The notes below the pieces were generated by a model. The model saw only the letters and a program-made list of their open reading frames with translations. It did no database searches and was not told the origin of the DNA. Below, one piece after another: positions 1 to 33,680 of a stretch of DNA of 33,680 bases. The translations under genes and the position numbers were made by a program. Source of the DNA: Armatimonadia bacterium (GTDB lineage Bacteria > Armatimonadota > Zipacnadia > Zipacnadales > UBA11051); the NCBI GenBank assembly GCA_039683575.1, contig JBDKRC010000264.1, forward strand, positions 1-33,680, in the 5' to 3' direction. The stretch's first letter is position 1, and each line of letters starts with the position of its first letter.

Positions 1-123
1 CGGCTTCCGCGACGTCCAATTCTTCATGCTCAAAATACTCCAGCGATGCGGACAGTTGCCCTCGCTGCAGCACGTACTTACGACATGTCAATAGGTTCTA
101 CCCACACTAATTGAGGAAGAGCC
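1..123 (+). mobile_element. Right end of an ISL3-family insertion sequence (truncated by window edge)
   Basis: Frame from nt 2 reads GFRDVQFFMLKILQRCGQLPSLQHVLTTCQ* (stop 92-94), like the ISL3 transposase C-terminal GFRx..F.LKI motif. It is followed by CCCACACTAATTGAGGAAGAGCC (101-123), the exact reverse complement of 33556-33578; a GGCTCT terminus is typical of ISL3. Confidence 0.9.
2..94 (+). CDS. ISL3-family transposase, C-terminal fragment (partial)
   Basis: Manual translation; GFRDxxFFxLKI motif; stops 6 nt before the IR. Confidence 0.85.
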   Translation, partial: GFRDVQFFMLKILQRCGQLPSLQHVLTTCQ

Positions 124-220
124 CCAATGAGAGCAGAAAACCCAATGCGCCGGCCTGCAATACTGTGAGGCCGGCCTGTGTTGTTACTATCGCCACCCGC
201 CGAGGAAACACTTAACCGCA

Positions 221-1900
221 ATGCCCGAACCCACTCAGCAATCGCCCTCAGCCGCTACTTCCGCCACCCGAGGTCTCGCCGCCGCTGCCGCCTTGATGGT
301 CATCACGACCTTTGGCAGCCGCCTGACCGGCATGGTCCGCATGATGGTGCTCACCCACATCTTCGGAGCGACCGGCGAGGTCAATGCCTTCTTTCAGGCC
401 TTCGCCATTCCAGACTTCGTGTATTTCCTGATCGCTGGCGGCGCCCTGCGAACTGGCTTTGTCCCGATTTTCACTGAGTACATCACCCTCGGGAAGTATG
501 AGCAGGCCTGGAAGACCTTTTCGAGCACCTTCTGGACGCTCCGGATCGGCGCGGGCATGCTTATGTGTGCTGGCATGGCTCTGGCGCCACAGTTGACGGT
601 CCTGGTGGCTCCCGGCTGGGCGCAGACCAATCCGGAACTGATGGATCCCTGCACGCGGATGATGCGCATCCTGTTCCCCGCCCAGATCTTCTTTATGCTC
701 GGCGGCCTGATGCAGGGCGCACTCAATGCTCGCAAGCACTTCCTGTGGCCAGGGCTGGGGCCCATCATCTACAACCTCGCAATCATCGCCGGCGCGATCG
801 CTGCTCCCCATCTCGTCGCGGCCGAGAATGTGCATCGCGCAGCGGCGGGGCTCCCGCCATCCAGCGGGGTAGTGTATGTCACCTACTTCGTGCTCATTGG
901 AGCAGTCATAGGCAACGTGCTGGTCCAGATTCCGCCACTAAGAGCCGTGGGGGCCAAACTCGCAGTGCGCCTGGATCTGCATGATGAGGGCATGACCCGC
1001 GTCTTCAAGCTGGCCCTACCGGTCATCTTTGGCCTGGCCATCGGTGAGATCAACTGGATGATCGTCCGAGTCCTGTGTACGCATTTTCCGGGTGGACCAG
1101 CCATTCTTGAGACCTCCAACCGCCTCTGGAAGCTCCCGTCGGGCATCTTCGCAGCCGGGATCGCCATCGCGATCTTCCCGTCCCTCGCCGAGCACTACAC
1201 CCGCCAGGACGAGAAGAGCTTCGTGCGCGACTTCTCCTTTGGGATGCGCAATACCCTGTTCATGATGGTGCCTGCGGTATTGGTCATCGGTTCCATGCGG
1301 ACCCAGATCGTGCGCCTGCTCTTCGAACACGGAGAGTTCAAGGCGGAGACGACGCCTGCGGTGGCGGCTGTGTTGTTCTGGCTGATACCCAGCATGCTCG
1401 CCATGGGCATCTCCTACATCGCGGCTCGGGCGCTATACGCTCGACAGCGCATGTACAAGCCGGTGACAGCCGGTATCATCTCCATCATCTGCTGCCGGGT
1501 CAGCGCCATCTGGCTGATGAAGTACTTTGAACTACCCGGCCTCGCCATGGCGAATACTGTGGGCGACGTTGCCAACGCCGTGATCCTGCTCTACATCCTC
1601 AAAACCCTCGTGGGGAACCTCGACGGCCGTCGCATCGCAATGTCCCAGATCCGCTGTCTGCCCGCGAATATCTTCCTCGTGCTCTCTGGGCTGCTGCTGC
1701 CGTCGCTCGTGGAACAGCACCTGGGGACCCACGGAGTGCTCGCCAAGGGGCTCGCGGTGCTGGTGCCTGCAGGCGTTGCCGTGACTGGCTTTCTGGTCAT
1801 CGCCAGCCTGATGCGGGTGGAGGAGCTTCGCTCGGCAGGCAAGCTCCTGAGCCGGCGCGGCCGCCGGACGGCCGAGCAAGCGCCCGAAGAGAGCGAGTAG
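221..1900 (+). CDS. murJ: Lipid II flippase MurJ (MviN)
   Basis: 559 aa multi-TM protein; SRLTGMVR, AFFQAFAIPDF, GGAL..GFVPIF, RLWKLPSGIF motifs. Confidence 0.95.
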   Translation: MPEPTQQSPSAATSATRGLAAAAALMVITTFGSRLTGMVRMMVLTHIFGATGEVNAFFQAFAIPDFVYFLIAGGALRTGFVPIFTEYITLGKYEQAWKTFSSTFWTLRIGAGMLMCAGMALAPQLTVLVAPGWAQTNPELMDPCTRMMRILFPAQIFFMLGGLMQGALNARKHFLWPGLGPIIYNLAIIAGAIAAPHLVAAENVHRAAAGLPPSSGVVYVTYFVLIGAVIGNVLVQIPPLRAVGAKLAVRLDLHDEGMTRVFKLALPVIFGLAIGEINWMIVRVLCTHFPGGPAILETSNRLWKLPSGIFAAGIAIAIFPSLAEHYTRQDEKSFVRDFSFGMRNTLFMMVPAVLVIGSMRTQIVRLLFEHGEFKAETTPAVAAVLFWLIPSMLAMGISYIAARALYARQRMYKPVTAGIISIICCRVSAIWLMKYFELPGLAMANTVGDVANAVILLYILKTLVGNLDGRRIAMSQIRCLPANIFLVLSGLLLPSLVEQHLGTHGVLAKGLAVLVPAGVAVTGFLVIASLMRVEELRSAGKLLSRRGRRTAEQAPEESE

Positions 1901-1956
1901 GAGCCGTTGGACGGTCTTCTTCCTGCCTATTGCCCCTGCCAAAATCCCGCCGTTTC

Positions 1957-1965
1957 TGGTATAAT
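1957..1965 (+). promoter_or_regulatory. Extended -10 sigma70 promoter for lepA
   Basis: TGnTATAAT (TGGTATAAT) about 70 nt upstream of the lepA ATG. Confidence 0.7.
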
Positions 1966-2036
1966 ATACACGTCCGAAAGCCGCTGATTCCAGGGCCGGC
2001 CTCCGCCGGCCCTTAGCTTGTTACACAGGACGTTAC

Positions 2037-3845
<1,809 letters not shown>

Positions 3846-3907
3846 CCGCGCATCGTCTCGGTGCCCGAGACTTGCCAACCGCTGTCCTACAACTGTCATG
3901 GAGCATT

Positions 3908-4576
3908 ATGTCACGGCTTCCGCTCGCCTCACCCGCTGTTGAGGAGTGCCCTGTTCACGTCAACAATCCCTACACCACGCGCTGGGCGCGGTGCTATGAT
4001 CGCCTGTTCTGCATCCCGCCCTTCACCCAGATTCGCCGTAGCGAGGAGCGGACTCTCGACCAGATGATGGCGAGTACTTTCCGGCCGGGGGATGACGTTC
4101 TGGAGGTCGGGCCGGGAACCGGACGCTATACGGTCGAATTCGCCCGCCGCATCGCGCGCCTCACCGCCGTCGAGCACTCCTTGGAGATGATCACTCAGCT
4201 CCATCGTACTCTCGAGCGCGAGGCCGTGGACAACTGCACCATTGTCCATAGCGATTTCATGCAGGCGCCACTGACACAGCAATACGACGTGGTGGCGATC
4301 ATCGGCGTGCTGGACTACGTCGAAGATCCCGCGACCTTCCTGGGCAAAGCGGCCTCGCTGGCCCGCCGGGAACTGCTCTTTACCACGCCCTACTGCGGCC
4401 TTCTGGCCCATCTGCACCGGATCGGCAATAACCTGCGAGGCATCGCTGTCACCACCTACAACGAGGCTCAGATACGCTCCTACCTTCCTGATTTCGACGT
4501 CGAAATCGCTCCGAGCGGCCTGCACACCTCGCTGTGGCGAGGATTGACACTCGTGTGTCGAGCGACGCGGCCCTGA
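3908..4576 (+). CDS. Class I SAM-dependent methyltransferase
   Basis: VLEVGPGTG motif I; YDVVAIIGVLDY; ATG 3908 preceded by GGAG (start uncertain). Confidence 0.85.
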   Translation: MSRLPLASPAVEECPVHVNNPYTTRWARCYDRLFCIPPFTQIRRSEERTLDQMMASTFRPGDDVLEVGPGTGRYTVEFARRIARLTAVEHSLEMITQLHRTLEREAVDNCTIVHSDFMQAPLTQQYDVVAIIGVLDYVEDPATFLGKAASLARRELLFTTPYCGLLAHLHRIGNNLRGIAVTTYNEAQIRSYLPDFDVEIAPSGLHTSLWRGLTLVCRATRP

Positions 4577-5226
4577 TGGAACATCTGTACGCGGGCCTGC
4601 TGCTGTGGGTCCAGGCCCATGGCCTGCACGGGGTCTTCGTGTTCATGTTTGTGGAGAGCGCGGGCGTCCCCTTTCCAACCGAACTAGGCTTCATCACTGC
4701 CCAGGGCATGCTCGATGCCCATCTTTGCAGCTACTGGACGGCTTACGCCTGGATCGCTATGGGGCATCTGATCGGCTCAGGGGTCAGTTATCAACTGGGG
4801 CGCGCTGGCGACAATGCCGCCACCCGGCGCCTCGCCCACAAACCAGGGGTCGTCGCCGTCCATGAGAAGATGCAGCGGTGGTACGCCAAGTACGGACCGC
4901 TCGCAATTCTATTTGGGCGCCTCGTCGGGCAAGTGCGTCCCTGGAGCTCCTTCGTGGCTGGCCTCGCCCGCGTCCCTGTGCTGCCCTTCTGGCTGTGGAC
5001 CATCGTCGGCACCCTCGCCTTCACCGCCTGCTCCATGTGGGTGACCGCGGTTGGCTATGCCTACTGGCAGGCCCACCGCCAACTCGGCGGGCCGATGATC
5101 GCTGTGATGCTGCTCATCTTCTACGGCTTGCCAGCCTACAAAGGCATTGAGCATCTCGTGAAGCGGCTACGGCGCCGCCGGCTTTCCGTGGCTGAGGTCG
5201 ATGAGAACGGCGCTCCTCAAGCCTGA
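4576..5226 (+). CDS. DedA family membrane protein
   Basis: FVESAGVPFPTE and GRLVGQVR motifs; TGATG overlap with the upstream gene. Confidence 0.9.
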   Translation: MEHLYAGLLLWVQAHGLHGVFVFMFVESAGVPFPTELGFITAQGMLDAHLCSYWTAYAWIAMGHLIGSGVSYQLGRAGDNAATRRLAHKPGVVAVHEKMQRWYAKYGPLAILFGRLVGQVRPWSSFVAGLARVPVLPFWLWTIVGTLAFTACSMWVTAVGYAYWQAHRQLGGPMIAVMLLIFYGLPAYKGIEHLVKRLRRRRLSVAEVDENGAPQA

Positions 5227-5248
5227 CAACCGAGTATACGACGTAACC

Positions 5249-6385
5249 ATGACACCAACCGCCCTCTACCTTCACATCCCCTTCTGCGCCTCCAAGTGCG
5301 CCTACTGCGACTTCAACTCCGTTGTCGCGGGCGCCGATTTGCATGCGCTGTATCTGCGCGCCCTCACAGAGGAAATCGCCCGCACCGGCTCCTTCTATAA
5401 CGAGCGCGTCTTCACCACGGTCTACTTCGGCGGCGGCACTCCGACCCTCCTCGGCCCCCAGGCTCTCTGCCAACTCCTGACCGAGATCCGCCGCCGCTAC
5501 AACCTGAGCCCTGACGCTGAGATCACCTGCGAGGCCAACCCCGGCACTGTCGATGCCGGGAGCCTTGCCATCATGCGCGAGCATGGCTTCAATCGTTTGA
5601 GCCTCGGCGTACAGTCCTTTGATGACGATGAACTTCAGCTCCTCGGTCGTCGCCACGATGCCGCACAGGCACGTCGCGCGCTGGCCGAGGCTCGCGCCGC
5701 TGGCTTCACGAATCTCTCCCTGGACCTCATCAACGCCCTCCCGGGCCAGACGCCTGACGAGTGGGAGGACACGCTGCAGGAGGCTATCGCTTTCCGCCCG
5801 CAGCACCTGTCCTGCTATGGCCTGTCGGTTGAGGACGGTACGCCGCTGGCCGGGCTTGTCGATGCTGGAACGCTTCAGATGCCTGACGAAGACCTCGGTC
5901 CGGTGATCTACGAGCTTACCCACGACCTCTGCAGCGCCGCTGGCTACGAACACTACGAGATCTCCAACTTCGCCCTGGACGGCTATCGGTGCCGGCACAA
6001 CGAGAACTACTGGCGCAACGGCGAGTACGTCGGCCTCGGCGCAGGCGCGGTCAGCTACCTCAACGGGCACCGCATGAAGCACGAGCCGGACTCGCGCCGC
6101 TGGGCTGAGGCGGCCTTGGTCGGCATGGCCCCGACTCTGGTAGAGCGAGAGGCTCTTGACGACGAGCAGCGTGCCGCTGAGACCCTGATGCTGGCTCTCC
6201 GCACGTCCGAAGGCCTCGATCTCAAGCGGTTCGGCCACCAGTTCGACCTCGACCTTTCCCGCTTTGCGGTGCGCCTGAAGGCCCTGAAGGAGAGCGGTCT
6301 CGCGCTGGACCTGCCGGGGAAGCTCGTGCTCTCCCCGGTCAAAGGCTTCTTGCTACAAAGCGAGATCGCGCAGATGTTCATGTAA
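5249..6385 (+). CDS. hemW: Radical SAM heme chaperone HemW
   Basis: LYLHIPFCASKCAYCDF (CxxxCxxC), GGGTPT, YEISNFA, HNENYW; downstream of lepA. Alternative start 5201. Confidence 0.92.
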   Translation: MTPTALYLHIPFCASKCAYCDFNSVVAGADLHALYLRALTEEIARTGSFYNERVFTTVYFGGGTPTLLGPQALCQLLTEIRRRYNLSPDAEITCEANPGTVDAGSLAIMREHGFNRLSLGVQSFDDDELQLLGRRHDAAQARRALAEARAAGFTNLSLDLINALPGQTPDEWEDTLQEAIAFRPQHLSCYGLSVEDGTPLAGLVDAGTLQMPDEDLGPVIYELTHDLCSAAGYEHYEISNFALDGYRCRHNENYWRNGEYVGLGAGAVSYLNGHRMKHEPDSRRWAEAALVGMAPTLVEREALDDEQRAAETLMLALRTSEGLDLKRFGHQFDLDLSRFAVRLKALKESGLALDLPGKLVLSPVKGFLLQSEIAQMFM

Positions 6386-6391
6386 AAGTGG

Positions 6392-6419
6392 GGAGGAACA
6401 ATGGCCTCCCGCCGCGAAT
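6392..6419 (+). promoter_or_regulatory. Sigma-H-like promoter motif
   Basis: GGAGGA-N17-CGAAT upstream of the PKD protein. Confidence 0.55.
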
Positions 6420-6427
6420 CTACATTC

Positions 6428-6456
6428 TTGACAGTATGCGCATCTCTACGCACAAT
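6428..6456 (+). promoter_or_regulatory. Sigma70 promoter
   Basis: TTGACA-N17-CACAAT upstream of the 6504 CDS. Confidence 0.7.
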
Positions 6457-6503
6457 TGAACTGACGCCATGATCTGCGCCGTCCCGGCGCGCCCGAAGAG
6501 GCT

Positions 6504-7679
6504 ATGGTTATGATGCGATTGAGCCCTCGTGCCGCAATTCTCACCGCCCTGCTGCTGCTCTGCTTCTGCGGCGCAGTCTGCGCCGACAGCGAGCTGACCC
6601 TGTACAACGGCAGCCTCGAGAAGGTTAAGCTCACCCCCTGGGGCGCAGGCAAGATCAAGCAGGACAAGACCGAGAAGTTCTTCGAGAAGGACAGCGTCCG
6701 TATTGACACCAAGGGCTTCCACGAGGGTGGCGCGCTTGAGCTCAAGACCGCCACCGAACTCGCCCCCTTCATGCAGAATCAGAAGGGCTCCTACGTGGTG
6801 CTGATGGTAAAGCCCCACGAGCCGCCCGTCGCTCAGCCGGTGCAGCCCGGAATGCCCGGGATGGAGCCTGGAATGCCCGGGATGCCGGGTATGGAGCCCG
6901 GGATGCCAGGCGCACCTGGAATGCCCGGCCAGCCTGGAATGCCCGGCGCTGGCATGCCCGGAATGCCTGGCCAACCCGGTATGCCCGGTGCCGGTATGCC
7001 CGGAATGCCTGGGCAACCCGGTATGCCGGGTGCCGGCATGCCTGGGATGCCCGGCCAACCTGGAATGCCCGGGATGGAACCAGGGATGATGCCCGGTATG
7101 CCCGGCGCTCCCGGCATGCCCGGAATGCCGGGAATGGAGGGTGGGATGGGTGCCGCACAGCAGGAAGCCCCGCCCATCATCAGCAAGATCCGCGTCGTCC
7201 TCGTCACCGATAAGGGACAGGTCTCGTCGCCGTTGGTACCGATTGACGTGACCCAGGAGATCGGCGATGGTTGGTATCGCATGGCCATTCCGTTTGCCAG
7301 GTTCGCCGGCCCCGGCGCTCAGCCCGACGCCCTTCTCAAGCGCGTAGCAGTCTTCGGCGACATTGAAGACTACTTCTGGGTAGGCCGCTTGCAGCTCGTC
7401 TCCGAGGACGCGCCCTTGAAGGCCGACGCTGGCGAGAAGCGCACCGTGAAGGCCAAGCAGGAAGTCACCTTCACCGCCGCCGATCAGGACAATGGCGCCC
7501 CGGCGCGCTATCTCTGGGACTTCGACGACTGGGACGGCATCACCGAGGACATGAGTGGTCGCACCGTCAACTGGAAGTTCATGGAGCCGGGCTTCTACAC
7601 CGTCACACTGACGGTCACCGATCCCGGCAACACGAAGGTCCCGCAGGTGGCCCATGTGGATGTGCTGGTGACCAAGTAG
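6504..7679 (+). CDS. Secreted protein with Pro-Gly-Met repeat insert and C-terminal PKD domain
   Basis: N-terminal signal peptide; about 100 aa of PGM repeats; C-terminal ADAG...YLWDFDD...[12 protein letters not shown]. Confidence 0.85.
6846..7151 (+). repeat. Coding tandem repeat (PGM)n with 3 x [14 protein letters not shown]
   Basis: Visible in translation; DNA copies differ at synonymous positions. Confidence 0.95.
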
Positions 7680-7702
7680 ACGCAATCTGAGCAAGCACAA
7701 AC

Positions 7703-7732
7703 AGCCCTCCCTCCGTGGGAGGGCTTTCTTTT
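7703..7732 (+). terminator. Intrinsic terminator
   Basis: AGCCCTCCC-tccgt-GGGAGGGCT followed by TTCTTTT. Confidence 0.85.
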
Positions 7733-7745
7733 ACAGGGGTGGTCA

Positions 7746-9068
7746 GTGGTGACAAGCCTTACTCTTACCGGCGGTCATGTCATGGACCCCGCCTCGGGCT
7801 TCTCGGCCCGGGCAGATGTCTTCATCGCCGACGGCCAGGTCATAGCTATCCGTCCGCCCGGCGAGCAGCCCCCAGTTGGCCAGGCAATCGCCGTTGACGA
7901 CCTCATCGTCGCCCCCGGTTTTGTGGATCTCCACGTCCATCTTCGTGAGCCTGGGCAGACCCACAAAGAGACAATCGCCACAGGCACCCGCGCCGCTGTC
8001 GCCGGCGGCTTCACCACGGTCTGCTGCATGCCCAACACCACGCCCCCGCTGGACCGCCCCGAGCGCATCCGCGAGGTGCAGCAGATCGTCGCTTGCGATG
8101 CCGCCTGCCACGTCCACGTCATCGGTTCGATCTCTCTGGACAACGATCCCGCACGCTTCGCCGACGCTGGCGCACTCAAGGCCTCCGGCTGCATCGCCCT
8201 CACCGACGACGCCTTCCCGCTCGTAACCCAGGAGCAGCGCCGAGAGGCCCTGCAGCGCGCCGCACAGGCCGGCCTGCCGTTCGTCGCCCACTGCGAAGAC
8301 AAAACCATCAGCCACGGCGCCCCCATCAACGAGGGCGAAACCAGCCGTCGGCTAGGCCTTGCCGGCCAGCCGGCTGAAGCCGAGACCGCCAACGCCCGTC
8401 AGTGGCTGCAGCTTGCCGACCTCGGCGCGCGCCTCCATCTCGCCCACGTCAGCACTGCCGGCACCGTCACCGCGCTCGCTGAGGCCCATGAGCAGTGGCA
8501 GGGCCGCCTCTCCGCCGAGACTGCCCCACACTACTTCAGTCTCAACGACGCTGCCGTGCTCCACGCCGGATCAAACGCCAAGATGAACCCGCCCCTGCGC
8601 TCTCAGCAGGACATGGAAGCCGTGCGTCAGGCGGTCGCGGACGGCCTTCTCGCGGCCATCGCCACTGACCACGCGCCTCACACACCGGAGGAGAAGCTTG
8701 AGGGGCACGCAGACACGGCTGAGGCAGTCAGCCGCGCTCCCTTTGGCATCATCGGCCTCGAAACCGCCCTCAGCGCCTCCCTGACCGCCCTGTACCACAC
8801 GGGCCTGATGCCCTTGATGGCCGTTCTCGCTCGTTTCACGGCTGATCCAGCGCGCATCTTCGGCCTCAGCTCCGGCTGCCTCGCGCCGGGCTCACCCGCC
8901 AATGTCGCCATCATCGACCCCAACGCCGAGTGGACCGTTGACGCGAACACCTTCCAGAGCAAGAGCCGCAATACACCCTTCGCCGGGATGAAGCTCAAAG
9001 GGCAGGTCTGGGGCACCATCGTCAACGGCCGCTTCGCCTATCTCGACGGCGAGATCGCTGCCGGGTAA
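7746..9068 (+). CDS. pyrC: Dihydroorotase (type I)
   Basis: DLHVHLREPG, CMPNT, KMNPPLR, ATDHAPH, SKSRNTPF. Confidence 0.95.
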   Translation: MVTSLTLTGGHVMDPASGFSARADVFIADGQVIAIRPPGEQPPVGQAIAVDDLIVAPGFVDLHVHLREPGQTHKETIATGTRAAVAGGFTTVCCMPNTTPPLDRPERIREVQQIVACDAACHVHVIGSISLDNDPARFADAGALKASGCIALTDDAFPLVTQEQRREALQRAAQAGLPFVAHCEDKTISHGAPINEGETSRRLGLAGQPAEAETANARQWLQLADLGARLHLAHVSTAGTVTALAEAHEQWQGRLSAETAPHYFSLNDAAVLHAGSNAKMNPPLRSQQDMEAVRQAVADGLLAAIATDHAPHTPEEKLEGHADTAEAVSRAPFGIIGLETALSASLTALYHTGLMPLMAVLARFTADPARIFGLSSGCLAPGSPANVAIIDPNAEWTVDANTFQSKSRNTPFAGMKLKGQVWGTIVNGRFAYLDGEIAAG

Positions 9069-9118
9069 CACCTGTGTTAGGGGCCACTGCCCCCGACGCT
9101 GTGGGCTCGCGCCGCCGT

Positions 9119-9148
9119 TTGACGCCCGGCAATCTCTTCCGCTATACT
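9119..9148 (+). promoter_or_regulatory. Sigma70 promoter
   Basis: TTGACG-N18-TATACT upstream of the TPR gene. Confidence 0.6.
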
Positions 9149-9185
9149 GCTTCATCAGTCGCCGCCGCTGACCAGGAGCGCGTCC

Positions 9186-9677
9186 ATGTGGCCCTTCCGC
9201 CGTCGCCGCCAGAGTCCCGCGCACCGTAGCCTTACGCAGGCCAACGAGGCCCTGCGCAAGGGCGATTTGCCGTCCGCTATCACGCTGTACAATGAGTTCC
9301 TGCAGGAGCACCCCGAGCACCTCGGGGCCCTGGTCAACCTCGGCACCGCGCTGCACCTCTCCGGGCAGCACTCCCGCGCCATAGAGCGTTTCCAGCAGGC
9401 TCTCTCCCATGATCCCGGGAATGCCAGCGCGTTGATCAACCTTGCGGCAGCCCATGGCGCGCTGGGGCATCTGGACAAGGGTATCCAGACCCTCGTCCGC
9501 GCCCTCGACGTGGCGCCTACAAAGCGTGACCTGCACTACAACCTCGCTGCCCTGTACCTGCGCAAGGGCGAGTTGGCGAACGCCATGGCCGAGTTGGAGC
9601 TTGAACTCGCGCTGCATTCGGACCATAAGCTCGCCTCCCAGACGCTAAACGAACTCCGCCGCCTCCACATGGGCTAG
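9186..9677 (+). CDS. Tetratricopeptide repeat protein
   Basis: Four ~34-aa helical repeats (ALVNLG, ALINLA, LHYNLA). Confidence 0.9.
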   Translation: MWPFRRRRQSPAHRSLTQANEALRKGDLPSAITLYNEFLQEHPEHLGALVNLGTALHLSGQHSRAIERFQQALSHDPGNASALINLAAAHGALGHLDKGIQTLVRALDVAPTKRDLHYNLAALYLRKGELANAMAELELELALHSDHKLASQTLNELRRLHMG

Positions 9678-9694
9678 GCCAAAAGGGGCTGGAC

Positions 9695-10768
9695 GTGGCC
9701 TTGGAACGTCCCCGCAATTCGCTTCTCCGCTATGTCTGGGTCTACGTCTCGCTTCTGGCCGCGCTGGCCTGCGGTGCCGCCTTCGTCTATCTGCTCCTCA
9801 AGCGCTCTGTTCCGCCTGATGCCCGCCTTGTGCTCGAGGTCATTTCTGTTGTCGGCGCCTTCTCCGGGCTGTCAACGGTGGGCTCGGTACTCGGCGGCCA
9901 TCGTCTGCTCGAAGAGGAAGACCCCGCCGAGCCTTTGTCCCTCAAAGAAGCCGGCTGGCTGCTCGGCGTGCCTCCCGGCATCCTGGTCGCACTCCTGCAG
10001 ATTCTGTTCGGGCACCCGGAGCCGGGACATACCTATCTGCAGGTCTACCTCTTCCCGTTCATAATCAGCGGCGCATTCTTCGCACTGCTCTGGGCCGTAC
10101 TCGGTCGCGCTCTTGCTCGCACCGCCGGACTCGGTCTGAGCGAGTATGCCTGCGCGCTCTTCATGCCTCCCGGGCAATACCTCCCGCTCTCCCGCCGCAA
10201 GCGCGCATGGCGCGTCGCCCAGCGGCACCTGCTGCCATCTTTGGAACAGGCCCGCGAGTACCTGCCCGATATCATTCCCGCTCTCGCCTATCGCTTGCAG
10301 CACTCTCGCCGAGACAACGAGAAGAACCTGGTCCTGGCGCTCCTGAGCGATCTTGGTGACGCCTCAGTCGCCCCGGTGTTGCTCGAGACGCTGCACTCCG
10401 AACGCACAGCCCATCGCCGCGCCGCCGCCGTGGCCCTGGGAAAGCTTGGTGTGACTGATGCGGCCCCCGCTCTGGCCGGTCTCGCCGTAGAGGACGCCGA
10501 GCCGTCGGTCCGCCGCTCCGCAGTGGTGGCCCTCGGCAAGCTCCGCGCGCCCGAGGCTCTCCCGGCACTGCAGGCCGCCCTGCAGGACAAGGAAGCTGCC
10601 ATCCGCCAGTCCGCCTGCGTCGCCCTCGGTAAGCTCCGCCTCGATAGCGTCCGCGTACTGCTGCAGACTTGCCTGCAGGATTCGTCCGAAGCGGTCCGCA
10701 AATCCGCCGCCAAAGCTCTGGAGCATCTGGACAGCGACGAAGTGGACGAGGAGAACGGGGAGGAATAG
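9695..10768 (+). CDS. Membrane protein with C-terminal HEAT/PBS-lyase repeats
   Basis: About 4 TM segments, then repeats RRAAAVALGKL / RRSAVVALGKL / RQSACVALGKL. Confidence 0.88.
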   Translation: MALERPRNSLLRYVWVYVSLLAALACGAAFVYLLLKRSVPPDARLVLEVISVVGAFSGLSTVGSVLGGHRLLEEEDPAEPLSLKEAGWLLGVPPGILVALLQILFGHPEPGHTYLQVYLFPFIISGAFFALLWAVLGRALARTAGLGLSEYACALFMPPGQYLPLSRRKRAWRVAQRHLLPSLEQAREYLPDIIPALAYRLQHSRRDNEKNLVLALLSDLGDASVAPVLLETLHSERTAHRRAAAVALGKLGVTDAAPALAGLAVEDAEPSVRRSAVVALGKLRAPEALPALQAALQDKEAAIRQSACVALGKLRLDSVRVLLQTCLQDSSEAVRKSAAKALEHLDSDEVDEENGEE

Positions 10769-10784
10769 GGGAGAGCAGCACTGA

Positions 10785-11836
10785 ATGCGAGCGAGGCCTT
10801 GTCCACAAACCCAGTCCGGTCTACCGCTGGTTGGTATAGCCATCCCGCTGTTGGCCGTTATCGCCATCGTAGCCTTGCTGGTGCCGTTTTCCCATGGCGA
10901 CCTGCTCAAGTCCGACGAAGCGATCTATGCGGTTGAGGCGCGCGCCTGGAGCAATGGCCTGTTGCCCGGACGAGACGTCTGGGACAACAAGCCCCCGGGC
11001 ATGGCCGCTCTATACCTTCTGGCCTCGCACCTCCCCGGTGGCACCATCGCGGGCACGCGGCTTCTGGCCCTGCTGTTCTCCGTGATCTCACTGCTGCTCA
11101 CGCTGCGCCTGTCCCAGTTGGTAGCCCCCAACCTGCCCGCATACCCCGTGGCGATAGCCTACGTCCTAATCACCCATGCCAATGGATGGCCCCCCGGCGA
11201 GTGGATTGTCCTCAATGGCGAGTTGCCGTCTACCTGCTTCGTCACGCTCGCGGCGTGGTGCCTGGCGGAGTGGGCACACCGACGGGAGCAGTATGCAACC
11301 GTCGCTTCACCTGCCTCGCGCGATCCCTGGGTGCTAGTGCTGCTGGCGGGCCTCTTTTCCGGTGCGGGGATGCTGTTTCGGCAGACGGCCCTGCTGCCCG
11401 TGGCCGCCATGGCAGTCTGGCTCATCTGGGCAACCTCGCGGCGCGGCGCTCTCAAGGCACTCGGAAGGCACGAACCGCCCCCTCCGACCGGATTGTCGTA
11501 TGGGCCTGGGCGCCGCAAGTCTACTGGTACAGCGAGCGCCTGCCCGCGTGCCGCGACCTCACACTCAACTATTCCCTAGGCTGGATCGGCAAGCGCCCCG
11601 GCGAGTTATTCCCCGGAGCACGGGCAGCGCTTGTGGACGACCTCAAGCGAACGCGCCCCCGCATGATCGCGGTTGCCAATGACGATTTCTTGCCCTACAC
11701 CACATCCCCGGCCTGGAAGCCGGCTGCGGCCCCCGAGGTGTGGGGCTTCATTCACAACAACTACAGGGTTTCAGCCCGTCTCCCTCACTGGGACCTGTAT
11801 GAACTCAAACTCAAGCGGTCGCCTGCTCAAGTTTAG
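10785..11836 (+). pseudogene. ArnT/PMT-like (GT-C) glycosyltransferase, frameshifted and probably internally deleted
   Basis: N-part has DEAIY and WDNKPPG; C-terminal-type sequence (DRIVVWAWAPQVYWYSER...PRMIAV) lies in another frame; switch near 11455-11475. Confidence 0.7.
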
Positions 11837-11854
11837 GCAATTCCGCGATCAGGG

Positions 11855-11882
11855 ATAGGTATTTGAGCCTCGCAGGGAGAAA
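11855..11882 (+). promoter_or_regulatory. Sigma-H-like promoter motif (weak)
   Basis: ATAGGT-N17-AGAAA upstream of the T2SSF gene. Confidence 0.35.
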
Positions 11883-11927
11883 TAGAGACGTGAAGCTTCA
11901 CGCCGCTATGCTCGCGAGGTGTCCAAC

Positions 11928-12494
11928 ATGGCCGACAAGCAATCGGTGACCAATGCCGAAATCGCGATGTTCTGTCAGCAGTTCGCGTCGCTCACCCACG
12001 CCCAGCTCAATATTCTGGACATCTTCGAGGCCCTGCGCGAGCAGACTGCCAACCCGCTGATGCGCGAGATCGTGGACTCCGTCCGCGCGGACGTAGAGAA
12101 CGGGCGCACGCTGGCAACGGCTTTCAGCCGCTACCCGCAGGTCTTCTCACCGTTCTTCATCAGCATGGTACGTCAGGGGGAACTTGAGGGGGAACTCGAC
12201 CGCGCCTTCGGCGACCTCGCCGAGCATTTCGGCAGCCGCCTGGAAGATACGCCGGACGCCACGCGCATGGACAAGCCGCTCTACGACTGGGAGTCGGCAG
12301 CGCGCTCCTTCCAGTGGCTCTTCATCTGGGCCACGGTCCTACTCGGCTTCTGCCTGATGGGCGCCGGCCTCGTCTGGTACGCCACCGCCTTGGAGGCCGT
12401 TCCCGGCCAGCCTTGGCCCAATATGCTCATCTTCGTTTCGGTGATCCTCTTTCTCGGCGCCATCGTCTTCTCAGTAGGCCGCAAGCGCCGATGA
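11928..12494 (+). CDS. Single-domain type II secretion F / PilC family protein
   Basis: FCQQFASL, VENGRTLATAFSRYPQVF, MVRQGELEGELD; two C-terminal TM segments; GAGGTG RBS. Confidence 0.85.
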   Translation: MADKQSVTNAEIAMFCQQFASLTHAQLNILDIFEALREQTANPLMREIVDSVRADVENGRTLATAFSRYPQVFSPFFISMVRQGELEGELDRAFGDLAEHFGSRLEDTPDATRMDKPLYDWESAARSFQWLFIWATVLLGFCLMGAGLVWYATALEAVPGQPWPNMLIFVSVILFLGAIVFSVGRKRR

Positions 12495-12516
12495 AGCATT
12501 TCGTCACCTCATCTTC

Positions 12517-12539
12517 GTAGGCCGGGCGTCTCGCCCGGC
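12517..12539 (+). repeat. GTAG-type REP palindrome
   Basis: GTAG-GCCGGGCG-tct-CGCCCGGC; near copies at 13415 and 15582. Confidence 0.8.
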
Positions 12540-13334
12540 TCAGCTTGAACACCGTGAAGGATCCTTCCGCACCAACCCCTGTAGCACCGTCCCATGCACC
12601 GCAGGCCCTGCTCCCACCAGGAGTGGGGCCTTCGCTTTGGGGGCTATCCCATTGAAGCTCACGAAGTTCTCCCCCTCCTCCGTCGTCAGCTTCAGGCCCA
12701 CCTCGTTACACATCACAATACTGGCCGCCAGATCGTGCAAGTGCCAGTTATCGTGGATCAGCCCAACAAAGCTCCCCGCCGCCAGCCCCGCCAGTGCGTA
12801 CGCCGCGCATCCGAGCGACCGTATCTTCTGGGGCAGGTGCAGGTCATACCGCTCCATCGTGGTGCTGGCCACCACCACCAGGTCCGTGTGCTTCATCTCG
12901 GTGGGCTGATGCAGTGCCAGCCGCTGGCCATTGAGATAGGCCCCGCCGCCGTCCCACGCCCAGAACGTCTCCCGCAGCGCCGGCATCGCGAAAACTCCCA
13001 GCACCGGCCTCCCTCTGTGCGCCAGCCCGATTGACACGCCCCAGATGGGTATCCCGAAGACAAAATTGCTGGTCCCGTCAATCGGGTCCAGGTACCAGAT
13101 CCACTCGTTGTCCTCCGGCCCGTCATACCCCATCTCCTCGCCAAACACCGTGTGCTCGGGGAATAACACCTTCAGCCGCGCCCGGATCATCCGCTCCGAT
13201 TGCCCGTCAGCCTCCGTCACCAGCGTCCCGTCATACTTCAGGCCGCCCTTCATTATGCCAAATTGGGCCAGGACATACTCTCCAGCCTCTTGCGCGATGC
13301 CGATGATGGTCTCAGTAGTGCTCTTCAAATCCAT
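12540..13334 (-). CDS. Inositol monophosphatase family protein
   Basis: LVTEAD, GEE, WYLDPIDGTSNF, WHLHDLAA; ATG 13334 with GGGAG RBS. Confidence 0.92.
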   Translation of the reverse strand: MDLKSTTETIIGIAQEAGEYVLAQFGIMKGGLKYDGTLVTEADGQSERMIRARLKVLFPEHTVFGEEMGYDGPEDNEWIWYLDPIDGTSNFVFGIPIWGVSIGLAHRGRPVLGVFAMPALRETFWAWDGGGAYLNGQRLALHQPTEMKHTDLVVVASTTMERYDLHLPQKIRSLGCAAYALAGLAAGSFVGLIHDNWHLHDLAASIVMCNEVGLKLTTEEGENFVSFNGIAPKAKAPLLVGAGPAVHGTVLQGLVRKDPSRCSS

Positions 13335-13372
13335 GACATGCTCCCGGTACGGCTGCTTTCCCCGCTCGCCGC

Positions 13373-13437
13373 GTAGGTCGGTTCGTCCCGAACCGACACC
13401 CCCATCCCCCTCCAGTATGCCGGGCGGCTCGCCCGGC
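13373..13437 (+). repeat. Two tandem REP palindromes
   Basis: GTAG-GTCGGTTCG-tcc-CGAACCGAC (13373-13397) and GTAT-GCCGGGCG-gct-CGCCCGGC (13415-13437). Confidence 0.75.
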
Positions 13438-13446
13438 CTCGCTCGC

Positions 13447-13455
13447 ATTATATCA
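13447..13455 (-). promoter_or_regulatory. Extended -10 promoter for the IMPase gene
   Basis: TGATATAAT on the minus strand. Confidence 0.6.
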
Positions 13456-13460
13456 CACCA

Positions 13461-13488
13461 GCAGGTCTCACGCCCCCTGGCGGCGAAC
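13461..13488 (+). promoter_or_regulatory. Sigma-H-like promoter motif
   Basis: GCAGGT-N17-CGAAC, 11 nt before ATG 13500. Confidence 0.6.
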
Positions 13489-13499
13489 TTGACGCACAC

Positions 13500-15527
13500 A
13501 TGGCTATCGCACCTTCCTCGCACTCGTCATCTCCCGTTACCCCCGCTGAGCAATCGCACAGCTTCACACCCAGGGCCCTCGCCATCGGCCTTGTCGCCGT
13601 CGTGCTGCTCGCCGTCGGCACCCAGTACGCCGAACTATGGATCCACGGCACCCAGGTCTCCCAGGCCACACCCCCGATCAACAGCTTCTTCGTCTGGCTC
13701 GTGGTCCTCGTGCTGCTCAACACCATCCTGCACGCCATCCGCCGCAGTTTCGCCCTCAGCCGCGGCGAACTCCTGCTCATCTACAGCATGCTCATCGTAA
13801 CCGGCGGTGTGGCAGCCATCGGCCTCGTGCACTTCATCCCCTCGATGATCACCGCCCACATCTACTACGGCACACCAGAGCAACCCTGGGCCGATCTCGT
13901 CAAGCCCCTGCTGCCCACCTCGGAGTGGTTCGCGCCCAGCAATGAAGCTGTGATCAAGTACCTCCACGAGGGCATGCCGCCGACCTGGAGCATCCCCTGG
14001 ACCCACTGGGCCAAGCCGCTCACCTCCTGGACTATTCTCGGCCTGCTGCTCGCTTGGTGCACGATCTGCATCGCCGCCCTTCTGCGCCGCCAGTGGGTCG
14101 AGAACGAGCGCCTGATCTTCCCGCTCAACTACGTCCCGCTCGCGATGACCGACACCAGCGAAGGCTACCTGCCCACCGCCGCCCATCCTTTCTTCCGCAG
14201 CAAGCTCATGTGGCTCGGTTTCGCCATTCCAACCATCCTGCATGCCTTCAACAGCCTGCACCAGCTATGGCCGGCGGTCCCGGAAATGCGCATCCGCGAT
14301 GTGCGCATCGACGACGGCCTTACCTCCCGCCCCTGGAACGCCGCCCGCCCGATCAGCATCTGGTTCTACCCGATGGCCGTCGGCCTTTCCTATCTGCTCT
14401 CCCGCGACATCTCCTTCAGCCTCTGGTTCTTCTACTTCGTTGGCAAGGCCGAGGCAGTCATCGGCTCCGCGATCGGCCTGAGCAGCGCCGGCGGCGTCCT
14501 GAAGGGCTTCCCCTTCATCGAGGAGCAAAGCAGCGGCGCCCTGCTCATGCTTGCCATCGGCTCCCTGTGGGTCGGCCGCAGCCACCTCCGCACTTGGTGG
14601 CGCCTTGCTCTCGGCCGCACCCGAGACGATGCCGGCCCCGGCCGGTCCAAGCTGTCCCTCGCCCACGAGCCTCTCAGTCCCCGCGTCGCGATCTGGGGCC
14701 TCGCCGCTGGCCTCGCACTGCTAATCGGCTGGTGGCAACTCTTCGGCCTCTCGCCCAAGGGCTCGATACTCTACTTTCTGCTCTTCTTCCTCTACTCTAT
14801 CGGCCTCAGCCGTCTCGTCTGCGAGGGAGGCACGGTCTGGATCGGCACCCCCGTGGACCCGCGCCAGGTAATCCGCAACACCCTCGGTGTCGGGGGCCTC
14901 ATGCCCCGTGACTGGGCCATGATGGGTTATTTCCGCTTCCTGACCTCAGACTGGCGCTGCCTGATGATGCCCAATGTCATGAGCGCCTTCAAGTTCACCG
15001 AGCATGAGGAACTCCGCCCGCGCGGGCTTGTCCCCTCCATGATGCTCGGCATCACCCTCGCCACTGTCGTCTCGTTCATCACCGTCATCTACATGGCCTA
15101 CACCACCCCCGGCGGCGGCATTGGGCTGAGCACCTGGCGCTTCGTCGGCGTTCCGCAGGAGCCTTTGCGCATCACCGGCGACTTCCTGATGCAAAAGGGT
15201 GGCCCGCTGTACCCCAAGCTCTGGTTCATGGGCTTCGGTGGCGTGGTAATGCTGGCCCTCCAGGCCCTCCGCAGCCGCTTCCTGTGGTGGCCCCTGCACC
15301 CCCTCGGCTATCCCATGGCTGGCACCTTCGCCATGCGCAACATGTGGTTCTCAACCCTTGTCGCCTGGGCCATCAAGAGCCTCGTCCTACGTTACGGCGG
15401 CATTCCCACCTACGAAAAGAGCCGCCCCTTCTTCCTCGGCCTGATCGTCGGCGACTTCTTCAACATCGCCCTGTGGCTGGTGATAGAGGGCTTCACCGGC
15501 GTCCAGGATCACTTCCTCTATCCCTAG
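13500..15527 (+). CDS. Polytopic membrane protein, DUF6785/DUF6784-like putative peptide transporter
   Basis: 675 aa multi-TM; LRRQWVENERLIFPL, WWPLHPLGYP, RPFFLGLIVGD motifs recalled for this family. Confidence 0.75.
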   Translation: MAIAPSSHSSSPVTPAEQSHSFTPRALAIGLVAVVLLAVGTQYAELWIHGTQVSQATPPINSFFVWLVVLVLLNTILHAIRRSFALSRGELLLIYSMLIVTGGVAAIGLVHFIPSMITAHIYYGTPEQPWADLVKPLLPTSEWFAPSNEAVIKYLHEGMPPTWSIPWTHWAKPLTSWTILGLLLAWCTICIAALLRRQWVENERLIFPLNYVPLAMTDTSEGYLPTAAHPFFRSKLMWLGFAIPTILHAFNSLHQLWPAVPEMRIRDVRIDDGLTSRPWNAARPISIWFYPMAVGLSYLLSRDISFSLWFFYFVGKAEAVIGSAIGLSSAGGVLKGFPFIEEQSSGALLMLAIGSLWVGRSHLRTWWRLALGRTRDDAGPGRSKLSLAHEPLSPRVAIWGLAAGLALLIGWWQLFGLSPKGSILYFLLFFLYSIGLSRLVCEGGTVWIGTPVDPRQVIRNTLGVGGLMPRDWAMMGYFRFLTSDWRCLMMPNVMSAFKFTEHEELRPRGLVPSMMLGITLATVVSFITVIYMAYTTPGGGIGLSTWRFVGVPQEPLRITGDFLMQKGGPLYPKLWFMGFGGVVMLALQALRSRFLWWPLHPLGYPMAGTFAMRNMWFSTLVAWAIKSLVLRYGGIPTYEKSRPFFLGLIVGDFFNIALWLVIEGFTGVQDHFLYP

Positions 15528-15581
15528 ACCTCTGTCTTCCGCAAATCAGGCATCCTGTCGTCTGCAAATAACCCAATACGC

Positions 15582-15721
15582 GTAGTGCGGGCGTCTCGCC
15601 CGCCTCCGCTTTAGTCGGCTGTAGGGCGGGGGCTCCGTACCCCGCCGGCCGTTATCTACGACCAAGCCCGGAGCGGCGGGGTACGAGCTGCGATGAAGAC
15701 ATCGCCAAGCCCCGCCCTACA
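15582..15721. repeat. REP singlet plus inverted REP doublet (REPIN-like)
   Basis: GTAGT-GCGGGCG-tct-CGCCCGC (15582-15603); TGTAGGGCGGGG...TACCCCGCC (15620-15646) with inverted partner 15675-15721. Confidence 0.85.
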
Positions 15722-15738
15722 GCCGGCCACTCCTCCCA

Positions 15739-15775
15739 CAAAGAAAACGGCCGCTCCACAAGGGAGCGGCCGTTT
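15739..15775 (-). terminator. Intrinsic terminator of tRNA-Leu
   Basis: 13-bp stem AAACGGCCGCTCC/GGAGCGGCCGTTT running into TTTTCTTT on the minus strand. Confidence 0.85.
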
Positions 15776-15785
15776 GAACTACTAC

Positions 15786-15871
15786 TGGTGCCCAAGGCCG
15801 GACTTGAACCGGCACGAGCAATGCTCACAGCCTCCTGAGGACTGCGTGTCTACCAATTCCACCACTTGGGC
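15786..15871 (-). tRNA. tRNA-Leu (CAG)
   Basis: GCCCAAG/CTTGGGC acceptor stem, anticodon loop CT-CAG-GA, long variable arm, GGTTCAAGTCC T-arm, encoded CCA. Confidence 0.98.
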
Positions 15872-15883
15872 GCAACAGGGTCT

Positions 15884-15912
15884 ATTTTACCGAATTTCAG
15901 ACCTCTTGTCAA
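15884..15912 (-). promoter_or_regulatory. Sigma70 promoter of tRNA-Leu
   Basis: TTGACA-N17-TAAAAT. Confidence 0.9.
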
Positions 15913-15930
15913 ACGATTCGGAGGAGTCTT

Positions 15931-17304
15931 CTACTGCTGAACCTTCTGCCCGCACTTGCCGCAGAACTTGGCTCCGGCCTTCAGCGAGGCCTTACACTTT
16001 GCGCACGTGAGCGCGACAGCCTCAAGGCCTGCGCCGCACTCGCCGCAGAACTTGTCATCCCCGGTAACCTTGGCCCCACACTGCGGGCACTTGGCCGGAA
16101 GAGCCGCCATGACGGCCTTTGCGGACGCCGCAATCGCCTTCCGAGTTGCTCGCCCGGCAGCGGACTTATCAAAAGACGCCCCGCCGAACACCATCCCGAC
16201 ATACCCGCCGCCCAACACGGCCTCGGTGGCGTCCGCGCGTGCCTCACAAGTGGACAGGACCACTCCGGTCTTCAGGTCCACGATCTTGATCAGGATGTTC
16301 ACAATCGCCTGCTCGCTGCCGAGCCCCACGCCGAGTCCTCGCACGCCAAGCAGCCCGCCCCGAGTCTTGGTGGTGAACTCGGTGATTCGCCCAAATACGC
16401 CGTAATCGGCCTTCGCCAGCGTCCCCAGTTCCTCCGCCTTGCCCTCGCTGTCGAACAACCCGCTCTGCTGCAGCCCCTGCTGGTTGATGACCTGGCCCAG
16501 ATTGGCCCGGTCCACTATCTCATAGCTGGAAATCTTCATAAGTTCGTTAGCGATCAGGTCCGGGATCTGCATCCCCAGATTCCAGTCAGCCATGGCCCAT
16601 TGCGACTTGTCTTCAAACGGCATGACCGCGATCCGCGTCTTGCCACTCGACGCATTTGCCATGGCCGTCAGCGCCTCATTGGTCGTCGGCCCCCCCAGGG
16701 TGTTGCCAACCTTCGGCACCAGGTACTTCGCCGCAATGTCGGCAGCCTTCCGGCTGGCGATCAGCGAAGCCGCGTCGCCGCTGATGTCCGCGCCCGATCC
16801 CGTAGCGTCCGTAGCGCCAATGATCAGCGCGTCGCCCTTGGTGGTCACCGCGCGCAGCGTCAGAATCGTCCTCACGCTGGTGGTATTGTTGACCGTGCCA
16901 GCGATCTCGCTCGTTGCCTTCCCTACGATCAGCACGTCCGCCCCGACATTGGCCGTCAGGCTCCGCGCCGCCGGCCCCGTGGGGTCCTTCAGCACCTGCT
17001 CCATCTCCGGCGTATACCGCTGCGAGGCATACTGATTCTGATCTACTACCTTGTAGTTGGCATCGACAAACTGCTTGATAAGCTGGGTCTCCACCGACGG
17101 CAGGCCCGCCGAATAGCCCTCGATGATCCATGTCGCCTGCGACAGGTAATCGCGCTCTAACAGTGCAAACGTGCCCTTGTGGAACTCCGGCACCACGATC
17201 ATGATCTTGGCCTCGGGGAACTTAGGCATACCCGCATCTTGCGCCAATACTGGCATAGAGACCATCAGCAGCAGGCAGACGAGCACGAGCGACTTGTTCT
17301 TCAT
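15931..17304 (-). CDS. Secreted protein with CsgG/HfaB-like domains and C-terminal double zinc ribbon
   Basis: Signal peptide; RIAVMPFED...IVDRANLGQVINQQGL...ADYGVFGRITEF; four CxxC pairs (CPQC, FCGEC, CAKC, FCGKC). Confidence 0.8.
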   Translation of the reverse strand: MKNKSLVLVCLLLMVSMPVLAQDAGMPKFPEAKIMIVVPEFHKGTFALLERDYLSQATWIIEGYSAGLPSVETQLIKQFVDANYKVVDQNQYASQRYTPEMEQVLKDPTGPAARSLTANVGADVLIVGKATSEIAGTVNNTTSVRTILTLRAVTTKGDALIIGATDATGSGADISGDAASLIASRKAADIAAKYLVPKVGNTLGGPTTNEALTAMANASSGKTRIAVMPFEDKSQWAMADWNLGMQIPDLIANELMKISSYEIVDRANLGQVINQQGLQQSGLFDSEGKAEELGTLAKADYGVFGRITEFTTKTRGGLLGVRGLGVGLGSEQAIVNILIKIVDLKTGVVLSTCEARADATEAVLGGGYVGMVFGGASFDKSAAGRATRKAIAASAKAVMAALPAKCPQCGAKVTGDDKFCGECGAGLEAVALTCAKCKASLKAGAKFCGKCGQKVQQ

Positions 17305-17341
17305 TCATTCACTTCCTTCACAGAAGACTTAGCATATGCCA

Positions 17342-17369
17342 ATTCCGCGTCCTGAGCTCTCTTTCCTCC
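17342..17369 (-). promoter_or_regulatory. Sigma-H-like promoter motif
   Basis: GGAGGA-N17-GGAAT upstream of ATG 17304. Confidence 0.55.
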
Positions 17370-17436
17370 ACTATGCCAAGGTACGTTATGCATCATGGGC
17401 GAAGTTCATTCCATTACCAGAGCCTTGGAGGCCGAT

Positions 17437-18537
17437 ATGACTGGCCGCGACCGCGCCCTCGCCGCCCTGCGCTTCGAAGATACCGACCGCGTGCCGATGC
17501 TGGGCGGCTTCATCGCCCACGCTCAGGCCCTCCGGCAGCTCTCGGGCCTCGACCCCTACGCCGATCCGCGCGCCGCCGCCATTGCCGCCGCCAAAGCCCT
17601 CGATGTGGACCTCATCATCCAGGTCGTTGGCCCCAAGACGGCCGACATGAGCACCGAGATGGGGGAGGGGCGCGAGAGCCTCTTCACCCAGCGCGAGCGC
17701 CCGCCCTTTGACAGTCCCGAACAGGTCCGCGACCACGTCGCCGCCCTGCCCTCGCCCGCCGAAGTCCACGCCGCGTTCGACTACGACGCCTACTACGCCG
17801 AGATCCTCGCCGACTGGCGCCAATGCCAGGCCGATGGGGGAGAGGACGTCCTGATCCTCCCGTACGCCAAAGCCCGCGACTGCGGCTTCATGTTCTACTC
17901 CAGCTTCGGCTACGAAAACTACTACCAGGCCCTCGCGCTCTACCCCGAGGTCATGGAGAAGCTCTTCGCCCACAGCGCCGAGGATGCGCGCTGCCGCAAC
18001 GAAACCTTCGTCCGCGTAGTCAACGACACCGACCTGCCCCCCTTCGTCTACATCGGCCAGGATATCTGTGACAACTCCGGCCCCATGATCAGCCCCCGGC
18101 TGCTCGACGAGATCTACTTCCCCAACCTCGCCCACGCCCTCGAGCCCCTCAACGCCGCCGGCATCAAGAAGATCTGGCATTCCGACGGCAACATCAACCC
18201 GATCATTGACCGCCTGCTCGAATGCGGCATCAACGGCTTCCAGGGCCTGCAAGAGGACAGCTACCTCCCCGACCACCAGAAAGTCCATCTCGAAGCCCTC
18301 GCCAGCCGCGAAGACCGCTGGGGCCAGCCGCTAATCCTCTACGGCAGCCTCTCCGTCCGCGACGTCCTCCCCCACGGCACAGTAGCCGACGTCCGCCGCG
18401 AGGTGGAGCGCTGCATAGACGCCTGCCGCCACCGCAGCGGCTTTTTCCTGGCGCCCACAAGCACCGTAGGCCCCGACGTGCCTATCGGGAATATCATTGC
18501 GATGTATGAGTGGGGGAAGGAGTATGGGAGAAGGTAG
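17437..18537 (+). CDS. Uroporphyrinogen decarboxylase-like (URO-D/MtaA-CmuA) family protein
   Basis: RDRALAALRFEDTDRVP, GPMISP, WHSDGNI, GTVADVRREV; GGAGG RBS. Confidence 0.85.
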   Translation: MTGRDRALAALRFEDTDRVPMLGGFIAHAQALRQLSGLDPYADPRAAAIAAAKALDVDLIIQVVGPKTADMSTEMGEGRESLFTQRERPPFDSPEQVRDHVAALPSPAEVHAAFDYDAYYAEILADWRQCQADGGEDVLILPYAKARDCGFMFYSSFGYENYYQALALYPEVMEKLFAHSAEDARCRNETFVRVVNDTDLPPFVYIGQDICDNSGPMISPRLLDEIYFPNLAHALEPLNAAGIKKIWHSDGNINPIIDRLLECGINGFQGLQEDSYLPDHQKVHLEALASREDRWGQPLILYGSLSVRDVLPHGTVADVRREVERCIDACRHRSGFFLAPTSTVGPDVPIGNIIAMYEWGKEYGRR

Positions 18538-18562
18538 TCCTGAAGACTGTAGCACAAGCAAT

Positions 18563-18597
18563 ATGCGGCGGATGTGAGAGCGTCACATCCGCCGCAT
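18563..18597. terminator. Perfect 15-bp hairpin between convergent genes
   Basis: ATGCGGCGGATGTGA-gagcg-TCACATCCGCCGCAT; no clear U tract. Confidence 0.55.
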
Positions 18598-18620
18598 GTT
18601 AGCAACCAAACAGATCAGGG

Positions 18621-19256
18621 CTACTCCGCCTTAGCCGCCCACACCAGCCCCCGCACCACCATAGTCAGCACCGGCTCCATCGCCAGCACGTCCGCGCTGT
18701 GCCCCAGCGAGCAGTAGAACACCCGCCCCTGCCCGTACATCTTCTTCCACACCACCGGCATCTCCACGTCGCCATAATCTGCGAACCGCGTCGTCGCCAG
18801 CACCGTGTTGATCGGGTCCACGTGCATGTAGTACTGCTCCGAGGTCACGTCAAAGGCCGCGATCCCCGCCGTAATCGGGTCCGGCGTCGGCCCGATGTCC
18901 ACGCGGTAGGGCCGGATGCCGCCGGGATGCGCGACCCACTGTCCGCCGCACATGAACTGGTACTCGGTCTGCTCGCGAAAAGCATCACACATCCCGCCAT
19001 GTATCCCGCCAAAGCCCACGCCCGACCGCACGGCGTTCAAAAGCGGGGTCAGTTGCTCACTCGAGATAGTCCCCATGGTCCAGTTGTTAACGATGAGATC
19101 AAGCCCCTTGAGCTTCTCCTCATCGAGGTAGGCATCCAGCGTAGTCGCGACCTCGACCTCAAACCCCTCCCCCTGCAGCCCCTCAGCCATGATCTCAGCC
19201 GTCTGCCGCGGCTCATGCCCATCCCATCCGCCCCAGACGATCAGTGCTTTCTTCAT
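18621..19256 (-). CDS. ThuA-like domain protein
   Basis: KKALIVWGGWDGHEP, GGQWVAHPG, SEQYYMHVDP, GRVFYCSLGH. Confidence 0.9.
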   Translation of the reverse strand: MKKALIVWGGWDGHEPRQTAEIMAEGLQGEGFEVEVATTLDAYLDEEKLKGLDLIVNNWTMGTISSEQLTPLLNAVRSGVGFGGIHGGMCDAFREQTEYQFMCGGQWVAHPGGIRPYRVDIGPTPDPITAGIAAFDVTSEQYYMHVDPINTVLATTRFADYGDVEMPVVWKKMYGQGRVFYCSLGHSADVLAMEPVLTMVVRGLVWAAKAE

Positions 19257-19298
19257 AGTATATCACTCCATCCACGGCGTGATTTTCTGTATTCACTC

Positions 19299-19326
19299 AT
19301 TCGGCGACGTCACAGAGCCCACCTGC
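19299..19326 (-). promoter_or_regulatory. Sigma-H-like promoter motif
   Basis: GCAGGT-N17-CGAAT upstream of the ThuA-like gene. Confidence 0.65.
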
Positions 19327-19329
19327 ACC

Positions 19330-21492
19330 TCACTTCACCACCCGAAACAGATCATGGTACTCATCCGTCCAAAGCAGCGGCTTGCGCTCGTTCACCCTCA
19401 GCGTCGTCCGCTCCCGTATCTTCGGCTGCGCCAGCGCCCGCGCCCCTGGGCTCAGCAGTATCCAATCCGACCCGAACGCCCCTTCTTCCTCGCCCGGATC
19501 ATCGATGAATGCCCCGTCTAGCCCGTACGCGTCCGCCAGCGCCCACACCACCGGCTTGAGGTCCAGCACCCGGTTCGATACGTGCACCGCGATGATCCCG
19601 TCCGGCTGCCGCAGGTGTGCCAGATACAGCGCCATCGCTTCCTTCGTCAGCAGGTGTGCCGGAATCGAGTCGCTGCTGAACGCATCCAGCACGATCACGT
19701 CGAACTGCTGCCGCTCCCCGCGCTTCAGTTCCTGCTCCAGCGACAGGCGCGCGTCCCCGAGCACCACTTCCACCTCCGCCAGGCTGTCCGCCAGATACGT
19801 AAAGTAACGCTCATCCCGCGCGATCTTCTCCACCACCGGGTTGATCTCATAGAACCGATACACATCCCCCGGCTGCCCGTACGCCGCCACCGTCCCCGTT
19901 CCCAGCCCCACTGCCGCCACCCGCATCCTGCCCAGGTCACCGTCCGCAAACCGGGCCAGGCTGTACCGCAGCGCGAGCCCCACCCCCGACGTCTCACTAT
20001 AGTAACTCGTAGGCCTCCGCCGCTTGTCCGGCGCCAGGTACTGCAGCCCGTGCGTAGTGTTGCCATGCACCAGCGAATGCCGCTCGTCCCCCTGGTCATC
20101 GGCTTCCACATAGTCCACCCGCAAGACCCCATAGAAGTTCCGCACCGCCAGCATCGTCTCGCGGTCGTTCGTCTGCGCCTTATTGAACGCCAGCACCCCG
20201 AACACCAGGCTCATCAGCAGCAACACGAGCGCCCCGTACCGCGCCCATGGTAGGAGCGCTCCCCCTGCGACCGCCGACGGTCGCCGCGCGACCGGGTGCC
20301 GACCAGCGGCCGCCATGGTGGGTCTCGGCCAGTTCCACTGCGTCACGAGCCCCGCCCCCCAGCACAGCCCCAGCGACACATGCAGCTCATAGAACCGCTT
20401 GAACAAGAGCGGCGCCAGCAGGGCCACGAACACGCCCCCGAGCGCCCCGCCCAGCGATATTGCCAGGTAGAAAGCCGTCAGATGCCGCGCCACCGGCCGC
20501 CGGTGCACAACCTCGCCGTGGCAGAACATGCAGCACACGAACAGCGCCGCCGCGTAGATCCCGATCTGCAGCTTCGTCTCGACCTCGCCCTGCCGCAGCA
20601 TCACAATCGCCGTCATCGGCACCGCGATCAGCAGCAGCGGCAGATAAGCCTCCCGCGCATACCAGCGCATATCATCGAACGTCAGTATGAACGACAGCAG
20701 GTACAAGCTAAGGGGAACAATCCAGAGGAACGGAATGACCGCGACTTCCTGGCAGATCTGATTCGTCACCGCGAGCAGCAGCGCCGAGGCGATTGCCGGC
20801 AACACCACCCAGGGCACCCACTGTCTCCACCCCGGCGGAGCCGCCAGAGCCTCCGGCAGCCCCTCCTCATTCCCCCCAACCGACTCCACCCTCGCCGCCC
20901 GTTGTCCGAGCGCCACCACCGCCGCCACAAACGCCGCATACCCCACGCCCCACGCCCACCCCTGCGTCCGCAACCGCAGCCACGGCTCAACCGCGAAGGG
21001 ATAGCTCAAGAGCGCGAGCAGCGATCCCACATTGGATACTGTATACAATCGGTACGGCGACACCCCCGGCCGCATCCGCGCAAACCACGCCTGCAAGAGC
21101 GGGCTCGTCGTCGCCAGCACAAAGTACGGCAGCCCCACAGCCACCGTCAAAAGCGCCAGGATCTGCGCCACGGGCCGCTCCGGCGTCTGCGGCTTCCAGC
21201 CCTCATCGGGGATGATCGGCACGCCCCAGCGCCATGCCAGCAGCCCAATCAGCCCTAGCGAGACCACCAGCAGCCCGCCATGAACCAGCCCCTGCCGCCG
21301 CGGCGACAGCCGCATCGCCACCCCATGGGCATACCCATAGCCCGCCAGCAGCAGCACCTGAAAGAACAGCATGCAGGTGGTCCAGACCGCCGGCGTCCCC
21401 CCAAACCAGGGCAGCAGGCACCGCGCAATAATCGGCTGCACCTGAAACAGCAAAAACGCCCCGAGGAAGATGGGAATAGCAAACTGAAGCAT
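19330..21492 (-). CDS. Fused membrane domain / spermidine synthase-like methyltransferase
   Basis: AFLLFQVQP, LLPWFGG..AVWTTCMLFFQ, VGLGTG, YEINP, GDAR, LDAFSSDSIPAHLLT, WTDEY. Confidence 0.9.
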   Translation of the reverse strand: MLQFAIPIFLGAFLLFQVQPIIARCLLPWFGGTPAVWTTCMLFFQVLLLAGYGYAHGVAMRLSPRRQGLVHGGLLVVSLGLIGLLAWRWGVPIIPDEGWKPQTPERPVAQILALLTVAVGLPYFVLATTSPLLQAWFARMRPGVSPYRLYTVSNVGSLLALLSYPFAVEPWLRLRTQGWAWGVGYAAFVAAVVALGQRAARVESVGGNEEGLPEALAAPPGWRQWVPWVVLPAIASALLLAVTNQICQEVAVIPFLWIVPLSLYLLSFILTFDDMRWYAREAYLPLLLIAVPMTAIVMLRQGEVETKLQIGIYAAALFVCCMFCHGEVVHRRPVARHLTAFYLAISLGGALGGVFVALLAPLLFKRFYELHVSLGLCWGAGLVTQWNWPRPTMAAAGRHPVARRPSAVAGGALLPWARYGALVLLLMSLVFGVLAFNKAQTNDRETMLAVRNFYGVLRVDYVEADDQGDERHSLVHGNTTHGLQYLAPDKRRRPTSYYSETSGVGLALRYSLARFADGDLGRMRVAAVGLGTGTVAAYGQPGDVYRFYEINPVVEKIARDERYFTYLADSLAEVEVVLGDARLSLEQELKRGERQQFDVIVLDAFSSDSIPAHLLTKEAMALYLAHLRQPDGIIAVHVSNRVLDLKPVVWALADAYGLDGAFIDDPGEEEGAFGSDWILLSPGARALAQPKIRERTTLRVNERKPLLWTDEYHDLFRVVK
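20250..20293 (+). repeat. Intragenic REP-derived insert
   Basis: GTAGGAGCGCTCCCC...GCGCGACC matches the intergenic REP at 21516-21541. Confidence 0.75.
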
Positions 21493-21515
21493 TAGGAGTA
21501 TCCAACCCGCCTCCG

Positions 21516-21610
21516 GTAGGAGCGCTCCCCTGAGCGCGACCATCACCGACTAACCCTCGCAACCGCACCACAACCCGGCCGCCTGTAGGAGCGGTCACCA
21601 GACCGCGATC
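21516..21610 (+). repeat. Two tandem GTAGGA REPs
   Basis: GTAGGA-GCGCTC-ccct-GAGCGC-GAC and GTAGGA-GCGGTC-acca-GACCGC-GAT. Confidence 0.8.
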
Positions 21611-21651
21611 ATCTACGACCAACCCGCACCTCCCCCAACCTCCAACCTCCC

Positions 21652-22308
21652 TCACCACCCCCGCAGAAACGCCTCCTGGCACCCCTCCAGATGCACCTTC
21701 GGCCGCACCTTCACCACCATCGCCACCGCCTCTTCCCACGTCCCCGCCAGCCCCTTGCGCAAGAGCAACGCCGCCGCTACCGTCGCCGACCGCCCATGCC
21801 CCTGAGCGCAGTGCACGTAAATCCCCTCGCGCCCCGCGAACTCCTCCACGAGCGCCCGCAGCCCATCCGCCTCCGGCGCCCCATAGTTCAGCGTCGGCAG
21901 CGCCCGGTATTCACACCGCGCCAGGGCCGTGCTCGGCTCGGCAAACTCACACGTAACGTCCACAATGACCTTCACACCCTCGGGCAACTCCTCCCCCAGC
22001 ACCCGCCGCCCGACCCACAGCCCCGGCGCCACTTCATTGTAGAGCGGCTCCTTCGAGATCTTCCGCTTGACCTTCCAGATCGCGTACGTGAACCCGAGGT
22101 AGGGGAGAAGCACGACCGCCATCACGGGGTTCAGCGACCCATTCGCCCGCTTCCCAAACAGCGCCGGGCTCCCGCTCCCGTATGCCATCCCCACCACCAG
22201 GCAAGCCACCGCCGGCCAAAGCAGCACCAGTCCCCACCCGCCAACCAGCGCCCCAACGGCCGCCAGCACCACTCCCGCAATCGAATACGTCATCGCATGT
22301 TTGCTCAA
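21652..22308 (-). CDS. Membrane-anchored dual-specificity phosphatase family protein
   Basis: VHCAQGHGRS (CX5R) motif; N-terminal TM segments; TTG start overlaps the comM stop. Confidence 0.85.
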   Translation of the reverse strand: MSKHAMTYSIAGVVLAAVGALVGGWGLVLLWPAVACLVVGMAYGSGSPALFGKRANGSLNPVMAVVLLPYLGFTYAIWKVKRKISKEPLYNEVAPGLWVGRRVLGEELPEGVKVIVDVTCEFAEPSTALARCEYRALPTLNYGAPEADGLRALVEEFAGREGIYVHCAQGHGRSATVAAALLLRKGLAGTWEEAVAMVVKVRPKVHLEGCQEAFLRGW

Positions 22309-23837
22309 GTCCAGAACTTCCTATCCAGGCTTCGATACTGCACTGCCTCCGCCGCGTGATGTACCTGTATCGCCTCCGCGCCTTCCAGGTCCGCAATCGT
22401 CCGCGACAGCTTGATGATCCGGTCATACGCCCGCGCGCTCAGCCCAAACTGGTCTATCGCCGTCCGCAAGAGCGCCTCCACATCATCCCCCAGCGGGCAG
22501 AACTTCCGCAGAGCCTTCGCGTTCATGTCCGAGTTGCAGTGGAACGGCGCCTCCGCAAACCGCCTCCGCTGCAGCTCCCGCGCCTTTATCACCCGCTGCT
22601 GGATCGCCGCCGAGGTCTCCCCCTGCGTCTTCGTCATGACCTCTTCCGGCATGAGCCGCGGAACCTCAATGTGAATGTCAATCCGGTCCTGCAACGGCCC
22701 GCTGATGCGCTTGAGATACCGCCCCGTCTGCCCGGCATTGCACGTGCACTGCCGCACCGGGTCCGTTTTGTAACCGCACGGGCACGGGTTCATCGCCGCC
22801 ACCATCTGGAAGTTCGCCGGAAACGAGGGCGTCCCCTGAACCCGCACAATGGTCACATTCCCATCTTCCAGCGGCTGCCGCAGCACCTCCAGTGACTGCC
22901 CTGAAAACTCCGGCAGCTCATCCAGAAACAGCACCCCGTTGTGCGCCAGGCTCACTTCACCCGGATGCGGAATGCTCCCGCCGCCCACCAGCCCCGCCGT
23001 GCTCACCGTATGGTGCGGCGACCGGAACGGCCGCTGCCGGATCAGCGAACTCTTCTCCGCCATCAGCCCCGACACGCTATAGAGCTTAGTAACCTCCAGC
23101 GCCTCGGAGAGGTCCATCGGCGGCAGAATCCCCGGCATCCGCCGCGCCAGCATCGTCTTGCCCGACCCCGGCGGCCCGATCATCAGCACATTGTGCCCGC
23201 CCGCCGCCGCCACCTCCAGCGCCCGCTTCACATGCTCCTGGCCCTTCACATCCGCAAAGTCCACCGCATAGGCCCCCGCCGTCAGGTCCAGATCCTCCGG
23301 GGGCACCTGCACCGGCTCGGCCATGAACCCCTGCTCCAGCAGACACACACAATCATAGAGCGTTTCCGCCCCATACACCTCAAAATCGTTCACCACCGCC
23401 GCCTCCGGCCCATTCCCCGCCGGGACGATCACATTCGTCTTCCCCCACGACTTCGCACCCAGCGCAATCGGCAGCGCCCCCGTAATCGGCCGCACCGCCC
23501 CATCCAGTGACAGTTCCCCGGCTACCACGGTCTGGTCCAGATCATCCACCGCAATCTGCCCGCTGGCCAGCAGCAGCCCCAGCGCAATGGGCAGATCAAA
23601 CGCCGGCCCCTCCTTGCGCACATCAGCGGGCGCGAGGTTGATGGTCACGCGTTCGAGGGGGAATTCAAAGCCGCTGTTCCGAATAGCCGCCGCAGTACGC
23701 TCGCGGCTCTCACGAATGGCAGTATCCGGCAGTCCAACGATGGTGAAAACATGCGACCCGCGAGTAATGTCAACCTCAACCAGCACTTCGTAAGCATCAA
23801 CACCAAAAATCGCAGCCGAGTGAACCCTGGCAAGCAT
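22305..23837 (-). CDS. comM: YifB/ComM Mg-chelatase-like AAA+ ATPase
   Basis: VGLPDTAIRESRER, NLAPADVRKEG..FDLPIA, GPPGSGKTMLA, LAHNGVLFLDELPEF, AMNPCPCG. Confidence 0.95.
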   Translation of the reverse strand: MLARVHSAAIFGVDAYEVLVEVDITRGSHVFTIVGLPDTAIRESRERTAAAIRNSGFEFPLERVTINLAPADVRKEGPAFDLPIALGLLLASGQIAVDDLDQTVVAGELSLDGAVRPITGALPIALGAKSWGKTNVIVPAGNGPEAAVVNDFEVYGAETLYDCVCLLEQGFMAEPVQVPPEDLDLTAGAYAVDFADVKGQEHVKRALEVAAAGGHNVLMIGPPGSGKTMLARRMPGILPPMDLSEALEVTKLYSVSGLMAEKSSLIRQRPFRSPHHTVSTAGLVGGGSIPHPGEVSLAHNGVLFLDELPEFSGQSLEVLRQPLEDGNVTIVRVQGTPSFPANFQMVAAMNPCPCGYKTDPVRQCTCNAGQTGRYLKRISGPLQDRIDIHIEVPRLMPEEVMTKTQGETSAAIQQRVIKARELQRRRFAEAPFHCNSDMNAKALRKFCPLGDDVEALLRTAIDQFGLSARAYDRIIKLSRTIADLEGAEAIQVHHAAEAVQYRSLDRKFWT

Positions 23838-23897
23838 GAAAAAACCAATCCCCCGTGGGCGATGATGGTCATCATCGCAGGTGATGGGGGATTGGTT
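23838..23897 (-). terminator. Terminator-like hairpin abutting the comM start codon
   Basis: 12-bp stem AACCAATCCCCC/GGGGGATTGGTT followed by TTTTC-ATG on the minus strand. Confidence 0.6.
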
Positions 23898-23922
23898 CGT
23901 TGCTCGTCCAGTTTGTACCTGC
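23895..23922 (-). promoter_or_regulatory. Sigma-H-like promoter motif for comM
   Basis: GCAGGT-N17-CGAAC. Confidence 0.65.
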
Positions 23923-23971
23923 GCATTTTCAGAACGAATGGGGAGAGGCGGCTGAACCGCTGGTGTCCCTT

Positions 23972-23996
23972 GTGGGAGGGCTCTCCAGAGCCCGAC
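23972..23996 (+). repeat. REP (GTGG variant)
   Basis: GTGGGA-GGGCTC-tcca-GAGCCC-GAC. Confidence 0.7.
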
Positions 23997-23998
23997 GG

Positions 23999-25867
23999 TC
24001 ACTTCCCCTCAAACACAAAATCCGGCCGTACCACCACCCAAGCCGGCAGCTTCGGGTCGAACACCACCTGCAGGCTCCGGAACCCCTTCCCCTCGATCTT
24101 CCCGACCTTCAGCGACCACAGCCGCCCATCTTTGCCCTTCGTCGCCACCTTCAGCTTCGCATTCCGCACATACTGGTCGGTCGGCTGGTCCACGACCACC
24201 TGCCCGTCCGGGTCCAGCACGGTCACCTGCACCTGCGTCGTCCCCCAGTTGCACAGCGCGTCAATCGTGAACTCTTCCATCCCCTTGGGCACCTGGAAGT
24301 ACAGCGTCCCGCCCGGCCCCGCCACTTCAAACGCCGGGTACGAACTCCACGTCCAGTTCGCGTACGGCACCGTCGTGCTCACGACCTCACACCGCCCGTA
24401 ATACCCCGGCGTCACCACAACGCAATGCAGCCCTGCCTGCGCCGCTTTGAACTTCAGCGTAAACGGCTCCCCCGGCACCATCTTCCCACTCGCCAGCTCC
24501 TTCTTCGCCGGGTCCAGCACCGCATAGGTCACGCCCCACACGTCCCCCGACTGCGCCTTGTTGACCTTGAACTCCACCACCGGCTCCTCGCCGGCCTTCA
24601 GGTCCATCATCATGTAACTCGTCGCAATCAGCCCCAGCGACGGTACAGCCAGCGGCTTTCCTCGCTCCAAAGCGCTCCCATCCACCACTTCCGGCGCCTT
24701 GAACCGCTCCACATCGAACCCCGGATGCCGGTACCGCACCGGCTCCTCCACAAACTGCAGCGGCGTCACATACCCTTTATCTTGCCCCAGCTTATCGAGC
24801 TCCACATCTGCCAGCTTGATGGCGTTCAGGTACTCTTCCGGCGTCCCCGCGCACAAGTGATAGTCCCCCTTCTGCTCCTTCTCGGGGATGCAGAGCGTAT
24901 GCACCGTGAAGATCCAATACCCGTCTGTCTTCCGCGCCACCTCATACAGGTTCTTGGCCAGATTCGCCGCCGTGTACTGCCTGAGCAGCACTCCGGCGCT
25001 GTAGTAGCAGTGTATCTCCTTGTCCAAAAGCTCCTGCTTCCAGTTGTCGGCGATCTTGTTCGGCCCGCCGCCCCCATACGTGCTCGTGGCCCACAGAATC
25101 ATCGGATGCTCCGCCGTCCCGAGCCCCTGCGCCACGCCCACCAGGTGCCAGTTGTGCGGCACGGGATAGAACCCCACAAAAAACTCCGGATCAACCGCCG
25201 CAATCGCCTTCCGCATCCCCTCGGCATACTCCCGCACCTGCTTCTGCAAATACGGCTGATACTGCTCCGCCAGCTTATGCTCCTTCAGCCATGCCACGCG
25301 CTCCTTGAACCCCACCTGCCCCGTCACATCCGCCTGCCCCTGCGCCTTCAGAAACCCGCTGAAGCAGTGGTCGCAGTAGCACGCGTCCGTATAGTAGATC
25401 TGCCCGCCCTTGTTGGAGTTGGCGTACATCTCCCAGTCGATCAGAATCCCCGATATCTCCTCATCCGCCAACTGCCCCTCGCGCGCCAGTTCCACGGCGC
25501 GCTGTATCAGCACCTCATCCCAGTACCGCTTCTCCACCGGACAGGGCAGCACGCTCTCATACCCATTCCCAAACACGCACCGCCGCATGCCGGCCTTCTC
25601 ACCGTCACAAGAGGCCGATACCACACCAAACAGCCGCATCCCGGCCTTCTTGGCTTCCTTGGCCCAGAGCGTGAACGTCTCCGGCGTCCCGGCGCTGGTA
25701 ATCAGCGTGTTCATGCCATACTGCTTGAAGAACCCCAGCTTGTCCGCTCCATCCCCATAGTAGATCCACCCGGCCCGTATTTTCTCCCGCGAAATCCAAT
25801 CCTCCGCCGCCCGAGCCCCACTGGCCCCGATCAAAAGGATACCAACAAGCAGCAGTACCTGACGCAT
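23999..25867 (-). CDS. Secreted hypothetical protein, possible glycoside-hydrolase-like TIM barrel plus beta-sandwich domains
   Basis: Signal peptide; GILIDWEMY, CYCDHC; beta-rich C-terminal half; fold assignment is inference. Confidence 0.6.
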   Translation of the reverse strand: MRQVLLLVGILLIGASGARAAEDWISREKIRAGWIYYGDGADKLGFFKQYGMNTLITSAGTPETFTLWAKEAKKAGMRLFGVVSASCDGEKAGMRRCVFGNGYESVLPCPVEKRYWDEVLIQRAVELAREGQLADEEISGILIDWEMYANSNKGGQIYYTDACYCDHCFSGFLKAQGQADVTGQVGFKERVAWLKEHKLAEQYQPYLQKQVREYAEGMRKAIAAVDPEFFVGFYPVPHNWHLVGVAQGLGTAEHPMILWATSTYGGGGPNKIADNWKQELLDKEIHCYYSAGVLLRQYTAANLAKNLYEVARKTDGYWIFTVHTLCIPEKEQKGDYHLCAGTPEEYLNAIKLADVELDKLGQDKGYVTPLQFVEEPVRYRHPGFDVERFKAPEVVDGSALERGKPLAVPSLGLIATSYMMMDLKAGEEPVVEFKVNKAQSGDVWGVTYAVLDPAKKELASGKMVPGEPFTLKFKAAQAGLHCVVVTPGYYGRCEVVSTTVPYANWTWSSYPAFEVAGPGGTLYFQVPKGMEEFTIDALCNWGTTQVQVTVLDPDGQVVVDQPTDQYVRNAKLKVATKGKDGRLWSLKVGKIEGKGFRSLQVVFDPKLPAWVVVRPDFVFEGK

Positions 25868-25904
25868 AGCATCTTCCTTTCCGACTCCGCGCGCGTTTCC
25901 GTCT

Positions 25905-25949
25905 GTAGGGCGAAGCGACGCCTGCGTCGCAGGGGGCTCGTACCCCGCC
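25905..25949 (+). repeat. REP with internal 20-nt hairpin insertion
   Basis: GTAGGGCG[AAGCGACGCCTGCGTCGCAG]GGGGCTCGTACCCCGCC versus the empty form at 15621. Confidence 0.8.
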
Positions 25950-26013
25950 GGTCGTCATCCCTGAATCGCAGCAAGCGCGCGGCCTCCCACCAAGCCGCGC
26001 GCCTTCGCCTTTA

Positions 26014-26041
26014 CCATCGACGATCAACGATCAACCATCAA
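26014..26041 (+). repeat. Heptamer tandem repeat x4
   Basis: CCATCGA CGATCAA CGATCAA CCATCAA. Confidence 0.75.
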
Positions 26042-26049
26042 CGCCGTCC

Positions 26050-26832
26050 TTACTTTCCCATTTCCTTCAGCTTCTGCAAGCAAACCTCAACAGCCTGCAG
26101 CGCCGGGTACAGGTCGCTCTCGTACTCCACGATGTACCACCGCACGCCGCCGAAGTCCTCGAGCTGCCCGAACAGTTCGGCCCACGGAATGCTATCATCG
26201 CCGATCATCGGCTTGTAGCCCGCGTTCACGTCGTCCTTGCCGGCTTCCAGCGAATACGGCTTCAGGTGCACTGTCAGCGCCCGGTACGGATACCGCTCCA
26301 CAAACTGCCCCACCTGCGCGCCACCGAGCAGCGCGTTGCCGGTGTCGAGCTGCATGACCACGTCATAGGCGGTGTTGCCAAAGAACGTGTCCCACGCCAT
26401 CTCGCCATCGAGCGGCGTGAACTCGGTGTGGTGGTTGTGGTACCCGACCCACGCGTTGACCATGCGCAGCCGCCCGCTGATCTCGTTGAACACATCCGCA
26501 GTCTTCCGCCAGTTGTCCCGGCTGCCGGTATACTCGGCGGGCAGCCCCGGGCAGATCAGGTACGGGTTGCCCAGAGTCCAGTTGAACTCCATGGTCTTCA
26601 TGAGTTCGTCGCCGAGCAGCGTGTTGATACCCAGGTGCGACCCGCAGCATACGAGGCCGTTGTCGTCCAGTATCTTGCGCAGGTCAGCCGCGCTGTAGTC
26701 ATAGTAACCGGCGAACTCCACGCCCTCATATCCCATCTTGGCGACCTTGGCCAGCGTCCCCGGCAGGTCTTCCTTCATGGCCTCACGGACCGAATAGAGC
26801 TGCAAGGCTAGTGGTACACGAACGCTACTCAT
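26050..26832 (-). CDS. Sugar phosphate isomerase/epimerase (xylose isomerase-like TIM barrel)
   Basis: LQLYSVR, GYEGVEFAG, GYHNH, QLDTGN, VHLK, IVEYE. Confidence 0.92.
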   Translation of the reverse strand: MSSVRVPLALQLYSVREAMKEDLPGTLAKVAKMGYEGVEFAGYYDYSAADLRKILDDNGLVCCGSHLGINTLLGDELMKTMEFNWTLGNPYLICPGLPAEYTGSRDNWRKTADVFNEISGRLRMVNAWVGYHNHHTEFTPLDGEMAWDTFFGNTAYDVVMQLDTGNALLGGAQVGQFVERYPYRALTVHLKPYSLEAGKDDVNAGYKPMIGDDSIPWAELFGQLEDFGGVRWYIVEYESDLYPALQAVEVCLQKLKEMGK

Positions 26833-26883
26833 CTCAAGCTCCCTTGTGCGCACGAGCGCAGGTTGTTGTCATGAAGAGTGACA

Positions 26884-26967
26884 ATTCCGCGCCCATGCCA
26901 GGTCTTCCTGCTTCTCCCGGCCGACGTGTCATATCCCACGCAGGTAATTTCCGGCACTCGGACGAAC
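26884..26967. promoter_or_regulatory. Back-to-back sigma-H-like motifs for a divergent gene pair
   Basis: Minus: GCAGGA-N17-GGAAT (26911-26884). Plus: GCAGGT-N17-CGAAC (26940-26967). Confidence 0.65.
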
Positions 26968-27004
26968 CTGACGGTGTTTACACATCCATGGGAGTTTTCG
27001 ATTC

Positions 27005-28075
27005 ATGAGCACTTTCCGTATTGGCCTCGTCGGCGTCGGCCGCGGCAGTGGCTATGGCCGCGTTTTTTCCGGTGATCCCCGCTGCCAGATCGTTGCCTGC
27101 TGTGACGTCAAGCCCGAAGCTGTCGCCCGCTTCCAGCAGGAGCTGGAGCTGCCTGACAGCGCCTGTTTCACGAACTACGACGACTTCATCGCCGCCGACT
27201 TTGACATCGTCTTTCTCGGCACGCCGATTCCCTACCATACCGAGCAGACCGTCAAGGCTGTGGAGGCCCACAAGCACGTCCTGAGCGAAGTAACCGCCGC
27301 CTCGACCGTCGAGGACTGCGGCCGCATCGTCGAGGCCGTCCGCCGCACCGGACAGCGTTACATGCTCGCCGAGAACTGCTGCTACTGGCCCTTCGTGCCA
27401 AAGTGGCGCGATATCATCCGGGCTGGACGCCTCGGCGCCGTCATCCACGCCGAGGCCGAGTACATCCATAATATCCGCAACATGGTCTACGATCCTGAGA
27501 CCAAAACGCAGCGTTGGCGGGCCAACCGTGCGCCGCTGCACTATTGTTCTCACTCTCTCGGACCACTACTGGAGATGATGGAAGACCGCATCACGCGCGC
27601 CTGCGGCCTCGGCCACGGCCAGCACATCCTGCCCGAAGGCGGCGTGGGCGGCATAGATCTGCAGGTTGGGCTCTTCGAGACCGAGAAAGGCGCAATGATA
27701 AAGCTTGCGCGCTCCTCGGTCGCCCCGCGCAAGCCTGCCCTGCACTGGTTCATGCTCCAGGGCAGCAAGGGCTGCGTTGAGTCCAGCCGCCGCGGCATTC
27801 CCGGCCCGGGAATGCTCTATCTGGAAGACGAGATGACCGACCCGCAGGAGATCGAGGTCTCCACGGTGGACACCAGCCTGCCCGAATCAGCCCGCGCGGG
27901 CGGCCACGGCACCGCTGAGTACAGCCTGGTCCAAGACTTCCTGCACGCGCTTGAGGCGGGGGAGAGGCCCCCGCTGGACGAGGTCCGCGCCATGGACCTG
28001 ACGGTCCCGGGCCTGATCGCCCACGAGTCAGCTCTGCAAAACGGCCGCTGGCTGGACGTGCCCAGCTTCGCCTAA
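27005..28075 (+). CDS. Gfo/Idh/MocA family oxidoreductase
   Basis: RIGLVGVGRG, GTPIPYH, KHVLSEV, YMLAENCCY, AEYIH, YCSHSLGP. Confidence 0.92.
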   Translation: MSTFRIGLVGVGRGSGYGRVFSGDPRCQIVACCDVKPEAVARFQQELELPDSACFTNYDDFIAADFDIVFLGTPIPYHTEQTVKAVEAHKHVLSEVTAASTVEDCGRIVEAVRRTGQRYMLAENCCYWPFVPKWRDIIRAGRLGAVIHAEAEYIHNIRNMVYDPETKTQRWRANRAPLHYCSHSLGPLLEMMEDRITRACGLGHGQHILPEGGVGGIDLQVGLFETEKGAMIKLARSSVAPRKPALHWFMLQGSKGCVESSRRGIPGPGMLYLEDEMTDPQEIEVSTVDTSLPESARAGGHGTAEYSLVQDFLHALEAGERPPLDEVRAMDLTVPGLIAHESALQNGRWLDVPSFA

Positions 28076-28111
28076 CCGACTCCGTCACCCTCGCGCTGCC
28101 TCACAGACGTC

Positions 28112-28169
28112 GTACGAGCGGCTTCCAGCCGCGAGGGTAGCGCCAATGAAGTGGGGCTTCCAGCCCCAC
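28112..28169 (+). repeat. Degenerate REP pair
   Basis: GTACGA-GCGGCT-tcc-AGCCGC-GAG and GTGGGGCT-tcc-AGCCCCAC. Confidence 0.65.
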
Positions 28170-28259
28170 GGGTGCCATCTGATGAACCAACGCCACTCGG
28201 CCTCTCCATCGCTTTTGGGGGATGAAGGAACTTTGCCACACCTGACGAAAACACCACTC

Positions 28260-29354
28260 ATGGGTATTGCCCGCGTATGCATCCTGTTCTTCCTTTGCGC
28301 CCTCGCCGCGGCGCTCCTTTCTGGCTGCCCGGCCCATGATGAGGGAATCACCGTCGAGGTCAAAGACAAGGAAGAAGGTGCGAACCGGAACCGCAGCGCC
28401 AAGAGCATACTCGAAGGCGCTCGCCAGGAGCGCACCCTCAACTGGTACACTTCGCTCAAGCAGGAAGAAGCTGACGCCTTCATCGCCCGTTTCCGCGCCA
28501 AGTACCCGTTCCTGACCGTCACCGTCCGCCGCGGCGGCACCTTCAATATTGAGCGCGACGTACGTAAGGAGATCGACAGCGGCGCCATCAACGCCGACGT
28601 CGTCCACGTCCTCGACCCTGCTTTCTTCATCACCCTCGCCAACGAGGGCAACCTGAATCAGTACAACTCCCCGGAAGCCAGCGCGATCCCGATCGGCTAC
28701 CGCCAGGAGGGCCAATGGACCACGGCCCGCCTCGTCACCCTCGGCATGGCCTACGACAGCAGCCGTCTCAGGCCGGCGAGCGCCCCCAGGACCTGGCGAA
28801 GCCTCATGGACCAACGTTGGCAGGGGAAGATCGGCATCAAGAACGCCTACACCGCCGGCGCGGCCTACGCGCATTTCTACTTCATGCGCGACCGCTACGG
28901 CGCCTACTACTGGGAGCGTCTGGCCGAACTCGGCACAAAGGTCTACGAGACTGAACCGAAACTACTCGCTGCGCTGCGCGGCGGCGAGATTCAGGTCGCT
29001 GCCGGCGTCGCCCTTGGTCGTCCGGCCGCCAACGACAGCATCCGCATGATCGCCCCCGAAGACGGCCTCCCGGTGGTCGTCGGCCCTGTCGCCATCATCA
29101 ACGGGGCGCAGCACCCCAATTCGGCCCGCGTCTTTGTGGACTACATGCTGTCCCGCGAGGGCCAGGCTGCCATGCGCGACCTTACCGGCGCCTACTCCCC
29201 GCGCACAGATGTTCAGCCCCCCAAAGGCCTCAAGCCTCTTAACCCGAAGACTTTGCTGCAGCCTCCACGCGGATGGCCTGAATACCTCGAAGATCAGGAC
29301 GCGCTGCAGCGGGAATTCAGTAAGCTGTTCGGCGAGGACGATCAATCCGAATAA
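28260..29354 (+). CDS. ABC transporter substrate-binding lipoprotein (Fe3+/thiamine/polyamine-type)
   Basis: Lipobox LSG-C; LNWYTS, APRTWRSL, AQHPNSARVFVDYMLSREGQ. Confidence 0.88.
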   Translation: MGIARVCILFFLCALAAALLSGCPAHDEGITVEVKDKEEGANRNRSAKSILEGARQERTLNWYTSLKQEEADAFIARFRAKYPFLTVTVRRGGTFNIERDVRKEIDSGAINADVVHVLDPAFFITLANEGNLNQYNSPEASAIPIGYRQEGQWTTARLVTLGMAYDSSRLRPASAPRTWRSLMDQRWQGKIGIKNAYTAGAAYAHFYFMRDRYGAYYWERLAELGTKVYETEPKLLAALRGGEIQVAAGVALGRPAANDSIRMIAPEDGLPVVVGPVAIINGAQHPNSARVFVDYMLSREGQAAMRDLTGAYSPRTDVQPPKGLKPLNPKTLLQPPRGWPEYLEDQDALQREFSKLFGEDDQSE

Positions 29355-29370
29355 CGCCGGGAGGCACCTC

Positions 29371-30051
29371 ATGCTGACCATCAGGTCGTGTGGTCACTCC
29401 TGCCATCTGCTGACTTCCGAGACGCATTCGATCGTCCTCGATCCCTTCCTGACCGGCAACCCCGAGGCCGCCTGCTCACCTGATGACCTTCAGGTGGACG
29501 CGATTCTGCCCTCCCACGGCCACTCCGACCACCTCGGCGACACCATTGCCATCGCCAACCGTCTCGGCTGCCCGGTCATCGCCGCTTTCGAGCTCTGCAT
29601 GTACTGCGCCCGCTATGGCTGCGAAGTCGCCCCCATGCACGTCGGCGGCAGCCGCAAGTTCGACTTCGGCCGCGTCAAGCTCACCCAGGCCCAGCACGGC
29701 TCCGCGGTCATCGGCGACACCATCGAGTACACCGGCCTCGCCGTCGGCTTCATAGTCGAGATGGGCGGCGTGAGGGTCTACTACGCCGGAGACACCGGCC
29801 TCTTCGGCGACATGAAGCTGATCGGGGAAGAGGGGATAGACGTGGCGATTCTCCCCATCGGCGACTGCTTCACGATGGGCCCCGACGACGCTCTCAAAGC
29901 CGTCCAGATGCTCCGGCCCAAAATGGTGATCCCCACCCACTACAACACCTTCGACCTCATCCACCAGGACGCCCCGGCCTTCGCCGCCCGCCTGCAAGCC
30001 CTCGGCGTAGAGGGCAAAGTCCTCAGACCCGGCGAAGAGGTCTCTCTCTGA
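29371..30051 (+). CDS. Metal-dependent hydrolase, metallo-beta-lactamase fold (UPF0173-like)
   Basis: GHSC, LDPFLTGNP, SHGHSDH, YYAGDTG, LPIGD, IPTHYNTF. Confidence 0.92.
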   Translation: MLTIRSCGHSCHLLTSETHSIVLDPFLTGNPEAACSPDDLQVDAILPSHGHSDHLGDTIAIANRLGCPVIAAFELCMYCARYGCEVAPMHVGGSRKFDFGRVKLTQAQHGSAVIGDTIEYTGLAVGFIVEMGGVRVYYAGDTGLFGDMKLIGEEGIDVAILPIGDCFTMGPDDALKAVQMLRPKMVIPTHYNTFDLIHQDAPAFAARLQALGVEGKVLRPGEEVSL

Positions 30052-30141
30052 CGGAGGGGCCGAGCTTTAGCCGGCCCGGTTTGGCGCCAGCATAGGGTGT
30101 CGCAGATAACTACGTGGGCCGGCTGAAGCTCGGCCCCTCCG
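30052..30141. repeat. Inverted REP doublet (REPIN-like, GGAG type)
   Basis: 26-bp inverted repeat, 25/26 identical: 30052-30077 and 30116-30141. Confidence 0.85.
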
Positions 30142-30162
30142 CCGAAAAGGGAGGTCACACCA

Positions 30163-32334
30163 ATGTCACGCCTCCTCGCCGCCATTTTCGCCCTCTTCCT
30201 GATGCTCTGCCCTGCCCTCCACGCCGCCGTCACCGTCACTTCCGACCCTCCTGGCGCCAGTGTCAGTTGGTCGCTCTCTGACCAGCCCCAGGTCCACCTG
30301 GCAGGCGTCGCGCCCGTCTCTCTCACAATCCCCTCCGGCAGCCCATGGACCCTCTGCGTCCGCAAGGACGGCTACTGGCCCACCTGGCGCAACCTGACTT
30401 CCGCCGACACCGGCCCCGTCGCCATCGAACTCCGCCCTCTCACCGGCGACTTCGGCGCTCTCGCCTGTATCGACGCGGCGCAAGGCCGCTTCGGCCGGGT
30501 CACCTCGCCGGATGAGGCCTGGAACATACCAGGCTTCGGCGACCTCGCAGGCAGCGAATGTCGGTGGTCGCCGGATGGCCGTTACGCTATCTGGTCCCGA
30601 ACTGTCATCGACTCGTCGGTCGGCCTGCCACCGCCTGGGGAGGCGGCCGCCCGCACACCGTTGCTGCCACCGGGCGGCGAGTATGGGCGCAACACCTCCG
30701 TGCTGACCCTCCTGGAACCATTCAGCCGTATCGCTCGCGACCTTATCCGCTTTGGGTACCGTTCGGAGTTCCGCAGCTACAGGTTTAACGTGGACTGGAG
30801 CCCACACGGTCAGTACCTTCTGTACTCGACCCAACCCGAGAGGGTCTTTGGCGAGGAGATCATCCGTATCGCGCGGATAGCGGACCGCAAGCCATACGCT
30901 GTCATAGCTGAGAAGGGCGTCTCGCTGTACATGCCCGCCGCCACGGGTACCGGCAACATCGGCTACATACGCGACCCTGGCAACACCGGCCGCGACGGGC
31001 TCCAGATGTGGACGTGCGACTGGCACGGCAACAACCGGCGCCTGCTTGGGTCGTCGGGGCACGCTAATCCCTGCGGCACTGTGGACGGGTGGCTCGTCTG
31101 GGCTCACGGCGATCGCGTCCTGGCGTGGAAGGACGGCAAGACCCGGGAGATCCTCAAGCGCAAGCACTCGCCGATTCTGGGCATGGCGGCTGAGCCGGCG
31201 GGCAATCGCGTACTCATCGTCCTGGGCTCGGGGCTGCCGGAGAAGGCTTTCATATGGGCGCCGGGCATGAAGACCGCCCGCCTGCTGTCCGGCGTCTCCG
31301 GTGACCTCAACTGGCTCCCTGGCGGCCGCCTCCTCGCCGGCGGCTCAATCATTGATACCTCGGGCCGCACCTTCGCCGCCCTGCCGCCGCGCAAGCCCCC
31401 CGAGTTCTACCTCATTGGCTGGTCTGGCGACGGCAGATGGCTGGCGCTGGCCGACTGGCAGTCGGGCGACGGCGAAGGTGGCACGTGGGCAATCCCTCTC
31501 GACGGCGCCAAGCCAGTGAGCATCATCCCGGAGAAGGTCTACCCACGCAGCTTCGCCTGGGGCCCGGACGCCCGCTTTGCCTACGTCGAGGAGCAACGCC
31601 CCAAAGCGCCTCCCGCTCTCGGCGTACTCGTTGCCGCCTACCCCGGTGCGCCCGTGCAGCGCCTCCTGCCCAGGCTCAAGGTCACCCACGCCTCCTGGTC
31701 GCCCGACGGCAACCGCCTCGCCTGCGTGATCGGCGAGCCCGATCACACCCGCGTCGCCCTTGTCGGCTACCCCGGCGGCGCCGTGACCTACCTCACTGAC
31801 CCAGGCCTCTGGTCCTCGGCCATCTGGCACCCCACCGATCCCAACCGCATCGCCTTCTCGCAAGAGCACGACCATGGCGAGGGCTGCGGCTCGACCAGCT
31901 ACGGCATCATGGACGCGCAGGGCAAGATAGTCCTGCAAAGCGCCCAGACCTTCGTCCACGCCGGCGCACCACGCTGGACTCTGGAGGGCGACCTCAACAT
32001 CGGGGAGGACTGGCTTCAGAAGTTGACTACGTCAGGGCCGGCGCAGAACGCACGCTTTGCCTCGCGCCTCGCCTGGGAGGAGTGGGACCATACCGTCAAT
32101 GACTATGCCGAACGCGGTGGCACTGCCGTCTGGTCCCGCGACGGCCGCGTCGCCGCCAGTGACCGCGGCGTTGTCTTCATCTTCTCCGGCAAAGACGTCG
32201 CCAGTCGTCTCGTCACGGACTACTATCAGGCCCAGGTAGCGCGCGACGCCAGGCCGCTGCAGACGCTCCGCCCGCTGCAACCCCCGCCGGTTCTCCTCGG
32301 CATCCCGGCCCCACAGCCCTGGCCGCTCAAGTAG
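30163..32334 (+). CDS. Secreted PEGA-domain protein with TolB/PD40-like beta-propeller repeats
   Basis: Signal peptide; VTSDPPGASV...VRKDGY; repeated WSPDG/WSPHG/WSGDG/WGPD/WSRDG. Confidence 0.82.
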   Translation: MSRLLAAIFALFLMLCPALHAAVTVTSDPPGASVSWSLSDQPQVHLAGVAPVSLTIPSGSPWTLCVRKDGYWPTWRNLTSADTGPVAIELRPLTGDFGALACIDAAQGRFGRVTSPDEAWNIPGFGDLAGSECRWSPDGRYAIWSRTVIDSSVGLPPPGEAAARTPLLPPGGEYGRNTSVLTLLEPFSRIARDLIRFGYRSEFRSYRFNVDWSPHGQYLLYSTQPERVFGEEIIRIARIADRKPYAVIAEKGVSLYMPAATGTGNIGYIRDPGNTGRDGLQMWTCDWHGNNRRLLGSSGHANPCGTVDGWLVWAHGDRVLAWKDGKTREILKRKHSPILGMAAEPAGNRVLIVLGSGLPEKAFIWAPGMKTARLLSGVSGDLNWLPGGRLLAGGSIIDTSGRTFAALPPRKPPEFYLIGWSGDGRWLALADWQSGDGEGGTWAIPLDGAKPVSIIPEKVYPRSFAWGPDARFAYVEEQRPKAPPALGVLVAAYPGAPVQRLLPRLKVTHASWSPDGNRLACVIGEPDHTRVALVGYPGGAVTYLTDPGLWSSAIWHPTDPNRIAFSQEHDHGEGCGSTSYGIMDAQGKIVLQSAQTFVHAGAPRWTLEGDLNIGEDWLQKLTTSGPAQNARFASRLAWEEWDHTVNDYAERGGTAVWSRDGRVAASDRGVVFIFSGKDVASRLVTDYYQAQVARDARPLQTLRPLQPPPVLLGIPAPQPWPLK

Positions 32335-32377
32335 CCATTCAGGGTGGGGGAGAGGGCAGCGCCAGTCCCCGCATACA

Positions 32378-32417
32378 CAAAAAGGCCCGCGTCACCACCT
32401 GACGCGGGCCTTTGTTT
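32378..32417. terminator. Bidirectional intrinsic terminator
   Basis: AAAAAGGCCCGCGTCA-ccacc-TGACGCGGGCCTTTGTTT between convergent genes. Confidence 0.88.
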
Positions 32418-32561
32418 GCTTCTCACTATCCCTACACGATGCGGCTTCCTTACTGCCGGTGTGCCAGTCTCTTCGCGGAGTAAACGCAGTCAGGGAGCGG
32501 TAGAACGACGAACGCCGACCTCAGAGAGGCCGGCGTTCGGTGGCGTGAACCATTTGGGGGA

Positions 32562-32951
32562 TTATTGCACGGAGGCTACCATCCTCGTCAGCATTGCGCC
32601 GATGGTATCCATGAAACAGCCGCGTTTCTCAATATGCACGCAGTCCAGCATGCTCGCTCGGGCGATATCCTTGGAGCTTACTGCCCGGCCGCTCAGAACG
32701 ACGCAGCGCGTGGGTGACCACAACGGATTGGCCTTGACTGCCTGCAGGAACTGCCAACCGTCTACTTCAGGCATGATGATGTCTAAGAGCACGAAATCGT
32801 AGGGATCGTCTTCCGCGGTGGCCTCGCACATGCGGTGCAGACCTACTCGACCATTCTCGGCTTCATCACAGCGAAACCCCCGGTCTTTCAGCGTCTTGCG
32901 CAGTACCATGCGCACCTGCGGATCGTCCTCAACCAGTAAAACCCTCGGCAT
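32562..32951 (-). CDS. Single-domain response regulator (CheY-like receiver)
   Basis: VLLVEDD, LLDIIMPEVDG, VLSG, conserved Lys (HIEK). Confidence 0.9.
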   Translation of the reverse strand: MPRVLLVEDDPQVRMVLRKTLKDRGFRCDEAENGRVGLHRMCEATAEDDPYDFVLLDIIMPEVDGWQFLQAVKANPLWSPTRCVVLSGRAVSSKDIARASMLDCVHIEKRGCFMDTIGAMLTRMVASVQ

Positions 32952-32957
32952 TCTCGA

Positions 32958-33455
32958 TTACTCACCCCCTTTCGGGCGAGACCGCTCGAACTCGCGTACG
33001 GCGCGCTCGGTGCGTCTTTCGGCGTCGCGTTCAGCCAGGCTCTCGCGTTTGTCAAACATGCGCTTACCACGTGCCAGGCCAAGCTCTACCTTAGCATACC
33101 CGGTAGCAGAGAAATACATGCGCAAAGGGACCAAAGTATAGCCCTTTTGCTTGACCTGGCGATCCAGCCGGGCAATCTCCTTCTTGGTAAGAAGCAGCCG
33201 CCGCGGCCGGAGAGGGTCAACATTGTCACGCGCGGAGGGGTACGGATTGATGTGGGCGCCAATGAGCCACACCTCCCCCTCGCGGATCTGCGCGTGGGCC
33301 TCCCCAAGGCTGACATGGTGGGCACGCACAGACTTTACTTCCGGGCCCACGAGTTCAATGCCTGCCTGGATCTTGTCATCTATGAAATAATCGTGATACG
33401 CCCGCCGGTTAGTGGCAACACTACGGTCGGGGGCGGACTTGTCTGCTTTCCCCAC
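32958..33455 (-). CDS. smpB: SsrA-binding protein SmpB
   Basis: NRRAYHDY, AGIELVGPEVKS, GYTLVPLRMYF, GLARGKRMFDKRE. Confidence 0.97.
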   Translation of the reverse strand: MGKADKSAPDRSVATNRRAYHDYFIDDKIQAGIELVGPEVKSVRAHHVSLGEAHAQIREGEVWLIGAHINPYPSARDNVDPLRPRRLLLTKKEIARLDRQVKQKGYTLVPLRMYFSATGYAKVELGLARGKRMFDKRESLAERDAERRTERAVREFERSRPKGGE

Positions 33456-33514
33456 GCTACAACTCCAGTGCCGGTGGATGCTCCCAAAGGGGGCTGCTCC
33501 ACCCCGGTCGTCTA

Positions 33515-33543
33515 ATGTTAATGGGCGAAACCTCGTTAGTCAA
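33515..33543 (-). promoter_or_regulatory. Sigma70 promoter of smpB
   Basis: TTGACT-N17-TAACAT. Confidence 0.7.
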
Positions 33544-33555
33544 GCCGGGTTAGTT

Positions 33556-33680
33556 GGCTCTTCCTCAATTAGTGTGGGCGACATGATCTCATCATGGTAG
33601 AAAGGAGAAACATCCGCCGATCCCCTATCTTGGTGTGTCCAGCATCAAGGGAGGGATCAGCGGATGCCCCTACAGAGTAT
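33556..33680 (+). mobile_element. Left end of an ISL3-family insertion sequence (truncated by window edge)
   Basis: GGCTCTTCCTCAATTAGTGTGGG is the perfect IR of 101-123; GGAGG and ATG (33664, MPLQS) lie inside a long hairpin at 33611-33666. Confidence 0.88.

Follow-up and report, generated by a model that had tools for sequence, protein, structure and literature searches.

REPs are short (20–40 bp), imperfect stem-loop palindromes with GTAG or GTRG at their 5′ foot, which occur in high copy number between genes (PMC3733652, PMC2817692). RAYTs are described as cutting at CT or CA beside the REP hairpin, with the AG of GTAG as guide (PMC8266576). The sources considered demonstrate RAYT cleavage and strand transfer in vitro, but not the way in which REPs spread through genomes (PMC2817692, PMC3116915, PMC3733652, PMC8266576); the multiplication of REPs remains an unsettled question. 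REP hairpins are also given as specific targets of insertion sequences (PMC3733652), and SDR5 is described as inserting at HIP1 (PMC5861425). Furthermore, REPs 'inserted within small palindromes' are mentioned for Thermomicrobium roseum (GTAG-23), Anabaena (GTAG-15) and Halothiobacillus (CGTC-1) by Di Nocera et al. (2013, PMC3733652); the target palindrome of T. roseum was also found empty, and the authors state that they had not looked into the matter closely. Here we analysed a stretch of 33,680 nt (the window) from an Armatimonadia bacterium (contig JBDKRC010000264.1), in which classical CT-GTAG REPs, arranged in inverted doublets, host a smaller hairpin.

Elements of the IS200/IS605-like (HUH) type insert without target duplication, beside a short specific target and in one orientation, and MITEs possess IS terminal inverted repeats and a target-site duplication and measure 50–300 bp. 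Small dispersed repeats (SDRs) of Nostocaceae were reportedly introduced by Elhai et al. in 2008 as 'very small mobile repeated elements' of approx. 20–30 nt with hairpin potential; they are said to be inserted without target duplication and sometimes to be nested in one another. Insertion sequences targeting REPs, with IS1397 entering palindromic units, were reportedly treated by Tobes and Pareja in 2006. The original prediction for this DNA, made from the letters alone, knew of no described element of the form presented below, and our literature search yielded no description of one.

A short hairpin module within REPs

Four small hairpins in the window had been singled out as copies of one module, and all four strings are present (Table 1). 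Three of them belong to a genome-wide family of approximately 20 nt with the consensus NA-GCGRYG-TCYG-CRYCGC-AG, i.e. a 6-bp stem and a 4-nt loop, and the membership of the remaining one (site 3) is doubtful. With a cut-off of at most two mismatches to any of three perfect-hairpin consensus sequences, 109 near-consensus copies were counted, of which 106 reside inside GTAG-type REPs, spread over many contigs. Classing was automatic for 80 of the 109, and the 29 rows left as 'other' were assigned by eye. The totals were 55 copies in class B, 15 in class C and 6 in class D of the REP family F1, 27 in F2-B, one in F3-B and one in an F3 loop; the remainder comprised one copy in another REP-like sequence and three not in REPs (one in another repeat family, two without an adjoining REP). 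The module is also found in a few F4 REPs.

Table 1. Annotated features of the window and the hairpins nested in them
Feature	Position	Strand	Basis	Reading on + strand
F3 REP (CGTAGTGCGGGCGTCTCGCCCGC), empty; adjoins REPIN	15581..15611	+	sequence	
F1 REP, empty form (CTGTAGGGCGGGGGCTCCGTACCCCGCC); left arm of REPIN doublet	15619..15647	+	sequence, fold	
F1 REP, filled form 'C', module in loop; right arm of REPIN begun by 15619..15647	15675..15721	-		
Nested module TG-GCGATG-TCTT-CATCGC-AG (site 1); 1 of 15 class-C copies	15688..15707	-		CTGCGATGAAGACATCGCCA
tRNA-Leu(CAG), landmark adjoining REPIN	15786..15871	-		
F4 REP (GTAGGAGCGC...GCGCGAC), filled; F4 has 8 filled vs 43 empty copies	20250..20292	+		
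Nested module G-GCGACCG-TCGG-CGGTCGC-AG (site 2), 7-bp stem, at GCG^GGGG on - strand	20265..20285	-		CTGCGACCGCCGACGGTCGCC
F4 REP, empty form (GTAGGAGCGCTCCCCTGAGCGCGAC)	21516..21540	+	sequence, fold	
Terminator-like two-tier hairpin, directly upstream of comM ATG; 12-bp outer stem then TTTTTT	23843..23897	-		
Inner hairpin CT-GCGATGATG-AC-CATCATCGC-C (site 3)	23858..23880	-		GGCGATGATGGTCATCATCGCAG
F1 REP, filled form 'B', module in 5′ stem arm	25903..25949	+	sequence, fold	
Nested module AA-GCGACG-CCTG-CGTCGC-AG (site 4), inserted at TGTAGGGCG^GGGGCT; 1 of ~55 class-B copies	25913..25932	+		AAGCGACGCCTGCGTCGCAG

The pattern CTGCGA-N6-16-TCGC with a self-complementary interior, put forward in the original prediction, gave 87 matches in the 6.23-Mb genome, against a mean of 15.9 (sd 5.0) in 12 order-2 Markov genomes and 13 in the reversed genome, and GCG-N3-N4-N3′-CGCAG with perfect pairing was observed 97 times versus 18.6 (sd 3.6) expected. 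Enrichment at REPs, which the original prediction had proposed to test, was pronounced: 73 of the 87 matches have an independent REP mark at most 45 nt away, and the area so defined makes up 6.1% of the genome. These figures, together with the 45 occurrences of the same 18-mer with GGG, refute for the family the idea that the window hairpins are alike by chance in a GC-rich genome, which for the four hairpins together has next to no credibility; since simulated genomes still contain approx. 16 matches to the pattern, of which the singleton at 23858 could be one, chance is possible only for that site. The stems of the module covary: 621 of 636 stem cells (97.6%) are Watson-Crick pairs, versus 2–20% with the partner slid, and two stem pairs show double changes, one from A-T to G-C (8 copies) and the other from C-G to T-A (23 copies), while variation is concentrated in the loop and the 5′ N.

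Insertion sites and position classes

As had been proposed, the module is a discrete unit of 20–21 nt within pre-existing hairpins, and REPs with it (filled) and without it (empty) coexist. The head-to-tail gap of F1 REPs measures 10–11 nt (192 copies) or 30–31 nt (42 copies), with at most three copies for any other length, and that of F2 REPs 8–9 nt in 48 copies and 28–30 nt in 11, with every row of such a length included. The filled F1 REP at 25903 corresponds, as originally read, to the empty one at 15619 plus exactly 20 nt after TGTAGGGCG, and the inverted partner of the latter has 21 extra nt at a different position, in the loop. Predicted folds of filled REPs, that of this partner included, keep the host stem intact and add a side hairpin. 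The two F4 REPs at 20250 and 21516 do form the expected filled and empty pair, but not by clean insertion: TGA in the empty form is matched by a 20-nt hairpin in the filled one, with a net gain of 17–18 nt, and the filled F4 copies are replacements.

In most cases the module lies at GCG^GGG, in the 5′ arm of the host stem and 3–4 nt from its start. Both strands and four REP families are used in this way; less frequently, the module is located in the host loop. Within F1 it takes at least three positions and either orientation, and three other families host it as well. The site contexts are TGTAGGGCG^GGGGCT (class B) and, on the opposite strand, GGCG^GGGTACGAG (class D) in F1, GTGCGCG^GGCATCC in F2, GTGCGCG^GGCGTCTC in F3 and GCG^GGGGAGCGC in F4. 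The exact gain of 20 nt at GCG^GGG, found in five host contexts and, on both strands, with constant orientation relative to the target, is the manner of insertion of IS200/IS605-like elements. A classification as MITE was rejected: the module is 20 nt long, class B shows no duplication, and related IS ends were not found.

The stem variant is specific to the position class (GCGACG in B, GCGATG in C and GCGGTG in D), which suggests few entries and subsequent spread with the host REP; few entry events are needed, and most copies can be hitch-hikers. The four window hairpins do not represent separate insertions of one variable element, as sites 1 and 4 are ordinary members of sub-families (15 and approx. 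55 copies, respectively) that mostly spread together with the host REP. On the other hand, one founder copied as a REPIN would not account for the data, because class B is found with each of the three host-loop variants (21/6/4 copies, in roughly the same proportions as the empty REPs, 99/62/27) and the filled arm can be left or right. In 20 of 55 strict F1 doublets a single arm is filled (the left in 9 and the right in 11, spacers read by eye), and in one doublet both are. The module itself was rejected as a REPIN, i.e. an inverted doublet replicating as a unit, since it is a single hairpin. All 15 class-C copies are found on a single host-loop type, and their insert can be read either as +21 nt or as 20 nt with a CT repeat.

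Another possible, though rather less probable, explanation is that the module has no mobility of its own. The extra stem-loop would have arisen a few times, been moved by template switching or short-patch gene conversion, via flanking REP homology or GCG...GGG microhomology between families, and spread only with REP/REPIN amplification. The class-specific stems, the restriction of class C to one loop type and the scarcity of near-consensus sites outside REPs (3 of 109) are in line with this, and the F1 head is in places duplicated in tandem (9 x 12 nt on C63), which shows its arm to be prone to slippage. In the REPIN pair of C259, the two left arms, one filled and one empty, are distinguished by more than the insert (one G fewer; CTCG against CTCCG), which looks like an arm exchange rather than a simple insertion, as after a swap of the whole arm. 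Similarly, metagenome relatives have the whole F4 REP region (20206–20325) replaced by 57 other letters, not the module alone; a module-only polymorphism is hinted at, and in comparisons with relatives no orthologous site was seen to differ by the presence or absence of the module only. However, transfer between families would require a pair of switches at 3-nt microhomologies, and this anew for each of F2, F3 and F4; moreover, the module does not derive from adjacent host sequence, so that fold-back copying would not create it.

Distribution among relatives

The exact module, as the above 18-mer, was absent from 40 relatives (45 copies here versus 0), as was a looser pattern (53 versus 0), and among 185,579 species genomes only ten single matches were detected, none with an adjoining GTAG-type REP. 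The F1 head is present in 97 copies in genome G002, 127 in G003, 243 in G018 and 38 in G030, and a cassette at the F1 arm site was absent in genomes beyond the genus, some of which have up to 243 F1 heads. A hairpin at the class-B site is limited to the genus (9 of 12 matches in G002, 2 of 10 in G003); in these two genomes it reads TA-GAGAYCGC-TY-GCGRTCTC-AG and is alignable to the local hairpin via paired changes and one added base pair. By this alignment, the cassettes of the same genus are homologous, compensatorily changed and located at the same REP position. Sequence comparison also identifies the filled state as derived, because distant genomes with abundant F1 heads have no arm cassette, which is found only in the genus.

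Two further observations argue against a lack of own mobility. G003 has a cassette of the same TA...AG-flanked type at a different position of F1, with TA-GCGGACG-GAA-CGTCCGC-AG in the loop instead. In G002, the hairpin of that species also occurs in another, unrelated repeat family, which flanks a Y1-transposase-like gene and has one arm filled and the others empty.

It is improbable, in our opinion, that the hairpin was selected into REPs for a host function, e.g. as a site for a dimeric protein or as an RNA stem that helps REPs to stabilise mRNA or to act as terminators; the abundance of the hairpin would then be due to selection and not to self-propagation. The conserved pairing of the stems beside variable unpaired positions, the persistence of the hairpin with compensatory change in three species of the genus and the position of the comM-upstream hairpin inside a terminator-like stem would agree with such a role. 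However, a process copying only foldable substrates would yield the same pairing pattern, and the module sequence differs among congeners and among position classes, contrary to what a sequence-specific protein site would lead one to expect. Moreover, approx. 70% of F1 and 60% of F2 copies have no module, and no consistent position of the module relative to genes was seen.

Y1 genes and possible mode of insertion

Copies next to RAYT/IS200-like genes, which the original prediction had suggested looking for, were not encountered: the genome has seven PF01797 (Y1_Tnp-like) matches, each flanked by other repeats and none by the module or by F1 or F2, and the module does not form a REPtron (a single-copy Y1/RAYT gene flanked by its cognate REP). 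Among the automatically classed class-B copies, 28 of 42 read G|TAG...CA|G, with the G supplied by the host; the commonest form of the module plus the adjoining host G is GTAG-stem-loop-stem-CA, and a minimal REP is built in the same way. The 5′ tetranucleotide of the other B copies is GAAG, GGAG or GCAG, that of class C TTGG and that of D and F2-B mostly GAAG. Only some members of the family can be read as a 'mini-REP with GTAG', given that tetranucleotides outside class B are GAAG, TTGG or other. The left junction of the module (GC^G or CG^T) is neither a CT nor a CA site.

The explanation that we prefer, with about as much confidence as reservation, is that these are lineage-specific GC-rich hairpin cassettes of approx. 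20 nt, precisely inserted in pre-existing GTAG-type REPs and then multiplied with them. A cassette would enter the REP hairpin without target duplication, between the G's of GCG^GGG on the strand bearing that sequence or, less often, in the host loop. A handful of such entries may have sufficed, with filled REP arms subsequently multiplied and exchanged like any REP to produce the sub-families (approx. 55 B, 15 C and 6 D copies in F1, approx. 27 in F2 and a few in F3 and F4). The substrate of entry may have been REP DNA in a folded, single-stranded state, cut and joined by the Y1/HUH (RAYT-like) chemistry that also acts on REPs. The data show that the module is discrete, that the filled state is derived, that site and orientation follow a rule, that the stems covary and that the hosts are REPs; the single-stranded DNA, the enzyme and any current activity are what we infer. 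More tentatively, and at a clearly lower probability, the 20-nt hairpin could itself be the transposition unit, a minimal REP cut out or copied as single-stranded DNA by a RAYT-type enzyme and pasted into GCG^GGG of other, folded REPs. It would then be among the smallest mobile DNAs known, REP families would parasitise one another, and the specificity of RAYT strand transfer could be read from the cassette as a natural reporter.

Like the GTAG REPs, REPINs and RAYT-associated repeats described in PMC2817692, PMC3116915, PMC3733652 and PMC8266576, the module is a short, GC-rich, extragenic stem-loop in approx. 100 copies, with compensatory stem variants within the genome and a lineage-specific sequence. 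Unlike the usual GTAG REPs, it has only 20 nt and a 6-bp stem at a fixed spot in a host stem or loop, almost all of its near-consensus copies are inside another REP, and classes C, D and F2-B lack the GTAG tag. The cases of the T. roseum type, as outlined in PMC3733652, are similar in that one palindromic repeat regularly sits inside another palindrome, of which an empty form exists in T. roseum; there, however, the guest is a REP and the host a simple short palindrome. In the present genome, by contrast, REP families act as hosts, several of them and at several positions under one site rule, and the guest does not reach the size of a usual REP. In REP-targeting insertion sequences such as IS1397 the REP hairpin is likewise the specific target, but these guests are kilobase-sized and encode a transposase, unlike the non-coding 20-nt module. 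The Nostocaceae SDRs resemble the module in their small size, hairpin potential, insertion without target duplication and occasional nesting, but belong to another phylum, differ in sequence and are not known to be tied to GTAG REPs.

The arrangement looks like one selfish repeat nested in another, a second-order repeat landing at one defined spot in several REP families and on both strands. With filled and empty forms side by side, and a homologous, compensatorily changed cassette in sister species, it offers a concrete substrate, target and junction set for RAYT-type chemistry and for strain comparison, and would lower the size at which bacterial DNA can behave as an insertion unit. Should template switching alone be responsible, it is a clean example of REP hairpins gaining extra arms.

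The hairpin upstream of comM

The inner hairpin at 23858 is doubtful as a member of the module family, because it occurs in a single copy in the whole genome and is terminator-like, and because a relative's contig, approx. 93% identical over 22300–25394, retains it but lacks 2 nt at 23866. Intrinsic terminators combine a GC-rich stem with a subsequent T run at the end of a gene; the 12-bp stem and TTTTTT of the present structure directly precede the comM ATG. A simple terminator scanner made no call at 23843–23897, its loop limit of 3–8 excluding such a structure. The complete two-tier structure has a predicted fold of −19.3 kcal/mol (z −6.5), and the identity of the adjoining comM is backed by Pfam.

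A nested hairpin module and its host REPs

The source assembly is a 6.23 Mb draft in 352 contigs with 63.5% G+C, of which the window is contig C264. GTAG-type REPs are plentiful in this genome, and five families, labelled F1–F5, are listed in the table. The original prediction named four small hairpins within larger palindromes, starting at 15688, 20265, 23858 and 25913, and all four strings are present there, as are both inserts that it claimed in F1 copies. The two F1 inserts are not private to the window; when every TGTAGGGCG site is listed, they belong to two sub-families, and the observation is larger than originally seen. The module lies in the 5' stem arm of its host in class B, in the loop in class C, and on the opposite strand of F1 in class D.

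REP families of the source genome, F1 copies of the window and module classes
Feature	Window coordinates	REP sequence, or sequence before module	Module	Sequence after module	Remarks
REP family F1		CTGTAGGGCGGGGGCTCGTACCCCGCC			head TGTAGGGCG present 349 times, both strands counted
REP family F2		GTAGGTGCGC or GTGGAGCGC, then GGGCATCCCTGCCCGC
REP family F3		CGTAGTGCGGGCGTCTCGCCCGC
REP family F4		GTAGGAGCGCTCCCCTGAGCGCGAC
REP family F5		TGTAGGAGCGGTC...GACCGCGA
F1 REPIN (inverted REP doublet)	15619–15721				left arm plain; right arm with 21 additional nt in loop
F1 REP, filled	25903–25949				exactly 20 additional nt 3' of TGTAGGGCG
Class B		TGTAGGGCG	NA-GCGACG-TCYG-CGTCGC-AG	GGGGCTCGTACCCCGCC
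Class C		TGTAGGGCGGGGCT	TG-GCGATG-TCYG-CATCGC-AG	CTCGTACCCCGCC
Class D		GGCG	AA-...-AG	GGGTACGAGCCCCCGCCCTACAG	opposite strand of F1; stem GCGGTG/CACCGC

Scanning by Hamming distance from three perfect-hairpin consensus strings gave 109 module sites with at most two mismatches. Automatic classing covered 80 of them (42 B, 15 C, 6 D, 16 B-type sites in F2, or F2-B, and one in F3, or F3-B), and the other 29, read by eye, comprised 13 B-like and 11 F2-B-like sites, one F3 loop, one other REP-like hairpin and three sites outside REPs. Family F4 has 8 filled copies, that is, copies with a module, versus 43 empty ones; the filled stems are GCGGACG/CGTCCGC, and GCGACCG/CGGTCGC in the window copy. The predicted pattern, CTGCGA-N6–16-TCGC with a self-complementary interior, is indeed over-represented across the whole genome, with 87 occurrences against 15.9 ± 5.0 in twelve order-2 Markov genomes and 13 in the reversed genome; a stricter hairpin pattern was observed 97 times against 18.6 ± 3.6 expected. 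The anticipated enrichment in REPs was also found, 73 of the 87 matches lying within 45 nt of a REP mark (marks that exclude the module itself), a zone of 6.1% of the genome. The sole match of an Rfam search was a tRNA.

The module is a discrete unit. Between a strict head and tail, the F1 interior measures 10–11 nt in 192 copies and 30–31 nt in 42, any other length being found in at most three copies, and the F2 interior measures 8–9 nt in 48 copies and 28–30 nt in 11, with all rows of that length counted. The proposed reading of filled and empty sites as insertions fits this size step in F1, but does not fit F4, where the filled copies are replacements.

Further repeats were noted in the same genome. 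The 12-nt F1 head forms tandem arrays (CTGTAGGGCGGG) of nine units at C63:34342–34450 and three units at C81:1060–1095, and several further partial head duplications immediately precede complete F1 REPs; the F1 5' arm is a hot spot for small duplications. A dispersed repeat, GTCATYCTGAGGAGCGYCGTCTGCGACGAAGRATCTC, is present on contigs C44, C51, C172, C171 (three copies), C38, C317 and C149, and its core is similar to half of the module (five copies by the strict pattern, more in a three-mismatch list).

Structure and position of the module

In predicted single-stranded DNA folds, the filled forms have the host stem plus an additional side hairpin. Read as GCG...CGC-AG, the module has GCG before it and GGG after it in B, D, F2-B, F3-B and F4, and thus lies 3–4 nt inside the 5' stem arm of its host. 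As the F1 stem is GGCGGGG/CCCCGCC, either strand of F1 offers this string, and modules are found on both, in classes B and D. The class C modules and the lone F3-loop copy, by contrast, lie behind GGGC(T) in the loop and have TTGG at their start. The edges of class B can be drawn in two ways one base apart (GGGCG^TAG...CAG^GGGG or GGGC^GTAG...GCA^GGGGG), and the first 5' letter in automatically classed B sites is T in 28, A in 5, G in 5 and C in 4.

Stem positions are Watson–Crick paired in 621 of 636 cells, compared with 2–20% when the partner is slid, a figure that is partly built in because the set was drawn using perfect-hairpin consensus strings. Double changes occur at two stem pairs (A-T to G-C in 8 copies, C-G to T-A in 23), and the loop is free to vary (TCTG, TCCG, CCTG and others). 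Structure is the conserved feature, and the independent evidence for this is the existence of three distinct perfect stems.

Occurrence in relatives and in other lineages

The exact module 20-mer has 45 copies in this genome and none in 40 relatives (53 versus none with a looser pattern). Across 185,579 species, one genome each, we found 10 single matches in 10 unrelated genomes, none of them adjoining a GTAG-type REP, and the module is thus not a palindrome shared between phyla. It is derived and lineage-specific. In one unrelated metagenome-assembled genome (JAICQI010000390.1, 2118–2257) the exact 18-letter hairpin lies in an apparent ~60-nt tandem repeat with a second, partial copy 40 nt upstream, which may be a coincidence.

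The F1 head is abundant in the congeners G002 (97) and G003 (127) and in other families of the order (243 in G018, 38 in G030); a third congener, G001, has neither the head nor a Y1_Tnp match. Hairpin inserts at the F1 B site are confined to the genus (searched with a 10–30-nt or 14–30-nt gap, first across 41 and later across 79 genomes of the class). There the congeners carry TA-GAGAYCGC-TY-GCGRTCTC-AG (9 of 12 matches in G002, 2 of 10 in G003), which can be aligned to the local GCGAC-G...C-GTCGC with C:G exchanged for A:T at one pair and an extra pair inserted; the window F4 copy (GCGACCG) is intermediate between the two forms. The hairpin GAGAYCGC-NN-GCGRTCTC has 29 sites in G002, 3 in G003 and none in G001, G018 or G030. 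Of 22 such sites at 20 loci, 8 are at the F1 B position, one is in an F1-like REP, 10 are in another repeat family and 3 are elsewhere; that other family flanks a Y1-transposase-like gene on G002 contig C166, where filled arms adjoin empty ones. Thus the hairpin exists in a version specific to each species and is nested in several host repeats.

In G003, the 10-nt string TAGCGCAGCC sits exactly at the class B site in 8 copies (e.g. C31:19679–19712) and may be a collapsed cassette remnant or a separate short insert; one further F1 copy there has TA-GCGGACG-GAA-CGTCCGC-AG in its loop. A different F1-loop insert of ~26 nt (GCCGCAGGCCCTGAGCCTGTCGAAGG) is found at 16 sites in G018 (e.g. C1:40484–40535) and in two copies in G003 (C292:4456–4508 and C648:1169–1221), so the F1 loop hosts other cassettes elsewhere.

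Filled and empty sites in congeners and metagenomes

The congeners G002 and G003 are uninformative for orthologous filled and empty sites, because the orthologous spacer, beside a gene only ~75% identical to that of the window, holds other REP families. Four public metagenome runs (X1–X4) contain 9–33% of the window's sampled words; of their contigs, compared at no less than 90% likeness, the longest pieces are roughly 89–98% identical to the window. One X1 contig is 21 letters shorter over 15636–17012, and one X4 contig 22 letters shorter over 15618–15919; the deficit is of class C insert size and hints at an empty class C site, though the comparison gives no position for the missing letters. 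No X1–X4 contig spans 25903–25949 from unique flanks. Runs X2–X4 have 57 other letters in place of 20206–20325, a segment with the whole filled F4 REP and its surroundings. The same three runs have 73 other letters at 15920–17426 and lack the gene at 15931–17304 (CsgG-like domain and zinc ribbons by Pfam), which X1 retains.

Possible spread with the host and mode of entry

The stem differs from one position class to the next, and every class C copy is on the same host-loop type; a small number of entries, with later spread alongside the host, would explain most copies. Two findings run counter to this. Class B is distributed over the three host-loop variants roughly as the empty REPs are (21/6/4 for B, 99/62/27 for empty). 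The 55 strict F1 doublets comprise 34 empty ones, 20 with one filled arm (9 left, 11 right, spacers read by eye) and one with both arms filled; classes B and C each occur in left and in right arms. Copying of a single founder as a doublet would not give this pattern, and repeated entry or arm exchange is needed. A REPIN pair on C259 has a rare spacer and a class D right arm in common, while the left arm is empty in one and class C in the other; between the left arms there are also a one-G difference and a CTCCG/CTCG difference, suggestive of an arm swap rather than of a clean insertion. Three REPIN pairs with near-identical spacers differ in fill state, the spacers being too close to the family consensus to prove a recent common origin. 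Within the assembly, duplicated outer flanks gave no strain variants, as the 7 of 109 sites with a repeated flank were all other repeats.

An origin by fold-back or local inverted duplication was ruled out, the module arms not being copied from adjoining host sequence. The commonest module with its host G reads GTAG-CGACG-TCTG-CGTCG-CA, a minimal REP layout, and we regard the module as a REP-like repeat, a sized-down REP hairpin cassette nested in REPs. According to PMC8266576, RAYTs bind the REP stem-loop and its 5' GTAG and cut at CT or CA on either side, selected via the AG of GTAG, and strand transfer is possible in vitro. We favour an account in which the module would have entered by an HUH-type cut-and-join on single-stranded REP DNA and would then have spread by ordinary REP amplification and arm exchange, given the minimal REP layout, the absence of duplication, the short specific sequence, the single orientation and the folding target DNA. 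Against such entry, GTAG is missing from classes C, D and F2-B, the left junction is neither CT nor CA, and the F4 copies are replacements; the main rival is template switching between stalled REP hairpins. The expected copies beside RAYT or IS200-like genes were not seen, none of the seven Y1-like genes of this genome (on contigs C168, C51, C331, C237, C102, C31 and C338) being flanked by the module. The original interpretation is supported in part: the nesting of hairpins in REPs stands, and HUH-type entry is a favoured candidate for how it arose.

Very small mobile repeats were reportedly described in Nostoc by Elhai in 2008. The nearest described case is in section 7 of Di Nocera 2013 (PMC3733652), where some REPs are located within small palindromes. 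No ~20-nt hairpin nested in GTAG REPs was found in passages of that paper, of PMC3116915 (Bertels and Rainey 2011) and of PMC8266576 (Corneloup 2021), or among mentions of nested, inserted, hybrid and composite elements in PMC2817692 (Nunvar 2010) and PMC3686654 (Nunvar 2013).

The hairpin upstream of comM

Immediately 5' of the comM start codon, 23843–23897 forms a 12-bp GC-rich stem followed by TTTTTT. Its inner hairpin, GCGATGATG-GT-CATCATCGC-AG, was counted as a fourth family member; it has GCGATG...CATCGC-AG in common with class C, but is a single copy in the genome. The preferred view of the site is a local terminator-like structure, whose relationship to the module is uncertain. A simple terminator scan of 23700–24050 made no call, its loop limit of 3–8 excluding this structure. 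One X4 contig retains the 23858 hairpin minus 2 nt at 23866. Among JGI metagenome contigs searched with comM, the module was absent from all 80 loci, and upstream of the closest comM relative (81% protein identity) no recognisable counterpart of the hairpin was seen by eye.

Other repeats of the window

An inverted doublet of a further REP family (GGAGGGGCCGAGCTTTAGCCGGCCC) lies at 30041–30152, and the same family flanks a Y1-transposase-like gene on C31. Tandem repeats at 6836–7148 are in frame, with units of 42 nt and related ones (CCNGGNATGCCNGG...), and would code for a Pro-Gly-Met-rich low-complexity stretch. Positions 1–123 and 33556–33680 are two different ends of a multi-copy insertion sequence with a common 23-nt terminal inverted repeat (CCCACACTAATTGAGGAAGAGCC). 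More than 20 other contigs have these ends about 100 nt in from their own termini, so that the assembly breaks in this element.
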